From: an uncultured Verrucomicrobiae bacterium
GTDB taxonomy: Bacteria; Verrucomicrobiota; Verrucomicrobiia; Chthoniobacterales; JAFAMB01
Direction of reading: 5' to 3'
Assembly: GCA_963837955.1 (NCBI GenBank)
Contig: CAWIPH010000002.1
Span: 3,040,001 to 3,104,000 of the forward strand
Length of the DNA: 64,000 nt
The position numbers and the translations under genes are program-made. A model generated the notes under the pieces. That model was not told where the DNA came from and searched no databases. It saw only the letters and a list, made by a program, of their open reading frames with translations. Of this stretch, positions 1 through 64,000 are shown piece by piece. The number at the start of each line of letters is the position of its first letter. Within the stretch, counting starts at the first letter, position 1.

Positions 1-192
1 GGTACCCGCAACCAGTTCCCTGGGGCCTTTATGCTCCTCTGCATCTCCGATGGCGACATCAAAGGCAACAAGGCGAAGCTCGTCGCGGGCGTAAGAGCGG
101 GAAATATCCTCTTGTTCCGCGCTTGGTTCTGGTCACATGAGATGGATGACGTCACAGAGATTCTCAACGCAGCCAAATCCGCGCACCGTTAG
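1..192 (+). CDS. Partial CDS (3' end only), unknown function
   Basis: Frame 1 is open from the window start (GTRNQFPGAFMLL...) to TAG at 190-192. Confidence 0.45.
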   Translation, partial: GTRNQFPGAFMLLCISDGDIKGNKAKLVAGVRAGNILLFRAWFWSHEMDDVTEILNAAKSAHR

Positions 193-300
193 ATTTTGCT
201 GGCATCGTCTCAGAGTACATCACTGATCAGCTGCAAGCCGTCTTGCTCGTAGGTCGCTTTCGTCCCTCAGCAACCAGTGCTATGGATTTGCTTTACCCTC

Positions 301-1542
301 ATGGCCACAGACACAGGACGGAATTTGAAGGAATCGAACGCAGCACCGGCAGGAAGCGAAACCGTTTTACTCGTTTTGGTGGCTGCCAGCTTCTCCCATC
401 TCCTCAATGACACCATTCAATCCCTTATCCCGGCGATTTATCCGGTTCTGAAGGATTCGTTTCGGCTCAACTTTGCCCAAATCGGTTTGATCACGCTAAC
501 TTTCCAGCTGACCGCTTCGTTGCTGCAGCCGCTGGTGGGTCTTTATACCGACCATCGGCCGCAGCCATTTTCGTTAGCCATCGGAATGGCCTTATCCTTG
601 GTAGGGCTGGTTCTGCTCGCGTTCGCTAATAACTACCCAATGATCTTGGTGGCCGCAGCTTCCGTTGGGTTGGGCTCTTCCATTTTTCACCCCGAAGCAT
701 CTCGCCTAGCCCGCCTCGCTTCTGGCGGCCGCTACGGGTTTGCCCAATCACTTTTTCAAGTCGGAGGCAATGCCGGCCAATCTTTGGGACCTCTTCTGGC
801 GGCACTGATAATTGGCGCGCGAGCCAGAAGCAACGTCATCTGGTTCACGTTGGCTGCACTAGCCGGAATCATCGTGCTTTACAACGCGGGCCGCTGGTAT
901 CAACAAAACCTGACCCGAGCGCATCAGCACATTAGGCGACCAGTCACCCACACGCATCTTCCTCCGAGACAAGTTGGAGTGGCCCTGGCTGTTCTCATTA
1001 GCTTGATTTTTTCGAAGTTTTTCTATCTCGAGAGCATGAGAAGCTATTTTACGTTCTATCTCATCGCAAAGTTCCAGCTACCGGTACAGCACGCCCAGTT
1101 GCTTCTGTTTCTCTTTCTGTTTTCGGTCGCGGCCGGAACCATCATCGGAGGGCCAATCGGAGACCGTTTTGGACGCAAGTACGTAATCTGGATATCGATA
1201 TTGGGCGTCGCGCCCCTCACGTTGCTGTTGCCGTACGTCGGTCTTTTCTGGACGGTAGTGCTCAGCATCCTGATCGGATTAATCTTGTCCTCGGCTTTTC
1301 CTACCATCCTGGTTTACGCTCAAGAATTGCTTCCAGGGAAGGTCGGGCTCATTTCCGGGCTTTTCTTTGGCTTAGCCTTCGGAATGGCCGGCATCGGATC
1401 CGCCGTCTTTGGCCAGCTGGCAGATCACACGAGCATCGAGTACGTGTATTGGATCTGTTCATTTCTCCCCCTTATTGGACTCCTCACCGCATTTCTCCCA
1501 AATCTGGATAAAACTACAACAACCGCACCGGTCGAACCGTGA
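301..1542 (+). CDS. fsr: MFS transporter, fosmidomycin-resistance (Fsr) type
   Basis: SHLLNDTIQSLIPAIYP, GSSIFHPEASRLA and GGPIGDRFGRK motifs; about 12 hydrophobic segments; ATG 301 preferred to GTG 277. Confidence 0.85.
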   Translation: MATDTGRNLKESNAAPAGSETVLLVLVAASFSHLLNDTIQSLIPAIYPVLKDSFRLNFAQIGLITLTFQLTASLLQPLVGLYTDHRPQPFSLAIGMALSLVGLVLLAFANNYPMILVAAASVGLGSSIFHPEASRLARLASGGRYGFAQSLFQVGGNAGQSLGPLLAALIIGARARSNVIWFTLAALAGIIVLYNAGRWYQQNLTRAHQHIRRPVTHTHLPPRQVGVALAVLISLIFSKFFYLESMRSYFTFYLIAKFQLPVQHAQLLLFLFLFSVAAGTIIGGPIGDRFGRKYVIWISILGVAPLTLLLPYVGLFWTVVLSILIGLILSSAFPTILVYAQELLPGKVGLISGLFFGLAFGMAGIGSAVFGQLADHTSIEYVYWICSFLPLIGLLTAFLPNLDKTTTTAPVEP

Positions 1543-1793
1543 TGCTGCATCAATTAGCGATTGCTGCAGGCGAAAACAGCAAATAGCGAAACTGGAAAAC
1601 GCAGACGGAAATGAGGAAACTCATTCGGGCCCGCCCGCCATTATCAAACCACGATTGGATACTAATGGACGCGAATAAAACCAGATCCCTATTCGTGCCT
1701 GTCCGCCATAGTCCGTCGCTACCAGGCGACTGCCGCGTTATGCCGGACGCCGGCGGATACATTCGCGTTTATTCGTGGTTTTGAATACCTGCG

Positions 1794-2162
1794 ATGGACA
1801 GCACATGGCTCCGGTTCGGATTGAGTGCCAGTTTTTTAGCCATTTTGGCCACAACCGGATGCACAACCCGGAAGTCGGTCTCGCCGCCCGCTCCATCATA
1901 CCCGGCCGTGCCGCTAACTTCGGTGCGCGTTCTGGATCAGCTGCCGAGTCCACCATACGAAGCATTAGGGACCATCACAGTGCAAACCGACGCGGATGCT
2001 AATCGAGAAAAAGCCATCGCCGACATTCGACAAAGGGCGGGAAACGACGGAGCAAACGCTATCGTGATCTTATCAGAAAAGGTGTTCAGCTGGCGCAACG
2101 AAGCTATCCACCAGCGGCTCCGTTCGCGCCGGATCGTTGCCCGTGCGCTTCGGCTGCCTTAG
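1794..2162 (+). CDS. Putative lipoprotein
   Basis: Signal peptide with lipobox-like LATTGC; GANAIVI motif typical of small YbjQ/RcsF-like folds. Confidence 0.65.
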   Translation: MDSTWLRFGLSASFLAILATTGCTTRKSVSPPAPSYPAVPLTSVRVLDQLPSPPYEALGTITVQTDADANREKAIADIRQRAGNDGANAIVILSEKVFSWRNEAIHQRLRSRRIVARALRLP

Positions 2163-2240
2163 CTGGGGCCTTATTTCCCACTAGCGAACGACAAGATCTG
2201 CAGCACGTTCATTTCCCTGGTGCTGCCCGTGAACGAATGC

Positions 2241-3254
2241 TCAGAGCCGAATCACTAGTTTGCCGTTGGCTTGGTTTGACTCCATCAAGCGATGGGCTTC
2301 CCGGATATCTTCGAACGGAAAAACCTTCGCCGGTTTTGCCTTGTACGCACGGGCAGCAGCCCGATCGATTATCGTCTGGAACGGGACATCCGATAGAGGA
2401 AAATCCGGCATGCCGTACATAAAACTGCCGAAAAAACTGAAATGCACGCCACTCGGCATTTGGAGCAGCGGATTGAAAGAGGCAATCGGAGCAAGACCCC
2501 CCAAGAACCCGGCCAGACAGACGCGTCCGCCGCAGCGCGCCATAGCGAGCGAATCAAGGAGGGTGCTATTGCCGACCAACTCCAACACCGCGTCCACACC
2601 CTCTGGATAAAGTTTGCGAACGCGGCGGGAAAGGTCCGGACCTTCCAGATCGACGTGTTCCGCCCCTAAGCCTTCCAACATCGAAATCCGATCGCGATTG
2701 CGGGTTGTTGCGATAACGTGCGCGCCAGCCTGTGCAGCGATGTTTAAAGCCGCCTGTCCGAGTGCCGATGTAGCTCCCCGTATGACGAGAGTCTGATCAG
2801 GGACGAGCGCAAGATTACCGTGCAGGCAGGTCCAGGCTGTCGCATAGGATTCCGGAATTGCCGCGAGTTCCTCCCAAGAAAGGTCGGACTCAATCGGCAT
2901 CACATTCGTCGCCGGCACGCGCGTGTATTCGGCGTAGCTGCCATCGATCGTGCGCCCCATGCCCCCCATCAACGCCACAACCTTTTGGCCCTCGGCGAGC
3001 CGGCCCTCGGGATCGGCCTTTACCAAACCCACGCATTCGATGCCACTCACCTTGGCTACATCGCCCCATTCCCCTTTTCTCATGTAGGTCTCGGCGTGAT
3101 TCACTCCGAATGCTTTGACTTGGATAACCACGTGGCCGGGTTTTGGTTCAGGAATAGCTAGCTCCTGAATCACTAATTCCTCAGGACCGCCATATCGTTG
3201 TCTGACAATCGCGCGCATCTTCTCTTCGTTTTTTTGAATTGTTTCGGTGTTCAT
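2241..3254 (-). CDS. Medium-chain dehydrogenase / NADPH:quinone oxidoreductase family
   Basis: VKAFGVNHAE, GSYAEY, GATSALG and C-terminal AHRLMESNQANGKLVI. Confidence 0.9.
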   Translation of the reverse strand: MNTETIQKNEEKMRAIVRQRYGGPEELVIQELAIPEPKPGHVVIQVKAFGVNHAETYMRKGEWGDVAKVSGIECVGLVKADPEGRLAEGQKVVALMGGMGRTIDGSYAEYTRVPATNVMPIESDLSWEELAAIPESYATAWTCLHGNLALVPDQTLVIRGATSALGQAALNIAAQAGAHVIATTRNRDRISMLEGLGAEHVDLEGPDLSRRVRKLYPEGVDAVLELVGNSTLLDSLAMARCGGRVCLAGFLGGLAPIASFNPLLQMPSGVHFSFFGSFMYGMPDFPLSDVPFQTIIDRAAARAYKAKPAKVFPFEDIREAHRLMESNQANGKLVIRL

Positions 3255-3490
3255 GACTGTTTCCTTGCTTTGGGCCGGCCCTATTGGGACGACATAGGTT
3301 CAGACAAGAACTGCCGGGCGTTGTGACAGTTTCCCGGGAACATTTTTTGGCGGACCAGCGCACCTCACGTACAGCGGTGGTGTCCTCGCAGTCATGCGTG
3401 CGCGCCAAAACGAGGACTTGCAATTAGGCTCGGACTGGTCCGTCAACGACCAAGGAATCGATGCCGGCTTCTCAGCCGTCCGGAGGACTT

Positions 3491-3702
3491 GTCCCACAGG
3501 GACGAATGAAAGTAGCCCAACACTTTAGTGCTGGGTTAGCGTTTTTTTACCCGAGACGTCCGGACGATCGACCCTTATCTGTTCTCATGAAGTTACATTA
3601 AGGCCCAAGAGGCGAACGTTTCTATCGTCCCCTACGGAACGGACGCGTCTTTTGCACCATTCCCCAGCAATAAATTGCTGGGCTACTTTCATTCGTCCCT
3701 GG
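3491..3702. repeat. REP/REPIN-like palindromic element, family A; its distal hairpin is interrupted by IS copy 1
   Basis: GTCCCACAGGGAC-GAATGAAAGTAGCCCA arm and inverted arm CTGGGCTACTTTCATTCGTCCC. Confidence 0.8.
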
Positions 3703-5174
3703 GGGGCTTGTCGGACTTTTCAATTGGGTAGCAGATCTGGTAAAAAGGTGGATGCCAGAGCGATATGTAGTCATTGATCGGCAGACGCCGATGTTGTTGC
3801 CGGTCGATTTGCGAGATTGGGTGGCAAAGGATGATTTGGCGCGCTTGATAGCGGAGGCGATCGATCAATGCGATCTACGGCTAGCTTGTACCAATGAGCG
3901 GGGTAGCGGTAGTGCGCAGTATCCGCCTGGAATGATGTTGGGCTTACTGATTTACGCTTATGCGCGAGGAGTATTTTCTTCCCGGCGCATCGAACAACTC
4001 AGTTACGAAAGCCTTTCGGTGCGTTACTTGTGTGGCAACACCCATCCGGATCACGATACCATCGCGAAGTTTCGGCGAGAGAACGGAGCGTTATTTCGAG
4101 AGTGTTTCCGTAGCGTGTTATTGTTGGCGCGGGAATTAGGATTGGTTCGAGTGGGCAAGCTAGCAGTGGATGGAACGCGACTGGAAGCCAACGCCAATCG
4201 CCATCGCTTCAGCACGCGGGAGCAATTAGAGCAAGAAAGGGCTCGAGTCGAAGAGCTCATTAGCGAGCTGATCCAACGAGGGGAAGCGGCTGATCAAGCT
4301 GAAGAGGGCGAAGCAGAGACTGAAGGCTTGCCAGCGGAGTTAGCCGATGGGCAAAAGCGCCGTAAGGCCATCAAAGAAGCTCTAGAGCGCATCAAGCAAC
4401 GAGAAGCCCAGCAGCAAGCCGAAAAAGAGCAATTAGCCCAGAGCGGTCGTCAGAGCCAGGCCAAGGAGGTACGGATGAATTTGACCGATCCAGACTGTGG
4501 GATCTTACACCGTAAAGGGGCAGGTACAGTCATTGGCTATAACGCCCAAATTGGAGTCGATATCCAAGGTGCAGGCCTGATTGTGACTAATGCCGTCAGT
4601 GCCAAAGGGGGCGACGCGGAGTTATTGAACCAAGTCCTTGAGCAGCTCGCTCCCGAGTTAGGAGCAGTAAAGGAAGTGGTCGTCGATTGTGGCTATGAGA
4701 GCGGACCCAAAGCCTATGAGCTGGAAAAGAGCCTTGGCACCAAAGTCTATTATCCTCCCCGTCCGATCCAAGTCAGTGCTAGTGGACCAAAACATCGCAA
4801 CAGCCATAGGCAACGCTTGGCGCGACACATGCGTTATTTAATCAAAAAACGCATCGAGTCCCCCCACGGACAGTGGTTGCAACGTCGGCGCCAAACGGTA
4901 GCTGAGGGTGCTTTTGGTTTTATCAAACGCGCGTTGGGCTTTCAGCGCTTCAGTCTACGCGGCTTGCAAAAAGTTCAGACCGAATGGCAACTAGTCTGCT
5001 TGGCCTTTAACCTGCGCAAACTGGCCTAAAGAAAACAAAAAGGCTCTGCACCTACCCGCAGCTCCCTTCGCGGAAAATTACGGCTTACCTCAAAGCTGAT
5101 CGCAATCCTCCCCTTTACCGTCTCCCTTCCGCCAAAAAAAAGCGGAAAAAACATCACGAAGTCCGACGGCCCCC
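3703..5174 (+). mobile_element. IS1182-family insertion sequence, copy 1 (1472 bp)
   Basis: Ends GGGGCTTGTCGGACTT and AAGTCCGACGGCCCCC (13/16 inverted match); same sequence at 25949-27420. Confidence 0.9.
3752..5029 (+). CDS. IS1182-family DDE transposase
   Basis: YPPGMMLGLLIYAY..SSRRIE..PDHDTIAKFR N-domain; VDGT, VVVDCGY and RRQTVAEGAFG catalytic segments. Confidence 0.92.
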   Translation: MPERYVVIDRQTPMLLPVDLRDWVAKDDLARLIAEAIDQCDLRLACTNERGSGSAQYPPGMMLGLLIYAYARGVFSSRRIEQLSYESLSVRYLCGNTHPDHDTIAKFRRENGALFRECFRSVLLLARELGLVRVGKLAVDGTRLEANANRHRFSTREQLEQERARVEELISELIQRGEAADQAEEGEAETEGLPAELADGQKRRKAIKEALERIKQREAQQQAEKEQLAQSGRQSQAKEVRMNLTDPDCGILHRKGAGTVIGYNAQIGVDIQGAGLIVTNAVSAKGGDAELLNQVLEQLAPELGAVKEVVVDCGYESGPKAYELEKSLGTKVYYPPRPIQVSASGPKHRNSHRQRLARHMRYLIKKRIESPHGQWLQRRRQTVAEGAFGFIKRALGFQRFSLRGLQKVQTEWQLVCLAFNLRKLA

Positions 5175-5181
5175 GGAGGGA

Positions 5182-6120
5182 CTAGTTCCCGGAATCGAAA
5201 CCGGATCCGGTGATCAGTTCGCGGAGTTTGGTAGCTAAATCAGCCGGCGCCAGAAACGCATGTTCGCGAAATAGTTCGGCGTGTTTGCGGTCGAGCGATT
5301 CGAGTTCATTTAGGCGGTGCGGCGCAATATCGCCTACGCTGGCCAATCTACCCTTCGTAAATTGTAAACGGTCGGGATCCACATAGCCCGCCTGCATGAA
5401 GCCTCGGGTCTTCTTCGCGCATCGGCAGGGGTTAGCAGCGTTAACCAGACCGCACTTGTCACTCATGAATTGGTAAAGATCGCGTCGCGCGCGAGAGAGG
5501 AGTTGCCGAAAATTGTCCGGCAAGATCTCCATCGCCTCGGCTCCAACTTCGCTGCTAACACCGAAAATTTCGCCAAGGATGAAAACCAAACGCTGGCGAC
5601 GGTCCAAGCACAAAAGCATCGCGTTCATGCAGGTGAGTCGAGTTTCTTCGACCAGAAGCGGTAGCTCGACCGGAACGGCCTGAGGATCAGGCAGATCAAG
5701 ATTAGGCGTGGCATCAAGTGAACGACCCATATCGGTAAAGGTCATCCTCTCTTCCATTTCGGTTTTGCGCACGTTAAGCAGGTGATTGACAGCGATACGA
5801 TACAACCAGGTCCGAAATTGGCTCTGACCCCGGAATGTGCTCAGCTTCGTTACGATCTTGATAAGGATTTCTTGGGTGGCGTCCTCAGCCAGATCGCGCC
5901 GCCACATCATTCGGATAGCGATATTAAAAACCCAAGGCTGGTGGCGACGTACCAATTTCTCCAGGGCGACCTCGTCACCAGCCTGAGCCTTGGAAACAAG
6001 CTCCTCATCCCCGGGCCCGTTGCTCTCCGTTGCAATTTGAGCAAAGGGGTTGGCCCATTCTCCTCGGGTTTCAGCACCAAAAATTTCGTTGGATGTGTTC
6101 GTTATGTCCAATTTAGACAT
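5182..6120 (-). CDS. ECF sigma-70 factor with Cys-rich C-terminal extension
   Basis: AEDATQE..FRTWLYRIAVN region 2 and a region 4 HTH, followed by CGLVNAANPCRC; start uncertain (6120 or 6150). Confidence 0.85.
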   Translation of the reverse strand: MSKLDITNTSNEIFGAETRGEWANPFAQIATESNGPGDEELVSKAQAGDEVALEKLVRRHQPWVFNIAIRMMWRRDLAEDATQEILIKIVTKLSTFRGQSQFRTWLYRIAVNHLLNVRKTEMEERMTFTDMGRSLDATPNLDLPDPQAVPVELPLLVEETRLTCMNAMLLCLDRRQRLVFILGEIFGVSSEVGAEAMEILPDNFRQLLSRARRDLYQFMSDKCGLVNAANPCRCAKKTRGFMQAGYVDPDRLQFTKGRLASVGDIAPHRLNELESLDRKHAELFREHAFLAPADLATKLRELITGSGFDSGN

Positions 6121-6364
6121 TTTGAAAAAACTATTGTGACAGTGATCCAAATTAAAGAGCTTGTTAAGCGCTCGCCTATTCCGACGGCAAATTCTCTAAG
6201 AGCCTCTCATCAGTTCCAGCCTCATTCTAGGGGGCGATCCATAGCGCCACTCAGAACGCTTATAGAGTGACCCGATCGGGTTGAGGCCGACTCTGTACCT
6301 TGGCAAGGGCTCAAACCGGATTTGCGGAAATGAGCGAAGACAGGGGTCACGTAATAGGCTGGGC

Positions 6365-6745
6365 TCACCTGGCGGAAGACGCTCTGCGCCCGCATTCTGT
6401 CAGATCAACGCATCGGCAACGGGCCACCCTGTCTACTAGGCTGCGCATCAGTAATAGGCGGGCCATCTGCGCGTCGAGCTCGTGCCGTTTCTCTTGAGCC
6501 AGCTTGCGCCAACGCTGAGATGGTGGGACGTCCGGATCGAAACCGTTCACGAGTCTGCGTATCTCAGCAAGCCGGAAGCCACAAGCCTTGGCCAGCCGAA
6601 GGACGGCGACTTGGTCCACATCCCCCGACCGATACCGTCTCCGCCCGCCAATACGCTCGGGTCGAGGTAGTAAATCGATTCGTTCGTAGTAGCGAATCGT
6701 CGATGTAGGCACTCCACACTTTGCCGCGAGTTGGCCGATAGTCAT
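6365..6745 (-). CDS. MerR-family (SoxR-like) transcriptional regulator
   Basis: MTIGQLAAKCGVPTSTIRYYE HTH, C-terminal CRCVDLTEC cluster; start moved to ATG 6745. Confidence 0.85.
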   Translation of the reverse strand: MTIGQLAAKCGVPTSTIRYYERIDLLPRPERIGGRRRYRSGDVDQVAVLRLAKACGFRLAEIRRLVNGFDPDVPPSQRWRKLAQEKRHELDAQMARLLLMRSLVDRVARCRCVDLTECGRRASSAR

Positions 6746-6763
6746 AGAAGTTGCTCCGAGCGC

Positions 6764-6794
6764 TTGACTTAAACCGTACTTCAAGTCGGAGGAT
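6764..6794 (+). promoter_or_regulatory. MerR-type promoter/operator for the 6801 gene
   Basis: TTGACT-19 nt-GAGGAT with dyad ACTTaAA..TTcAAGT in the long spacer, between divergent genes. Confidence 0.7.
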
Positions 6795-6800
6795 TCGGCT

Positions 6801-7200
6801 ATGAAGATAGCGGCAGTTTTGTTCGGGTCCTTGTTCTGCGCATTTGCGGTAGCCGAGGACGTTCCATCACCGGCTTTGGCCTGTAATCCCAATGGGATCG
6901 ATGCGGCGGAATGGCCTCACTATGAGAAACTTTTGGGTCTGCTGTACAGCGCGGCAAGGGAGCGGCGCGAGCTTTCCGACGGGTACACTGTTCCGGCTGG
7001 ATGGCAAAAAGATTTCCCTGCAAGAGACCGCACAGTGGATAAGCCTGGAACGCCTTTGTTGTCCTTTCCTGACATTTCAGGTCGAGGTCACCGGCGCAAC
7101 GGACGATTGCTGGTTGACACTCAAGGGTCCCTCGGGGGTCAAAGCTTTCCTTGATGCCGAGCTGGCAATCGTACCAGTCCGGAACAAAGTCGGCCCCTAA
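6801..7200 (+). pseudogene. Exported Cys-motif protein split by a +1 frameshift at about 6987-6990 (pseudogene or sequencing indel)
   Basis: Signal peptide, LACN and RELSDGY in one frame; FRL..ERLCCPFLTF..WLTLKGP continues in another; removing one base gives 132 aa. Confidence 0.7.
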
Positions 7201-7291
7201 CGTTAGGCGAAAACTCTCCGCCAAGGCGCACCAAAGTTTAGCAAGGAATCGGGTGCGCGAGGAAGGTTCGTGTCCGAGCGCTTCCCGTCAG

Positions 7292-8281
7292 TTACTCTGG
7301 GCGTTCGGAGAAATCCGAGCAGTCGCGTTTCAGCAACTCTGCCGCCGTAGGCTCATCCACGATCAACTCGGTCATCAGACCGCCGCGCAGAGCTGCGCGC
7401 AATCCGTCTACCTTGCCCAGACCCGAAACTACGCAAAGAGCGTGCTTGGCCTCTTGAAAGATTGTTAGATCCGGACCGCTGGCCCGATGGTTAATTGGGA
7501 TGTCGTGGAAGCTACCGTCCGCTCGAAAAAAAACTGTGGCGATATCACCGACCGCACCCGCCTTCTTCAGCTCACGAAAATCCCCCTTTTCCAAATAGCC
7601 GCCAACGTAAACATGGCTCGGGACACGCGCACCAAAAGCGCCGATGCTGTAAACCAGCAAGTCGGTGCGGGCGATCATTTTCAAGATCCGTTGAACTGAA
7701 CGTTCTCGGAGCATTGCGGTTTTCGTCTGGGGAAAATCAAAAAAAGTCGGAACAGGAAAGAGATGGGCCCGGGCCCCGTAATTCAAGGCAAAGCGGCTAT
7801 AAATTTCGCCAATATAGAAATTGTTAAATGCCAGAATATTGGCCGAACCGTTCAATTGCACTAGATCGACGTTTTTACATGGTTTTGGCAGCAACCGCCG
7901 GGAAATAGCATCCAGCGTCGTTCCCCAAGCGATTCCGACCGTCATCTCGGAGTGAATTAATCCATTGAGATGATTCGCCGCGAAGTTGCCTACACGTTCC
8001 AGCCACTCATCTTCGCGCGAGTTGGCTGGCACTGGAATAACCCTAACTTGTCCTACCTGGAACTGTCTTTGAATTGCTTGCTCTAGCTCTTGCGGGTGAG
8101 CTAGTGAATCCTGAATTCGAATCTCTACCAGGCCACTCGACCGGGCAAAGCTGAGCAGGCGCGACACCTTTGGACGAGAAAGCTTCAACTCGGCGGCGAT
8201 CGCTTCGGTTGTTAACCCCTGATAATAATAGAGTCGGGCGACCTGAACCGCCGAAGCCCTTTGTTGCTCGGATGGCGACAT
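7292..8281 (-). CDS. SorC/DeoR-family sugar-binding transcriptional regulator, probably of the glp operon
   Basis: VARLYYYQGLTTEAIA..SRPKVSRLL HTH, GIAWGTT and GAVGDI; divergent from glpF. Confidence 0.88.
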   Translation of the reverse strand: MSPSEQQRASAVQVARLYYYQGLTTEAIAAELKLSRPKVSRLLSFARSSGLVEIRIQDSLAHPQELEQAIQRQFQVGQVRVIPVPANSREDEWLERVGNFAANHLNGLIHSEMTVGIAWGTTLDAISRRLLPKPCKNVDLVQLNGSANILAFNNFYIGEIYSRFALNYGARAHLFPVPTFFDFPQTKTAMLRERSVQRILKMIARTDLLVYSIGAFGARVPSHVYVGGYLEKGDFRELKKAGAVGDIATVFFRADGSFHDIPINHRASGPDLTIFQEAKHALCVVSGLGKVDGLRAALRGGLMTELIVDEPTAAELLKRDCSDFSERPE

Positions 8282-8329
8282 CGTGAAAGGCAGACCATAT
8301 ACTACAGAGATGCCTTCCGTCGAGGACAG

Positions 8330-8364
8330 TGAACAAAGGTTCAAACTCATTGACAAACTGTTCA
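8330..8364. promoter_or_regulatory. Candidate operator(s) and -35 box in the regulator/glpF intergenic region
   Basis: Palindrome TGAAC-AAAG-GTTCA at 8330-8343 and related TGACAAACTGTTCA overlapping TTGACA at 8350. Confidence 0.45.
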
Positions 8365-8625
8365 GTGTGCGATAAACGGACACAATCAGAGCCACCTCCC
8401 CCAGCCTGGTGTGGTCTAGCCGCCTGTTTGCGGTCGACCTTACCGTTCGGTGTACGGCTGGGTTGGTCCAGCTCGCTTAAACCCCACCCAAAAACAAAAA
8501 ACCTGAAGCTTGATTGACCCGCTAATGGGGTCACTCGGGCGATTTGGATTTTTTCAGGTTGTTGGCTCGGCTGCCCACAATCTGACCTGTCCAATTAAAC
8601 ACCCCCCAAGACATCTATTCAAATT

Positions 8626-9375
8626 ATGGACATATTCCTTCCAGAACTGATCGGCACCATGCTGCTGATTATCTTCGGCGACGGAGTCGTTGCAAACGTC
8701 GTATTAAGTAAGACGAAAGGACAAAACTCCGGCTGGATTGTTATCGCGACCGGATGGGCGATGGCCGTCGTAGTCGGCGTTTATGCCGTTGCAGGATACA
8801 CCGGTGCGCACATTAACCCGGCTGTGACTATCGGCCTCCTCTCGATCGGAAAATTGACCGTCGACAAGGCGATCCTCTACATCCTTGGTCAGTTTACCGG
8901 TGCATTCATCGGCGGCGTCATCGTCTGGTTGGCGTATCACGAGCATTTTGCTGCGACCGAGGACAAAGGGCTAAAATTAGCCGTTTTCTGCACCGGCCCG
9001 GCGCTTCGTACGCCCGGTTGGAACCTTGTAACCGAAATAATTGGTACGTTCGCCCTGGTGTTTGGGGTGCTTTCAATGCTCTCCACTCGCAACCTGGTGG
9101 AGAAGACCGGTTTGGCTCCGGCTTTAGCTCCTTTTATCGTCGGACTTCTGGTCTGGGGCATCGGCCTTTCGCTCGGTGGTCCGACTGGGTATGCCATTAA
9201 CCCGGCGCGTGATCTTGGCCCGCGTATCGCTCATGCTGTACTGCCGATACCGGGGAAAGGTAGCTCCGATTGGGGTTATTCGTGGATCCCCGTCGTCGGT
9301 CCAATCATCGGTGGCATCCTGGGAGCTCTTATCTATACCTGGACTCTCGGCTCATTTCCCACTCCCACTACTTAA
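8626..9375 (+). CDS. glpF: Glycerol uptake facilitator (MIP family)
   Basis: Two NPA motifs (HINPAV, AINPARD); upstream of glpK. Confidence 0.95.
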   Translation: MDIFLPELIGTMLLIIFGDGVVANVVLSKTKGQNSGWIVIATGWAMAVVVGVYAVAGYTGAHINPAVTIGLLSIGKLTVDKAILYILGQFTGAFIGGVIVWLAYHEHFAATEDKGLKLAVFCTGPALRTPGWNLVTEIIGTFALVFGVLSMLSTRNLVEKTGLAPALAPFIVGLLVWGIGLSLGGPTGYAINPARDLGPRIAHAVLPIPGKGSSDWGYSWIPVVGPIIGGILGALIYTWTLGSFPTPTT

Positions 9376-9403
9376 ACCACAAAATTAGAACAGTCTCGAT
9401 AAT

Positions 9404-10888
9404 ATGAAGTATATACTTGCTCTTGATCAGGGCACCACTAGTTCACGCGCACTCGTCGTTGATCATGACGGGAAAGTCGTGGCGGTCGCACAAAAAGAAT
9501 TCACCCAAATCTTCCCGCAACCCGGTTGGGTTGAGCATGATCCAAAGGAGATCTGGGCAAGCCAGATTGGTGTAGCCTCCGAGGCTCTAAGTCGCGCTGG
9601 CGCCTCAGCCAAAGATGTCGCGGCGATCGGTATCACCAATCAACGCGAAACAACCATTGTTTGGGATCGCAAAACCGGTGAACCGATTCATAACGCTATC
9701 GTTTGGCAGGATCGTCGCACCGCGCCTTTCTGCGACAAGCTGCGCGCGGCTGGGCATGCAAAATTAATTCAGGAGAAGTCGGGACTGGTAATCGACGCCT
9801 ACTTCTCTGGAACAAAAGTGAACTGGCTGCTCGACAATGTTCCCGGAGCTCGCGAAAAAGCGAATCGCGGCGAGCTGGCGTTTGGAACCGTCGACTCCTG
9901 GTTGATCTGGAAACTCACGGATGGAGCTGTTCATGTCACGGACGAGAGCAACGCTTCCCGTACTCTCTTCCTCAATCTGAATACCAAGCAGTGGGACGAT
10001 GAGTTATTGGGCATTTTGAACGTTCCACGATCCGTTTTGCCGGAAGTGCGTAGTTCGAGCGAGGTCTACGGAAAAGCCAAAGGTACGCTGGAGGGGATCC
10101 CGATCGCGGGTATCGCTGGTGACCAGCAGTCCGCTCTGTTCGGGCAAGCCTGCCTGAAACCGGGTATGGCCAAGAACACCTATGGAACCGGCAGCTTCAT
10201 GCTGATTAATACCGGCACTAAACCCGTACCCTCCAAGAACAATATGTTAACCACCATTGCGTGGCGAATCGGTAAAGAGAAAACCGAATACGCACTGGAA
10301 GGTAGCGTCTTCATCACGGGTGCGGTCGTGCAATGGTTACGCGATGGGCTCAAGATCATCCGTACGTCAGCCGAAGTGGAAGAGTTGGCCGGATCAGTTC
10401 CCGATAACGGCGGCGTCTACTTGGTTCCGGCGTTTGTTGGATTGGGAGCTCCGCATTGGGATGCGTACGCACGAGGCACAATCGTTGGTTTGACCCGTGG
10501 TTCGACCGCGGCTCACATTGCACGTGCTGCCTTGGAGGGTATAGCCTACCAGGTGGCCGATGTTCTGTTTGCCATGGAAGCGGACTCGGGGGTAAAGCTC
10601 GCGGAACTCCGCGTCGATGGTGGCGCTGCCGGCAATAACCTCCTAATGCAATTCCAGGCAGATATTCTAGGAATTCCGGTTGTGCGCACCGCCAACCCCG
10701 AGGCGACCGCGTTCGGCTCTGTGTATCTCGCCGGATTGGCCGTAGGCTTCTATAAATCGACCGACGATATTGTTGCCCAATGGGCATCAGATCGCACGTT
10801 CCAGCCCAAGATGTCAGCGGATCAGCGACAGAAATTGCAAGCCGAATGGAAGAAGGCTCTAGGGCGCGCCAAGGGCTGGCTCAGTTAG
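9404..10888 (+). CDS. glpK: Glycerol kinase
   Basis: [37 protein letters not shown]. Confidence 0.97.
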
Positions 10889-10892
10889 ATTC

Positions 10893-12461
10893 GTGAACAG
10901 GGAGGTCGCTATACAGGCAATCTCGGACCGCTCCCAGGTCTGGGATTGCCTCGTAATCGGGGGCGGTGCCACAGGGCTGGGCACTGCTCTCGAAGCTGCG
11001 TCGCGTGGTTATCAGGTCTTATTGGTCGAGAGACACGATTTCGCCAAAGGCACGTCTAGTCGATCGACCAAACTCGTTCACGGAGGCGTTCGCTACCTCG
11101 AACAGGGGAACATCGGACTCGTGCGCGGAGCGTTGCATGAACGCGGCCTACTAATGCAGAACGCAGCCCATCTCGCTCATCCACTCCAGTTCATTATCCC
11201 AGCCTACCGATATTGGGAGCTGCCGTTCTATGGCGTCGGGCTAAAAGTTTATGACGCGCTTGCTGGCGCTCTTTCGCTGGGAAAATCGCGCGTCCTCAGC
11301 AGAAAAAAAGTTGTCTCCCAGTTGCCAAACGTCGAAGGAGCCGGACTGAAAGGCGGGATATCTTATTTCGATGGTCAGTTCGACGATTCTCGATTAGCAA
11401 TTTCCCTTCTCCGCACCATCCAGGATCAAGGTGGGTTTGTAGCAAATTACACCGAGGCGGTATCGCTGACCAAGGAGAGCGGCAAAATTTGTGGGGCGGT
11501 GATCCGCGACACCGAAACAGGCCAAGAGCACTCCGTTCGAGCGAAAGTGATCATCAATGCGACGGGGATTTTTTCTGATGCTATTCGAGATTTGGATGAC
11601 CCGCAAGCGGTCGACATCATTGCAGTCGCACAAGGCTCCCACCTCGTTCTTCCGGAGAAATTTCTTAAGAGTAAGTCGGCCTTAATGGTACCCAAGACCT
11701 CAGATGGTCGCGTTCTCTTCGCGATTCCATGGCACGACCGACTCGTCGTCGGAACGACCGATTTCGGCGTGCCAAAGCCGGAGGAAGAGCCATGGATCCA
11801 ACCGCATGAAGTCGACTTCATCCTTTCCGAAGCTGCTAAGTACCTGGCCGAAGATCCGACTGAAAGCGACGTACTAGCATGCTACACCGGGCTTCGTCCA
11901 TTGGTGAAGCACGCTGGCAGTAAGAGTACGGCCGCGCTATCTCGCGATCACACTGTACTTGTCTCTGAGTCCGGTCTGGTGACGATTACTGGTGGTAAAT
12001 GGACTACCTATCGTCACATGGGTGAGGATTGTTTGAACCACGCCGAAGAAGTTGCAGGTTTCGAACACAGACCATCCAAGACCGCCGATCTGCGTCTCCA
12101 CGGCAACTCGGCTGCTTCTGAGATCTTCGCTGCACCGGAGCATCTTGCCGTGTACGGAACGGATCGCAAAAGTATCGAGCAGATGGCCAAGGCAGACGCG
12201 AAAGAGGGCGACAGGCTACACAGTCGTTTGCCCTATTTAGTCGCCGAGGCAAACTGGGCGATCGACCACGAAATGGCTCGAACGATTGAAGACGTACTGT
12301 CGCGCCGGACTCGAGCGCTTCTGCTCGATTCTAAGGCTGCCGTGGAGGCGGCGCCTCGGGTGGCTCGGCTCTTGGCGGAAAAATTGGTACGCGATGCCGC
12401 TTGGGAAGCCAAACAAGTTCAAGAATTTTCCGAGCTAGCAAAGCACTATTCACTCAACTGA
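10893..12461 (+). CDS. glpD: FAD-dependent glycerol-3-phosphate dehydrogenase
   Basis: GGGATG, GTSSRSTKLVHGGVRYL, TGGKWTTYR. Confidence 0.95.
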   Translation: MNREVAIQAISDRSQVWDCLVIGGGATGLGTALEAASRGYQVLLVERHDFAKGTSSRSTKLVHGGVRYLEQGNIGLVRGALHERGLLMQNAAHLAHPLQFIIPAYRYWELPFYGVGLKVYDALAGALSLGKSRVLSRKKVVSQLPNVEGAGLKGGISYFDGQFDDSRLAISLLRTIQDQGGFVANYTEAVSLTKESGKICGAVIRDTETGQEHSVRAKVIINATGIFSDAIRDLDDPQAVDIIAVAQGSHLVLPEKFLKSKSALMVPKTSDGRVLFAIPWHDRLVVGTTDFGVPKPEEEPWIQPHEVDFILSEAAKYLAEDPTESDVLACYTGLRPLVKHAGSKSTAALSRDHTVLVSESGLVTITGGKWTTYRHMGEDCLNHAEEVAGFEHRPSKTADLRLHGNSAASEIFAAPEHLAVYGTDRKSIEQMAKADAKEGDRLHSRLPYLVAEANWAIDHEMARTIEDVLSRRTRALLLDSKAAVEAAPRVARLLAEKLVRDAAWEAKQVQEFSELAKHYSLN

Positions 12462-12792
12462 GGCTAGTCGCAACGAGCCTCTTCCATACTCGGCTCTTCG
12501 GCCAAATCTTAATCCGCCTGATGCGCACTGGGCAGATCATAAACGCCGGCGCTGAATCTGGAAATTCATTCGAACGGTTCGGCAGCCAACGGCTACGAAG
12601 TGACGTCTCCGTCACCTCATAACGGAACCCGCTGGCATCGAGAATTTCGCCTTAGCGCGATCGGCGAACCAATCGGTATTTCCGTTTTAGCTGTTGCTTC
12701 AGCCGGGACAAAGGAAGCTCCCACGCATTTTGCGAACTGTCTCATGAGCCTCAGTCATGATTTGGTCGTTCGTCCCCGCGAAAGTCTTCCAA

Positions 12793-14070
12793 TCATTCGC
12801 GAACCTGGTCCGGCCGACGTTCTTTCCCATATTGAATAACAATCGTGGGCTGCACGGTCTCGTCATCATCGAAAAGCTTTTCACCTTTCTCTTCTGCCAC
12901 GCGGCTAACAGTCTTAACGCTCTGGAGAGTTTTTGAACCGGGGACCGCCGGCACATCCTCGCGATAGTAGTCAAACCAGGGAAGGCCACGGTCATTATAC
13001 TCCTTAGCCGAAATCGGCTTATACGGCGGCTTCGTGCCAGTGATCCGGCTCCACACTTGGGAATTGCAGAGGTGAACAAAACAGCGAGACGTGGTTTCCA
13101 GGTCCCAATCGGTTAGTGGCCGCAGATCCTTATAAACTTCGTGCTGCATCCTTCCCCCGGCACCAAGTCCCATCTCTGGTGCCGCACAAGCGGGCGTGGG
13201 AACGATCGCGCGGGAACACCTGGTTATAATTCTCTCGTGAGGAATGATACTCGGCAAAAGCTGCAGGAGTGATTTAGGAAATCTCGGTTCGATTGTTTGC
13301 CGGAAATAAACCGATGCTTTCAAAGGAAAGGCTTGGAGTTGCAGCCCGCCATGCGGCTCTTCTCCGGTGATTTGCTCCTCCGCAGTATAGCCTTCCCCTA
13401 GAGGCATGGCCACGAACTGGCGGATGAAGCCTTTTTCAACACAGTAACCATCAAGCCACGGCTGATCGGGGATAACTACATAATCCTGGGGATCTTGACT
13501 CAACCATGGGCGCCAAACCTTTCCCGAGACAGCGTTGATCTTGCCCGTACCCACCTTGAGTGCAACCGGAAAGCGGCTATGGAAATTGAGCCATAGCGCC
13601 TCGGATTGATAGATCGGCATCATCACGCCACCGTGCCTCGACCAGTTCGCAGGGATCCGCTGAGCGTAATCGGCAACATGCTGCAGCGGGAAGCTGCCCA
13701 AACCTGGTGGAAGTGGATAGGTTTTCCCATCATCCGGAATGCGAAGCGTGCGCAGGAAGGAAATCGTCGCGCCTACCGTTGATTCTCCATCCCAATCAAC
13801 CGGCAGAAAAGGAGAGATCGCGCTAGCGATCGCCTTCCAGATGGCTTCAGGAGGGAGAGCCAGAACCCCTTCGATGGTCGACTGTCTCTCGAATGCGTTC
13901 ATATCGCGATACCCGAAATCCTCGGCAAACAAGCGAGTGACTGCTGCGCGTCGATCCTCTGCAATAATCCGACGAAAAACCTCCGTATGTTTTGTCTGGA
14001 CGAGTCGATCAAGTTCCCCAGCGTTGGCTTGAAAACTGAAATGAAGTTCGTTGTTCGTGAGAGTGACCAT
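12793..14070 (-). CDS. Conserved protein of unknown function
   Basis: 425-aa ORF with FLRTLRIPDDGKTYPLPPGLGSFPL, QPWLDG, IRQFVAMPLGEGY, MGLGAGG and GLPWFDYY blocks. Confidence 0.8.
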   Translation of the reverse strand: MVTLTNNELHFSFQANAGELDRLVQTKHTEVFRRIIAEDRRAAVTRLFAEDFGYRDMNAFERQSTIEGVLALPPEAIWKAIASAISPFLPVDWDGESTVGATISFLRTLRIPDDGKTYPLPPGLGSFPLQHVADYAQRIPANWSRHGGVMMPIYQSEALWLNFHSRFPVALKVGTGKINAVSGKVWRPWLSQDPQDYVVIPDQPWLDGYCVEKGFIRQFVAMPLGEGYTAEEQITGEEPHGGLQLQAFPLKASVYFRQTIEPRFPKSLLQLLPSIIPHERIITRCSRAIVPTPACAAPEMGLGAGGRMQHEVYKDLRPLTDWDLETTSRCFVHLCNSQVWSRITGTKPPYKPISAKEYNDRGLPWFDYYREDVPAVPGSKTLQSVKTVSRVAEEKGEKLFDDDETVQPTIVIQYGKERRPDQVRE

Positions 14071-14336
14071 AATAGTTCCTTACCGAATACTCCTGAGTTG
14101 TGACGCAAATTGTCCTCTATGTTGCGTTCTCTTCCTCTGGGCCAGTCTTCGGCGTTGGTAACAACAAACACAGAGCCCTGATCAGCTGCTGAATAACTCC
14201 TAAGTTTATAGCCACTCCTAACCTCTAGCGGCGCGCTTTGTGAAACCTGGTAATCAGGCAGGTTGTGAGCACCGTTAGTAAAACTCGGTCAAAGCCTGTA
14301 GGACCTCGCGAGGAGATAAACAGATCGGTAAACTCG

Positions 14337-15920
14337 TTATTCTACTCCGGGCGCATGCAGCCTCGCTTCGGCATGATCGAGGTCGCTCTGAATGCGGCGT
14401 AAAACTTCGTCATTGATCACATATTCATCGCGCAATTGAATAATGGTCCGGCGTTCTACATCGAGCGCGTCTTGCTGCAAGCGTTGGTAGGAGGGCGCGA
14501 TCAATCCATCAGAGCCGTCTCCGCCAGTACTCGCGTATACTTCTAACTGCCGAATGCGGTCATCGTATTCAGCGCGGAGGCGCTCCACGATGTCCGGCGG
14601 GAACTGGCTATCGACTTCCGCAAGGTAAGCCAGCGCTGCTTCATTCGCTTTCAGCCGCGCCGTCCTTTCTTCCACCTTTGCGAGCCCATCATCTACCACT
14701 CCAAGGCGGCGGATCACCGCGGGCAAACTCAGACCTTGGAGCACGAGCGTCGCGAGAATCACGCAAAAGGTGATGAACAAAATGTAGTCGCGTCCAGGGA
14801 ACGGGCTGCCGTCCGAAAGCGTCAGCGGTATCGCGAGCGCAGCTGCGAGCGACACAACACCGCGCATCCCTGTCCAGGCAACAATCGCCAGGTTCTGCCA
14901 CGCCGGATATGGATCTCTTTTGCACAAAGAAATGCTTATCAGACGCAACACGTTGGTTGATGCAAAGACCCAAGCGATGCGCACGACGATGGTGGTGCAG
15001 CTTATCAGCGCGCCGTGCCAAAAAAGCTGTCTTAGAGAGCGGCCGGAGAACGAATGAAGAAGGCGCGGCAGTTGCAGACCGATCAGGACAAAGACCAGAC
15101 CATTCAACAGGAATACCATCATCTCCCAAAACACGTATAAGTTGAGCCGCGTTCGGTAGGTGAGGATCTGCGGCGTACGCCAGCCGAGAAACAGCCCGGA
15201 CGCGACCACTGCCAGTACGCCGGAGACATGCAAACGCTCGGCCGGAATGTAAGCGGCAAACGGCGTGAGGAGCGAAATTGTGATTTGAACGGGCGGATCG
15301 TCGAGACGGCGCTGAAGTTGGGAAGCGAGCCAACCGACAGCCAGCCCAATTCCCGTGCCGCCAAGGGCAGCTAAAACAAAGCGGAGGCTTGCTTCAGAGA
15401 GTGAGAACGTTCCGCTCATCATCGCCGCAATTGCGAAGCGGTAGGCGACGAGCGCCGTCGCGTCGTTGACGAGACTCTCGCCCTCTAAAATGGTAACGAT
15501 TCTTCGTGGTATGCGCAGACGTTTCGCGATCGCGGTCGCTGCAACCGCATCCGTAGGCGAAATAATTGCGCCGAGAATAAATGCATTCGCCCAGGGCAAA
15601 CCAGTCAACGCGTGCGCGACAACGGCCACGAACGCGGTTGTTAACAAGACAAGCCCTATCGCGAGCAACAAGATGGGGCTCAGGTTCGTGCGAAAATCTC
15701 GCCAAGAAGTAAAGAGCGCCGCCGGATAGAGCAACGGGGGCAACAAAAACAAAAACACCATGTCCGGCTCTAGCCTTACCCCTGGCAAGCCAGGAACAAA
15801 CCCAAGAGCTAGTCCGCCGATCACCAGCAACACCGGGTAAGGCAACGCCACTTTTTTGGCGAAGATTGGCAGCGCCGCAACGACAATCAGAAGCGTGCAG
15901 ATAATCTCAGCTTGGTTCAT
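14337..15920 (-). CDS. CPA1-family Na+/H+ antiporter
   Basis: LPPLLY, SPTDAVA, LEGESLVNDA and GMRGVVSLAAAL. Confidence 0.93.
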   Translation of the reverse strand: MNQAEIICTLLIVVAALPIFAKKVALPYPVLLVIGGLALGFVPGLPGVRLEPDMVFLFLLPPLLYPAALFTSWRDFRTNLSPILLLAIGLVLLTTAFVAVVAHALTGLPWANAFILGAIISPTDAVAATAIAKRLRIPRRIVTILEGESLVNDATALVAYRFAIAAMMSGTFSLSEASLRFVLAALGGTGIGLAVGWLASQLQRRLDDPPVQITISLLTPFAAYIPAERLHVSGVLAVVASGLFLGWRTPQILTYRTRLNLYVFWEMMVFLLNGLVFVLIGLQLPRLLHSFSGRSLRQLFWHGALISCTTIVVRIAWVFASTNVLRLISISLCKRDPYPAWQNLAIVAWTGMRGVVSLAAALAIPLTLSDGSPFPGRDYILFITFCVILATLVLQGLSLPAVIRRLGVVDDGLAKVEERTARLKANEAALAYLAEVDSQFPPDIVERLRAEYDDRIRQLEVYASTGGDGSDGLIAPSYQRLQQDALDVERRTIIQLRDEYVINDEVLRRIQSDLDHAEARLHAPGVE

Positions 15921-16399
15921 AAGCCTTTTACGCAATGGCGCGGGCTGACGCCAACCCAATTCACTTCGCTCCCGTTGTCACTTCCACTTTTACGACGTCT
16001 GGTATCCTAAGACTATGGGTAAAGAACTAATTCAACCCACTGCCGTCGCGCTTCAATTTGAATGGCGTCATTCATTGGAAGCCTATTCACCGGGCATTGG
16101 CCTACACGCCAAAAATGGCGGACAGCCGTCATGAAACACATAAAGCCACTTTCGGTCTGCTGGCTAATCGCTGAAAGGCTTGCGAGAAACGCAAATCCCC
16201 CAAAGAGAAATGGAGGCAGGATCCTGGTAATTATGCCGGCACTCATATTAACCATTCTTACTTTAACGTTCGCTCTGTGACAGAAAAGCGTACTCAGCTC
16301 CCGCCGGACGATCAGCATAGATCAAGGACTTTTGTAGATATCTTGTCACAAGCTCTCGTCATCGATTAAGACTAAGAACAACAATTCACTGGTTATCAT

Positions 16400-16879
16400 A
16401 TGATGCTTGCCGATATGGCTTCACCTTTTTACGTCACGTCACCATTGCTCTTCGCTTGGTCGGCAGCCAGCTTTTGCGTTATCGTTCTGATCGAAAGCGT
16501 CCTTCTACGCTTGTTTCGCTGGGGAAAAATCGTCCCTGTCCTACTAACCGGCTTCTTCATTAACCTGGTCACCTCACTCATAGGAACCGGATTCATCGTC
16601 GTATTCCCAGATTTGGCGAAACGGCTTCCCTTTGCAGTTTGGTTTGCTGCAGCTTTCATCCTTACTGTGGCCATAGAGGGAGTTCTTCTGAAAGCAGCTA
16701 AGCGTTCCACTGGATTTGGTCGCGCCATGCTTCTGTCTGGAGTCATCAATCTGGCCTCCTATTTCTTTCTTTGGTCAATGATGATGACATTCCTCAATCC
16801 ACCAACGGAGATTGAATATCGATTTAATCACCCGCGGTTTTCTACCCCAAGCCCAGGTGTGTCTCCTGCTCGCCAATGA
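16400..16879 (+). CDS. Membrane protein with about 4 TM segments and an internal repeat
   Basis: Repeated V.IE..LL...N..S units; stop overlaps next start (ATGA). Confidence 0.7.
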   Translation: MMLADMASPFYVTSPLLFAWSAASFCVIVLIESVLLRLFRWGKIVPVLLTGFFINLVTSLIGTGFIVVFPDLAKRLPFAVWFAAAFILTVAIEGVLLKAAKRSTGFGRAMLLSGVINLASYFFLWSMMMTFLNPPTEIEYRFNHPRFSTPSPGVSPARQ

Positions 16880-17940
16880 ATAATTTTGGTTTTTCGGCCT
16901 CACTCCGGCTTCCCTTAGTTCTAGGACTCGCCCACGGCGTTGCCGACGGTTCGGCTGGACTATTGCTTGGCCATCTGCCCGCTGCTTGTCCGGGGCTGCA
17001 GGTAGCTTTACTCATCTTCATTTATAACGCGCTCGCTTTCGGCGCTCAGCCGCTGGTTGGTTGGTTTGCCGACAAATTGGATCGCTGTCGGGCAACCGCT
17101 ATAGCCGGCCTCTGCTTACTCGCCTTGTCCCTGCTGCCAATGCCAATCGGGGGTTTTGCGTTGCCCGTTCTTTTGGCCGGAATCGGTTCAGCTGCTTTCC
17201 ACGTTGGTGCTGGCGCTCTCACTTTAAGGTCATGCGGCGGCCGCTCGGATGGAGCTGGCCTATTCGCAGCACCCGGGGTTGTTGGTCTGGCCATCGGAGG
17301 CGCACTGGCCGTAAGCAACTGGTATCCCTATTTCCTATTTCAGATCGGACTAATCGTTGTTCTTTTCGTGATCGCGCTTTGGCCCAATCAAACCCAAGTT
17401 CCGCTCAAGCTCACCAGGCAACAGCAGCCGATATTTGAATCGCATGACTGGATCATGATTGGTCTATTGACTGCGGTATCGCTTCGATCACTGATCTGGA
17501 GCACGCTCCAGTTAGCGTCCGGCGGCCATATTGGCGCATTAGTAGCGCTGGGAGTCGCCGCCGGAATTGGCAAAATTATCGGGGGCTTTCTAGCTGAGCG
17601 AGTCGGCTACCGCCGATGGACGTTTCTTGCGCTGGCTATCGCCGCGCCTCTCCTCGCCTTCGGTGGGAAACGGCTCGGGTATTTGTTACCCGGGGTTGCT
17701 TTGCTGCAATCTACGATTCCATGTTCCATCGCGGCGATGGCCCGCTTACTTCCGACTCGCCCAGCGACCGCAACCGGCCTTGTACTTGGGCTGGCAGTAG
17801 CCCTGGGAGGTTTGCCGGCAATGTTCGCGATCCCGGTTCCGGTGCTTACTCCAATCTTAGCTTTGGTCATCATCCTCGCAGCAGCCGCCGGATTCTGGTA
17901 CACGATCAGTCCACGCTCGATCTCATCGGTCGGCGCGTAA
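16876..17940 (+). CDS. MFS-like membrane protein
   Basis: QPLVGWFAD, GIGSAAFHVGAG and GGFLAERVG motifs. Confidence 0.75.
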   Translation: MNNFGFSASLRLPLVLGLAHGVADGSAGLLLGHLPAACPGLQVALLIFIYNALAFGAQPLVGWFADKLDRCRATAIAGLCLLALSLLPMPIGGFALPVLLAGIGSAAFHVGAGALTLRSCGGRSDGAGLFAAPGVVGLAIGGALAVSNWYPYFLFQIGLIVVLFVIALWPNQTQVPLKLTRQQQPIFESHDWIMIGLLTAVSLRSLIWSTLQLASGGHIGALVALGVAAGIGKIIGGFLAERVGYRRWTFLALAIAAPLLAFGGKRLGYLLPGVALLQSTIPCSIAAMARLLPTRPATATGLVLGLAVALGGLPAMFAIPVPVLTPILALVIILAAAAGFWYTISPRSISSVGA

Positions 17941-18417
17941 GCGCGAGCTAGTTAAACACGACTCGCCCAATTGAGGCTTTTCCCAGCGCGGGTCTTCAAT
18001 AGTGCGACTCGTTGGTCGCCCAAGTCCTAACGCTAGCCCCATGCGAACCGGCGAGGTCCAATCAGTGCTCGCACCCCGGATCGGGAATCTATCGGACCGG
18101 TTAGACAGCTAACGGCCATTACTGTGAAGATCCCTTCTAACGCGTCAATTCTTCCGTCACATCAGTAGGGCTGTTCCTCAAGAGCTAACAGATGAAAAAT
18201 GACATTCGCAGACTGCTGTATACGACTATTTGGATTGGGATATTGATAGTCGTCTTCTTATGCCTAGGTCTCTCCAACCGGGCAACGGGTACGTTTATCG
18301 GCCTGCTCATCGGCCTCCCTCTCGCGGCCTTCGTCCTGTTCCTCAAAAGCATTCTGAAACGATGAATGTGGCAAGTGCTTTGTCACATGCGTTGCCCTGT
18401 TTCTTAAGAGTTGAAGT

Positions 18418-18663
18418 ATGAATAACGAAACAGAAAGAACGGCAGACGAACATGTTTTCAAGTTGCAGAAAAAGGCTAACCGCGAGGTCGCCAGAAAGAA
18501 TATGGTGTTCGGGGCAATCTGGTGCATCGGTGGGACTCTGGTCACAGCCTTAACGTATCAGGCAGCTTCCGGAGGCGGGCACTACATCATTGCTGGGGGA
18601 GCGATTATATTCGGCGGATTCCAGTTTCTGCGAGGATTAGTCCAATTGGCAGGGAACCTCTAA
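18418..18663 (+). CDS. Small two-TM membrane protein
   Basis: NMVFGAIWCIGG..GGHYIIAGGAIIFGG. Confidence 0.7.
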   Translation: MNNETERTADEHVFKLQKKANREVARKNMVFGAIWCIGGTLVTALTYQAASGGGHYIIAGGAIIFGGFQFLRGLVQLAGNL

Positions 18664-18839
18664 GAAGTAGCAAAGTAGCCTGATCCTCCCGGCTCAGGGA
18701 CCCAAGGCGTAGTGCACAAGGTCATAGATTTTTCTCTGGCTCGCCGTGTGTCGCTCGACCATCCGGCCGTAGAATTTTATGCAAGTAAGGGAATGGAGTT
18801 TGCGCCCCAGGAACTAAATCCTGGGGCACTCCTTCAAAA

Positions 18840-19085
18840 CTACCCTTTCGGCCAGGGCTCCCAAAACTCCACCCATTCGCGCTGCGTTTGCGGCAGCTGG
18901 TGCCGCTCGATAAACTGCATGCGGCACTGGCACCGGACCGACACCAGGCACTGGTGGAAGGTATGGTCGGCAATCCAGATCTCCGACCCGCAGGTTCCGC
19001 ACCAGAAGCCGATCGCGCGGTAGCGGCGGAGTTGGCCGAACAGTTCGGCCAAACGGTCTTTCATTTCTCTTTCTTTGATTTGCAT
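18840..19085 (-). CDS. Small putative zinc-ribbon protein
   Basis: CGTC...CQC motifs; Trp-rich tail. Confidence 0.45.
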   Translation of the reverse strand: MQIKEREMKDRLAELFGQLRRYRAIGFWCGTCGSEIWIADHTFHQCLVSVRCQCRMQFIERHQLPQTQREWVEFWEPWPKG

Positions 19086-19634
19086 GTTTTTCCTTTTGTT
19101 TTCCCGGTTGGGCAGAACTCACCTGTGGCGAGTCGCCAACCGGGTATCAGGGCATGCGGAAAAGAGAATCAGGGCACGGTAGTCGATCTCACGAAAGCCG
19201 TTCTCGGTCAGATTGCGAACGGTAATTCAATTCATCAGAGCTATTGAGATATCCGGATCAATTGTGACCCAAAAAGTCGCCTCACGATTTGGGCACGCCA
19301 GCCCCCTCACCCGCCAGCCAAACATTCTATTCGCGGAGTATAAATAAAAACTATCTGCATCTTAGTCCCTCGGGGCAATGAAGCTCTTTCTGTCACAACG
19401 AACAAGCGAGGCTCAAGTAGTACATGCAACCTTGGCTAATCATCGAACTCCGATCGCAAGTACCTGCAGCGAACATCGTCCACAACATCAAAGAGATTCC
19501 TCGGAAGCGTATGGAATTTATCAAAAGAATACGAGCCATCCTGAGCATCAGGACTGATGACGCGATTGCCTTTTACGGTTCGTCAGGACGGGAATTGAAC
19601 TGAACAGACTCAAGAAAAGGTAATAACGGCCGCC

Positions 19635-22470
19635 ATGCCCCCGCCCGATACAATCTCTCCTGAGCACCGGCTTGCTTTGCCAGTCGGGTTCCAGCTTGAG
19701 GAATATCGAATCGTCAAGGTGCTGGGCCAAGGCGGATTTGGCATTACTTATTTAGCAGAAGACACCCGCATGAATCATCAGGTGGCAATTAAAGAGTTGT
19801 TGCCCACTGATTTTGCCACTCGCAGCCAGGATTACACGGTTGTTCCGCTTACGCAATCCGACGAGCCAGACCTCGCTTGGGCCAAACAGCGCTTCATCGA
19901 CGAAGCGCGCATTTTGGTGAGGTTGAACCATCCGAACATCGTCAGGTTTTTCCGCTATTTCGAACTCAATAGCACTGCCTACCTGGTGATGGAGTTTGTG
20001 CGCGGGCAGAACTTCAAAGGCTGGATGCAAAGCGCATCGGCAACCGCGCGAACAGGAGCTAAAAGCTCTGCTATTGCCGTTGCTCGATGGTCTGGAATAC
20101 GTGCATCAACAGCCTCTGCTGCATCGGGATATCAGTCCGGAAAATGTGATGATCACTGAAGCAGGGCGTCCGATGCTTCTGGATTTCGGCAGCGCGCGGG
20201 CGGCTCTGGGAAACAACCCAAAAACGGAAGTTGTCCGGCGCGGCTTTTCTCCCATCGAGCAATACCAAAGAAATAGCCCACAAGGACCATACACCGACCT
20301 CTACGCGCTTGCTGGGATCATGATCCAGGCCATCACCGGAGAAGCGCCTCCTCAATCAATCGATCGCTTCGGCAATCGCGATCCCTATGAACCTTTAACC
20401 CGGCGCTACGCTGGAAAGTACTCCCAGAGCTTTCTCCGGGCTTTGGACGCAGCCTTCGCCGCCTGGCCGGAAAAGAGGCCTCAGAGCGTCGAGCAGTGGC
20501 GCCAGATGCTGGAAGTTTCTACCCGGCCGGTAAAACGGGTTTGGCCATCCCTGATCCTGGCCGGTTTAGCAGTCGCACTTCTAATTTCTGGAGCTATTTA
20601 CTATTTCGGATTCAAAATGCCCGCTGACGAAAAAGAGCGTCAGAACAAGATTGCCCAAGAACAGGCGGCAGCACAAGAGAAGGCACGCCTGGCGAAACTG
20701 CCGAAGACTCTGGTGGTACCTGACCAATACGGCAAGATTCAGTCGGCCATTGACGCCGCCAAAGCCGGTGACACGGTCTTGGTAAGAGCAGGAGTTTACC
20801 ACGAAGCACTCAAGTTTAAGGAGGGCATCGAATTGCGCGGCGCCGACCGGGACAGTACGATCGTACGGTGGCCAGCTACGCCAGCAATAACGGATAGCCA
20901 AGCCAGCTATGCTTCGCCGCTAGAAGTTAAGAATTGTAAGAGTGGTAGCGTGAAGAACTTGACCTTCGAACAGAACCAACCCGACTTGCGATCGTTTACG
21001 CTGTTTCCGATTAACGCCGTGGAAATCTTCAACTCCTCGATCACCCTGCAGAATTCCCGCATCAGCAGCCAAGCAGGAAACGGAATCTATGTGTCCGGTG
21101 AAGACTCAGCACCAACCTTGACCGCAAACGAGTGTCACGACAATAAGCGGGACGGTATCAGTCTTGTGGCAGGGAAAGCGAAAGTACTCCAGGATATCTG
21201 TCATGAGAACGGGTGGAGCGGGATCTCAGCTTCTAACAAGGGGACGGCACCGGAGTTGGTCAACAATCGCTGCGATTCTAATAAATCTCACGGCATCCAG
21301 TTCGACAGCGGTGCAAAAGGCAAAGCCATCCAGAACGTTTGTGAACAGAACAAATATGACGGCATATTGGTATCCGGTACCGGAACTGATCCGGAGCTGA
21401 CCAGCAACCAGTGTCGAGCCAACAGCTATTTCGGAATCCAATTCTCCAATGGCAGCCAGGGCAAAGCCGACCAAAATCTTTGCGAAAAAAACCTGTATTC
21501 GGGAATAGCCCTATTCGGCACCGGAACGAACCCCGTATTGACCGGTAATCAGTGTCGGGCCAACAGCTACGATGGAATCCTGTTCTCCGATGGTAGCCAG
21601 GGGAAGGCCACCGGCAACATCTGCGAAAAAAACGACAAGAACGGTCTAAGGCTGACAAATGCTTCACCCTTTCTGAGTGGAAATCAGCTGATCCAGAACG
21701 GAGAATACGGTCTTCTCTATGACGGCGCATCTAAACCAAGTTTCGGCGTACCCAGTAAGAGTTCCGGAAACAAGGCGGGTGAACTGAGCGCGCCACCGTC
21801 TATCCCGACTCCGGCGCCTTCGCCTATTCCATCGTGGCGCTTGCCGACACCCACGCCCACGCCCAAGCCCGCACCCACATTAGATCTCAATCCGCTGATG
21901 CCGTTTCCCGATGACTTCTGGCCTTCATCGACACCGACGCCGGGCGGCACTCCCAGCTCTGCACAGGGCTATTATGATCGCGCTGAAACCGAAATCGAAA
22001 AAAAAGAATACGAACAGGCGGTTCACGACTTAACTGAAGCGATTCGGCTCAACCGAGACTACGCAGATGCCTACGACGAACGTGGAAGGGCGTATCTTTC
22101 TCTCAAGAAATATAAGGAAGCTTTCACCGATTTCGACCGAGCCGTCAGTCTCGATCCTAAAGAGCCGGCCTATTACTTCAATCGCGGCCTCGCGAACGAT
22201 GACCTTGAAAAATACGACCAAGCCATCGCCGACTATACCAAGGCAATCACACTTAAGCCTGGTTACGCACATGCTTACTCCGATCGCGGCTTCGTGTACT
22301 ACGAGCTAAAAAAATATGCCGAGGCCGTCAGCGACTATACCGAAGTAATCCGCCTCGAGCCAGACTCCGCCGATGCTTACCAAGGCCGCGGTGCCGCCTA
22401 TTCCAGACTTGGCAATGACCAACTAGCGAACCGCGATTACGCGAAAGCGAAAGAGTTACAAAAGAAATGA
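19635..22470 (+). pseudogene. Membrane Ser/Thr kinase with beta-helix and TPR ectodomain, +1 frameshift at about 20028-20031
   Basis: LGQGGFG, VAIKE and HPNIV in ORF 19635; HRDISPEN, DFG, TM, G-I beta-helix repeats, Pro linker and TPRs in ORF 19996. Confidence 0.85.
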
Positions 22471-23075
22471 AATACCCGGGGAGCCAACGCCTAGAGAAAT
22501 ATCAGAGGGCAGAGTTGATTGCAGGTGGTTCTTTCGGCCGACTCCGGTATTGATCGTTTCATTCTTCAAGATTTTGATCGCCTACCGGCTGATCTTGGAT
22601 GCACTGCGGGTTGGCGAGCCGCGCTGAATTGGAGCTGAACAGTGGTGGCAGCCAGCGCCCTAGCCCACGCTTAGCCGCCCATTCTCTGTCACAGAACCGG
22701 TTCTTTCCGCAAGAACTTGTCAGACACTCACATCGGGTTCTTGTCAGCCAAACTGACCGCCCCGCAAGAAGCGGTTCCCGTTAACTCGGTGAGATTAAAC
22801 TAACCAACAGCAAAAACACTATGCCATTCATCCAAAGATTCTTTCTGATTATCGGAATCAAGCTTGTAGCTGTTCTGCTTATATACAGCATGTCAGCTCA
22901 TCATTGACGGTTTTCGCTGGCGCGGTGAAAGTCGTGCCAGCTGAACTTCAGAACGATCAGAAGATCGTTCTGTTCTTTCAGGGATCAAATCAGAGTCCGC
23001 GATTGCCCAAGCGGTTTCGACAACCGACAGAACCACGTTCATACCAGTGAGCTCTAGGGAAGCTAGTGAACATTT

Positions 23076-23420
23076 ATGGCTAGACTACTTACACACCTAC
23101 CATTCCTCCTGTTCACTTCTGGTCTGCTTATTTTCCCGCTCTCGGCAAAAATGACCGGCAAGGAGAATGATTTCGATGCGGCAAAGAGGCTCTACAGCGC
23201 AGCCTTGCCCGACAAACCTCTTAGCGACCGCGCCGAAGCCGAAGGACTCTATAGAGAAGCCCTCCCCATCTTTCAAAAGATTCATAGTAACAGCGATCGA
23301 GAGGCGGCAACCGTCCTTCGCGATCTGCGCCGGCTGCGGAAGCAGATGCGTGACTATGCCAAGGCCATGCAATTCTATCGCGAGGCGTTGCAGATCTGGC
23401 GAACCGCGCACGGGAACTAG
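23076..23420 (+). CDS. Short TPR-repeat protein, possibly a fragment
   Basis: AEGLYREALPI and AMQFYREALQIW repeats after a signal-like N-terminus. Confidence 0.55.
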   Translation: MARLLTHLPFLLFTSGLLIFPLSAKMTGKENDFDAAKRLYSAALPDKPLSDRAEAEGLYREALPIFQKIHSNSDREAATVLRDLRRLRKQMRDYAKAMQFYREALQIWRTAHGN

Positions 23421-23536
23421 GATTTCCCGTCACAAACGGAATCCGTTTTTCAAGAACCATTCAGGCAGTCGCTAACTAAAGACCAACCAATCGGGAACCG
23501 ACCGCCGCAACAAATAAGAATTAACAACTAAAAAAC

Positions 23537-23902
23537 ATGAAGAAACAATTACTGCTAGCACTTGCCTTCTGCGCGATGTGGTTTGCACCGCAGCCCTCAG
23601 CAAAGGCCAACACTCCGATGGATTTCGTGCTGGATAACCAGACCGGTGCAGCCATTACCGAAGTGTACGTTGCACCTCACGGGGATTCATTGGGTGCTAA
23701 TTGGTTAACCGGCCCGCTACCGGACGGTTATAACACAACGATGCGATTCTTTCGCACCCCAAACGCCCGCTACTATGATATCAGGGTTGTTTACCCGAAC
23801 GGTGTTTATTGCGATTGGACAGACTTCGATTTGCTCTCGATCAAAAAGATCACGCTCTACATCGACGCGAACGGTAACCCGCACGCCGAAATGGCCCTTT
23901 AG
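23537..23902 (+). CDS. Secreted small beta-rich protein
   Basis: Signal peptide ending AKA; FVLDNQTGAAITEVYVAP..YDIRVVY. Confidence 0.75.
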   Translation: MKKQLLLALAFCAMWFAPQPSAKANTPMDFVLDNQTGAAITEVYVAPHGDSLGANWLTGPLPDGYNTTMRFFRTPNARYYDIRVVYPNGVYCDWTDFDLLSIKKITLYIDANGNPHAEMAL

Positions 23903-24257
23903 AGGCGGTTGGCGAAGCTTGGTTTGAACAGTTGGAGTTGGTTAGCGAACGGGAGTGCCAGTGCGGAATGCCGCACTGGCACATTTGCTTTTAGGGCGGT
24001 CCGAATCATTTGCCGGAAGGATCCGGCCCAGCGTAATGTTCGTCGAACCATCAGTTGAAGACGTCGGAGCAACTCAACGGCTAGTATCGAGCGACCCGCC
24101 CCTCCGAATTTTGTGGCGACAACATCAGCCATGTGATTCGTCAAACGGATACACTCCTAGCCAGCCCCGCCAGAACTTCTAACGCTGGTCGCCGCGTGGC
24201 TTTGTCCGATCCCCACCATCTTTTGGTTGAGATTGCTTGCTCCAGCGTTAAGGCTGC

Positions 24258-25865
24258 GTGATGCGGGAAGCAATCTTGTCGCTCATCTGGTTATGCTGCG
24301 TTGTGACAGCAGAAGCTCAGATCGCGGCGCCAAAACCTGAGGCCAGTTCGTCGCCGAAAAACGTGGTGGAAGCGGTAGCCGACCCGAACCGAGCCGAGCT
24401 TCATGACTTCAATCTTGAATACTTTAGTCGATCGTTCGCGTCCTGGATCGACCGCCTCAGCGTCCAGTTAAGCCAGACGCTAGGCCCTTGGAGCGAGCAA
24501 GACCTTTTTTTGAAGATCACCCCGGCCAAAATCATCCTGGGGATCATCTCGGCCCTCGTAGCTCTGGCGGTTCTGCAGATTTTTCGGTTGCTGTTAGCCT
24601 TGCTTCACCGACAGCGCCCCAGTGAATCGTCCAAGGGCTTTTGGTTTAGTGGCATTCTTCGCGCTCTGCGAAAGGCACTCGGCATTTTCTTTTGGGTCAC
24701 TGCCATTTTTCTCTTCGTCTCGCCCTTGCTTCCTCACATCGCCATCGGACTACACAACGAGGGAGTCTTTCCCCTGGTCAGCAAGCTTACGGAGCTAGGG
24801 TATTTTGCGGCGCTAATCGTCTTCTGTTACTACCTAGTCTGTCTTATCAATTCCTGGCTCGCAATTCGGGCAAAGCGAGAGCCGCGAAAGTGGTACTATC
24901 CTGCCTTCCCGTTCCTCGGGAAACTGCTCTTTTATAATTTCATCCTGATCTCGCTTCAGCTGCTTCTGTCCTTGCTTCAGCTGCCTGGATCTACCCAAGC
25001 GCTCGGCACAAAGCTCGTCTCGATCGCAACAGCCGTGGTTAACTGCGTCACCTTCATCCAGATGATCAGCGCCGTAGAAGACATGCTGATCAGTCGAACC
25101 GCCCTGCGGCAAAATGACACTTACAAATTGCGCAGTTTCAGGACGAGGTTGCGGGTGCTCCGCCAGCTACTTGTCTTCCTGGTCGTCATTATCAGCATCG
25201 GCCTGATTTTAATGAATATCGACGGGGTCCGACAGGTCGGAACTGGTTTACTCGCCTCGGCGGGCGTCGCCGGTGTCATCTTCGGGTTCGCGGCGCAAAA
25301 GTCTCTCTCCACGATTATCGCCGGTCTGCAGATCGCGTTGACCAATCCGATGAAAATCGATGACGCCGTGATCGTCGAAGGTGAATTCGGTACGATCGAA
25401 GAAATCACGCTGACTTACGTAGTCGTGAAATTGTGGGACCTGCGCCGGATGATCCTGCCGATCACCTATTTTCTGGAAAAACCGTTCCAGAACTGGACCC
25501 GCACCAGCTCGGAGTTGCTCGGAACGGTGTTCCTGTATGCCGACTTCATGATCTCAATCGATGATCTGCGCCGGGCCGGCGAAAAGATTGTCGCAACCTC
25601 GTCACTCTGGGATAAACGCGTGTACGCCGTGCATGTGACAGATTGGAAAGACCAGACGGTCGAGATTCGAATCTTGGTTAGTTCCGATACGGCTGGTCAC
25701 CTCTTCGATCTTCGCTGTGAAGTGAGAGAAAAGATTTTGTATTATCTCCAACAAAGAGATCCGAGGATGTTTCCGCATGTTCGGGCGACGCTCTTTCCAG
25801 CCGATGGCTCGGGGCCCACTCAGCAACAACCGCTCCGAACATCAAAGGAAAAACAGATCGGATAG
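24258..25865 (+). CDS. MscS-family mechanosensitive channel
   Basis: LLASAGVAGVIFGFAAQ, GTIEEITLTY, WDLRRMILP, PFQNW. Confidence 0.92.
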   Translation: MMREAILSLIWLCCVVTAEAQIAAPKPEASSSPKNVVEAVADPNRAELHDFNLEYFSRSFASWIDRLSVQLSQTLGPWSEQDLFLKITPAKIILGIISALVALAVLQIFRLLLALLHRQRPSESSKGFWFSGILRALRKALGIFFWVTAIFLFVSPLLPHIAIGLHNEGVFPLVSKLTELGYFAALIVFCYYLVCLINSWLAIRAKREPRKWYYPAFPFLGKLLFYNFILISLQLLLSLLQLPGSTQALGTKLVSIATAVVNCVTFIQMISAVEDMLISRTALRQNDTYKLRSFRTRLRVLRQLLVFLVVIISIGLILMNIDGVRQVGTGLLASAGVAGVIFGFAAQKSLSTIIAGLQIALTNPMKIDDAVIVEGEFGTIEEITLTYVVVKLWDLRRMILPITYFLEKPFQNWTRTSSELLGTVFLYADFMISIDDLRRAGEKIVATSSLWDKRVYAVHVTDWKDQTVEIRILVSSDTAGHLFDLRCEVREKILYYLQQRDPRMFPHVRATLFPADGSGPTQQQPLRTSKEKQIG

Positions 25866-25948
25866 AGAGGAGTGGTCCCGAAGGGACCCAATGAAAATAG
25901 CCCAGTACGAAGTGCTGGGAAACGGTCCAAAAGAGGTGCCGTCCCTTC

Positions 25949-27420
25949 GGGGCTTGTCGGACTTTTCAATTGGGTAGCAGATCTGGTAAAAAGGTGGATG
26001 CCAGAGCGATATGTAGTCATTGATCGGCAGACGCCGATGTTGTTGCCGGTCGATTTGCGAGATTGGGTGGCAAAGGATGATTTGGCGCGCTTGATAGCGG
26101 AGGCGGTCGATCAATGCGATCTACGGCTAGCTTGTACCAATGAGCGGGGTAGCGGTAGTGCGCAGTATCCGCCTGGAATGATGTTGGGCTTACTGATTTA
26201 CGCTTATGCGCGAGGAGTATTTTCTTCCCGGCGCATCGAACAACTCAGTTACGAAAGCCTTTCGGTGCGTTACTTGTGTGGCAACACCCATCCGGATCAC
26301 GATACCATCGCGAAGTTTCGGCGAGAGAACGGAGCGTTATTTCGAGAGTGTTTCCGTAGCGTGTTATTGTTGGCGCGGGAATTAGGATTGGTTCGAGTGG
26401 GCAAGCTAGCAGTGGATGGAACGCGACTGGAAGCCAACGCCAATCGCCATCGCTTCAGCACGCGGGAGCAATTAGAGCAAGAAAGGGCTCGAGTCGAAGA
26501 GCTCATTAGCGAGCTGATCCAACGAGGGGAAGCGGCTGATCAAGCTGAAGAGGGCGAAGCAGAGACTGAAGGCTTGCCAGCGGAGTTAGCCGATGGGCAA
26601 AAGCGCCGTAAGGCCATCAAAGAAGCTCTAGAGCGCATCAAGCAACGAGAAGCCCAGCAGCAAGCCGAAAAAGAGCAATTAGCCCAGAGCGGTCGTCAGA
26701 GCCAGGCCAAGGAGGTACGGATGAATTTGACCGATCCAGACTGTGGGATCTTACACCGTAAAGGGGCAGGTACAGTCATTGGCTATAACGCCCAAATTGG
26801 AGTCGATATCCAAGGTGCAGGCCTGATTGTGACTAATGCCGTCAGTGCCAAAGGGGGCGACGCGGAGTTATTGAACCAAGTCCTTGAGCAGCTCGCTCCC
26901 GAGTTAGGAGCAGTAAAGGAAGTGGTCGTCGATTGTGGCTATGAGAGCGGACCCAAAGCCTATGAGCTGGAAAAGAGCCTTGGCACCAAAGTCTATTATC
27001 CTCCCCGTCCGATCCAAGTCAGTGCTAGTGGACCAAAACATCGCAACAGCCATAGGCAACGCTTGGCGCGACACATGCGTTATTTAATCAAAAAACGCAT
27101 CGAGTCCCCCCACGGACAGTGGTTGCAACGTCGGCGCCAAACGGTAGCTGAGGGTGCTTTTGGTTTTATCAAACGCGCGTTGGGCTTTCAGCGCTTCAGT
27201 CTACGCGGCTTGCAAAAAGTTCAGACCGAATGGCAACTAGTCTGCTTGGCCTTTAACCTGCGCAAACTGGCCTAAAGAAAACAAAAAGGCTCTGCACCTA
27301 CCCGCAGCTCCCTTCGCGGAAAATTACGGCTTACCTCAAAGCTGATCGCAATCCTCCCCTTTACCGTCTCCCTTCCGCCAAAAAAAAGCGGAAAAAACAT
27401 CACGAAGTCCGACGGCCCCC
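25949..27420 (+). mobile_element. IS1182-family insertion sequence, copy 2 (1472 bp)
   Basis: Same ends and body as 3703-5174; one difference noticed (A3860 vs G26106). Confidence 0.9.
25998..27275 (+). CDS. IS1182-family DDE transposase
   Basis: Matches 3752-5029 except one I/V; the upstream ORF extension lies in the REP. Confidence 0.92.
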   Translation: MPERYVVIDRQTPMLLPVDLRDWVAKDDLARLIAEAVDQCDLRLACTNERGSGSAQYPPGMMLGLLIYAYARGVFSSRRIEQLSYESLSVRYLCGNTHPDHDTIAKFRRENGALFRECFRSVLLLARELGLVRVGKLAVDGTRLEANANRHRFSTREQLEQERARVEELISELIQRGEAADQAEEGEAETEGLPAELADGQKRRKAIKEALERIKQREAQQQAEKEQLAQSGRQSQAKEVRMNLTDPDCGILHRKGAGTVIGYNAQIGVDIQGAGLIVTNAVSAKGGDAELLNQVLEQLAPELGAVKEVVVDCGYESGPKAYELEKSLGTKVYYPPRPIQVSASGPKHRNSHRQRLARHMRYLIKKRIESPHGQWLQRRRQTVAEGAFGFIKRALGFQRFSLRGLQKVQTEWQLVCLAFNLRKLA

Positions 27421-27609
27421 GTAGGGACGAAAGAACCGTTGCCCCTTTACCTCCCAACGCAACTTCGCGAGTGCAGACCGTGATCGATCGTCCCTATCGG
27501 GACGGACACGTTTTTTTTACCTTTACCCAGCAATAAATTGCTGGGCTACTTTCATTGGGTCCCTTCGGGACCACTCCTCTCGGCGTACGCGCCCACCCTT
27601 ATGACCACT

Positions 27610-28902
27610 TCACCGTCTCGGATGTACCCTCGCCGCGACTTTCAGTCGCAATCCGTTCAATGAGATGAACCCGGTCGCATCAGATTGGTTGTAGGCCTGC
27701 GTCGGGTCGGCTTCCATCGTGGCAATCTCAGGATTGTACAGGCTGACCGGGCTCATTCGGCCGGCCGCAATCACGTTTCCTTTATAGAGTTTCACTCGGA
27801 CAACGCCGGAGACATGCTTTTGCGACTCAGTGACCAGCGCCTGAATCGCTTCCCGTTCCGGGGCAAACCAAAATCCATTGTAAACCAGCTCCGCGTATTT
27901 CGGGCCGAGCGTGTCACGCAGATGCATCACCTCCCTGTCCATCGTCAACGATTCGATCTGGCGATGCGCGAAAAATAGAATTGAGCCTCCAGGGGTCTCA
28001 TATACCCCACGGCTCTTCATTCCCACGAAACGATTCTCCACCATATCAACCCGCCCAATGCCATTCCGTCCGCCGAAAAAATTGAGCACCTTCATCACCC
28101 AAAACGGCGAAAGTCGGATTCTTCCTTCAGCGGTCTTAACCAGATCGCCGGTAAACCCGAGTTGGTCCAATTCGGCTTGCAAGTTTGCGTGACCCAGTGC
28201 TCGACACACGCCGCTTTCGAATTCCAATTCGAGATATTCCGGATCATTAGGAGCATCTTCTGGAGAAACGCTCAACCTATACATATCACGCATGTCGGCT
28301 GCACTGGCATCAATCCACGGATCTTCCAGAATGCCGCTTTCGTAGCTGATATGCAGGAGATTCCGATCCATCGAGTATGGCTTTTTCGCGGTAGCAGCCA
28401 CCGGAATACCATGCTGCTCCGCATAGTGGATCATCTCGGTCCGACCCGGAAATTGTTGCCGGAAAACTTCGTCGCGCCAGGGAGCGATTACGCGGATTTC
28501 CGGAGCCAGTGCCGCTACTGCTAATTCGAAACGCACCTGGTCGTTTCCTTTGCCGGTCGCTCCATGGGCAACCGCCTCGGCCTTCTCGATCCGCGTTATC
28601 TCTACCATCCGCTTCGCAATGAGCGGACGGGCGATGCTCGTCCCGAGATAGTATTGATTTTCGTAAAGCGCAGAGGCTTGAAACATCGGGAATATGAAGT
28701 CTCGCGCGAACTCGTCCCGCAGATCGTTGACGTAACACTTTGTCGCGCCGGTCCGCAGGGCTTTCTCCTCTAACCCATCCAATTCTTCTTCCTGCCCAAT
28801 GTCGGCGCAAAACGCGATTACGTCGGCCGAATAGACCTCCTTGATCCATTTCAAAATAACCGACGTGTCGAGCCCGCCCGAATATGCGACAACGATTTTC
28901 AT
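27610..28902 (-). CDS. argG: Argininosuccinate synthase
   Basis: [32 protein letters not shown]. Confidence 0.97.
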
Positions 28903-28912
28903 GGCCGCTGCA

Positions 28913-28947
28913 CCAATACAATAGCCAATAGCTAATAGCCAATAGCC
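28913..28947. repeat. Short heptamer tandem repeat
   Basis: CAATAGC/TAATAGC units just upstream of the argG start. Confidence 0.6.
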
Positions 28948-29048
28948 TATTCCCGGAAATTGAAGTAACGCGTTGAAGCCGTCGATCCCGGTGGGATTCT
29001 ATGATAGTAGCCCAGTCCCACGCCGCGCATGGGCGTTAACATAAGGAA

Positions 29049-29298
29049 GGATATGCGCCGAGAGGAGTCGTCCCGTAGGGACCTAATGATAGTAGCCCAG
29101 TACGAAGTGCTGGGAAATAGTGCAAAAGACACGTCCGTCCCGCCAGAGACGATAGAAGTGTATTGGCTCCCCGGTCCTCTCGTATGCGGCTTCACCAGCG
29201 TAAGCAACCGTCGATCGTCCCGTCCGGGACGGCCCGTTTTTTGAACTATTTCCCAGCACTTCGTACTGGGCTACTTTCACCCGGTCCCTGCGGGACCA
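29049..29298. repeat. Intact family A REP/REPIN element, with degenerate extra arms at about 28985-29015 and 29350-29385
   Basis: GTCCCGTAGGGAC..GTAGCCCAGTACGAAGTGCTGGG and inverted CCCAGCACTTCGTACTGGGCTAC..GTCCCTGCGGGAC. Confidence 0.85.
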
Positions 29299-29399
29299 AT
29301 CCTTTTCGCATACCTCTAAGCGCTATGTTGGCGCACGCGCTGCCGCGGGACTGGGGTTACTTTCGCGATTCCCCTGTCGGGACGGGACCATCGTCGCCG

Positions 29400-29981
29400 T
29401 CACCGACCGCGGCTTACGGTGATGTGCGGTTCCTTTAAATAAATCGGCTCGCCGAGCGGGGAATAGCAACTTTCCCTACCTAAAAGAAATCGGGCTGCAG
29501 GAGCTTTCACTTCGATTTGCGGTAACTCGGCGATTGGTCCGACAGCAAAAAGCGGAGTTCCAAGCCCATCGCCGAGCAGATTGGGTAGGCTGGCCTTTGG
29601 TAACAATTGCGGCCCCTCCGCGATCAACCCATTCGCAACCCGAGCGAAGAAAAACGACCCCCGTCGCGCATCGCCTATTACTGCGTAGTCAGTTTCAGGA
29701 AATCCAAGGATCGAGGGACAGCCAAATCTCTTGCATCCGGTCGCGAGACTTAACCCAAACGCCGTCGCCACACTTACGCGTAAACCGGTATACGAACCCG
29801 GTCCAATACCAACCACTACTTCGTCAAGTTGATCGATTAGATCGATCACGTTAGCCACTTCGGCCGCCAACTCCCCGGCACCCTGAAATCTACTTTCGCG
29901 GACTATCGCGCCATCGATTGCTAGCACCAGACTGCCTGGAGCTGCCGAATTTTCGATCACTAATTTCGTGCACCGTTTCAT
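29400..29981 (-). CDS. tsaB: t6A biosynthesis protein TsaB
   Basis: VGIGPGSYTGLRV, DARRG and P.YLK motifs; next to tsaE. Confidence 0.9.
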   Translation of the reverse strand: MKRCTKLVIENSAAPGSLVLAIDGAIVRESRFQGAGELAAEVANVIDLIDQLDEVVVGIGPGSYTGLRVSVATAFGLSLATGCKRFGCPSILGFPETDYAVIGDARRGSFFFARVANGLIAEGPQLLPKASLPNLLGDGLGTPLFAVGPIAELPQIEVKAPAARFLLGRESCYSPLGEPIYLKEPHITVSRGR

Positions 29982-30039
29982 AAGAGTCTGCCAAGCGGTT
30001 GCCGGCGCCGTGGTAGATTCCTATGAAACGGCATACTAG

Positions 30040-30447
30040 TCACCAGACAATCACCCTCTCGTTTGCAGAACTTATTTGAATTTTTACCCAGACCGCATCG
30101 GCAGGCAGCCGACTTGGGAACTTGTCCGCCCACTCGATTGCGCAGATCCCGGGCTCCCGGAGATAGTCGTCAAACCCGATCTCATCCAACTCTTTCTCGT
30201 TCTCCAACCGATAAAAGTCCATGTGGAACAATGGCAATCGAGCATTCCGATACTCATGCACCAAGCTGAACGTCGGGCTGGTCACTGAATCTGTAATGCC
30301 CAGGCCCTCGGCCATTCCTTTGACAAACTCGGTTTTGCCCGCGCCCAAATCTCCCGACAAGCCGACCACCGCGTTTTCGGGAAGTGCAAGACCGAGTTCC
30401 CGTCCAAGCGCTCGAGTCTCTTCTGGCCCATGGGCGAATCGCTTCAT
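30040..30447 (-). CDS. tsaE: t6A biosynthesis ATPase TsaE
   Basis: GDLGAGKT, VTSPTF, HMDFYRL, IEWA; ATG 30447 overlaps the thiL stop. Confidence 0.95.
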   Translation of the reverse strand: MKRFAHGPEETRALGRELGLALPENAVVGLSGDLGAGKTEFVKGMAEGLGITDSVTSPTFSLVHEYRNARLPLFHMDFYRLENEKELDEIGFDDYLREPGICAIEWADKFPSRLPADAVWVKIQISSANERVIVW

Positions 30448-31406
30448 TTTTTCTTCGCGGCTCGAAAATGATCGAACCCGGAAACGCTGAGTTGATCGGA
30501 TCCGGAAACACCGAATTTCTGCGTGCTCAGCTCCGTGAGCCACCCGATCTGAGTCAACGGCAGCTCCGGAAACTTCTTGGTCCAGCGTTCCTCCAGTGCT
30601 GCGCCTGTTCCTTCAGACACGGCAAAGAGGAGCTCATAGTCTTCTCCGTCTGCGATCGCCTGCTCACTCGAACATCCTTTGTTCAGAGGTAACCGTTCTC
30701 GATCAATCTCGAACCCGGCGCCACTTGCCTTCGCCAGTCTTGGCAAATCGCTCCCCAATCCGTCACTGAGATCTATCATTGCATTGATCGGAAAATGGTC
30801 CGCCAACCACATGGCTTCGGTTAATCTTGGCTCAAAGCGGAGGTGCTTCCCGCGGATCGATCCCCCCAAGCGGCCGGTCACATAAAGCAGGTCGCCTGGT
30901 TTGCCGCCCGATCGTAGCAACGCACGACGCTTTTCGACGATCCCGGTCAACGCCACCGAAATGAATGCCGGCCCGGGTGAACGCGAGGTTTCACCACCTA
31001 CGAGGTTCACCTCGTAGCGCGAAGCGGCTTTCCGCAGGCCTGAATAGACACCGAGCAGCCAGCGTACTCGCACCTGAGGATCAACGGCAATTGTTACCAG
31101 CGCATCCATCGGTTTACCGCCCATCGCAGCTACGTCGCTGATTGTCCGGCAAAGCGCTTTCCAACCAATCCAGACCGCCGGCGACTCCTTCAGAAAATGA
31201 ACACCTTCCACTAGGCAGTCAGTCTTCAATAGTTGCCACCGCTTCCCGAACTTCACCACAGCGCAGTCATCTCCGGGACCCATCTTAACCCGTGAGTTCA
31301 GCTTTAAATTTTTGGTCAGCTCAGCGACCAAAATATCCTCACCAATGGCAGCCAGCTCAGCATCTCGCATTCCGCGCGGTGGTCGTTGTCGGCTCGCCTC
31401 CTTCAT
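30444..31406 (-). CDS. thiL: Thiamine-monophosphate kinase
   Basis: GDDCAV, EGVHF, SDVAAMGG, IDLSDGL, GEDYELLF. Confidence 0.95.
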   Translation of the reverse strand: MKEASRQRPPRGMRDAELAAIGEDILVAELTKNLKLNSRVKMGPGDDCAVVKFGKRWQLLKTDCLVEGVHFLKESPAVWIGWKALCRTISDVAAMGGKPMDALVTIAVDPQVRVRWLLGVYSGLRKAASRYEVNLVGGETSRSPGPAFISVALTGIVEKRRALLRSGGKPGDLLYVTGRLGGSIRGKHLRFEPRLTEAMWLADHFPINAMIDLSDGLGSDLPRLAKASGAGFEIDRERLPLNKGCSSEQAIADGEDYELLFAVSEGTGAALEERWTKKFPELPLTQIGWLTELSTQKFGVSGSDQLSVSGFDHFRAAKKK

Positions 31407-32203
31407 TTCGTTTGGAAGGCGATCGCTACCAGGTTCAGAGTGTTGAATAGCGCATGCATTGTCATGGGCACCAATAGGCTACCTGTCGCCTCATACGATA
31501 CCGTGAACAAGCAACTGAGGAGGAAGAGCGGAAACAAGGTCGGAATATTTAAATGCACAATGGCAAAAAGTACTCCGGTAAACACCAGGGCGGGCAGCGC
31601 CCCGAAGTAGCGTCGCATGACTCCGTAAAGATAGCCGCGAAAGGCCAGTTCTTCCGCAACCGGAGCAATCACCACCGCCAGCAGAATAATGGGAAGGCGT
31701 TGACCGATACTGCTCGAGCGTTCGAACACCTTGATGATCTCCTGCACATCGGTCGTCGGGTCAGTGTGCAGAAAATACGATGCCAAATAACTCGCCACGA
31801 GAATCAGAGGCAATGCACAAACAAGCAGAGAAATACCCCAGAGGATTGATTTCCGAAGAGGCAATTGATCTAACCCGAACACCGCGGAGATCCGGAATCC
31901 ACGGAGCCGGAGCGAAAGCAGGATAGTGCCAAGAATCAATCCCCAGAAATAAAGCGCGCTTAGGAGAAGGCTTCGCGTGTCGATTTCCGCCGGCAAAGAT
32001 CCGCGACTCGACTCAACGTTAGCGAAGAGTTGGCTAATTACGATAACTATGAGTCCGCCAGCAAAAAGCGCGTCGAGCAACGAGTAGGCTCCAATAAACA
32101 CTTTGCCTCCAGCATGGGCATAAACCCGCCAGAACAGGCGCCCATAGACTCCCAGCGCGACGGGAATCAACAACAGCACCAGCACAGATAAAACAAGGTC
32201 CAT
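31403..32203 (-). CDS. CPBP (CAAX/Abi) intramembrane metalloprotease
   Basis: EELAFRG, FAIVH, HALFN. Confidence 0.9.
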   Translation of the reverse strand: MDLVLSVLVLLLIPVALGVYGRLFWRVYAHAGGKVFIGAYSLLDALFAGGLIVIVISQLFANVESSRGSLPAEIDTRSLLLSALYFWGLILGTILLSLRLRGFRISAVFGLDQLPLRKSILWGISLLVCALPLILVASYLASYFLHTDPTTDVQEIIKVFERSSSIGQRLPIILLAVVIAPVAEELAFRGYLYGVMRRYFGALPALVFTGVLFAIVHLNIPTLFPLFLLSCLFTVSYEATGSLLVPMTMHALFNTLNLVAIAFQTK

Positions 32204-32383
32204 TCGAAACTAGAAGAGTTGATACTACACTGGATTAGCCTTCGGTCTACCGATCGACCGGTCCTGGCGAAATCCAGTGGTAGCGGACTTGCAATCAAAG
32301 TATTCTGACCGCCCACGCTCAGGTGCCGTTGCTTCGGCGCCCGTTCTGCGTGATCTCCGAGCCCTTCTGTGTCAAACAATGGT

Positions 32384-32836
32384 ATGCGCGTACTCCTTCA
32401 GCGGGTCCTGAGTGCATTGGTCGAGATCGAGGGCCGATGTGTCAGCCAAATCGGTCAGGGTCTGCTACTGTTCGTAGGAATTGAAGCAACCGATACGACA
32501 GAAGACCTCAATTGGTTAACCGGCAAAGTTCTTCGTTTGCGGATATTTGCCGATGAAAACGGCGCAATGAATCGATCGGTCCAGGATGTTGGCGGAGCGT
32601 TGCTGGTCGTTAGCCAATTTACTTTGTACGCCAGCACCAAAAAAGGAAATCGCCCCTCCTTCATCAAAGCCGCGCCTCCCAATACTGCAGAACAGATCTT
32701 TAACGAATTCTGCGCACGGCTCTCGATGGAAATGGATCGGCCGGTCGCGCGCGGCGTCTTTGGAGCACACATGACCGTCAGTCTAGTCAACGATGGTCCG
32801 GTCACCATTTGGATCGATTCCAAGCAACGAGAGTGA
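32384..32836 (+). CDS. dtd: D-aminoacyl-tRNA deacylase
   Basis: MRVLLQRV, SQFTL, NDGPVT. Confidence 0.95.
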   Translation: MRVLLQRVLSALVEIEGRCVSQIGQGLLLFVGIEATDTTEDLNWLTGKVLRLRIFADENGAMNRSVQDVGGALLVVSQFTLYASTKKGNRPSFIKAAPPNTAEQIFNEFCARLSMEMDRPVARGVFGAHMTVSLVNDGPVTIWIDSKQRE

Positions 32837-32894
32837 CCGATTCACCCAGACGAGCGCTAAGAGGAAACTGCCAATCACTACGCCGATCGGCTGT

Positions 32895-33230
32895 CTTCAG
32901 CGGCGAAGCCGCGACTCAGGATAGCCTAGCCTGCAGGGCTAGGAATAGGCATATTTAAGATGGGCCAGCGCTGAAAGCGCGGCTCAATTGAAATAGCAGC
33001 GATACCGGCCTTTTGACGATGGTCGTACAAAGATATGACGCTCGCGGATTCGGTGTTTGCCACGCGCCTTCAGCGCTAGGACCGCTCTTTTGATTTTGTT
33101 CCTAGGGCTTCGCCCTCTAGGCTATCTTGAAACGCGGCTTCGCCGCTGAAGACCCGCGCTCCTCAATTTTGATCAAGCGAAGTCCGAAACCCTACAGGCT
33201 AGGCTATCCTGAATCACGGCTTCGCCGCTC
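32895..33230. repeat. REP-like palindromic element, family B (three arms)
   Basis: CTTCAGCGGCGAAGCCGCG..GATAGCCTAG with inverted CTAGGCTATC..CGGCTTCGCCGCT twice. Confidence 0.8.
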
Positions 33231-33316
33231 ATCGGAGCGCGCTATGGCGGGACAGGTTGGCGCTCCGATTGCTTACCGACTAGCGATTAACGCCCAGTGC
33301 TCCTAGATTCTGCCCA

Positions 33317-34102
33317 ATGGACTCCGCCTCGGCTTTAGAAGAATTTCTGCGTCCGCCTCCGCCACTGCGCCATCTGAAGCGCGAGACAGAGGTTTTGGCG
33401 ATGGCTAATCACGCCGAGGTCACCTTGCGACCGGGAACGGAAAACCCGGAAGAACGCATTACCTACTACCGTTGGGGATCGCCAGGTCGAAGGGTGCTCC
33501 TCGTTCATGGCTGGGGCGGGAAAGCCGCTCAGTTTTTCGCCCTCATTCCAGGGCTGGTCGACGCGGGCTTTGAGGTCGTCGCCTTTGACGCTCCGGCGCA
33601 CGGCGCTTCTTCGGGTTCATTTGCGAGCGGTCCGGCATTCGCCCGAGCGGCCAGGATGATGGCGGAAGTGAACGGTCCGTTTCATGGAATCGTTGCTCAT
33701 TCGCTGGGTGCGGCCGGAAGCGCGATAGCCCTGGCTCAGGGTCTCACCGCTGAGCGGGTCGTTTTCCTGGCTCCGGCTGCTCTTATCGAAGCTTTGCTAG
33801 AAGAATTCATCCGCTTGCGGGAAATCGCAGAACCGCTTGCCACTGAGCTGAGGCAGAAATTCGCGGCCCGGTATTTGGCGGAAGTCGTTTCGGTTCCACT
33901 CATGGCCAAGAACTTTGATATCCCCCTCGTTGTCTATCACGATCCGGCGGACCGTGATCTTCCCTTCTCGCATGGAGAAGCGATTGGGGCGGCGTGGCCA
34001 GGTGCCGAATTAATAGCGACTCCTGGAGCCGGGCATTGGAGGATTATGCGAGATCGATCTGTGATTGAGCGAACGATTGCCTTTCTAACAGCTTCCGATT
34101 AA
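33317..34102 (+). CDS. Alpha/beta hydrolase
   Basis: VHGWGG, AHSLG nucleophile elbow, D..D and GH. Confidence 0.9.
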   Translation: MDSASALEEFLRPPPPLRHLKRETEVLAMANHAEVTLRPGTENPEERITYYRWGSPGRRVLLVHGWGGKAAQFFALIPGLVDAGFEVVAFDAPAHGASSGSFASGPAFARAARMMAEVNGPFHGIVAHSLGAAGSAIALAQGLTAERVVFLAPAALIEALLEEFIRLREIAEPLATELRQKFAARYLAEVVSVPLMAKNFDIPLVVYHDPADRDLPFSHGEAIGAAWPGAELIATPGAGHWRIMRDRSVIERTIAFLTASD

Positions 34103-34234
34103 CCGTTGCTGCTCTACCTTGACCAAGCATGGTACAAATACCGCCTGGTTCGTTCCATCGTGCAAAGTCCGATGCCCTGCTAGGCTATTCTGGCGCGCTT
34201 TCCTTCTTCGGCGAAACAGGTCGTCACTTCGTGA

Positions 34235-35269
34235 TTAGTGATCTTTGCCTACGGCTAGCTCCATTGTCCCTTTGAATTTGGGCGCTTCTTCCTCGACGCC
34301 AAAATTGGCAGTGTACAACGATTGGATCCGGTCCATCTCGTCCTTAGTCAGCGCCGGAGTATCGGGTGCCGAAGCAAATTCGACGAGCTGCTGTTCGTCG
34401 TAGATGTTGGGCAACGTAGAGGCAATCCTCTCGTCCTTCAGGAGCCACTGAAGCGCTGCTTGTCCCAGAGTTCGATCCGGACCCTCCAAAAATCGCAGTT
34501 CCTCGACTTTCTTGACGCCATTCAGCAACCAACTTCGCGGACGGTGATTCCGATGATCGTTCGGTGGAAACTGAGTGTCCGCAGTGTAATGCCCTTCCAA
34601 CATCCCAGACGAATGGGTTACGCGGATCAGGAACATAGTGTCGCGACTCGCTTCCGCGGCGGCTTCCTGGATCGCTTTTCCCGGGTGCTGTTCTAAAAGG
34701 TTATAGATATGTTGCAGGCTGGTCAGATTCCTCCGCTGGACACAATGCACGCCTTCGTATAGCCAGCCGATCGCGGGTCCAAGGGCCACGCCGAAATAAC
34801 GGATCTTTCCCTCCGCCTGGAGTTCCGCCAACGTTTCCCAGACCGAGTCGTCGTCGACCTGGTCCATCCGAATATTGTGCAGTTGCAGGAGGTCTATTCG
34901 ATCGGTCCGCAGTCGGGTCAACGCCGCATCGGTCGCTCTTCGGATCGCCTCAGGCGAAAAGTCTTGCGGGATCTCGCGCTGACCCCTCCGCTCATTTCCA
35001 TAATTTACAAAGTCGTACCCGATCTTGGTCGCCACCACGATTTGATCGCGTCGATCTCGGAACGCTTCGGCAATCAGATCCTCGCTCAATCCGTTCCCGT
35101 AGGTATCAGCCGCATCGAATAACGTGATGCCGAGATCAAATGCCCGGTGCATAAGTGCCGTCGCCTCGGATTTGGAAAAATTGCCCCACCAACCGGTCGA
35201 GATAGTCCAGAGACCGAAACCGACTTCGCTAACGGTGAGATCGGTATTGCGATAAGTGCGATATTTCAT
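34235..35269 (-). CDS. Aldo/keto reductase
   Basis: VSEVGFG, FDAADTYG, ATKIG, IDLLQLHN. Confidence 0.92.
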   Translation of the reverse strand: MKYRTYRNTDLTVSEVGFGLWTISTGWWGNFSKSEATALMHRAFDLGITLFDAADTYGNGLSEDLIAEAFRDRRDQIVVATKIGYDFVNYGNERRGQREIPQDFSPEAIRRATDAALTRLRTDRIDLLQLHNIRMDQVDDDSVWETLAELQAEGKIRYFGVALGPAIGWLYEGVHCVQRRNLTSLQHIYNLLEQHPGKAIQEAAAEASRDTMFLIRVTHSSGMLEGHYTADTQFPPNDHRNHRPRSWLLNGVKKVEELRFLEGPDRTLGQAALQWLLKDERIASTLPNIYDEQQLVEFASAPDTPALTKDEMDRIQSLYTANFGVEEEAPKFKGTMELAVGKDH

Positions 35270-35476
35270 GACGCAAACGGCATTATTGTGTGGATCGACC
35301 CTTACTGCAACCGGGTGGATTTGCGGAGGTCACGGATTGGTAGCCTGCGGGCCGCGCATTTGCGTCAACACAAGAGGTTGGATATGCGCCGAGAAGACTC
35401 GTCCCGGAGGGACTCAATGAAAGTAGATGACATGAGCCGACAGCTAACAGCACCCGCTGCTAAACTGTCGGCTCTT

Positions 35477-36589
35477 ATGAATAAATATAACCAGAAAATA
35501 TTGAGCAGTGGCGGCAACGAAGCAAGTGTGATGCAGCATGGCAATCGGGTCCTGAAGTTGGGACTGGATATGCACTATCGGCAGGTGACGGTGGCGATGC
35601 AGGAGGATGGAGGCCGGATCAAGGCTGTGGGCAAGATGAGTCATCAGGCTTTTGGGAGTTGGGTGAACAAGAAGTTGGCTCAAGGCTGGCAGATTGAGAG
35701 CTGTTACGAAGCCGGAGCCAGCGGTTACTGGCTACATCGGCAGCTGGTAGAGCTGGGAGTCAAGAACCTGGTGGTTGTGCCCAAGGCGATGGGAAAGAGA
35801 GGCAAGCAGCAAAAGACCGATCGGCGCGATAGCGCAGAGTTGGTCGATTCGCTGGATCGTTATCTCAGAGGCCAGGATAAAGCCTTGAGTGTGGTGGCCG
35901 TACCCAGTGTTGAACAGGAACAGAAGCGAGCGCTGATCCGCTACCATCGCCAGATCATGGCCGATCGAGGACGCTCTGAGGCCCGAGGTAAAGGCTTACT
36001 GTGTGCCCAAGGGCTCGAAGTCGGAGGCCGCTGGTGGCAGGGCAAAGGGTGGAGAGAACTCAACTCTGATCCCCGGCTCAAAGAGTGGATCAAAGAGCAG
36101 CTAGAAGGCTGGCGCCAGAAGGTATTAAGCGCTGAGGAGCAGCAAAAAGGCTTGCGGCGACGGATCGAAGCGCTGGCTCCGGCGATCCTGCCCAAAGGAG
36201 TGGGCGCCTACAGCGCGGCGGTGTTGGAATACGAGATGAAGGGTTGGAGGCGATTTAACAATCGGCGCCAGGTGGCTAGCTATACGGGTTTATGTCCCGG
36301 CATCCATCTCAGTGATGGCCGAGGCAAAGAGGGGTCCATCAACCGTTGTGGCAATCGGATCGTGCGCTGGAGCTTGGTGGAGATGGTCTGGCGGCTGATG
36401 ATCTGGCAGCCCCACTATGGGCCGGTGCGTCAGCTGGCGGCTGGCATAGTCAAAAGCAAGCGCGCCAAGAGACGCTTGGTAGTCAAAGCGGCCCGGCGTT
36501 TAGCCATTGATTTATGGCGTTTATCAAGCGGACAAACCACGGCCGAAAAACTGGGTTTAGTCCTGCAGACCAATAGGCAGAGCCTCTGA
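35477..36589 (+). CDS. IS110-family DEDD recombinase
   Basis: LGLD, CYEAG and KTDRRD (DEDD); GVG and ASYTGLCP..LSDG..GN; start could be 35432, 35477 or 35531. Confidence 0.92.
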   Translation: MNKYNQKILSSGGNEASVMQHGNRVLKLGLDMHYRQVTVAMQEDGGRIKAVGKMSHQAFGSWVNKKLAQGWQIESCYEAGASGYWLHRQLVELGVKNLVVVPKAMGKRGKQQKTDRRDSAELVDSLDRYLRGQDKALSVVAVPSVEQEQKRALIRYHRQIMADRGRSEARGKGLLCAQGLEVGGRWWQGKGWRELNSDPRLKEWIKEQLEGWRQKVLSAEEQQKGLRRRIEALAPAILPKGVGAYSAAVLEYEMKGWRRFNNRRQVASYTGLCPGIHLSDGRGKEGSINRCGNRIVRWSLVEMVWRLMIWQPHYGPVRQLAAGIVKSKRAKRRLVVKAARRLAIDLWRLSSGQTTAEKLGLVLQTNRQSL

Positions 36590-36599
36590 GGAGGCTCTC

Positions 36600-36810
36600 C
36601 AGCATCAAATCTGTGACTCTCTAGAGTGACTCTTTTGGCAGCAACGGCGCGCGTCTGATACTGGGCTTGGGCTAAAACCCGAAACGTAGATGAGGCCGCT
36701 CGTTGCTGTCCTTTTTCTTTGCTTAATTGCATAAATCACCGTGTTAGGAAGCTCCCCTTCCAACCGATAGAAGCTTAAACCGAGCAATCAATAGAAGCTC
36801 GCGTTGGGAC
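36600..36810 (+). ncRNA. Predicted bridge/seek RNA of the IS110 element (ends approximate)
   Basis: Stem GGCAGCAACG/CGTTGCTGTC (36637-36710) encloses TACTGGGCT, a hairpin and GTAG, matching the target; second stem-loop at about 36760-36808 carries ATAGAAG, the element's right end plus core. Confidence 0.75.
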
Positions 36811-37191
36811 AGCAAACGTTGGTCAGAGGCCAAAAAGAGCAACAAGAGAGCCGCTAAAAACAGCAAGAGATCTAGCGCTAATCGAAAAAGTCTCAGCCTC
36901 CATGATCCGAGCCTGGTAGCGCCGGTTGCAAGCTCAAAGCCGGTCCACAGGTGGCTTGTTGTCCGATCCCGGCTAAAACTAATCCAAACCTTCAAGAAAC
37001 CTTCTTTTGGCGCTGGGTCTTGACAAACTGGGCTTCATAGAAGCCCAGTACGAAGTGCTGGGAAATGGCCCAAAGAGGCGTCCGTCCCGGAGGGACGAAC
37101 GAACCGTTGCCCTTCGCCTCCAACGCAACTTCGCGAGCGCAGACGGTGGATCGATCGTCCCTTCCGGGACGGACACGTCTTTTTAACCTTC

Positions 37192-37344
37192 CCCCGGGAA
37201 AGGCGTTCCAAACGTTGCGCCCTCAAAGCGGCGCTAGAATAGATGCTCGCATTGGATTCTCGGCTGCGACATCGGATCCTCGTGCCCCTCCAGGGCATAC
37301 CGTGTTAATACTAAACCCGGGGTTAAAACCCCGGGCTGAGTCCT
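37192..37344. repeat. REP-like element, family C, continuing at 37850-37870 after the MITE
   Basis: CCCCGGGAAAGGCGTTCCAAACGTTGCGCCCTCAAAGCGGCGCTAGA and AAAACCCCGGG; inverted relative at 58314-58373. Confidence 0.65.
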
Positions 37345-37849
37345 TGTGTGTTTCGAGTCTGGGTAACACATTTGTGTCACTATTGAGGTGACACTTTGTG
37401 TCATAATTTGGGTGACACTTGTGAGCAGAGAGAGCGCACTTTGGTGGGCAGGCGGAAATTCCCAAGAACAACGCTTAGACTGCTTTGTGCGGTGCTCAGG
37501 ATGGAGCGTGCAACGTTTTGCGGTTCATTGGAGGGAGCGAGGAACGAGCGAACGAAGATCGAACGCAAAATGTGGTTAACTCCTGGCGCGAAGCGGCTCC
37601 AGATCAAGCTCGAAACGGAATAAATGGAGGGGACCTGCCGCAGGCAGGGAGGAGGCCGTTTATGCCGGATTTGAGCTTGATCTGGAGTGGCGCCGCGCCC
37701 GCCAGTGATAGCGTACCAAGAGCCTCCAAGCCCAGAAGCAGAACTCCAGGCTCTGTTACCTTTTCTCTGACACACCCCGAGGCTTTTTTACCTTCCAAGT
37801 GTCACCCAATTAGTGACACAAAAGTGTCACCCAAATATGAAACCGGACC
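37345..37849. mobile_element. Non-autonomous MITE-like element or IS remnant (505 bp)
   Basis: Three GGTRACAC boxes at the left, two inverted GTGTCACC boxes at the right; TCCT repeated at 37341-37344 and 37850-37853; no transposase ORF. Confidence 0.65.
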
Positions 37850-38052
37850 TCCTCTTCCCCCTTCGGGGGACTGTCGCAAAGGAGCGGGCATTCAAAATAG
37901 CGGGAAACGCCGCTACCAATCGTTGGCTCTCTTCCTGCTCATTTCCGCCTCGCAAATTTTCCGACTTGCTTGTTTAAGGATCAGTGAGTGATGTAGCCCA
38001 TTCGAACGCCGTGTGTGGCGGGGAACCGGAGAAAACACTAGGAGACACAGCT

Positions 38053-40602
38053 ATGCAACCTGTTCGGACTTTTAACGTATCGCCTCGGTTGCCCGAGGTG
38101 CTGGAACCGCTTAATGATCTGGCTCGGAACCTCTGGTGGACCTGGGAGCCCGACGCCCGCAAGCTTTTCCGGGACGTGAACCCAACGCTTTGGGACCAGA
38201 CTAACCACAATCCAATTCGGATGCTGCAACTGTCCAGGCAAGCCCGGCTGGTGGAACTCGCTTCGGACGAGAACTATCTCCGCAGCCTCCGTCAGGTATC
38301 CGGTCAGTTCCGAGCTTACATGGGTCGAACTGACACCTATGGTAAGCAACGGCCCGGGCCGCAAATCGCCTACTTTTCGGCGGAATTCGGTTTCCACGAA
38401 TCGGTGCCGAACTACTCAGGCGGTCTGGGAATTCTTTCCGGTGACCACTGCAAATCGGCCAGCGACCTAGATCTCAATTTTTCCGCTGTCACGCTGCTCT
38501 ACCGACACGGGTATTTTAAGCAGCAAATCAACAAAGATGGTTGGCAAGAGGCGGTCAGTCTAAACCAAAACTTCCACCATTTGCCGATCCGCGACGCGCG
38601 CGTTGGGGATCAGACCGTGTTCGTGACGGTAGACATTTTGGGACGGAACGTCACCGCGAAAGTGTGGGAACTCCAGATCGGGCGCATCAAGCTGTTCTTT
38701 TTGGATACGGACATTCCACAGAATTCACCGGAAGACCGCTTAATTACTGAACAGCTTTACGGGGGCGATTTGGAGATGCGGATCCGGCAGGAAATCGTTC
38801 TCGGTATTGGCGGAGTGCGCGCTCTCAATGCGCTCGGCGTCAAGCCGGAAGTCTTCCACATGAACGAAGGACACTCGGCCTTTCTCTCGCTGGAACGGAT
38901 TCGGCAGTATGTGCAGGAAAAGGGAATGAATTACTATCCGGCACTGCAGATGGTAGCAGCGTCGAACATCTTCACGACCCATACGCCGGTCCCCGCCGGT
39001 AACGACGCTTTTTCCCGCGATCTAATCGGCCGCTATCTGGGCAAATACGCACACGATTTTGGATTGGGCTTCGATGAGTTCTTCGCATTGGGACAGCCAA
39101 TGCTCAATCCGCCACCATTGTTCAGCATGACCATCCTCGCTTTGCGTACGAGCCGGCATGCGAACGGCGTCAGTAAGCTACACGGCGAAATCAGCAAGAG
39201 TTTGTGGCAAGACGTTTGGGCCGGGGTCCCTTTGCCAGAGGTGCCAATTACGAGTGTCACCAACGGAATTCACACCAAGACTTGGGCCGCCCCCGAGTTT
39301 CATCGGATGTACCAAAAATATTTGGGCGCGGATTGGGAAGACCATCTTACAGACGGAGAATTTTGGCGCCGGGTGATCGACATTCCGGACGAGGTTCTCT
39401 GGCAGACTCACCAACTCCTTAAGCAACGCCTGATCGATTTTATTCGGGAGCGGCTGCGCATCCAACGCGCGCGCATTGGCGAGTCTCCTCAACAGCTCCG
39501 CGACGTCAACAGTGTGCTCAATCCCGATGTACTTACGGTCGGTTTTGCTCGGCGATTTGCCACCTACAAACGAGGCACGCTCCTTTTTTCCAACAAAGAG
39601 CGTTTGCTCCGCCTAATCCAGAACACCGAACGACCCGTCCAGTTCATCTTCGCCGGCAAAGCGCATCCGAAAGACGAGCCGGGCAAAAAGATGATCCAGG
39701 AAGTTTACACCGCTTCCCGGGAATCCGGTTTTGAACATTCGATTGTTTTTGTTGAGGATTACGACACGTACATCGGCCGGCGCTTGTACCAAGGCGTAGA
39801 CGTCTGGCTTAATAATCCGCTTCGACCTCTCGAGGCCAGCGGCACCAGCGGAATGAAGCTTCCGCCAAACGGCGGCCTGAATTTTAGCGTTCTCGATGGT
39901 TGGTGGTGTGAAGGTTATAACGGCAAGAACGGCTGGCCGATTGGACCGGAGATAACGGGCGGCAGCGTCGAATTTCAAAGCGAGGTCGATTCGGACAGCC
40001 TGTATAACATTTTGGAAAACCAGATCATTCCCCTGTACTACGCGAAACCGGATGGTCGTTTGCCGATCGCCTGGTTGCAGCTGATGCGGGAATCTATTCG
40101 GAGCGTAACACCGGTATTTAATACGCACCGAATGGTGAAAGAATACAATGAACGGCTCTATGAGACTGCCGCGAAAGGGCTGCAGGCGCTTAGCGCAAAT
40201 GGTTGCAGAGCCGCGATTGAGCTAGCCGATTGGAAACAAAAGACTCGCGCCGACTGGGGTCAGATTCGCATCGAGCAGGTGAATGCTTCCCCCTCTGACA
40301 CCAGCGATCTATTCGTCGGAGACGTCTTGCAGGTGGAAGCGAAAGTGTTCCTGGGGCCAGTTGATCCGTCTCATGTGCGCGTACAAGCCTACCTCGGGCA
40401 CAGCGATGATGGGGCCCTCAGCGAACCGTTTACGATTGATCTCCAAGAGATAGAAAAAGGAACGGCGCCTGGGCAATTCACGTTTAAGGGAACGATCAAA
40501 GCGACCGAGAGCGGGAGCTATGGCTTCAACGTCCGCGTCATCCCGACCCATCCTTATCTGAGTCAGGACCATGAGCTGCGGTTGATTACCTGGGCGAAAT
40601 GA
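38053..40602 (+). CDS. glgP: Alpha-glucan (glycogen) phosphorylase
   Basis: YSGGLG, HMNEGH, GFARRFATYKR and EASGTSGMK PLP lysine. Confidence 0.96.
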   Translation: MQPVRTFNVSPRLPEVLEPLNDLARNLWWTWEPDARKLFRDVNPTLWDQTNHNPIRMLQLSRQARLVELASDENYLRSLRQVSGQFRAYMGRTDTYGKQRPGPQIAYFSAEFGFHESVPNYSGGLGILSGDHCKSASDLDLNFSAVTLLYRHGYFKQQINKDGWQEAVSLNQNFHHLPIRDARVGDQTVFVTVDILGRNVTAKVWELQIGRIKLFFLDTDIPQNSPEDRLITEQLYGGDLEMRIRQEIVLGIGGVRALNALGVKPEVFHMNEGHSAFLSLERIRQYVQEKGMNYYPALQMVAASNIFTTHTPVPAGNDAFSRDLIGRYLGKYAHDFGLGFDEFFALGQPMLNPPPLFSMTILALRTSRHANGVSKLHGEISKSLWQDVWAGVPLPEVPITSVTNGIHTKTWAAPEFHRMYQKYLGADWEDHLTDGEFWRRVIDIPDEVLWQTHQLLKQRLIDFIRERLRIQRARIGESPQQLRDVNSVLNPDVLTVGFARRFATYKRGTLLFSNKERLLRLIQNTERPVQFIFAGKAHPKDEPGKKMIQEVYTASRESGFEHSIVFVEDYDTYIGRRLYQGVDVWLNNPLRPLEASGTSGMKLPPNGGLNFSVLDGWWCEGYNGKNGWPIGPEITGGSVEFQSEVDSDSLYNILENQIIPLYYAKPDGRLPIAWLQLMRESIRSVTPVFNTHRMVKEYNERLYETAAKGLQALSANGCRAAIELADWKQKTRADWGQIRIEQVNASPSDTSDLFVGDVLQVEAKVFLGPVDPSHVRVQAYLGHSDDGALSEPFTIDLQEIEKGTAPGQFTFKGTIKATESGSYGFNVRVIPTHPYLSQDHELRLITWAK

Positions 40603-40637
40603 GGGTGAGAGGTGATTGGTGAGAAGTGAGAGGTGGC

Positions 40638-40847
40638 ATGAGTGCGGCAAAATCATTCCGCGATTTGAGAGTTTACGAACTTGCCAGGGCCTCGGCCGGT
40701 GAGATTTTCGAAGCGACTAAGAGTTTTCCCCTGGATGAGCGATATTCGCTGACCGACCAAATCCGCCGCTCATCGCGTGCAACTAAGGCGATGATTTCTG
40801 AGGCGTGGGCTCGGCGACGCTATAAAGCGGTTTTTGTCAGCTCATGA
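40638..40847 (+). pseudogene. Truncated four-helix-bundle (IVS-protein-like) gene
   Basis: SFRDLRVY..FP.DERYSLTDQIRRSS..ISEAW.RRRY, stopping at 69 aa without the later helices; inverted heptamer repeats on both sides. Confidence 0.75.
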
Positions 40848-40939
40848 AATACCATTCACCTCTCACCAATCACTTCTCACCAATCAGTTTGGTTCGCGCC
40901 CGCCGTTCCGTTTCCTTCTCCTAGATTCTGGACCCCGCC

Positions 40940-41875
40940 ATGAAGCTCGCCTTCTCGACCTGCTGGAACTCTGCTCGGCATCGGCGAGGCGACGAAATGC
41001 TGCAGGAAATCGTCGATCTAGGCTTTAACGCAGTCGAGTTGAGTCACGGGATTCGTCTCCCCTTGGTCGAAGGTATACGGCGCTTCGTTGCCAATGGCGC
41101 TGTCGAAGTCACCAGCCTGCACAACTTTTGTCCATTACCAATTGATGTCAGCCAGGCCGCACCAGATTGCTTCCAATGCACCTCACATCGCTCCAATGAG
41201 CGTGAGCGAGCTCTGCGACATACGCTCCAAACGATCGATTTGGCGGCTGCACTCGGCGTGAAACGTGTGGTCTTGCATCTCGGATCGGTACCGATGTCGA
41301 AAGCATCGAAGCGGTTACTTGATTATCTTCGGACCGGGAAGACATCAGATCGAAAGTTTGTGAATTGGAAAGAGCGAGCCGTCCGAAAACGGGTCAAGCT
41401 CGACTACTATTCACGCGTTAGGCACTGGCTGGCCGAGATTGCGGAACACGCAAAACAAGCTGGCATCCTGCTCGGCGTGGAGAACCGCATTGGGATTGAG
41501 ACTTTTCCATCGGAAAAAGAATTTAGACAATTGTTCAAGGATTTTGGGGCCGACGTGGTCGGTTACTGGCACGATTTTGGACACGCTCAGGTTCGTCAGT
41601 ATCTTACACTCTTGGACCACCAAGAATGGCTGACCGAAATGCTCCCGCGCTTAATCGGGTGTCACGTACACGATGTAATATTCCCGGATCACGATCACCA
41701 GGTTCCGTTCACCGGTGAGCTAGCAATGGAAAACTTGATTCCGCTTGTCCCCGCCTCTGTACCTTTGGTTTGGGAGCTTAGTGCGAGCGTAACGCCTGCA
41801 GAAATAGGCGTCGCTCTGCAGCGTTGGAACGCAGTATTCAAAAACGATGACGAATCTCTCGTCGATTCAGGGTGA
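40940..41875 (+). CDS. Xylose-isomerase-like TIM barrel (sugar phosphate isomerase/epimerase family)
   Basis: SLHNFCP, VVLHLG, GVENR, HDFGH, HVHD, DH and WE metal ligands. Confidence 0.85.
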   Translation: MKLAFSTCWNSARHRRGDEMLQEIVDLGFNAVELSHGIRLPLVEGIRRFVANGAVEVTSLHNFCPLPIDVSQAAPDCFQCTSHRSNERERALRHTLQTIDLAAALGVKRVVLHLGSVPMSKASKRLLDYLRTGKTSDRKFVNWKERAVRKRVKLDYYSRVRHWLAEIAEHAKQAGILLGVENRIGIETFPSEKEFRQLFKDFGADVVGYWHDFGHAQVRQYLTLLDHQEWLTEMLPRLIGCHVHDVIFPDHDHQVPFTGELAMENLIPLVPASVPLVWELSASVTPAEIGVALQRWNAVFKNDDESLVDSG

Positions 41876-42566
41876 TGCTCAGTCGCGTCCGCGACCTCTA
41901 GTTATCCTGCATTTCGCTGTCACCGCGGATGGTAAAGTAGCCACCGTCAACCACACACCTGCTCAATTTACCTCTGCTCGCGATAAGCGGCGATTGTTGG
42001 AGATCAGGGCACTCGGTGACGCCGTGCTGGTGGGTCGCGGCACGCTGGAGAAAGACAAGATGTCGATGGATTTGCCCGATCAACAATTACGAGAACGCCG
42101 CCTCAGAGAAGGCAAATCCGAGTACCCGCTCCGCGTTATTCTTTCCCAATCCGGGAATATCTCGGCATCGCTTGCGGTCTTTCAGAAGGGAAACGCCCCG
42201 ATCGTGATCTACTCGACAAAAACAATGCCGGAGTCCCAACGACGCTTGCTCAGCGAGCTTGCGACGCTCCATTTCTCAGAAAGTGACGAGCTCGATATTT
42301 TCTGGATACTGTGCCACCTGTATGAGAATTACCACGCGCGATCTTTGGTTTGCGAGGGCGGACCGACCCTCGTAAAAGCTTTGGCCAACGCCGACGTAAT
42401 TGACGAAATATATTTGACGATAGCCGCAAAGATTTTCGGCGGATCGGTTGCACCTGGCTTAACCGGGCCGCCGGGCCAATTTCTTCCGGCCAGCCGTCAG
42501 TTTCAATTGATCGATATCGATCGCGGAGACAATGAATGTTATCTCCGGTACCGACGAATCCTCTAA
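41847..42566 (+). CDS. RibD C-terminal (DHFR-like) reductase
   Basis: TADGK, DAVLVGRGT, CEGGP, IDEIYLT. Confidence 0.85.
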   Translation: MTNLSSIQGDAQSRPRPLVILHFAVTADGKVATVNHTPAQFTSARDKRRLLEIRALGDAVLVGRGTLEKDKMSMDLPDQQLRERRLREGKSEYPLRVILSQSGNISASLAVFQKGNAPIVIYSTKTMPESQRRLLSELATLHFSESDELDIFWILCHLYENYHARSLVCEGGPTLVKALANADVIDEIYLTIAAKIFGGSVAPGLTGPPGQFLPASRQFQLIDIDRGDNECYLRYRRIL

Positions 42567-42570
42567 CTGC

Positions 42571-43008
42571 ATGCATCAAATCAACTCGATCGTTATGCGC
42601 GCACCGAAAGAGCGCATCTTTGAAACCGCAGCCGATCTCGAGAAGTGGCCGACGTTTCTACCCCATTACCGATTTATTCACTATTACGAGCGAGGTGCGG
42701 AACGGAATGTGGTGAGGATGGCGGCACGCCGCGACTTCATCCCCATCTCATGGGTATCAGAAGAAATTATCGATCGAAGCAAGCTGGAAGTACGCTTTAA
42801 GCACCTGAAGGCCTGGACCAAAGGCATGGAAGTCGTCTGGACCTTCGCAGAAACCGAGGAAGGCGTCCGCGTGTCCATCATCCATGACCTTCGCTTCCGG
42901 TACCCGAACCTGGCGCCTCTGGCCGAGCCGATAATTGGCAATTTCTTTATCGGCCACATCGCCAACCAAACACTCAAGCACATGAAAGCCCATTTGGAGC
43001 GCGCATGA
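42571..43008 (+). CDS. SRPBCC/START polyketide cyclase-aromatase-like protein
   Basis: AADLEKWPTFLP, WVS, GMEVVWTF and HD. Confidence 0.8.
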   Translation: MHQINSIVMRAPKERIFETAADLEKWPTFLPHYRFIHYYERGAERNVVRMAARRDFIPISWVSEEIIDRSKLEVRFKHLKAWTKGMEVVWTFAETEEGVRVSIIHDLRFRYPNLAPLAEPIIGNFFIGHIANQTLKHMKAHLERA

Positions 43009-44234
43009 GACGGGTCGTCATTACCGGATTAGGACCCATCACAGCAATTGGCGTCGGGAAAAAAGCTTTTTGGGAAGGACTAAACAGCGGCAAATCTGGC
43101 ATTGGACCGGTTACTCGATTTGATCCCAGCCTGTTCAACGCTCGTAGTGCAGCCGAAATCAGTGACTGGGAACCTGAAAAATTCTTCCCATCTCAGCGTC
43201 TAAAACGTTTGGATCGCTACGCTCAATTCGCTGTCGGTTCGGCAAAACTTGCTCTGGAAGATAGCGGCCTTTCCTTTTCTCCGGAAAATCCCCAGTCGCG
43301 GGTTGGGGTCAGCTTTGGTACTGCTTTGGGAGGCGTTTCCAACGCGGAAAAGCAGCATGTCTCCTTCGTTCACGGTGGCCCAAAATCGGTCCATCAAACT
43401 ATTGCGCTACAGGTTTTCGGCGGCTCCGCTCATTGCAATATCGCGATTGAATTCGGGCTACGCGGCGTCGGCACTACAAACTCAAACAGTTGTGCGAGTG
43501 GCAATGTCGCAATCGGTGAAGGCTACCGGTACATTCGCGATGGCTGGGTAGATGTGGTTGTCGCTGGCGGTGCGGAAGCGCCTTTGAGCCCTCTTTCATT
43601 CGGAGCGTTCGCCTTTATTCGAACCATGAGCCGATCCGATCCAGCAGTCGCGTGCCGGCCCTTCGATCGAAATCGGGATGGATTCGTCATGGGGGAAGGT
43701 GCGGCCAGCCTGATCCTCGAGGAGTTTGAACATGCTAAAGCCCGCGGTGCTCACATTTATGGGGAAGTCGTAGGCTACAGCCTCAACAACGACGCCTTCC
43801 ACATGACCGCGCCTTTACCATCCGGTGACTCCTGTATCCGGGCTATGACAGACGCGTTGAACTCCGCGCAGATTAATCCGGAGCAAATCGATTATATCAG
43901 CGGGCATGCCAGTTCCACCCAACTCAATGACGCGAATGAATGCACCTGTGTGAAAAAGGTATTTGGGAACGGAGCAACGAAAGTTCCGGTGAGCGGCACG
44001 AAAGCCTTCTACGGTCATCCGCTTGGAGCCAGTGCGGCGATTGAAGCCATCGTCTGCCTACTGGCGATGCAAAACGATTTCCTCCCCCCTACGCTGAACT
44101 ACGAGACACCGGATCCAGCCTGCGATCTGGATGTCGTACCCAACCAACCCAGGGAAAAGCAGATTACCTATGCCTTGAGTAACGCCTTTGGATTTGGCGG
44201 TATCAACTCATGTGTGGTGTTTCGTAAGATTTGA
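43005..44234 (+). CDS. Beta-ketoacyl-ACP synthase (FabF-like)
   Basis: RRVVITGLG, SCASG catalytic Cys, GHASST, GHPLGA, NAFGFGG. Confidence 0.93.
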   Translation: MRRVVITGLGPITAIGVGKKAFWEGLNSGKSGIGPVTRFDPSLFNARSAAEISDWEPEKFFPSQRLKRLDRYAQFAVGSAKLALEDSGLSFSPENPQSRVGVSFGTALGGVSNAEKQHVSFVHGGPKSVHQTIALQVFGGSAHCNIAIEFGLRGVGTTNSNSCASGNVAIGEGYRYIRDGWVDVVVAGGAEAPLSPLSFGAFAFIRTMSRSDPAVACRPFDRNRDGFVMGEGAASLILEEFEHAKARGAHIYGEVVGYSLNNDAFHMTAPLPSGDSCIRAMTDALNSAQINPEQIDYISGHASSTQLNDANECTCVKKVFGNGATKVPVSGTKAFYGHPLGASAAIEAIVCLLAMQNDFLPPTLNYETPDPACDLDVVPNQPREKQITYALSNAFGFGGINSCVVFRKI

Positions 44235-44377
44235 TCGCAATGGCCGCCCGGCAAAGCGGGATCGCGGCAGTGACGAGATCAGATACGCCTCTCGACCGGT
44301 TTTCCGGTCGCGCGGAGTTAGAAACTTGTAGGACAGCCTTTCTCCAACTCCTGACGCCCACCCCTCAAGTGAATTAA

Positions 44378-46174
44378 CTAAAATTCGCCCTCTGCAAGCA
44401 CAGCCTCGCTCTCGCCCCCATGAATCACGGTATGGGCTAAACCTGCCGCAGCGGCTAATACGTGATCTCCAAAGAACTGCGCAGTGGCAATCTTAGCTGT
44501 GTAGAAAGCGCGATCTCCCCTTCCCTCCGCCAATCGATTTTTCGCCACCAGCGCTGCCCGGGCAAGTTGCCAACCACCGGCGACGATCCCGAAGAGTTTC
44601 AGGAAAGGCACCGCACCAGCCATTACCTGTCTTGGACGGGCAGCATAACTAGTGAGGATGTACTCCGCGGCACTTGATAGTGCATCCACACCCCGAGCCA
44701 GTTCGCTGCGGATACTCGCCAGAGATGGGTCGGAAGCTTCTGTCTCCAACTCGGCGCCAAATCGCCGCATTTCGGCCAGGAGAGCGTGAATCGCCATACC
44801 TTGGTCTCGCACGATCTTCCGCCCGATTAGGTCGTTTGCCTGAATCCCGGTTGTTCCTTCATAGATCGTCGTGATTCTAGCATCGCGCCAATGCTGAGCA
44901 GCGCCGGTCTCTTCGATATATCCCATGCCTCCATGAACCTGTATTCCCAGGGATGCAATCTCGATACCGGTTTCCGTGCTCCACCCCTTTACCACCGGAG
45001 TCAGCAGATCGACGAAAGCTCGGCTGCGCTGGCGGTACGATTCGTCGGGATGGCGGATGGCCAGATCGCGTGCACCGGCAACCACATACGCAAGGGCCCG
45101 AGTCGCCTCGGTCTGCGATTTCATAAGCAACAACATGCGGCGCACATCAGGATGTCGGATGATGGGTACTGGGTCACCCCCTCCAGATAGATCGCGCCCT
45201 TGCATACGCGTTTTGGCGTAAGCTAAGGCTTGCTGGTAGGCGCGCTCGCCAATGGCGACTCCCTCCAAACCAACGGACAAGCGGGCCACGTTCATCATGA
45301 TGAACATGTATTCCAGTCCCCGATTCTCTTCTCCTATCAGATAACCGACAGCGCCTCCCTCATCGCCATACGACATCACGCAAGTCGGACTTCCGTGTAT
45401 GCCCAACTTATGTTCAACCGAAAGACAGACTGCATCGTTTCGTTGCCCCAGACTGCCATCGGCGTTGACCAGAAATTTGGGCACGATGAACAGCGAAATC
45501 CCTTTGACTCCGGGTGGAGCATCGGGCGTGCGCGCCAGCACCAGGTGAATGATATTTTCCGACAAATCATGCTCGCCGTACGTGATAAAAATCTTCTGGC
45601 CGAAAATCCGGTAAGTACCGTCGGGCTGCCGAACGGCTCGGGTTCTCACTGCGGCAAGGTCTGAGCCGGCCTGAGGTTCAGTGAGATTCATCGTGCCGGT
45701 CCAACGACCTTCTACCATCTTAGGCAAATAATGTCGCTTCTGTTCTTCGCTACCGCGCAGCAACAAAGCCTCGATCGCTCCTTGAGTAAGCTGGAAGCAG
45801 GCAGAAAACGCCAGGTTAGCCGATTTCCACATTTCCTGCACGGCTGCACCAACCAAGCTGGGAACCGCCTGACCGCCATACTCCGGATCTAATCCTAAGC
45901 GGTTCCAACCAGTTTCGATGTAGTTCCGATAAGCCTCCCGAAACCCAGGTGCCGTGATCACGTTGCGATCCTTCCAAATCACACCCTTCTGATCTCCTAC
46001 CTGATTAAGCGGCGCTAGAACTTCACTGGCAAAATGGCTTGCTTCCTGCAGGATCGCGCTGACTACTTCCGCGTCATTATCCTGCCAACCTGGCAGGGCA
46101 ATCAACTGTTCGAGTCCCGCAAGTTCGCAGATAACGAACTGCATGTCCTTGAGTGGTGCTTCGTAAGTACTCAT
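44378..46174 (-). CDS. Acyl-CoA dehydrogenase (long type)
   Basis: GTMNLTEPQAGSDL, EHKLGIHGSPT, IYEGTTGIQA. Confidence 0.95.
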   Translation of the reverse strand: MSTYEAPLKDMQFVICELAGLEQLIALPGWQDNDAEVVSAILQEASHFASEVLAPLNQVGDQKGVIWKDRNVITAPGFREAYRNYIETGWNRLGLDPEYGGQAVPSLVGAAVQEMWKSANLAFSACFQLTQGAIEALLLRGSEEQKRHYLPKMVEGRWTGTMNLTEPQAGSDLAAVRTRAVRQPDGTYRIFGQKIFITYGEHDLSENIIHLVLARTPDAPPGVKGISLFIVPKFLVNADGSLGQRNDAVCLSVEHKLGIHGSPTCVMSYGDEGGAVGYLIGEENRGLEYMFIMMNVARLSVGLEGVAIGERAYQQALAYAKTRMQGRDLSGGGDPVPIIRHPDVRRMLLLMKSQTEATRALAYVVAGARDLAIRHPDESYRQRSRAFVDLLTPVVKGWSTETGIEIASLGIQVHGGMGYIEETGAAQHWRDARITTIYEGTTGIQANDLIGRKIVRDQGMAIHALLAEMRRFGAELETEASDPSLASIRSELARGVDALSSAAEYILTSYAARPRQVMAGAVPFLKLFGIVAGGWQLARAALVAKNRLAEGRGDRAFYTAKIATAQFFGDHVLAAAAGLAHTVIHGGESEAVLAEGEF

Positions 46175-46199
46175 AGGCTTGATTCAGGTTACGTGATTT

Positions 46200-46400
46200 G
46201 TTGGTAAAATCGTCCTGGTGCTCGTGGTCGTCCTCGTTTCTCGAAACTGCTTGTTCCTGACGCGCCCTAGGCACCGCTCAGGGTCGAAGCGTTCGACCAA
46301 AGCCAGAGACGAGTTTAACAGGGTTTAAGCTACGTTTCGATAGCTCTTTTTGCATCAAGGTCGCGTCTCGAGCACGACGACGACCAAGAGGACGAGTGGG
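46200..46400. repeat. Low-complexity inverted repeat between convergent-strand genes of the fatty acid cluster
   Basis: TCGTCCTGGTGCTCGTGGTCGTCCTCG..TCTCGA versus TCTCGAGCACGACGACGACC..GAGGACGA. Confidence 0.6.
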
Positions 46401-46444
46401 CTTTCCAGCGTTGCCGGTTTGATATTGGATCACCCGAAGGGCAG

Positions 46445-48559
46445 TCAAGACAGTCCTAGTTTCGCCTTGGCCCGTCGTAAATTTTCTGCGACCAATTCGG
46501 CGATGTCAAGAACCTGGGGCGCGCCGGGTTGACCTGCGCTTTCGCTGCTGGAGAGCATCGATTTGCAAAATGGACAACCGACAGCAACAATTTGGGCGCC
46601 GGTTTTTTCGGCTTCTCGAAAGCGGTTTTCCGCAACCCTCATCGTCCCTGGTTCTTCTTCTTTCCAGAACTGGGCCCCTCCCGCACCACAACAAAAACTA
46701 TTGTTCCGGCTTCGAGGCATCTCGGTCAATCGATTCGAATCGCCACCGGAAAGAACATTGCGAGGAGCATCGTAAATGCCGTTGTGACGTCCAAGGTAAC
46801 AGGGATCATGATAAGTGGTCTTTTCGCCGAGAATCATCTCTGGCAGCCTTCCTTCCCTAATCAATTCTTCGATCAATTGGCTATGATGCATGACGCGGTA
46901 ATTTCCGCCCAGCTGAGGGTAGTCGTTGGCTAAGGCGTTAAAGCAATGGGGACAGGTCGTTACCACCCGTTTGGCGTTACGCTCATTCAGACTCCGCCCA
47001 TCGTTAGGCCCGAGTGCGGCGTTCAGCGTCTCTACATTTTCGGTCGCCAGGTTGAAGTATAGATACTCATTCCCTGCCCGCCGAGCCGGATCGCCGGTGC
47101 ACTTCTCCTTCTTGCCGAGAATGGCGAAACTCACTTTTGCGTGGGTCAGGATCTCGGCTAAAGAACGTGCCACTTTCTGCGCAGAGGGATCATAAGCACC
47201 TGCGCATCCCACCCAGTACAGGACCTCAAAATCGGGATTATCGGCCACGGTAGGCACTTTCAATTCGCGTCCTGGCCAATCCGACCGAGCGTCCTCGGCT
47301 ACACCCCAGGGATTTCCGGAACGCTCCATGTTACGGAACGCGCCATTGAGCTCTTGGGGAAACCGGCCATTGGTCATCACCGCATCTCGTCTTAGATCCA
47401 CAATATCGGTCAATTGTTCGCAGCCAACGGGACACGCCTCCACACAAGCCCCACAAGCCGTACAGGCCCAAAGCGCGCTTTCACTGAGCGCAAATTCCAT
47501 CACCGGCCTGGGACTTGGATCACCCGCCGCAAGGCCGGCCCGGACCGCGTTGAGTTCGTATCGTTTATTGATCTCGATCGCCGACGGAGCCAGAGCCTTA
47601 CCTGTGACGTGAGCCGGGCATACGTTTGTACAGCGGTTACATTGAATACACGCGTAAGGATCGAATAACTGGGTGAAGCGAAACTGTTCCAGCTTTGCTA
47701 CCCCAAATTGTTCAAGCGTTTCATCCTCGAAATTGAGCGGATCAAGGGCTCCACTCCCCACCTTCTTACCGGCGGCATCGCGCCGCCCTAACCCCAGACG
47801 GATAGGCGCTGCAAAAATATGGATATGCTTCGAACGCACAAAGTAAGGGAGAAAAGCGAGAATCAACCCAAGCGACGTCCACCATCCGATGTGCCATCCG
47901 ATCATCCGATTCGCACCGAATCCTAAAGAGTGCGCGATCGCACTTGCTACCGGCTGCCACTGATCGACGTGACCTTCAGCGGCTAATAAGGATCCGGCTC
48001 CAAAAAGACGAAATCCAACGTGCAAAAATATAAACGTCGCGACAATCAAACTGTCCCATCGAACGCCCCCACCTTGGACGGCTGGATGAAGGAGGACCGA
48101 ATCGTTGAATCTTTCCAGTTTGGTGTCTTTCCGGATAAAACGGCGCCAAACAAAGAAGATCACCCCAACCAGAACTAAAAATCCAAAGATATCTGCGCCC
48201 AGGCGAAACAAATCTCCAACCAGCGAGTTACCCAGCCAAACCAGCCAGTTGGTCGGAAGAAAGCCTTCTGCTAGATCGACTAGGTTAACTAGCACGTAAA
48301 AGCTGAATCCGTAGAATATGAAACTGTGAAAGAATCCTACGATCGGACGATTTCGAAAGACGGTGACCTGGGTGATAGTCCGAAACAGCGCCTCCCGAAT
48401 TCGCTCCAGGACTCGATTCGTTCTCGAATAGTATTCCGGCTGCCCTCGGTGAATGACAGAAATAATCTGTCTGAAGCCAAGATAAGTATAATAGATCGAG
48501 AGCGCTGCTAACAGTACGAACAGTATCTTTTCCGGAACAGTCAGCATAGGGGGAAACAA
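46445..48559 (-). CDS. Membrane Fe-S oxidoreductase (FadF/HdrD-like)
   Basis: N-terminal TMs, two CxxCxxCxxxCP, CCG domains (YHDPCYLGR, CCGAGG). Confidence 0.9.
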   Translation of the reverse strand: MFPPMLTVPEKILFVLLAALSIYYTYLGFRQIISVIHRGQPEYYSRTNRVLERIREALFRTITQVTVFRNRPIVGFFHSFIFYGFSFYVLVNLVDLAEGFLPTNWLVWLGNSLVGDLFRLGADIFGFLVLVGVIFFVWRRFIRKDTKLERFNDSVLLHPAVQGGGVRWDSLIVATFIFLHVGFRLFGAGSLLAAEGHVDQWQPVASAIAHSLGFGANRMIGWHIGWWTSLGLILAFLPYFVRSKHIHIFAAPIRLGLGRRDAAGKKVGSGALDPLNFEDETLEQFGVAKLEQFRFTQLFDPYACIQCNRCTNVCPAHVTGKALAPSAIEINKRYELNAVRAGLAAGDPSPRPVMEFALSESALWACTACGACVEACPVGCEQLTDIVDLRRDAVMTNGRFPQELNGAFRNMERSGNPWGVAEDARSDWPGRELKVPTVADNPDFEVLYWVGCAGAYDPSAQKVARSLAEILTHAKVSFAILGKKEKCTGDPARRAGNEYLYFNLATENVETLNAALGPNDGRSLNERNAKRVVTTCPHCFNALANDYPQLGGNYRVMHHSQLIEELIREGRLPEMILGEKTTYHDPCYLGRHNGIYDAPRNVLSGGDSNRLTEMPRSRNNSFCCGAGGAQFWKEEEPGTMRVAENRFREAEKTGAQIVAVGCPFCKSMLSSSESAGQPGAPQVLDIAELVAENLRRAKAKLGLS

Positions 48560-48622
48560 ATCAAAGGAGTGTTGGAACTGGGAAGCACTCCATTACTCCA
48601 TCACTCCATCACATCATTCCTC

Positions 48623-49579
48623 TCAAAGCTGCGCCGTTAGTTGAGGGACGATCTCAAGGGCATCCCCCACTAAACCATAGTCGGCGACCTGGAAGATTGG
48701 CGCATCGGGATCTTTATTTATCGCTACGATCACCTTGGAATCTCGCATTCCCGCCAGATGCTGAATGGCTCCTGAAATCCCAATCGCGATATATAGGTCC
48801 GGCGCTACAATCTTACCGGTTTGACCGACCTGGTAGTCGTTGGGAACATAACCAGCATCCACAGCAGCGCGGGAGGCTCCAACTGCTGCGTTGAGCTTCG
48901 CTGCTAGCGCTTCGAGCAATTTGAAGTTCTCAGCCTTTTGCAGACCGCGTCCGCCGGAAACAACTACCTTGGCTGCGGTCAACTCAACCTTCTCACCGCC
49001 CGAAACCTGGCGGCCAACTAGTCGGGTGCCGCTCGTGTCTTTGACAATCTCCTTTACCGGCTCAACCGGAGCGCTCGCTTCTGTCGTTGCCGCAGCATCA
49101 AATCCGGTGGAAAGAACGGTAAGGACAACAATCGTGTCCGATGCTGACCGGACCGTCGCCAGGGCATTACCGGCATAAATCGGTCGAACAAACGTATCAA
49201 CGCCAATTACCTCGATGACGCCCGAGATTTGTTGAACATCGAGGTGCGCCGCAACCCGGGGAAGCACATTCTTTCCAAACGTGGTTGCCGGCGCCAATAC
49301 ATGCGAATACTCACCGCTTTGAACGTGCTGCAACACCTGGGCGGAAACAACCTCTGCCGTCTGAGCTCCCAGATGTGACGCATCGGCCAGGAAAACCTTG
49401 TTTACCGCCTCTATGCGAGCACTCGCATCAGCCACCCCCTGCAAATTCTCTCCCACAACCAAAACGTGGACCTCCAGGCCTCCACCCGCTTCGCTGATCT
49501 TCTTAGCAGCGGTTACGGCATGCCTGGTAGCAGGCTTCAGGGAGACATTGTCGTGTTCAGCAAGAACTAAGATCGCCAT
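48623..49579 (-). CDS. etfA: Electron transfer flavoprotein alpha subunit
   Basis: QVGQTGKIVAP, GISGAIQHLAG. Confidence 0.97.
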   Translation of the reverse strand: MAILVLAEHDNVSLKPATRHAVTAAKKISEAGGGLEVHVLVVGENLQGVADASARIEAVNKVFLADASHLGAQTAEVVSAQVLQHVQSGEYSHVLAPATTFGKNVLPRVAAHLDVQQISGVIEVIGVDTFVRPIYAGNALATVRSASDTIVVLTVLSTGFDAAATTEASAPVEPVKEIVKDTSGTRLVGRQVSGGEKVELTAAKVVVSGGRGLQKAENFKLLEALAAKLNAAVGASRAAVDAGYVPNDYQVGQTGKIVAPDLYIAIGISGAIQHLAGMRDSKVIVAINKDPDAPIFQVADYGLVGDALEIVPQLTAQL

Positions 49580-49599
49580 AACAAATCAGGGAAAGCGAG

Positions 49600-49812
49600 G
49601 AATGGAGCAGTGGAGTGTTGGAGTAATGGAGTAATGGAGTAATGGAGTAATGGAGTAATGGAGTAATGGAGTAATGGAGTGTTGGAGTAATGGAGTGTTG
49701 GAGTATTGGAGTGTTGGAGTGTTGGGATGCAGCTGTGGGCCCCAAAAGGATCTGCGCGCTGATATCTTTCTCGTTATCATTACTCCAGTACTCCATCGCT
49801 CCATTACTCCAT
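49600..49812. repeat. Octamer tandem repeat (GGAGTAAT/GGAGTGTT) with a short inverted arm
   Basis: About 15 units at 49603-49727; ATTACTCC units at 49779-49810; related units at 48586-48612 and 50579-50602. Confidence 0.9.
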
Positions 49813-49816
49813 CGTC

Positions 49817-50566
49817 TCATATGACCTTCGCTTCGTTTCGGAGTTTGGAAACGAGTTCCTCTACGCTCGCCACTCGAATGCCTGCTTTCCGGGGACGGGG
49901 CGCTTCGACTTTCAAAGTCGTGAGTCGGGGAGTTACGTCGACCTGCAGATCTGCTACTTTGAGGATATCCAATGGCCGTTTCTTCGCCTTAATGATATTC
50001 GGCAGAGTAGTGTAACGGGGCTCGTTGAGACGCAGATCGGTCGTGATCACCGCAGGCAACGGAAGTTCTAATGTTTCCAATCCCCCATCGATCTCTCGCG
50101 TCACCACAGCTTTTCCGTTTGCCACTTCTAGTTTCGAAGCAAACGTCGCTTGTGGCCAATCTAGTAAAGCAGCCAGCAGTTGACCCGTCTGATTGGCATC
50201 GTCATCGATCGCCTGTTTCCCGAGAATGACCATTTGAGGCTGCTCTTTCAGCACCAAAGTCTTGAGCAACTTGGCGACAGCCAGCGGTTGTATTTCAGTC
50301 TCGGTTTCGACCAAGATAGCGCGGTCCGCACCCATCGCTAGCGCGGTTCGGAGAGTTTCCTGACAAGCCCCTGAACCTATAGAAATCACGACCGCCTCAG
50401 TCGCAACGCCGCGTTCTTTCAGACGAATCGCCTCCTCCACCGCAATTTCGTCAAACGGGTTCATTGACATCTTGACGTTGTCGAGATCTACGCCCGAACC
50501 ATCAGGCTTAACCCGCACCTTTACCGTGAAATCAACGACTCGCTTGATCGGTACTAATACTTTCAT
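49817..50566 (-). CDS. etfB: Electron transfer flavoprotein beta subunit
   Basis: [29 protein letters not shown]. Confidence 0.97.
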
Positions 50567-50821
50567 CGAAGGAGGAACAATGGAGTGATGAGACGGTGGA
50601 GTGTGCCACAGCCCACTTCATTTCGAAAGGACACAACTTGCCCAATCAACAGGTCGCGAACGTAGCCCAATCTCGCTAAACCCGCACTTGTTGAAACCGC
50701 CATTCGTCTTCCTTTCATTAATACTCCTCTCCTCCGGTGTGGCCTTGTCTTTTGTTGGCCGGCACCGTACTCTTCCAATCTGCTTTTGAGGGCTCGGATC
50801 CCCTGCTCCAACCATTCGGCG

Positions 50822-52003
50822 ATGTCCACAGTAACGAAGAATAGCTATCCAACTCTCGATTTCGATCTCGGCTTTGAGATCCACCAATTGCGCGAAACCG
50901 TTCGTGCTTTTAGCGACAATGAAATTGCACCGCGAGCCGAGCAGATCGACCGGGAAGATAAGTTCCCTCGCGACCTCTGGACGAAAATGGGGGCTCTCGG
51001 ACTCCATGGGATCACGGTGGGAGAGGAGTATGGCGGCGCTGGTATGGGGTATTTGGCCCATGTCGTGGCCATGGAAGAGGTAAGCCGCGCCTCAGCATCG
51101 GTCGGCCTGTCTTACGGCGCACATTCCAACCTGTGCATCAATCAAATTAGCCGTAACGGCACTCCGGAACAAAAACAGAGGTACTTGCCGGGACTGATCA
51201 GTGGCGAGCATTTGGGCGCTCTGGCGATGAGCGAGGCCGGCGCGGGCTCCGACGTGGTGAGCATGCGCACTCGAGCGGACCGCAAAGGTGATGACTACGT
51301 GCTCAATGGTACCAAGATGTGGATCACCAATGGATCGGAAGCCGATACCATCGTGGTCTACGCCAAAACTGATCCTGATGCCGGTCCCCGTGGGATCACT
51401 GCTTTCATCGTCGAAAAGGGTATGAAGGGCTTTGCTGTGGCCCAAAAGCTCGACAAACTCGGTATGCGTGGTTCGCCAACCTGCGAGTTAGTATTCACTG
51501 ACTGCAAACTGCCGAATGAAAATGTGCTTGGTACCGAAGGGCGCGGAGTCAACGTGCTGATGAGTGGCCTTGACTATGAGCGTGTGGTGTTGGCCGCGGG
51601 GCCACTTGGCATTATGCAGGCCTGTTTGGATGTGGTGGTTCCGTATGTTCATGAGCGCAAACAATTCGGCCAACCCATTGGCGAATTTCAGCTGATACAG
51701 GCCAAACTCGCCGACATGTATACGACTCTCAACGCCTGCCGCGCCTACGTCTACGCGGTGGCCAAAGCATGCGACCGCGGCCAGACGACGCGAAAAGATG
51801 CCGCCGGAGCAATCCTCTACGCGGCAGAGAGGGCGACTTGGATGGCTCTTGAAGCGATCCAGGCGCTAGGCGGTAACGGTTATATTAATGATTACCCGAC
51901 CGGTCGCCTCTTGCGTGATGCCAAACTATACGAGATCGGGGCCGGCACATCTGAGATCCGTCGCATACTCATCGGTCGCGAGATTTTTAACGAGACAGTT
52001 TGA
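50822..52003 (+). CDS. ivd: Isovaleryl-CoA dehydrogenase
   Basis: [41 protein letters not shown]. Confidence 0.92.
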
Positions 52004-52011
52004 GGAACTCT

Positions 52012-52797
52012 TCACGGCAGTCTCCAGCTCGGTTTGAGATCGCGGTAAATCGGCTGCGGTAGCTGGACAAGTAACGGATGTTTTTCTGCATCCAGCCACC
52101 GAATCAGGAACGTGAGATTGTTCAGGTCCATGGCCGTGCATCCAACGGTGGGAACTCCTTCGCCCTGCCAAAGGTGCAAGAATATGCAAGACCCAAAGCC
52201 CGGATTAGGCTTCCAATTATGCTCGACCACCACGATCCATTGATACAACCCATCCGATCGGAACATCTTTTCTGCGCTGGACCAATCTGGTCGATTCGTT
52301 TTGTTCCGATCGACCACTCGGTTGTAGTAGCGGGACCTTGTATCGTCGACTCCCTCCGTCGTCGCGATGATTTGCCTATAAGGAAAACAGAGAATTCTCG
52401 CGTCCCGTCGCGACGCAATCCCCATACAAGTATTCAATCGAAAAACGCCCGCTGGTGCTCGCCCATCACCTTCCTGTTTGCGCGGCTCTCCGAGCACGCC
52501 CGTGCCGTGCAACCCTATTCCCCAAGCCAACCCATTTTTTCCCACAACGCAGGGGAAACTCGAACGCACCACGATCCACTTTCCGGCCTGATTGCGTTCG
52601 AATAGCTGAATAACGCCGCTGACCGCGTTCCAGCTAGGCACTTTGACCAGGATCATTTGATCGCATTCGGATAACTCCTTTGTAGGCCTGACCAGCTGGT
52701 AAGACACGTGTTGCGGTAAAACACATCCAGCCAAAAGAAGAAACAGCGAGACAGCTCCGATGAAAACCCTGGAGAAAGGATCGAGTTTTTCCGTCAT
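52012..52797 (-). CDS. L,D-transpeptidase (YkuD-like) family lipoprotein
   Basis: LAGC lipobox, EGDGRAPAG, GSCIFLH..PTVGC. Confidence 0.85.
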   Translation of the reverse strand: MTEKLDPFSRVFIGAVSLFLLLAGCVLPQHVSYQLVRPTKELSECDQMILVKVPSWNAVSGVIQLFERNQAGKWIVVRSSFPCVVGKNGLAWGIGLHGTGVLGEPRKQEGDGRAPAGVFRLNTCMGIASRRDARILCFPYRQIIATTEGVDDTRSRYYNRVVDRNKTNRPDWSSAEKMFRSDGLYQWIVVVEHNWKPNPGFGSCIFLHLWQGEGVPTVGCTAMDLNNLTFLIRWLDAEKHPLLVQLPQPIYRDLKPSWRLP

Positions 52798-52949
52798 TGA
52801 TTTGTCGGTCGGAAGACGGACCCAGAGAAACGCGACCTAACTGCAACCACAAGCGAAAACCCCCAATCAATGGCGGTTCGGCCGCGCATGGGCGCAAACG
52901 GAAGGACGCAATGAGCCGCGTATCGATGTCCGAAGGGCCGAAGCCACCG

Positions 52950-53175
52950 ATCCCGCAGGGATACCATGAAAGTAGCCCAGCAATTTATTGCTGGGAATTG
53001 ATGCAAAAACCGGTCCCGTCCCGACAGGGACGATCGAAACGTTCAGTTATTGGCCTCCAATGTGACTTTACGAACGCAAGCCGTGGTCGATCATCCCATC
53101 CGGGACGGACGTGTTTTTTCAATCTTTACCCAGCAATAAATTGCTGGGCTACTTTCGTGGCATCCCTTCGGGATC
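52950..53175. repeat. Intact family A REP/REPIN element
   Basis: ATGAAAGTAGCCCAGCAATTTATTGCTGGG with inverted CCCAGCAATAAATTGCTGGGCTACTTTC and inner GTCCC..GGGAC hairpins. Confidence 0.85.
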
Positions 53176-53357
53176 CAGGGCTACATCTTTTCTTCATCTC
53201 TCGGCGGGACAAAACCAATCGAAATCGCGAGCCTTATGTCACTGTTCGTCGGCGTGCTTTCTAGATTCCGCCTTCGAAATTCTGAATTCAACTTTTGGGT
53301 TCATCGCTTGTTGCAAACCCTTCCCGACCTAATACGGTTCAGCGGACTTCGAATCCC

Positions 53358-53558
53358 ATGAAGAATCTTTCGCTTTGGCTCCCCTCCATCGGCTGCCTCG
53401 CTCTGCTGGCGACAAGTAGCGGCTGTGCGCGAAGCAGTTCCGCCACCAATGACAACTCCGCGGCTCTGCACTCGATCGGGTCGACTCCCGATGAAAGCCC
53501 AGATTATCAGCCACCGCGCAGTCCTTCCTATGAAGACCCCTTCAAAGGTTCGCGCTAG
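53358..53558 (+). CDS. Small putative lipoprotein
   Basis: MKNLSLWL..LLATSSGC lipobox-like; Pro/Ser-rich tail. Confidence 0.55.
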   Translation: MKNLSLWLPSIGCLALLATSSGCARSSSATNDNSAALHSIGSTPDESPDYQPPRSPSYEDPFKGSR

Positions 53559-54134
53559 CCAAGCCGGAAATTAGCGTTCGAAAATGACCGCAACCGGGAT
53601 GGTCCAACCCGGCGAACGCGGTGTGCTGAGCTCATCCTCTTCGATCAAGGACCTCTTCGTTGCCCTCCTTAGCAAATCCGAGCACAGCTAAGCCGGCAAT
53701 GATCTGGCTCGATGATCCACAATCCGGCTCGAGCCTGCTCCTCGGGATAAGTACCAGAAAGGGAACGATCAAATTTTGTCCCTATGAACGCCCCGCACGC
53801 TTTGGCCGTCGGGACTAAAATATAGAAGGCCATGGTTCATCTGAAAAATTCCCATTTCAGATCCACTTATTTTCATGTTTTTACGCCGCGATTCCGAATC
53901 CTGATCTCGTGACGAAAATGTAACATGTTCGTCATTACATTGAGGTGGTCGAAAGGGTTAAACAGACACTGTTTATAAAACTCGGTCGCCTCAAGTAGCC
54001 CTCTGCACTCTTGGCATCGACGATGACCGCCTCCTTGTTCGCAAAGGCGGTGTCTTCGATCCCAGGAATCGCCAGTCAAGCGGCCGATGAGCTGCCTCAC
54101 GAGCTCCATTAACAAAAGAAAGACAAAGAAATAT

Positions 54135-55613
54135 ATGCGCTCGACTCCAAGAATCTGCGCAGTCGCTCTATTGGCGGCTGCAACGACAATCCTCCCCAGC
54201 GTAGCTGCGGATAAGAATGACGAAACCGCTTATCCTGTCAGCCATGTGGTGGTGATCTTTCAGGAAAATGTTTCCTTTGACCATTATTTTGCGACGTACC
54301 CCTTTGCTGTGAACCCGCCAGGCGAACCGGTTTTCCATCCCAAACCCGGCACTCCGACGGTCAACGGCCTGAATGAGAACTTGTTGACGAACAATCCAAA
54401 TACGCTGCAGCCGGTGCGGCTGGATCGTTCGCATGTGAATACTGCCGACCAGGACCATAACTACATGGCTGAGCAACAAGCTTTTGACGCCGGCCTCATG
54501 GATAAATTCGTACAATTTACCGGCGTGCCCGAAGGAACCGGACCCAGCAAGGTCATGGACTATTTCGACGGTAACACAACCACCGCACTATGGAATTATG
54601 CTCAGGCTTTCGCCATGAGCGACAATTCTTACGGCACGGAATTCGGCCCGTCGACAGTTGGTGCCTTGAACCTCATCTCCGGCAACACCAATGGATCAAT
54701 CCCCGCAGACTTGGTAACCCCGTTTGGACCCGATTCAGTGAAGGGATCGGTAATTGGTGATCCGCAGCCCACCCTGGATAACGCGACGACTCGGGACAAT
54801 GTTAAGATGTCCGGCCTAAACGTGGGCGACTTGTTGAATAATGCCAATCTTACCTGGGGTTGGTTCCAGGGTGGATTTGACAATCCGGCTATTACTCATA
54901 CCGGGAGCAACGGTCTGCCGAAAGCTGATTACATTCCGCACCACGAGCCATTCCAATATTATCCGCAGACCGCTAACCCAACCCACCTACCGCCGACCTC
55001 CGTGGCAATGATTGGTAAAACAGATCAGGCCAATCACCAATACGATATCACCCGTTTTTGGATGGCGTTGCGTGCCCACAAATTGCCTGCTGTTTCTTTC
55101 TTAAAAGCGCCGGCGTATCAAGATGGTCACGCCGGTTATTCTGATCCGTTACTGGAACAGCAATTTTTGGTCGCTACGATTAACGAGCTCATGAAGTCAC
55201 CTGAATGGAGCAATATGGCGATCATAATTGCCTGGGATGATTCCGACGGCTGGTACGATCACGTGATGTCCCCGATCGTGAATCAATCTCAAACGATTTA
55301 CGACGCTCTGACCGGCCCAGGTACCGCCGGCACAAACCCTCCGCTGAATGGATTCCAAGGCCGAGCCGGATACGGCCCACGGCTTCCGCTCTTGGTCATC
55401 TCTCCATTTGCCAAGAAAAACTTTGTTGATCACACCATTACCGATCAATCCTCGATCTTGCGATTCATCGAAGACAATTGGGGCTTAGGGACAATTGGGA
55501 ACGGCTCTTTCGATGCGTTGGCTGGATCGCTGGTAAACATGTTCGACTTCAAGAACGGCAATCAGCCCAGCCTTTTTTTGGATCCGATCACAGGCGAGCC
55601 CGACGGTTTCTAA
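54135..55613 (+). CDS. Secreted phospholipase C / acid phosphatase (phosphoesterase family)
   Basis: HVVVIFQENVSFDHYF, PHHEPFQY, WDDSDGWYDH, GPRLPLLVISP. Confidence 0.92.
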   Translation: MRSTPRICAVALLAAATTILPSVAADKNDETAYPVSHVVVIFQENVSFDHYFATYPFAVNPPGEPVFHPKPGTPTVNGLNENLLTNNPNTLQPVRLDRSHVNTADQDHNYMAEQQAFDAGLMDKFVQFTGVPEGTGPSKVMDYFDGNTTTALWNYAQAFAMSDNSYGTEFGPSTVGALNLISGNTNGSIPADLVTPFGPDSVKGSVIGDPQPTLDNATTRDNVKMSGLNVGDLLNNANLTWGWFQGGFDNPAITHTGSNGLPKADYIPHHEPFQYYPQTANPTHLPPTSVAMIGKTDQANHQYDITRFWMALRAHKLPAVSFLKAPAYQDGHAGYSDPLLEQQFLVATINELMKSPEWSNMAIIIAWDDSDGWYDHVMSPIVNQSQTIYDALTGPGTAGTNPPLNGFQGRAGYGPRLPLLVISPFAKKNFVDHTITDQSSILRFIEDNWGLGTIGNGSFDALAGSLVNMFDFKNGNQPSLFLDPITGEPDGF

Positions 55614-55639
55614 GCAGCTAGCTTTACAACCTCGCGCTT

Positions 55640-55676
55640 TGTAGGGCGGCACCATTGCTGCATCCGCCGCCCTACA
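55640..55676 (+). repeat. GTAG-footed hairpin after plc (REP-like or terminator)
   Basis: TGTAGGGCGGC..GCCGCCCTACA. Confidence 0.55.
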
Positions 55677-56107
55677 TCTCTAAGCGGGACCCGATTGGGT
55701 CCCGCTCGTATTTTTGACGTTGCCAAGCGCTTGGGGAACGGCAACCCTCCCGCTGCCGGGATTTGCTGTCCCGATGCCGACATCAAGTGACGCCTTGTTT
55801 CAAAAACCACCTTCGATGTCACTTCAACACAACATCCTAATTGTAAGCGATTTACAATTATTGACTCACAGTGGCACAAAACCTGTTCTATCGACATGGA
55901 CCGAATAAACGGTGATTAACGAACGTCTAAAAGAGCTCGAGAGGAGTCTCATCATGAAAACTTCAAGAATTCCCAGAGAACAGAACCCGTACTTCCTCAG
56001 TGGACGCCGAAGGACGAGCTTTTTTAACTGGTTTATGCCACGGCGCAGTTCAGTGCGCAGCTCAGGAATCCTGGTAAAGGTCTCCTGACTATGAACCCTC
56101 CGCGCTT

Positions 56108-56348
56108 GTCGCGAGAAACGGCGTGACCAAGTCGCGAACCATTCCTCCTATCGAGGGCCAGGGGTTAATACTCCTGGCCTTCTCATTTTTTAATCGTCCT
56201 CTCGTCCTCGAAATACTGTGCGATTGCAACGAACGATTGTTTGACGAATTTTTTCGGCGCGCTGCGGCCGGTTTATTCCAGCTGGATCGATTCGGTTAGC
56301 GGACCAGATTTGAAATAGACGCCGTCAAAATATGAGCGGGCTCCGCGC
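56108..56348. repeat. Diverged direct repeat of 56796-57030
   Basis: Shared ATTCCTCCTATCGAGGGCCAGGG..CTCCTGGCCTTCTCATTTTTAA and GATTTGAAATAGACGCCGTCAAAATATG blocks. Confidence 0.85.
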
Positions 56349-56460
56349 CGTTCGACAATGGAGTGAGCCGACTTTAGTTTTTTTCGTTCCATAAATTTGC
56401 GGAAAGTGGATAGCGCGAGCAGCAACTTATTGGCTAGGGTCCTTCCCTTAACTCAGCAGC

Positions 56461-56688
56461 ATGAGTTCAGGCGACCAACTGCGTACACGGATCGGAGCGA
56501 AACCTTTTCACTCCTTCGCCATTGTGATACGGGATGGTCTACGCTTCGAAATTTCTAGCCCCGATGCCGCTCGGCTTACTCCATCGGGAGAGACCGTTTA
56601 CTTGCTCACCAAGAATGGTCGGCGGCTTTTATTGGATGTGACCTTTATTGAGCGGGTGGAAATTGGCGACGCCGATGTCGTCCGTTAG
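56461..56688 (+). CDS. Small conserved hypothetical protein
   Basis: AKPFHSFAIVIRDG.RFEI..P pattern in a compact beta-rich 75-aa ORF. Confidence 0.65.
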   Translation: MSSGDQLRTRIGAKPFHSFAIVIRDGLRFEISSPDAARLTPSGETVYLLTKNGRRLLLDVTFIERVEIGDADVVR

Positions 56689-56954
56689 TCTCATTAACAA
56701 TGGCGCTCACTCCGGCCGAAACGAGCGTGCCTTCCGATGGTATAGAACGCATAGACTCGCACTTCCTGCGGAAGAATAAATCGTGCATCGCGATTGTCGC
56801 CGAGAAGCGGCGTTAACAAGTCGCGAATCATTCCTCCTATCGAGGGCCAGGGTTATACTCCTGGCCTTCTCATTTTTAAATCGTCCTCGAATACTGTGCG
56901 GTCTGCCACGAACGATTGTTTAACGAATTTTCTCAGCGCGATACGCCAGCCAGT

Positions 56955-58055
56955 TTATTCCAGCTCGATCGGTTTGGTCAGCGGGCCGGATTTGAAATAG
57001 ACGCCGTCAAAATATGCGCGGGCCCCGCGCAGATAGGTGTCATTGCGAGCTTTGATTTCGACGCGCCGATCATCCAAGAAGCTAAAACTGATTTCTGCCG
57101 GCGGCTGGCCTTCTAAGGGGTCGGGATCCCGATAACTGCCGCTTCTACCCTTCAAAATGATGCGCCCGCTTACGTCGCCAACATGGAGGGTCGGGCCGCG
57201 AACCACGTTCAAACTGAATTTGATGCCTTTGCTGTCTTTTTCCAAATCCAACTCCCCTCCATACTCGTCATTGTACACAGCGCTAATACCCGCGGGTAAA
57301 CTATCGTCGAGCAAGCTTCGGATAAACTTGATTCGGGACATGGTCAGGTCTCGAAGGCTCTCCAGCCGAGCGACCTCTTTTGGCCGAGACTCAGTGTTCT
57401 CGGCAATTTCGCCGCTGTGGTCGGCAAAATCGTCCCGATACTGGATCCAAGCTCCCTCACGCTTCTTCAGATCAGCAAAAGAGCCGGCCGTTAGCTTTTT
57501 CTTGGCTTGCCCATAGATCTCGTTCAGCCAGCTGTCTGCCTCGTCGTAACGCCGTTGCGCTCGTTGCTGCAGTTCTTCATTGGACAGCTTTCGATAAGTA
57601 CCGCTGAGGTCATAGCTTTTCTTTCGCTGGTCGGTCAGTCCAGACGCTTTCACTTCCAGTTGCTGACTGTCGAGATCGCCTTCAATCGCGATTTTGGTAT
57701 TGCTCTTCTGATCCGGCTGTTCTTCCATTCGATAAACGCTCCCATCCAACTTCAGCGTACCGCCGAAGTAAAAATCTTCGTCGGGCGACGCATCGGCATA
57801 ACGGGTAAAGCTAAAATCAGAGCTCGCGCCGGCGGAACCAGGCGGATCAATCGTGAGCTCCGTCTGAGAGTCGCGCGCAAAGGTAGCTGCCTCCAACTTA
57901 TCGACCAAACAAGTGGCGAGAAGCAGCGGCGTGAGGATGAAGGTGCAGACGGAGAACAATCTGAACAATGGGCTCAGTTTCCGGAGCCGGGCATGAAACA
58001 CAGGACTTAAACAAATAAGCACTGCGCCAGTATAGCGATCTGATCGACTGACCAA
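56955..58055 (-). CDS. Exported protein with an LprI (DUF1311)-like domain
   Basis: ADSWLNEIY..LKKREGAWIQYRD..LTMSRI helical motif; start uncertain. Confidence 0.7.
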   Translation of the reverse strand: MVSRSDRYTGAVLICLSPVFHARLRKLSPLFRLFSVCTFILTPLLLATCLVDKLEAATFARDSQTELTIDPPGSAGASSDFSFTRYADASPDEDFYFGGTLKLDGSVYRMEEQPDQKSNTKIAIEGDLDSQQLEVKASGLTDQRKKSYDLSGTYRKLSNEELQQRAQRRYDEADSWLNEIYGQAKKKLTAGSFADLKKREGAWIQYRDDFADHSGEIAENTESRPKEVARLESLRDLTMSRIKFIRSLLDDSLPAGISAVYNDEYGGELDLEKDSKGIKFSLNVVRGPTLHVGDVSGRIILKGRSGSYRDPDPLEGQPPAEISFSFLDDRRVEIKARNDTYLRGARAYFDGVYFKSGPLTKPIELE

Positions 58056-58106
58056 AAGCTCACATTCTCAGTCCTCGCCAGTGGATTTTAGCGGATCAGC
58101 TCTGAA

Positions 58107-58244
58107 GAATAGCCGCAAAAGAACGCAAAAGAACGCAGAGAGAATTTGACCTGTCACCCGTCGTTTACTCGCAGCCGTGGTCAATGTTCTCTGCGCCATC
58201 TTTTCGTCTTTCTTTGCGATCTCTGCGTTCTTTTGCGGCTATTC
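58107..58244. repeat. Inverted repeat built from AAAAGAACGC units
   Basis: GAATAGCCGCAAAAGAACGCA.. versus ..TGCGTTCTTTTGCGGCTATTC. Confidence 0.75.
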
Positions 58245-58313
58245 ATTCGCGATTCACAATTGCGGCCGCCGCAGATTCAGAATGGCAACTGCGGCTTATG
58301 TCAAAAGCACCTA

Positions 58314-58440
58314 ATCTAGCGCCGCTTTCAAGGCGCAACGTTTGGAACACGTTTCCCGGGGTTTAAACCCCGGGCGGGAGGGCGCACGTCCTCGTGCGCC
58401 GCGGATCGCGAGGACGCGATCCCTCCCCCTTCCGGGGCAG
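58314..58440. repeat. Family C REP arm with a nested GGGAGGG..CCCTCCC hairpin
   Basis: Reverse-complement similarity to 37192-37238; internal palindrome at 58376-58427. Confidence 0.6.
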
Positions 58441-58549
58441 AGAACCAGAAAATCGGCTATGTTGAGGCATTGGGCGGCGGAGGACCCGCCCGAGTTCCTA
58501 AAGACGCCCCACGCCGATACGCTATCGTCCTTGCGTTAATCTGTGCGCC

Positions 58550-59281
58550 TCACTTCACCGCCGCCCAGACCCGATGGACATCGTCGTGATCTTCCAGCGC
58601 CTGCAGGAATTCACCTACTTCCGCGCGTTGGGAATCGGAAAGCGACGGAAACTGTTTCGCCAGATAACCGGTCTCGCTCGTTACGACGGTCCAACCCTCC
58701 TTCGTTAAAGCTTGAGACACGGCGTGGGTGGATGGTCGATCGGTGATGAAACGGGCGCCGGTGACTCCTTCAGGTATGCTGTCGTTCTCCAGATGTGAAA
58801 GCGTTTCCAGTTCGTTGGCCCCGGCTTCAATCGCCGCGGCTTCCGCGTCGACGTTGGTCCCAGCGTGATAAGCCTCGACCAGTCCAACATGATCAAAGAG
58901 AAATTTATTGCTGCTAGGGGCTCCGAGCTGACCGGATTTGAAAAGTTTTCGAATCTCCGGCGCCGTACGGTTCTGGTTGTCGGTTAAGACGTCGACGATC
59001 ACTGGGACTTTATGCGGCGCGTAACCTTCGAAAACGATGGAATGGAGCACAAGTTTCTCATCACCGACTCCAGCCCCTTTCTTGATGGCCCGTTCGATCA
59101 CATCGCGGGTAACACTGGCTTTTCGCGCCTTTTCCATGACTGCCGCGAGGCGGGCATTTCCACCAGGATCAGGGCCGCCCGACTTGGCAGCCACCATGAT
59201 TTCTTTGACGAGTTTACCGACAGCCTGACCCTTTTTCAGGTGCGCAACTTCCCGTTTTGCTTGGAGCCATTGGCGTCCCAT
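58550..59281 (-). CDS. yebC: YebC/PmpR-family protein
   Basis: GGPDP..NARL, IERAIKKG, TDN.NRT, LEDHDDV. Confidence 0.93.
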   Translation of the reverse strand: MGRQWLQAKREVAHLKKGQAVGKLVKEIMVAAKSGGPDPGGNARLAAVMEKARKASVTRDVIERAIKKGAGVGDEKLVLHSIVFEGYAPHKVPVIVDVLTDNQNRTAPEIRKLFKSGQLGAPSSNKFLFDHVGLVEAYHAGTNVDAEAAAIEAGANELETLSHLENDSIPEGVTGARFITDRPSTHAVSQALTKEGWTVVTSETGYLAKQFPSLSDSQRAEVGEFLQALEDHDDVHRVWAAVK

Positions 59282-59341
59282 AGAATTGCGAAACTATCGC
59301 GGCGAAAAGCCCGGTTTCAACGCCAATCGAGCCTCCGTCAC

Positions 59342-59372
59342 TTGCATATATCGATGAATGGCGATATATAAG
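59342..59372 (+). promoter_or_regulatory. ArsR-type operator overlapping a promoter
   Basis: Perfect IR ATATATCG-N8-CGATATAT at 59346-59369, overlapping TTGCAT-17-TATATA just before the GTG start. Confidence 0.7.
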
Positions 59373-59376
59373 ACCT

Positions 59377-59757
59377 GTGATCGAGCTTCTCGGCATTGCT
59401 AAAGTGCTTGGCGATCCAACTCGCGTTCGCGTTGTAGCCGTCTTGCGGCACGGAGAGCTTTGCGTGTGCGAGCTCGTGGACGCTTTAGGCATTAGCCAGT
59501 CTTCGCTGTCCAGTCATTTACAAATTTGTCGTCAGGCAGGAGTGCTGACCACGCGAAAGGAAAGTCGTTGGATTTACTACTCGCTCTCGACCCGCTACTC
59601 ACAGCTGATTAAGTGCATCTTCACCGAGTTACAGCTTGGCAGCGACGAACAATTACGCCGAGACGCAAAGCGGCTCAAAAAGAGGCTGCAGCTGCGGGAA
59701 GGAGGCCGATGCGTCGTAGGATTCGGTCAACCGGAACTGGCAGATGTCCTCGACTAA
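59377..59757 (+). CDS. ArsR/SmtB metalloregulator with ELCVCEL motif
   Basis: LGDPTRVR, ELCVCEL, SQSSLSSHL, WIYYSL; extra C-terminal Cys. Confidence 0.93.
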   Translation: MIELLGIAKVLGDPTRVRVVAVLRHGELCVCELVDALGISQSSLSSHLQICRQAGVLTTRKESRWIYYSLSTRYSQLIKCIFTELQLGSDEQLRRDAKRLKKRLQLREGGRCVVGFGQPELADVLD

Positions 59758-60982
59758 GATAGTTGTGCCAGAGCGTGCGGCTCCCGCTCTCCATGAAATC
59801 GAGCGGGGAATGCTGCTTCCTAAGTGTCGCAAGTGCGGTTGCATGAAGGAAGCCTTGGACGCCGCCAGGCGCACCTTTCGGAACGCAGAGGAACCGGAAA
59901 TCCGCGGTCTTCTTCCAACGATCGAAGGGCATGAGACCGCGATGGAGCCGATCGCTTATGATTGCATTGGCTGCAAAAAGTGTTGGGGTGCTGATGCAAT
60001 TATTCAGCTGGCCAATCGTTTTGAGCAAGTCGCACTGAGCGAATGTTCTAACGATGGCAGCGACGGTGGTACCAAGCGTGAGCACATATCCACTACCACC
60101 AATGGGCCGCATGAGTGTTCTTGGCCACCTCATCCAGGTGAGTACATCGTTGGCAATCCCGCAGGCTCAATTGCGATCTGCACCCTCTCTAATAGGGAGC
60201 TGCCACAGAAGCTTATTGCTGTGGCAGGACCCGACCTAGCTATTGCTGGCCGATGCGACACGGAAAACATAGGTATTGAGAAAGTGGTACTCAATGTGTT
60301 GGCAAACTCTCGGATTCGTTGGCTCATTCTTTGTGGAGTCGAGGCACCGGGACATCGGGCCGCAGATGCTTTCCTACGATTGAAGGAGCGAGGCGTTGAT
60401 CCGAACATGCGAGTCCTGGAATCGGCTTCGTGGCGACCGATACTGAAAAACTTGACTTTGTTCGACGTGGCCAGATTTCGGGAACAGATCGAACTGGTAA
60501 ATTTGATTGGAGTAACAGCTGTCAGCAAAATCATCGAAGCTGCCAGCGAAGTTGCCAAGAAGCCCGCCCCGACACTCAGTCTCCAGACACCGGACAGCTC
60601 CAATCAAATTGCATCTCGGGTTAAACGGTTAAAGGCTGCTGCCCCGAAAACCTTGCATCTCGACAAGGCCGGATTTTTTGTTCTTCTCCCCCAAGCTGCG
60701 ACCGGTGTGATTGTGTGTGAGCACTACGAGAATAGTGGCCGCCTGGCGCACGTGATCGAAGGATCTCAGGCCGCGCTAATCGCCGCGACGGTAATAGAGC
60801 GCGGACTGTTAACGCAGCTCGATCACGCAGCTTATCTCGGCCGTGAGTTGGCGAAAGCAGAAATTGCACTGAAGACTGGCTCGCATTACGAACAAGATGC
60901 AGCCTTGGGCCTCCTGCCTTCGAAAAACAGTCAGCGTACTGAACGGTGCGAGGATTTGGACTGTTCTTGCCAAGAACCATAG
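59744..60982 (+). CDS. Cys-rich N-domain + MtrA-like corrinoid domain + DUF4346-like domain
   Basis: CRKCGC and CIGCKKC; WPP.PGEY.VG, AICTL, TENIGIEKVV.N..AN..IR.LILCG.E..GH; LDKAGFF..LDHAAYLGRELAKAE..YEQD. Confidence 0.85.
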   Translation: MSSTKIVVPERAAPALHEIERGMLLPKCRKCGCMKEALDAARRTFRNAEEPEIRGLLPTIEGHETAMEPIAYDCIGCKKCWGADAIIQLANRFEQVALSECSNDGSDGGTKREHISTTTNGPHECSWPPHPGEYIVGNPAGSIAICTLSNRELPQKLIAVAGPDLAIAGRCDTENIGIEKVVLNVLANSRIRWLILCGVEAPGHRAADAFLRLKERGVDPNMRVLESASWRPILKNLTLFDVARFREQIELVNLIGVTAVSKIIEAASEVAKKPAPTLSLQTPDSSNQIASRVKRLKAAAPKTLHLDKAGFFVLLPQAATGVIVCEHYENSGRLAHVIEGSQAALIAATVIERGLLTQLDHAAYLGRELAKAEIALKTGSHYEQDAALGLLPSKNSQRTERCEDLDCSCQEP

Positions 60983-60997
60983 CCTCCACCCCACGCC

Positions 60998-61399
60998 ATG
61001 AAGAAAGCAATCATCACACTGGTTACGACCGCAGCGAGCTTTCTGGCTCCCTGCGTTTATTCTCAACAAGCGAACGACTCAACGGCTGGAGTTGGTCGTC
61101 ATCCGACGACAGTTAATGATCTAGCGTCTGATCCATCCACTTATTTAGGGCAAGTTTCGGTAGTTGGCGTCGTGGCGGCCATTAATAGTGGTCAAGGCTT
61201 TACTATCGTTGATAAGCGTGAATATGCAGCTTGTGGTCTTTCTTGTTTTAGCGAACCTGATACTCGAAAGATCCCGGTACGTTGGAACGGAGCTCCTCCG
61301 AAACTTGAGCAAACGGTTCGTATAACCGGAGTCCTCGAAAAATCGGATCGCGGGCTGGTCTTTTCTGCCCAGAACGTCTCGGAGGCTGCTAAGGAGTGA
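60998..61399 (+). CDS. Exported OB-fold-like protein with CxxxC
   Basis: Signal peptide; TVNDL..P..Y.GQVSV.GVV, ACGLSC, VRITGVL. Confidence 0.75.
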   Translation: MKKAIITLVTTAASFLAPCVYSQQANDSTAGVGRHPTTVNDLASDPSTYLGQVSVVGVVAAINSGQGFTIVDKREYAACGLSCFSEPDTRKIPVRWNGAPPKLEQTVRITGVLEKSDRGLVFSAQNVSEAAKE

Positions 61400-61902
61400 A
61401 AAGCCAGCAACAAGAAAGCATTCCGCATCTCAACCGGCTATTGGGGACAGCAGCCTTCGTCGCGGTCTTCGTTGGTCACGTACTTTATCTACGCTACCTG
61501 ACGAGCCCTTCGCAAAAGGATTGGGCGGACAATTTCAATCCTTGGGCCAATTTCTGGCAAAGCTATCTGTTCAGCCAAGACTATTTCGTAAGTTTTTCTT
61601 ATGCGCTGAGTGCCAGCTTTGCTGTGTGGGCTACCGCACGTTTTTTGTACTTCCGCCGACAGGCAGCGGCCGTCGGAGCGCTTGGTGGGGTTAGCCTCGT
61701 CGCGTTGCTTCCGGCAGCAGGATGCTTTCTGGTCGGTTGCTGCGGCTCGCCGATGCTACCGATCTATATTAGTCTTTTCGGCTCGAAAGCTGCTGGAATA
61801 GGCAAGCCGCTCATGGCCTTACTAACTCTAGCCTCGATTGGCGTGGGTTACCTTTACCTCCGGAGACGATCAGCGTGCAACTGCACTAATCCGGCCGGTT
61901 AG
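61396..61902 (+). CDS. Membrane protein with CxxxGCC and C-terminal CxC
   Basis: About 4 TMs, AGCFLVGCCGSP, ACNC; GTGA overlap with the previous stop. Confidence 0.75.
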   Translation: MKSQQQESIPHLNRLLGTAAFVAVFVGHVLYLRYLTSPSQKDWADNFNPWANFWQSYLFSQDYFVSFSYALSASFAVWATARFLYFRRQAAAVGALGGVSLVALLPAAGCFLVGCCGSPMLPIYISLFGSKAAGIGKPLMALLTLASIGVGYLYLRRRSACNCTNPAG

Positions 61903-61946
61903 TAGTGCATGTCTCACGGGACTCTGATTCAAACGGTGGGAGCAAA

Positions 61947-62168
61947 TCACTCAGCTGCGCAGCATGTGCGATTCTCTCCCTGCATTGGTGGACACTTCAC
62001 CGAACCGTAGGAGCAGAAGACGCAGCAATCACCCGGTTTGGGGCGTAGTAGCGTCTTACAACTGTTGCATTCGTAGAAGAATTGGCACGCGTCAGTCGGC
62101 ATCGTTTCGCGTTTAGCGAAACCGCAGACCGGGCACACGAGCACGGATTCAAGAAGAACGTTGCTCAT
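61947..62168 (-). CDS. GDCCVxC-motif small Cys-rich protein
   Basis: CPVCG, MPTDACQFFYEC, GDCCVFCSYGSVKCPP. Confidence 0.9.
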   Translation of the reverse strand: MSNVLLESVLVCPVCGFAKRETMPTDACQFFYECNSCKTLLRPKPGDCCVFCSYGSVKCPPMQGENRTCCAAE

Positions 62169-62176
62169 TACCGAAT

Positions 62177-62470
62177 TCAGTTGTGCAGAGTGGAAGGATA
62201 ACCTGCATCGGAAGTCGCTTTGCTAAGTGCAGCCGGGCTGGCTTTCTCCGGGTCAAAGGTAACACTGGCAGTTTTTTGGTCGAAATCCACCCTGGCGGTG
62301 GTCACGCCCGGCACTTTCTCGAGTGCTTTCTTAACAGTGATCGGACAAACCGCGCAGGTCATATTGTGCACGTCCAGAGTAATGGTTTGTAAGGTTCCAG
62401 CGAATAGGCTGAAAGGGAGGGCGACGCCGGCGGCGCTCAGCAGGACGAAACGGTTCATAAGCAATTTCAT
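62177..62470 (-). CDS. merP: Periplasmic mercury-binding protein
   Basis: Signal peptide, MTCAVCPITVKKAL, AGYPS. Confidence 0.92.
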   Translation of the reverse strand: MKLLMNRFVLLSAAGVALPFSLFAGTLQTITLDVHNMTCAVCPITVKKALEKVPGVTTARVDFDQKTASVTFDPEKASPAALSKATSDAGYPSTLHN

Positions 62471-62850
62471 AGCGAATAAAATAGAGGGGCGATCCAGGGT
62501 ACGGCGATCAGACCAAAAACTAGAACCGTAACGATCCAGAACGCTAAGCGCTGGCGTTTCAACGTGCGCGGATTGGCACAGGCCGATCCGGGTAGACAGA
62601 TTCGAGGTGCCAAATAGAGACTATAAAACGCGAAGGCAACAAACAGCAGCGTTAGTCCGATGAAAATTGGCCGATAAGGTTCGAGCGCAGTTAGAGAGCT
62701 GATCCAGGCCCCGCTTACCCCGAGCGTAAGCAAAACCAGCGGACCGAGGCAGCATAGTGATGCTCCAAGTGCCGCAAATATCCCAGCCACCAGGAAGGCG
62801 TAACCGCTTCGGGTAGCAGACTTCTTCAGTTCAGAAACTGATGGTTTCAT
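62467..62850 (-). CDS. merT: Mercuric ion transporter
   Basis: GASLCCLGPLVLL, LEPYRPIF, C.PG.AC. Confidence 0.92.
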   Translation of the reverse strand: MKPSVSELKKSATRSGYAFLVAGIFAALGASLCCLGPLVLLTLGVSGAWISSLTALEPYRPIFIGLTLLFVAFAFYSLYLAPRICLPGSACANPRTLKRQRLAFWIVTVLVFGLIAVPWIAPLFYSL

Positions 62851-63606
62851 TCAGCTTTGAGCAGGAGATTTTATCGCGCAGCAGTCTGGCGTAGCTGTTT
62901 TAGTTTTCGCTCCATCGTCGTCGTCGACTTGCGGGCGAATACCCTTTGCGAAGGCTTCCTGCAAGGCAACGACCCCCCTTTCGTCGAGACTCTCATGTGC
63001 GACTACCGACAGCTCTTCGGCGATCTGCTCTTTCTTACATCCTGGATCTGAATCGTTAAGGTTGCCAATGAATCGGCGCTCGAAAACGTTCGCCAAGCCG
63101 GTCTCCAAGGCTTTGGCTTTTTCTTCCGGCAACGCGATCTTCGTCTGAATCCGGCGAACCAGTCTTGCGGCAATAGTCCGGGCCTCCAGCTTACTGAGGC
63201 TGTCTACTTCAGCGCCGCGGTACCAGGCATTGCGGGAAACGAAACTCTGTAGTTCGGTCTCACGACCTTCGCCGTCCAATTCCCGAGCCGTTGCCCCATT
63301 CTTTTCCACGACGGATTGAACAGCTTTGTTCCGCGACTCTCGACTGGATCCCTCACTCCCGACAACGGCTAACACTGTTCCCGAGCCGTTCAGCCAGGCC
63401 TCCATGATGATGGGCTCACCCTCCAATTCCAGCAAAATTGGCTTGGAACGGCTGCCGCAACCGATCGCCGGCGCTGCCTCACATCTCAACGGCACTTCGA
63501 ATAGACTGATGCGGTCTGCCTCGACCGCGATTTTGGTCCCTTCGCCGAAAACCGACGAGACGCCCAGCAAACTTACCAGCGCCGTTGTTACTATCGTTTG
63601 TTTCAT
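62851..63606 (-). CDS. Exported protein with Cys motifs; first gene of the mer-type operon
   Basis: Signal peptide from ATG 63606, VPLRCEAAPAIGCG, C-terminal DCC. Confidence 0.75.
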   Translation of the reverse strand: MKQTIVTTALVSLLGVSSVFGEGTKIAVEADRISLFEVPLRCEAAPAIGCGSRSKPILLELEGEPIIMEAWLNGSGTVLAVVGSEGSSRESRNKAVQSVVEKNGATARELDGEGRETELQSFVSRNAWYRGAEVDSLSKLEARTIAARLVRRIQTKIALPEEKAKALETGLANVFERRFIGNLNDSDPGCKKEQIAEELSVVAHESLDERGVVALQEAFAKGIRPQVDDDDGAKTKTATPDCCAIKSPAQS

Positions 63607-63628
63607 AGGATGAATTTGTCGATGACCC

Positions 63629-63660
63629 ATGCTACGCTCCGTACTCGGGTACGGTGTCAA
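63629..63660 (-). promoter_or_regulatory. mer operator/promoter
   Basis: Minus strand TTGACA-CCGTAC-CCGA-GTACGG-AGCG-TAGCAT: mer dyad in a 20-bp spacer. Confidence 0.9.
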
Positions 63661-64000
63661 CGGCTATTTGATTCAGTGAGCGATTCGATGACCGGACACG
63701 GCTGATAGCCTTTACGTTTTGCGCATTGTTCGAGAGTCTTAGTCAGGACTGACTCGATCCGTTGAAGCTGGCCGAGTTTTTCCTGAACCAAGTTCAGCTT
63801 TTCCGCCGCAAGTTTTTGAACCTGCTCGCAATCGGCACTCGAGAGCTCCAGCAGCGCGCGGATATCGTCAAGCGAGAATCCTAGCTGCTGAGCACGACGG
63901 ATGAAACGCACTCTTTGCAAATCTTCAGCGCCGTAGGAGCGTGTCCCTCCATAAGGCTTCTGCGGAAGCTCGAGCAGCCCGATCCGCTGATAGTATCGGA
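63657..64000 (-). CDS. merR: Hg(II)-type MerR regulator, 5' end outside the window
   Basis: IRYYQRIGLL..RVRFIRRAQQLGFSL; three Cys (ADC, QC, CPVI) in the Hg-MerR pattern. Confidence 0.9.
   Translation of the reverse strand, partial: RYYQRIGLLELPQKPYGGTRSYGAEDLQRVRFIRRAQQLGFSLDDIRALLELSSADCEQVQKLAAEKLNLVQEKLGQLQRIESVLTKTLEQCAKRKGYQPCPVIESLTESNSR

Follow-up and report, generated by a model that had tools for sequence, protein, structure and literature searches.

The element and its insertion site

In the window, by which we mean the whole 64,000-nt stretch of DNA that was analysed, a 1617-bp insertion sequence sits between ...GAAAGTAG on the left and CCCAGTACGAAG... on the right (Table 1). Its non-coding ends are unequal in length, 104 nt on the left versus 454 nt on the right, downstream of the transposase/recombinase gene. 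Comparison with other copies of the repeat that the element interrupts put the left junction at 35426/35427 and the right one at 37043/37044. The last AG of the insertion sequence is the second copy of the core, so that AG stands at both junctions in the window. Of the two GTAGs on the left side, the one at 35340 is a decoy.

Table 1. Features of the insertion sequence, its candidate RNA and the interrupted repeat (positions of the window)
Feature	Position	Strand	Remarks
Left part of interrupted host repeat	35350..35426	+	ends ...GAAAGTAG; last 2 nt (AG) are the core
Insertion sequence, IS110 family	35427..37043	+	1617 bp; starts ATGACATGAGCC, ends GGGCTTCATAGAAG
Left subterminal inverted repeat ATGAGCCGAC	35432..35441	+	7-bp extension before it, core counted on the left
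Conserved left-end hairpin GAGCCGACAG/CTGTCGGCTC	35434..35474	+	compensatory change GACAG:CTGTC to GACAA:TTGTC in relatives
Transposase/recombinase gene	35528..36589	+	GTG 35528 or ATG 35531; 353 or 352 aa
Conserved non-coding RNA region, candidate bridge/seek RNA	36633..36845	+	about 210 nt
5' strand of stem closing the target loop	36637..36656	+	outer 36637-36647, inner 36649-36656
5' target guide UACUGGGCU	36659..36667	+	pairs with top strand AG+CCCAGTA (core and right-flank positions 1-7)
Inner hairpin of target loop	36668..36681	+	
3' target guide GUAG	36686..36689	+	same letters as left flank and core; pairs with bottom strand
Invariant AU after 3' target guide	36690..36691	+	identical to first 2 nt of left end; candidate handshake guide
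3' strand of closing stem	36693..36710	+	36700-36711 alternatively pairs with 36806-36818
Candidate short 5' donor guide AUCACC	36735..36740	+	opposite top-strand core G and left-end positions 1-5
Hairpin P2 of donor multiloop	36743..36764	+	
3' donor guide AUAGAAG, then CU	36767..36775	+	AUAGAAG equals last 5 nt of right end plus core
Hairpin P3	36778..36805	+	loop length variable
GGGACAGCAAACG	36806..36818	+	alternative partner for 36700-36711
TTGACA	37020..37025	+	18 nt from right terminus; in most relatives; candidate -35 of junction promoter
Right subterminal inverted repeat CTGGGCTTCAT	37028..37038	+	followed by 3-bp extension AGA and core AG
Right part of interrupted repeat	37044..37100	+	CCCAGTAC...GTGCTGGG hairpin, insertion point at its 5' base

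Searching the element's own genome with 35300-37100 returned one full copy of the element and about 100 short matches. The short matches fell in two stretches only, window 35350-35426 and 37039-37098, which adjoin each other elsewhere in the genome. When the two flanks were joined into one query, 169 repeat copies of the genome matched it across the junction; the empty site GTAGCCCAGTA, which the preliminary description had restored by removing the element, is therefore real. Insertion was specific for site and orientation at the 2-nt core without further duplication, and all 52 distinct left flanks ended in AG. We conclude that this is an IS110-family element inserted between GTAG and CCCAGTA without duplicating the target, apart from the AG core that both junctions share.

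The target is abundant in this genome. The 11-mer GTAGCCCAGTA occurred 87 times in 5.6 Mb, as compared to about 2.7 occurrences expected, and the commonest form of the site, CAATGAAAGTAGCCCAGTACGAAGTGC, was present in 47 of the 166 copies spanning the 27-nt site window. Each repeat unit measures about 135 bp, and the units are often arranged in inverted pairs, with 83-nt arms that are 83% complementary. Where the repeat is uninterrupted, the right half of the target folds as the hairpin CCCAGTAC/GTGCTGGG and the insertion point lies at its 5' base. “Host REP”, the name given to the targeted repeat in the preliminary description, is a fair one.

The repeat family itself was found at window 35283-35426 and 37044-37200 and at about 166 places in the genome. 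Its copies carry GTCCCGGAGGGAC-type palindromes, often as inverted pairs (REPIN-like), and members of the family also flank related elements in other assembled Verrucomicrobiae genomes.

The recombinase

The predicted protein has the DEDD_Tnp_IS110 N-terminal and Transposase_20 C-terminal domains by which the IS110 family is recognised (PF01548, 29.3 bits against a cut-off of 29; PF02371, 53.3 bits against a cut-off of 21.3). The NCBIfam model NF033542, “IS110 family RNA-guided transposase”, aligned over its full length (E 2e-39) with 135.7 bits, under the cut-off of 140, a near miss that points to a divergent branch. Residues D14, E61, D98, D101 and S262 were invariant in six aligned sequences; L042 and L045, which have stops in the matched frame, were left out of this alignment. 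Judged by position, these residues would be equivalent to D11, E60, D102, D105 and S241 of IS621. The serine motif reads GLCPGIHLSDG, that is GLxPxxxxSDG as compared to the published IS1111 motif GL-P----S(t)G, and the length of 352-353 aa compares with 330-350 aa for IS1111 proteins.

A sequence search of the PDB with the single protein gave no match. With a six-sequence profile of the clade, ISCro4 (PDB 9t56) was the sole sequence touched, in a marginal match (E 0.53) that aligned the GL-P----S motif including its serine with S262. The ten best Foldseek matches in the PDB were the IS621 and ISCro4 recombinases (E 3e-8 to 6e-6, TM about 0.30); the model behind them is of low confidence (pLDDT 51.6, six-sequence input), and the fold matches are a hint only. 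Using tblastn against plasmids we obtained identities of 27-33% to proteins with generic names, the best named relatives being ISSso6 and ISEc45 at 27-31%.

The same genome encodes a set of seven other IS110-family genes, on contig 1 at 349301-350521 and on contig 2 at 1219411-1220631, 1223256-1224476, 2031507-2032727, 1932889-1934108, 3512844-3514063 and 1173230-1174198. Four of these matches have identical scores (258 bits), two are maybe frameshifted and one is a paralog. The paralog is 35.6% identical to the window protein, and its surroundings are free of the RNA motifs of the clade.

A target loop in the downstream non-coding end

The preliminary description had proposed, in the 3' non-coding end, the target loop of a bridge RNA programmed against the host repeat. 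Its stem at 36637-36710 was confirmed: GGCAGCAACG at 36637-36646 pairs with CGTTGCTGTC at 36701-36710 over 10 bp, one of them G-U. Reading of the sequence equally bore out TACTGGGCT at 36659-36667, the inner hairpin formed by TGGG (36668-36671) and CCCG (36678-36681), and GTAG at 36686-36689. In the 454-nt 3' non-coding end, the TACTGGGCT at 36659 was the only exact 9-nt match to the reverse complement of the target. The loop is located 330-380 bp inside the right end rather than at the terminus.

Guides and flanks covary in related elements

We looked for related loci in genome contigs, which yielded 17, and in metagenome contigs, which yielded 80; their proteins were 58-94% identical to that of the window. 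The loop could be parsed between conserved stems in 81 of 98 sources (the 97 loci and the window). At L084 the stems were present and the inner pattern failed parsing.

Right flanks of 7 nt or more were available for 68 loci, and for these we compared the seven non-core letters of the 5' guide with the flank. Full Watson-Crick pairing was seen in 51, and in 58 when G-T wobble was allowed. The remaining 17 loci had six (9 loci), five (4 loci), four (3 loci) or no (1 locus) Watson-Crick pairs. The locus without pairs, L068, has three extra bases that shift the flank; at its right junction an extra AAG stands between the right end and the flank. There were 20 distinct 5' guides. With one representative flank per guide they formed 6.55 pairs on average, as compared to 3.73 (sd 0.27) after shuffling, and none of 10,000 shuffles reached the observed value.

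Similar results were obtained for the 3' guide. It matched the left flank at the two positions outside the core in 53 of 63 loci and disagreed in 10. All seven classes of 3' guide matched their majority flank, and 3 of 10,000 shuffles did equally well.

Position by position, the footprint of the 5' guide is sharp: in 45 distinct guide/flank pairs, positions +1 to +7 paired in 36-43 cases, and position +8 dropped to 9. Among 52 distinct pairs the 3' guide agreed with the flank at -3 in 49 and at -4 in 46, agreed partially at -5 to -7 (32-39, versus 16-26 expected) and showed no agreement at -8. The 3' target guide therefore reaches, in relatives, up to 5 nt beyond the core.

The preliminary description had suggested a check of guide/target covariation across homologs, and in this check the guides changed with the flanks, giving 20 variants with matching flanks. 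Nor did other copies sit at unrelated sites, the observation that it had named as speaking against the proposal. Five full copies in one MAG (L033-L036 and L043) each occupy a different copy of the repeat, with identical position and orientation. The covariation thus supports a bridge/seek-RNA target loop aimed at the host repeat, with guides of 9 nt and 4 nt that overlap on the 2-nt core, and it argues that 36637-36710 is a target-binding loop of such an RNA. From this natural variation of the guides we infer that the element should be reprogrammable.

Comparative fold of the candidate RNA

To obtain a consensus fold and pair counts we aligned 55 distinct sequences of the conserved part. Four helices were supported: the stem closing the target loop, the inner hairpin, P2 and P3. 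In the closing stem, alignment pair 27:76 was C-G in 27, U-A in 26 and U-G in 2 of the 55 sequences, and pair 22:80 was U-A in one. Pair 44:59 of the inner hairpin was G-C in 47, C-G in 5 and U-A in 2. In hairpin P2, four of seven pairs had changes on both sides.

Over all stems, 97.8% of cells were paired and nine pairs had changed on both sides, a level not reached in 500 shuffles; when the partners were slid by 1-3 columns as a control, 36-50% were paired. Three conserved G-U pairs (10:92, 19:83 and 41:62) fit the plus strand only. Folding of the whole 3' end as a single sequence gave no unusual stability (z -1.77), and only the comparative analysis is informative on the fold. A search of Rfam at permissive thresholds over 35300-37150 returned as its sole match a chance snoRNA-like hit (E 0.28); no curated family there covers the RNA.

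Besides their partner in the closing stem, positions 36700-36711 have an equally good one downstream, at 36806-36818. With the latter, 98.3% of cells were paired, and two pairs showed compensatory changes. No such changes were seen in the outer half of the 10-bp stem, which had four mismatches at one pair. The two partners of 36700-36711, 36637-36647 and 36806-36818, may represent alternative states of the RNA.

Two relatives differ in the arrangement of these helices: L123 has a tandem duplication of hairpin P2, and in L091 the donor multiloop is missing from the stretch between P2 and the downstream partner of the stem.

A candidate donor multiloop

A multiloop follows the target loop. Its 3' strand, AUAGAAGCUU at 36767-36776, was invariant in 55 of 55 sequences. 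The right ends of the elements hardly vary, which leaves no room for covariation, and the candidate 3' donor guide is a 7-nt invariant match. A second AUAGAAG, at 36791-36797, was considered as donor guide and rejected; it lies in the variable-length loop of P3 and is absent from relatives.

The candidate 5' donor guide is short. Its register, facing the top strand of the left end, would be C:G(core), A:T2, C:G3 and U:A4; it pairs over 3-5 nt and has a mismatch at position +1. Two independent compensated changes were seen in this register: in one clade (five loci), left-end G3 to A was accompanied by C to U in the RNA, and in L110, left-end A4 to G by U to C. Changes in L112 and L085 were uncompensated. 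A search for a 9-nt guide complementary to the core and left end found no match of 5 nt or more in register.

Donor-binding nucleotides have been located in a multiloop for many IS1111 orthologues (PMC11208160), and the arrangement proposed here agrees with that location. The dinucleotides that follow the two 3' guides deserve separate mention. Position +1 of the target was C in 43 of 45 distinct flanks, and CU follows AUAGAAG. A handshake rule has been described for IS621 (PMC11208158); by analogy, the AU at 36690-36691 and the CU at 36774-36775 would act as handshake guides.

Element ends and a candidate junction promoter

The right inverted repeat of most relatives is GTCGGCTTCAT or CTCGGCTTCAT. 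ATGAGCCGAC matches the reverse complement of GTCGGCTTCAT over 10-11 bp with one indel, and the extensions are AGATGAC and AGA. The right inverted repeat of the window copy carries an additional mismatch, with G where most relatives have C. Its variant, CTGGGCTTCAT, was also found in L031, L032, L048, L049 and L115 and is therefore a trait of a clade rather than private decay.

Because of this C-to-G change, a perfect 10-bp palindrome spans the right junction of the window copy at 37027-37053, ACTGGGCTTC ATA GAAGCCCAGT. Eight nucleotides of the palindrome also match the 5' target guide. At the other end, the conserved hairpin includes the left inverted repeat, and its 3' arm resembles the right end (CTGTCGGCTCTTATGAA).

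Junction promoters (Pjunc) have been described for circular forms in this family (PMC12288879). In a circular form the TTGACA near the right terminus would face the left end and might serve such a promoter, for which the -10 is weak. A scan for promoters and terminators gave one promoter-like site, inside the RNA and overlapping the variable guide, which is no more than shuffled sequences give.

Comparison with known systems

The preliminary description had taken the element for a hybrid, with IS621-like loop geometry and an IS1111-like RNA position. This was not borne out: guide order, RNA position and ends are all IS1111 traits. The IS1111 members tested by Siddiquee et al. (2024) all have the top-strand guide first, and the IS110 member has the reverse order (PMC11187229); in IS621 the bottom-strand guide comes first (PMC11208160). 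IS1111 RNAs are encoded downstream of the transposase gene, and IS1111 ends have subterminal inverted repeats of about 11-13 bp with extensions of 7 bp on the left and 3 bp on the right (PMC11187229). In the present element, read in the direction of the transposase gene, the 5' guide is complementary to the top strand and the 3' guide to the bottom strand. We therefore assign the element, on these features of its organisation, to the regular IS1111-type members of the IS110 family and not to a hybrid, because its RNA is downstream, its subterminal inverted repeats have 7/3-bp extensions and its top-strand guide comes first.

The closest parallels are ISPa11, ISEc11 and ISKpn4 (IS1111; PMC11187229), as judged by their published features. 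Like these elements, the one described here has a long non-coding region downstream with two short target matches, the top-strand one 5', and subterminal inverted repeats extended by 7 bp and 3 bp. It sits in the hairpin of a REP, which is also the target of ISPa11 (PMC11187229).

IS621 shares with it two guides, of 9 nt (5') and 4-7 nt (3'), that overlap on a 2-nt core (PMC11208160; PMC11208158). That core is CT in IS621 (PMC11208160; PMC11208158), and the AG found here reads CT on the opposite strand. As in IS621, the target is a REP, the putative donor-binding part comes second, and the two letters that follow each 3' guide agree with the handshake rule. In contrast to IS621, the RNA is downstream rather than upstream, the top- and bottom-strand guides come in the opposite order with respect to the gene, the donor nucleotides appear to lie in a multiloop instead of a simple internal loop, and the candidate 5' donor guide is much shorter.

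Published work on the family already covers its mechanism, the place of the RNA, the order of the guides, the targeting of REPs and natural retargeting, and the present finding leaves that picture unchanged. A full-text literature search for bridge RNA in taxa with Verrucomicrobi names returned no paper, and the clade seems undescribed. What it offers is a natural series in which recombinases of one clade, at least 72% identical, carry 20 target guides with matching insertion sites. The series displays a sharp guide footprint of 7+2 and 2-5+2 letters, conserved candidate handshake dinucleotides and a putative multiloop donor site, and it could help to choose or engineer IS1111-type recombinases, which are less studied than IS621.

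Interpretation and alternatives

The most likely explanation of these data, with a probability of about 0.88, is that an IS1111-group element at a REP-like site carries a bridge/seek RNA of about 210 nt that sets its insertion, and that a multiloop of this RNA holds the circularised element. The 454-nt right end would encode the RNA on the transposase strand. Its first domain (36637-36710), an internal loop, would set where the recombinase inserts. The second domain would be the multiloop, in which AUAGAAG (right end plus core) and AUCACC (left end) would hold the circularised element. The element's boundaries, how common its target is, the covariation of guides with targets and the stems were observed directly. 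By analogy with ISEc11, ISPa11 and IS621, the RNA would be made, would bind the DEDD/Ser recombinase and would direct strand exchange at the AG core.

We also looked for signs of the RNA in public data. A search of sequencing runs found none with half of the sampled words (best share 0.26). Contigs from one metatranscriptome and two possible RNA libraries contained relatives at 85-99% likeness, among them a 207-nt contig over 36642-36822 with a depth of 68, versus 15-19 in neighbouring contigs. Contig depth cannot rank the parts of the element, as variants may collapse and DNA may be present, and these depths are no support either way.

The complementarity and stems computed here cannot tell RNA from single-stranded DNA, and under one alternative the element end would itself pair with the target, through the guide segments, as single-stranded DNA, like the subterminal guide sequences of IS200/IS605. 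This is very unlikely. The guide in the IS110/IS1111 family is experimentally RNA, co-purifies with the transposase and works in trans (PMC11187229; PMC11208160); in addition, the loop lies well inside the right end and not at the terminus, and the conserved G-U pairs are better tolerated in RNA. Less credible still is a match that represents a captured piece of the host repeat, or chance, and has no targeting role. ACTGGGCT is also present at 37027-37034 in the right end, so the sequence does occur more than once near the repeat; however, the segments correspond to opposite strands, with a conserved hairpin between them, and they change with the flanks in 20 guide classes, surrounding stems staying constant, a fit that no shuffle reached. 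A chance match is ruled out because guide and target covary in the homologs.

Under a third alternative the anatomy is as read above and the window copy is a relic that no longer moves; this is possible, although we think it the less probable state. One full copy and one internally deleted remnant are present in a genome with 87 intact target sites, and the right inverted repeat has the C-to-G change. On the other hand, the frame is uninterrupted and shares 93% identity with relatives, the guides of the window copy match its flanks perfectly, and the inverted-repeat variant is common to five relatives. As the sole full copy despite 87 free sites, and with the extra repeat mismatch, the window copy may be weakly active or inactive. 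An unlikely further proposal is that the RNA toggles between two exclusive folds that gate target and donor binding, combined with slipped recombination at two AG cores of the right end, to which AAG scars and the remnant would be due. In one fold 36700-36711 would pair with 36637-36647 and close the target loop, a short seekRNA-like form; in the other it would pair with 36806-36818 and close the donor multiloop. Such a toggle, if true, would couple target binding to donor binding or act as a gate for them, and it might do the same for the choice between excising and inserting the element. We retain the reading of a bridge/seek RNA that sets the insertion of an IS1111-group element.

A remnant and AAG-containing sites in the same genome

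The internally deleted remnant lies on contig 2 of the same genome at 1542088-1542308 (minus strand) and has the same left junction in a repeat copy. It retains 197 bp of the left end (95% identical) and, after ...ATCAAG, is joined directly to CCCAATACGAAG, the right half of the repeat.

The site GTAG-AAG-CCCAGTA was found in 4 of 164 repeat copies, at contig 1 507846 and contig 2 360746, 3660118 and 3651035. AAG was the only type of insert seen at the site, where 81 copies have no insert, and it equals the last 3 nt of the element. The right end has two AGs 3 nt apart (TAG-AAG), and slipped excision or recombination at these two AGs is a possible source of AAG scars. Three of the four AAG copies belong to one repeat sub-variant, as compared to 28 of 160 other copies, and the AAG copies may be a repeat sub-variant by shared descent rather than excision scars.

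Follow-up and report, generated by a model that had tools for sequence, protein, structure and literature searches.

What does a bacterium do with a putative corrinoid protein of the methanogen type that is encoded directly behind a metalloregulator? The question is raised by a 64,000-nucleotide stretch of DNA from an uncultured Verrucomicrobiae bacterium of soil (GCA_963837955.1 CAWIPH010000002.1:3040001-3104000; hereafter the window), for which a preliminary description had proposed a cobalamin-dependent route acting on arsenic or mercury. All elements listed in that description were recovered where it had placed them. The best explanation of the locus, which we hold at about even confidence, is a self-contained, metal(loid)-induced cassette of a widespread and uncharacterised kind, whose probable task is a novel transformation of mercury, arsenic or a similarly toxic element.

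Cassette layout and the ArsR regulator

The cassette consists of four genes in the order arsR, the gene of a 412-aa enzyme ('MtrAfus'), p133 and p168, all on the plus strand and with a palindrome upstream of arsR. Its features are as follows:

59346..59369, no strand: candidate ArsR operator, a perfect 8-bp inverted repeat, ATATATCG-N8-CGATATAT
59377..59757, plus strand: ArsR/SmtB-family metalloregulator of 126 aa (PF01022, HTH_5, 5e-14; NF033788 89.4 bits, cut-off 55)
59744..60982, plus strand: three-domain cobamide-type enzyme of 412 aa, its start overlapping arsR by 14 nt
59744..60043, plus strand: helical N-domain of the enzyme, residues 1-100, with six invariant Cys (C28, C31, C33, C74, C77, C80)
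60119..60565, plus strand: MtrA-type Rossmann domain, putatively corrinoid-binding, residues 126-274 (PF04208 1e-35, 123.4 bits, gathering score 25)
60659..60898, plus strand: PterinBD-DUF4346 domain, residues 306-385 (PF14251 4.2e-21, 75.9 bits, gathering score 29.6)
60941..60982, plus strand: flexible C-terminal tail C402x4C407xC409 (pLDDT < 60)
60998..61399, plus strand: p133, an exported protein with a predicted signal peptide, possibly a lipoprotein
61396..61902, plus strand: p168, a membrane protein with about four TM helices, its start overlapping the p133 stop by 4 nt

The operator palindrome that had been claimed is indeed found before arsR, 7 nt from its start, and is conserved, identical and in the same position, in an ortholog locus of 81% identity (L003), while it differs in a 63% relative (L004); its role as an operator is that of a candidate. 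The regulator combines a winged-helix HTH_5 domain with an NCBIfam HTH_metalloreg score above the cut-off. Its ELCVCEL motif, also claimed earlier, contains C29 and C31, and a C-terminal extension carries C111. This subtype, with ELCVCEL and a C-terminal Gx(R/K)C, is common to 8 other loci. The R773-type triad comprises Cys32, Cys34 and Cys37 in helix α3 (ELCVCDLC), whereas here only C29 and C31 are found, in ELCVCELVD without the third Cys, and the PRK10141 score is 63.9 bits compared to 97. As(III) or Sb(III) as the effector, as the preliminary description had it, is not established, since two of the three R773-type Cys are present and three ArsR subtypes serve the family.

A three-domain enzyme with an MtrA-type core

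The gene behind arsR has the three parts that had been ascribed to it. The central domain matches PDB entries 5LAA and 5L8X by profile (E 1e-54) and is 34-38% identical to MtrA. In an AlphaFold2 model of the enzyme (mean pLDDT 86.6), Foldseek comparison with 5L8X, 5LAA and 9QTR gives an E-value of 6e-13 and TM-scores of 0.81-0.85, and superposition on 9qtr_A an rmsd of 1.7 across 152 columns. By alignment, H204 and E174 are the counterparts of His84 and Glu54 in MtrA, and both are invariant in 33 sequences that are 29-83% identical to the window protein. In MtrA, His84 is the cobalt ligand and Glu54 its hydrogen-bond partner (PMC4915002). The HMM searches and structure prediction that had been suggested as checks, in which MtrA and DUF4346 score above their gathering thresholds and the MtrA fold appears in the model, indicate that the central domain is a genuine corrinoid domain of the MtrA fold, in which the His/Glu dyad of cobalt ligation is kept. 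The histidine of the GH motif, placed earlier at 60353-60355, is H204, whose CAT codon lies exactly there.

The enzyme shares the Rossmann-type corrinoid fold and the His/Glu pair with MtrA and the cytoplasmic MtrA homologues of methanogens (PF04208; PDB 5LAA, 5L8X, 8Q3V, 9QTQ), but differs from them in its additional Cys6 N-domain, DUF4346 and Cys tail, and in being bacterial, probably ArsR-controlled and located in metal-resistance settings. The 5.6-Mb genome contains a single MtrA, and none of the cassette genes resembles mtrB-H in Pfam or NCBIfam. An identity as subunit A of an Mtr complex was rejected: the scores fall below the NCBIfam equivalog cut-offs (TIGR01111 116.5 compared to 249.15; NF002128 304.8 compared to 568), the C-terminal membrane helix is missing, and the partners p133 and p168 match no family. 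The model contains no TM helix and no helix beyond residue 378, the part that holds the end of DUF4346 and the Cys tail. Bacterial MtrA homologues are mentioned in passages of Wagner et al. 2016, there without a function (PMC4915002).

The N-domain motif CxxCxC..CxxCxxC is made up of C28xxC31xC33 and C74xxC77xxC80, and the six Cys are unchanged in alignments of 33 and of 23 sequences. No consistent Pfam match was found among 23 members, two of which give weak Fer4-type matches, and searches for a specific PDB fold returned none (Foldseek best E 2.1; VIA best Z 6.0, generic helical bundles). The six Cys could merely hold an Fe-S or Zn centre. Judging by the reading frames, one of these positions may be selenocysteine in some relatives: six of the 80 loci have an in-frame TGA at the C74 column and one has it at the C33 column; the gene in the window encodes Cys. 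A shared hairpin, CUGCUGGUCAGCAG, follows about 17 nt downstream of the TGA in five of these six, with fold z-scores of +0.09 to -1.56 that are not significant alone. A 2026 review describes recently found transport-type selenoproteins, most of them implicated in Hg or As resistance and with Sec as a possible metal ligand (PMC13188914).

The DUF4346-like C-domain corresponds to the PF14251 match and folds into three strands and two helices with the invariant residues D307, E326, H361, Y364, E368 and Q384. The genome has no second DUF4346 protein, and the term DUF4346 is absent from the literature searched. A pterin-binding role is hinted at solely by the Pfam name. The terminal CxxxxCxC is likewise present as C402x4C407xC409. 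Tails with at least two Cys are found at 25 of 69 assessable loci and are more common in the presence of an envelope module (16/29) than in its absence (9/40; Fisher p 0.01).

The statement that the protein is neither HgcA nor ArsM holds, as Pfam and NCBIfam give only MtrA-type and DUF4346-type models. HgcA was rejected on the lack of a CFeSP-like domain match in Pfam and NCBIfam and of a TM helix in the model. In outline the cassette does resemble HgcAB, a corrinoid protein with a Cys-rich partner module that bears terminal cysteines and with attachment to the membrane. However, the two systems share no homology, the cobalt ligand of HgcA is a Cys instead of a His, the N-domain is not a 2[4Fe-4S] ferredoxin, and the cassette is found in an aerobic isolate, a Chryseobacterium. 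Further parallels are an ArsR-like regulator upstream of hgcAB (bioRxiv 10.1101/2022.10.17.512643) and the listing of HgcAB selenocysteine variants (PMC13188914).

Envelope partners and genomic neighbourhoods

The two coupled envelope genes with Cys motifs that had been noted are p133 and p168, neither of which belongs to a Pfam or NCBIfam family. p133 has the near-invariant residues E75 and C79 (CGLSC here), and an OB fold is possible, since its profile weakly matches RPA14, a protein with that fold (E 0.005). p168 carries the motif GCFLxGCCGSP with invariant C110, C115 and C116. Within it, C115-C116-G-S-P119 is invariant, and a basic cytoplasmic tail contains SACNC (CxC). The vicinal Cys pair followed by xxP in a predicted TM helix, together with the cytoplasmic Cys pair, gives p168 a MerT-like pattern. 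The similarity of p168 to MerT does not go beyond the motif: comparison by hhalign yields a probability of 56%, with CCxxP in register, the Cys pair opposite C33-C34 of MerT and a similar SAC.NP tail. Membership of the Pfam MerT family (PF02411) was rejected, as 2 of 18 family members match at E-values of at least 0.43 and the p168 of the window does not match.

A survey of homologous neighbourhoods covered 80 loci, comprising 71 genes with the N-domain and 9 without. At 37 of the 71 N-domain loci the gene immediately upstream, in the same orientation, is an arsR, compared to none of the nine MtrA-DUF4346 loci lacking this domain; the remaining 34 N-domain loci have no directly upstream ArsR. 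The associated regulators belong to three different subtypes, many being CadC-like or of the third subtype. A partner or metal gene is present within 3 kb at 55 of the 71 N-domain loci and absent from that distance at 16. p133 occurs in 15-16 and p168 in 19-21 of the 80 loci, and they lie within 3 kb of the enzyme gene in 15 and 19, respectively. Among 150 representatives, p168 is fused to the enzyme in five (and also in L081 and L082), p133 to the enzyme C-terminus in four (and also in L041) and a thioredoxin-like partner in two; in the p168 fusions the Cys tail of p168 continues directly into the N-domain. The two envelope genes are real partners of the enzyme, conserved and sometimes fused to it, and the natural fusions to p168, p133 and the thioredoxin-like partner indicate joint work at the membrane. 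The order of regulator, enzyme and partner is seen again across many phyla, an arrangement far beyond chance.

A different pair of partners is found at 15 further loci: a thioredoxin-like protein and a DsbD/CcdA (DsbD_TM) protein, the latter with a vicinal Cys pair in its TM1 (NPCC....P). The thioredoxin-like partner is membrane-anchored and has the thioredoxin fold and a cis-Pro motif, with a single Cys or CxC instead of CxxC. Such pairings would fit an enzyme that donates electrons from the cytoplasm through p168 or CcdA to the exported thioredoxin-like protein or p133, keeping envelope Cys reduced under metal stress with the cobamide and Cys/Sec as redox centres instead of sites of metal transformation. 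The fusions that tether the enzyme to its partners agree with this, as does the U/CxxC motif, typical of redox-active selenoproteins in a table of the above review (PMC13188914). Nevertheless, the missing CxxC and the unusual vicinal CC of the DsbD partners fit poorly, and at the profile level p168 and p133 are not similar to the DsbD-family and thioredoxin-like partners (hhalign probabilities 1.2% and 14.3%). Furthermore, CcdA normally receives its electrons from ordinary thioredoxin, which leaves the cobamide unexplained. Taken as a whole, electron donation of this kind is quite improbable.

The neighbouring genes encode Zn/Cd/Pb/Hg ATPases, RND and CDF pumps, ArsM-like methyltransferases and mer functions. 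All 12 adjacent P-type ATPases score as Zn/Cd/Pb/Hg type, five of the neighbouring methyltransferases are ArsM-like and four MduS-like, and an ArsP_1 permease and a DGC protein are found close to two loci. The survey, which had been named as a check, shows a strong link of the family to ArsR regulators and metal-resistance genes, mer included. Seven of the nine loci without the N-domain have no metal gene nearby, and some ArsR-family members sense non-metals (the BigR match of this ArsR is weak), which would suit a corrinoid carrier for a methyl-transfer pathway or B12 handling under an ArsR that senses persulfide, redox state or another signal. A housekeeping role of this kind is very improbable, given that the link to ArsR and metal genes is specific to the form with the N-domain and that the Cys tails, candidate Sec, CC-motif membrane partners and resistance-island settings point to soft metals.

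The lead of the preliminary description was arsenic or antimony. In a cassette specific for these elements, the enzyme would act as a B12-dependent arsenite methyltransferase beside or instead of the SAM-dependent ArsM, and p168 would export the methylated product. In favour of this, R773 ArsR has three As(III) ligands, of which ELCVC supplies two, a number reported to be enough for binding (bioRxiv 10.1101/2022.10.17.512643), the three-Cys motifs are suited to As(III), and the ArsM-like neighbours (five loci, one of them exceeding the NCBIfam cut-off), the ArsP_1 permease and the DGC protein fit as well. Conversely, no ArsC, ArsB or Acr3 was found in two Pfam batches covering L003-L060, the adjoining pumps are of the Zn/Cd/Pb/Hg type, many of the ArsRs are CadC-like or of the third subtype, and the window has mer instead of ars genes. 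An arsenic- or antimony-specific cassette is improbable.

The adjoining mer operon and a possible route

A merR-p269-merT-merP-GDCCVxC operon runs convergently towards the cassette, from which 45 bp separate it:

61947..62168, minus strand: GDCCVxC-domain protein, last gene of the operon (NF041374 2.5e-31, 107.7 bits, cut-off 40)
62177..62470, minus strand: MerP (TIGR02052 100.9 bits, cut-off 92.55; HMA 1.1e-17)
62467..62850, minus strand: MerT (PF02411 2e-34; NF010314 126.5 bits, below the cut-off of 150)
62851..63660, minus strand: p269, an exported Cys-bearing protein between merR and merT, of no Pfam or NCBIfam family and with one N-terminal hydrophobic stretch
63657..64000, minus strand: MerR, running past the window end (TIGR02051 123.3 bits on the partial protein, below the cut-off of 150.85; MerR-DNA-bind 7e-17)

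The full 130-aa form of MerR is seen in L002. This operon had been overlooked in the preliminary description. With the operon next to the cassette, mercury is no less likely than arsenic to be the substrate in this genome. The probability of mercury species as the substrate here is somewhat short of even; cadmium, lead or another element is rather unlikely, and arsenic or antimony slightly more so.

A mercury-specific cassette would replace or complement MerA or MerB: p133 and p168, here also MerT and MerP, would import Hg(II) or methylmercury, and a cob(I)amide would reduce Hg(II) or strip the methyl group, giving volatile Hg(0). No merA match at cut-off was found in the genome, and merB was not found either, an absence that is weakly shown as control genomes were also unmatched. 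In the family, mer-type neighbours include MerR, MerT/P, GDCCVxC and MerB-like proteins: L031 has a full ArsR-MerTP-MerP-MerA operon 1.4 kb from the cassette, L037 a MerB-like gene beside it, and L015, L022, L052 and L082 MerR, GDCCVxC or MerT/P genes nearby. The p168 CCxxP in register with MerT agrees with this, and the Cys tail of the enzyme is like the C-terminal Cys tail of MerA. However, mer genes are close to only about 7 of 81 loci, the closest relatives (L003, L105) have the same four genes and no mer genes, and merA next to the L031 cassette indicates that the enzyme is not simply a MerA substitute. In addition, no cobamide enzyme is known to reduce Hg(II). A strictly mercury-specific cassette seems unlikely.

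The preferred reading is a cobamide-dependent transformation of a soft metal(loid) via a relay, for which the balance is about even. A thiophilic metal(loid), on binding to the cysteines of ArsR, would release this repressor from the ATATATCG-N8-CGATATAT operator. A thiol-lined path across the inner membrane would be formed by p133, on the exported side, together with p168 in the membrane, the vicinal Cys pair in a TM helix and the cytoplasmic Cys tail of p168 being used as in MerT. On the cytoplasmic side, the flexible Cys tail and the Cys6 N-domain of the enzyme may hold the metal(loid) beside a His-on cobamide in the MtrA domain, which would alter its chemical form. The likeliest single step is methyl transfer between the cobamide and the bound metal(loid), in either direction, so that As(III) or Hg(II) would be methylated or an organometal would lose a methyl group. 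DUF4346 would take care of the other half-reaction, in the manner of modular MetH-type enzymes. Within a cobamide-dependent transformation, methyl transfer is moderately favoured, while two-electron reduction by Co(I) is the more doubtful option. The methyl transfer foreseen in the preliminary description is not established, as no recognisable methyl-donor enzyme is encoded in the cassette and no function is known for DUF4346. B12 is in use in this genome, which has four ORFs with B12-binding domains, one of them a MetH-like protein of 1245 aa, and since CbiC is not found, cobamide import is probably needed.

The logic of the mer operon is like that of the cassette, with a regulator, an exported Cys protein, a vicinal-Cys membrane protein and a cytoplasmic enzyme with a Cys tail; however, the cassette regulator is ArsR-type instead of MerR-type, p133 is not of the HMA fold, p168 is not a Pfam MerT, and MerA is a flavin disulfide reductase instead of a corrinoid protein. 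ArsM and its selenoprotein forms also hold the metalloid by a Cys/Sec triad beside the methyl donor under ArsR control, but the carrier is SAM instead of a putative cobamide, and the folds are unrelated. MetH-type enzymes are likewise single polypeptides with a cobalamin module between substrate modules, one of which activates its acceptor through Cys ligands. They differ in the cobalamin fold, and neither the N-domain nor DUF4346 is related to their Hcy- and folate-binding barrels.

The family is present in at least 597 species genomes, and a literature search returned no paper on it. The enzyme gene occurs in 6 of 31 related genomes and its gene tree disagrees with taxonomy; the patchy distribution is consistent with an accessory gene. 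A B12-dependent addition or removal of the methyl group of mercury or arsenic, independent of hgcAB, merB and arsM, is distinctly unlikely. If true, such a methyl route would extend to soil and water bacteria from many phyla, aerobes as well as anaerobes, and would supply a genetic basis, so far missing, for the turnover of methylmercury in places that lack hgcAB or merB.

Cassette organization and genomic surroundings

The 412-aa protein considered here (the enzyme) is encoded in a compact operon on the + strand, 59346-61902, together with an ArsR regulator, the exported Cys protein p133 and the membrane protein p168. The cassette and its surroundings are composed as follows, L002 being a locus that runs on past the window end:

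59346-59369: perfect inverted repeat ATATATCG-N8-CGATATAT, candidate ArsR operator
59377-59757, +: ArsR/SmtB regulator (HTH_5 5e-14; NF033788 89.4 bits versus a cut-off of 55)
59744-60982, +: 412-aa enzyme gene, its ATG lying 14 nt inside arsR
60998-61399, +: p133
61396-61902, +: p168, with a 4-nt overlap with p133
61947-64000, continuing to L002:5657-6049, −: mer operon (merR, p269, merT, merP, GDCCVxC protein)
62851-63660, −: p269, exported, 269 aa, with CEAAPAIGC and a C-terminal DCC, no family match
L002:6132-6743, −: CadD-like membrane protein adjoining merR, just beyond the window
L002:17029-18000, −: fragment of a CusA/CzcA-type heavy-metal RND pump, beyond the window

The preliminary description had reported an operator palindrome, an ArsR with ELCVCEL, an overlapping 412-aa gene with a GH histidine at 60353-60355, and two coupled envelope genes. 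This observation is confirmed as written, since each element is found as stated: the regulator carries ELCVCEL with C29 and C31, and the codon at 60353-60355 is that of H204 of the enzyme.

The mer operon is convergent and ends 45 bp past p168 on the opposite strand, and the window thus ends inside a metal-resistance island. Since no family matches p269, it may represent a novel accessory component of mer operons. The genome (95% complete, 2 contigs) encodes no MerA at the cut-off (best 347.6 versus 454.45), and all six of its best MerA paralogues lack the terminal Cys pair that MerA requires. MerB was not found either, by a search that gave no match in control genomes. As Hg(II) uptake genes are present without the usual reductase, the adjoining cassette, whose logic resembles that of the mer system, is a candidate for handling the mercury taken up. 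A mercury-only function is one of the rival readings of the cassette as a whole; the mer adjacency is not conserved, the four cassette genes being unaccompanied by mer genes in the closest relatives. With CbiC absent from the genome and four ORFs containing B12-binding domains present, one of them MetH-like, the organism probably imports and uses cobamide.

Elsewhere in the window, a roughly 240-nt direct repeat (56112-56348 and 56801-57030; three segments, 86-92% identical, about 685 nt apart) covers the 3' end of an LprI-domain gene (56955-58055, −) together with a fragment copy of its C-terminus lying upstream (56273-56425, −). The Acido-Lenti-1 small RNA family has two matches above its gathering score of 37, at 3490-3535 (−, 42 bits) and 32899-32943 (−, 38.4 bits).

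Domain architecture and family of the enzyme

The AlphaFold2 model of the enzyme, built on a 33-sequence alignment, is confident (pLDDT 86.6) and consists of three folded parts, disordered linkers (residues 99-123 and 283-287) between them, and a flexible tail. The middle part matches PF04208 (1e-35), the family profile matches the solved MtrA structures 5LAA and 5L8X (E 1e-54), and Foldseek with the model gives TM 0.81-0.85 (9QTR chain A, rmsd 1.7 over 152 columns). Profile and predicted fold both identify the middle part as a genuine MtrA domain, and the resemblance noted in the preliminary description is upheld. The lower cobalt ligand of MtrA is His84, hydrogen-bonded to Glu54, and the accessible part of the same source mentions bacterial MtrA homologues without giving a function (PMC4915002). 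In the profile alignment to 5LAA/5L8X, these residues correspond to H204 and E174 of the enzyme, both invariant in 33 family members, whose identity to the window protein ranges from 29 to 83%; the enzyme therefore has the fold and the ligand residues in common with MtrA. The C-terminal part, previously called DUF4346-like, belongs to DUF4346 itself (PF14251, 4.2e-21), with invariant acidic, His and Tyr residues.

The helical N-domain (residues 1-100) contains the invariant residues C28, C31, C33, C74, C77 and C80. No consistent Pfam hit was obtained for it in 23 members, no usable match in the ESM Atlas and no paralogue elsewhere in the genome. Fold searches returned generic helical bundles and no specific structural relative (Foldseek best E 2.1, VIA best Z 6.0), a result that is no evidence for a new fold.

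Membership of the Mtr complex was rejected for the enzyme: it does not reach the NCBIfam equivalog cut-offs for Mtr subunit A, its model lacks a membrane helix, and no Mtr subunit was matched by Pfam or NCBIfam among the other genes of the cassette. MtrA is present in a single copy in the genome. The enzyme also falls outside HgcA, as had been proposed. The NCBIfam model NF002128 spans the whole three-domain architecture in 390 positions (enzyme 304.8 bits versus a cut-off of 568), and relatives are publicly labelled 'tetrahydromethanopterin S-methyltransferase subunit A'. The architecture is thus catalogued, but under an ill-fitting name.

The family is large. At 90% identity, 1076 clusters match among the 8000 candidates scored. 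At 50% identity, 1303 representatives match at E ≤1e-3, 152 of those at ≤1e-30. Furthermore, 597 of 607 pattern matches in one-genome-per-species contigs encode a relative, corresponding to at least 597 species genomes. The best 80 loci are spread over Verrucomicrobiota, Acidobacteriota, Planctomycetota, Myxococcota, Nitrospirota, Bacteroidota, Bacillota, Pseudomonadota and other groups, and one is archaeal. Within 31 related genomes the gene occurs in six, including the window's own, with two copies in one relative, and a quick gene tree of 79 of the 80 loci (one left out) is at odds with taxonomy. Patchy presence and a tree that does not follow taxonomy are what an accessory gene that moves horizontally would be expected to show; a housekeeping role is among the rival readings.

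Neighbourhoods, partners and candidate selenoproteins

The 80 loci, of which 71 encode the N-domain and nine only MtrA-DUF4346, were surveyed by comparing the window's own proteins and seeds from annotated neighbours with all ORFs. Of the 80 loci, 42 have an ArsR gene within 3 kb; in 37 it immediately precedes the enzyme gene in the same orientation, and all 37 are N-domain loci (37/71 versus 0/9 without the N-domain). The regulators are of three subtypes: the window type (ELCVCEL plus a C-terminal Cys), a short CadC-like type (ELCVCD) and a type with ELCV...DPCV...GLCL. The enzyme has thus been placed repeatedly under ArsR-family control.

Two forms of envelope partner recur. The first is p133 with p168 (no more than 3 kb away in 15 and 19 loci, respectively). 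The second pairs a thioredoxin-fold protein anchored in the membrane with a member of the DsbD/CcdA family bearing NPCC....P in TM1 (15 loci each). A redox relay is a further rival reading of the system. Also within 3 kb are P-type ATPases (11 loci), RND pumps (seven), CDF pumps (four), SAM methyltransferases (11; five ArsM-like, one of these above the cut-off, and four MduS-like), and MerR, MerT/P and GDCCVxC proteins (two each). For all 12 adjacent ATPases examined, Zn/Cd/Pb/Hg models outscore the copper model. Taken together, a partner or metal gene is found within 3 kb in 55 of the 71 loci with an N-domain and in two of the nine without it. In Chryseobacterium aquaticum (L031:8884-11545), 1.4 kb separates the cassette from a complete ArsR-MerTP-MerP-MerA operon, whose MerA scores 514.7 bits versus a cut-off of 454.

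Pfam scans of neighbours in L003-L060 (within 2.5-3 kb, ORFs under 70-95 aa skipped) turned up single genes for a MerB-like protein, an ArsP_1 permease and a DGC protein. The survey of homologue neighbourhoods, which the preliminary description had suggested, shows a strong association with ArsR regulators and metal-resistance genes, mer genes among them; the two Pfam batches covering L003-L060 contain no ArsC, ArsB or Acr3. An arsenic-only function is likewise a rival reading.

Natural fusions connect the enzyme with its partners. Among the 150 representatives listed, five join p168 to the enzyme (at the N-terminus in four, at the C-terminus in one), four carry p133 and two a thioredoxin-like partner at the C-terminus (P0132, P0139, P0143, P0155, P0153, P0171, P0156, P0134, P0196, P0164 and P0180). 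Single open frames are found at the following loci:

L081:5404-7032 and L082:5380-7092: p168 and enzyme
L041:5872-7521: enzyme and p133

Because such fusions exist, p133, p168 and the thioredoxin-like partners appear really to work with the enzyme. The basic, Cys-bearing C-terminal tail of p168, which continues straight into the N-domain in the p168-enzyme fusions, should be cytoplasmic, and in the enzyme-p133 fusions the former p133 signal peptide would act as a membrane anchor between a cytoplasmic enzyme and an exported domain. This predicted topology fits an enzyme on the cytoplasmic side, tied to its membrane partners.

Cysteine features of p168, of the DsbD partners and of the enzyme hint at soft-metal chemistry. 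In p168, the motif GCFLxGCCGSP lies in a hydrophobic stretch, and C110, C115 and C116 are invariant. The profile alignment with MerT is weak (probability 56%), with CC-x-x-P in register with MerT C33-C34 and the two Cys tails paired. Since p168 lies outside Pfam MerT, the analogy is that it may work like MerT, not that it is MerT. A distant DsbD/CcdA identity of p168 was rejected (hhalign probability 1.2%), as was a relationship of p133 to the thioredoxin-like partner (14%). Profile searches of the PDB yielded no match to p168 and, for p133, only a weak OB-fold hint; the ESM Atlas returned only unnamed clusters for p168. With the family profile, p133 has two weak paralogues in the window's own genome (G000), at G000:C2:3747251-3747916 (+, E 9e-10) and G000:C2:188234-188866 (−, E 3e-6).

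A Cys-rich enzyme tail is present in 25 of 69 assessable loci (11 of the 80 are left out, the HAAYLG anchor not being found in the ORF), and is commoner in loci with an envelope module (16/29 versus 9/40, p 0.01). An in-frame TGA falls exactly on the C74 column in six loci (L009, L012, L016, L044, L068 and L074), on the C33 column in L077 and in the linker in L025. A shared hairpin, CUGCUGGUCAGCAG, follows the TGA in five of the six C74-column loci. As its fold statistics are not significant, selenocysteine at this column is likely rather than proven; given that the TGA occupies an invariant Cys column, the TGA-split relatives are probably unannotated selenoproteins. Among the forms named in the accessible part of a 2026 review on prokaryotic selenoproteins are HgcA, HgcB, ArsM, UxxU metal-binding, GDCCVxC and MduS ones; the review describes most such transport-type selenoproteins as implicated in Hg or As resistance, and the word MtrA is absent from its main text (PMC13188914).

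Proposed mechanism and significance

Gene order, domain identities, ligand residues, recurrent ArsR control, two envelope modules, fusions and metal-gene settings are the observations from which a general model can be drawn. A soft metal(loid) would release ArsR, and the thiophilic species would cross the membrane via p133 and p168. The Cys tail and the Cys/Sec N-domain would then hold it beside a His-on cobamide, which would alter its chemical form. We infer each of these steps, and give this cobamide-dependent handling of a soft metal(loid) by the cassette relay an even chance of being correct.

Methyl transfer is the favoured, putative reaction, because, to our knowledge, the MtrA-type corrinoids characterized so far all carry methyl groups, because the three-module layout resembles that of MetH, leaving the other half-reaction to DUF4346, and because ArsM-like genes recur near the enzyme. 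No recognisable methyl donor enzyme is encoded in the cassette. A second DUF4346 or pterin-binding partner loading methyl groups was considered and rejected: the genome has no DUF4346 besides the enzyme's own, and of its three Pterin_bind ORFs two are of FolP size and one is MetH-like. Reduction by cob(I)amide, including demethylation of methylmercury to Hg(0), is a serious alternative to methyl transfer.

Known soft-metal transformations use flavin (MerA), protonolysis (MerB), SAM (ArsM) or, in anaerobes only, the corrinoid pair HgcAB. In outline, HgcAB is like the cassette family in combining a corrinoid with a Cys-rich module and a membrane link, and in having ArsR control and Sec variants. 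In the literature searched, which covered few subscription journals, no description was found of the enzyme family, of DUF4346 (alone or with MtrA) or of any metal-resistance role for an MtrA homologue. Likewise, no literature was found for MJ0301 or for 'tetrahydromethanopterin S-methyltransferase subunit A' with mercury, and the same name with arsR returned only an irrelevant methanogen paper.

If true, the model would add to metal resistance a new class of enzyme that is B12-type, controlled by a metal sensor, served by its own thiol-lined membrane path and sometimes a selenoprotein. It would also provide a first function for bacterial MtrA homologues, for DUF4346 and for the unannotated N-domain, p133 and p168 families, and correct the automatic methanogen subunit label on relatives. 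Models of environmental mercury and arsenic speciation rest on gene counts of hgcAB, merAB and arsM; given its occurrence in at least 597 species genomes, the cassette could matter for the speciation of both elements.
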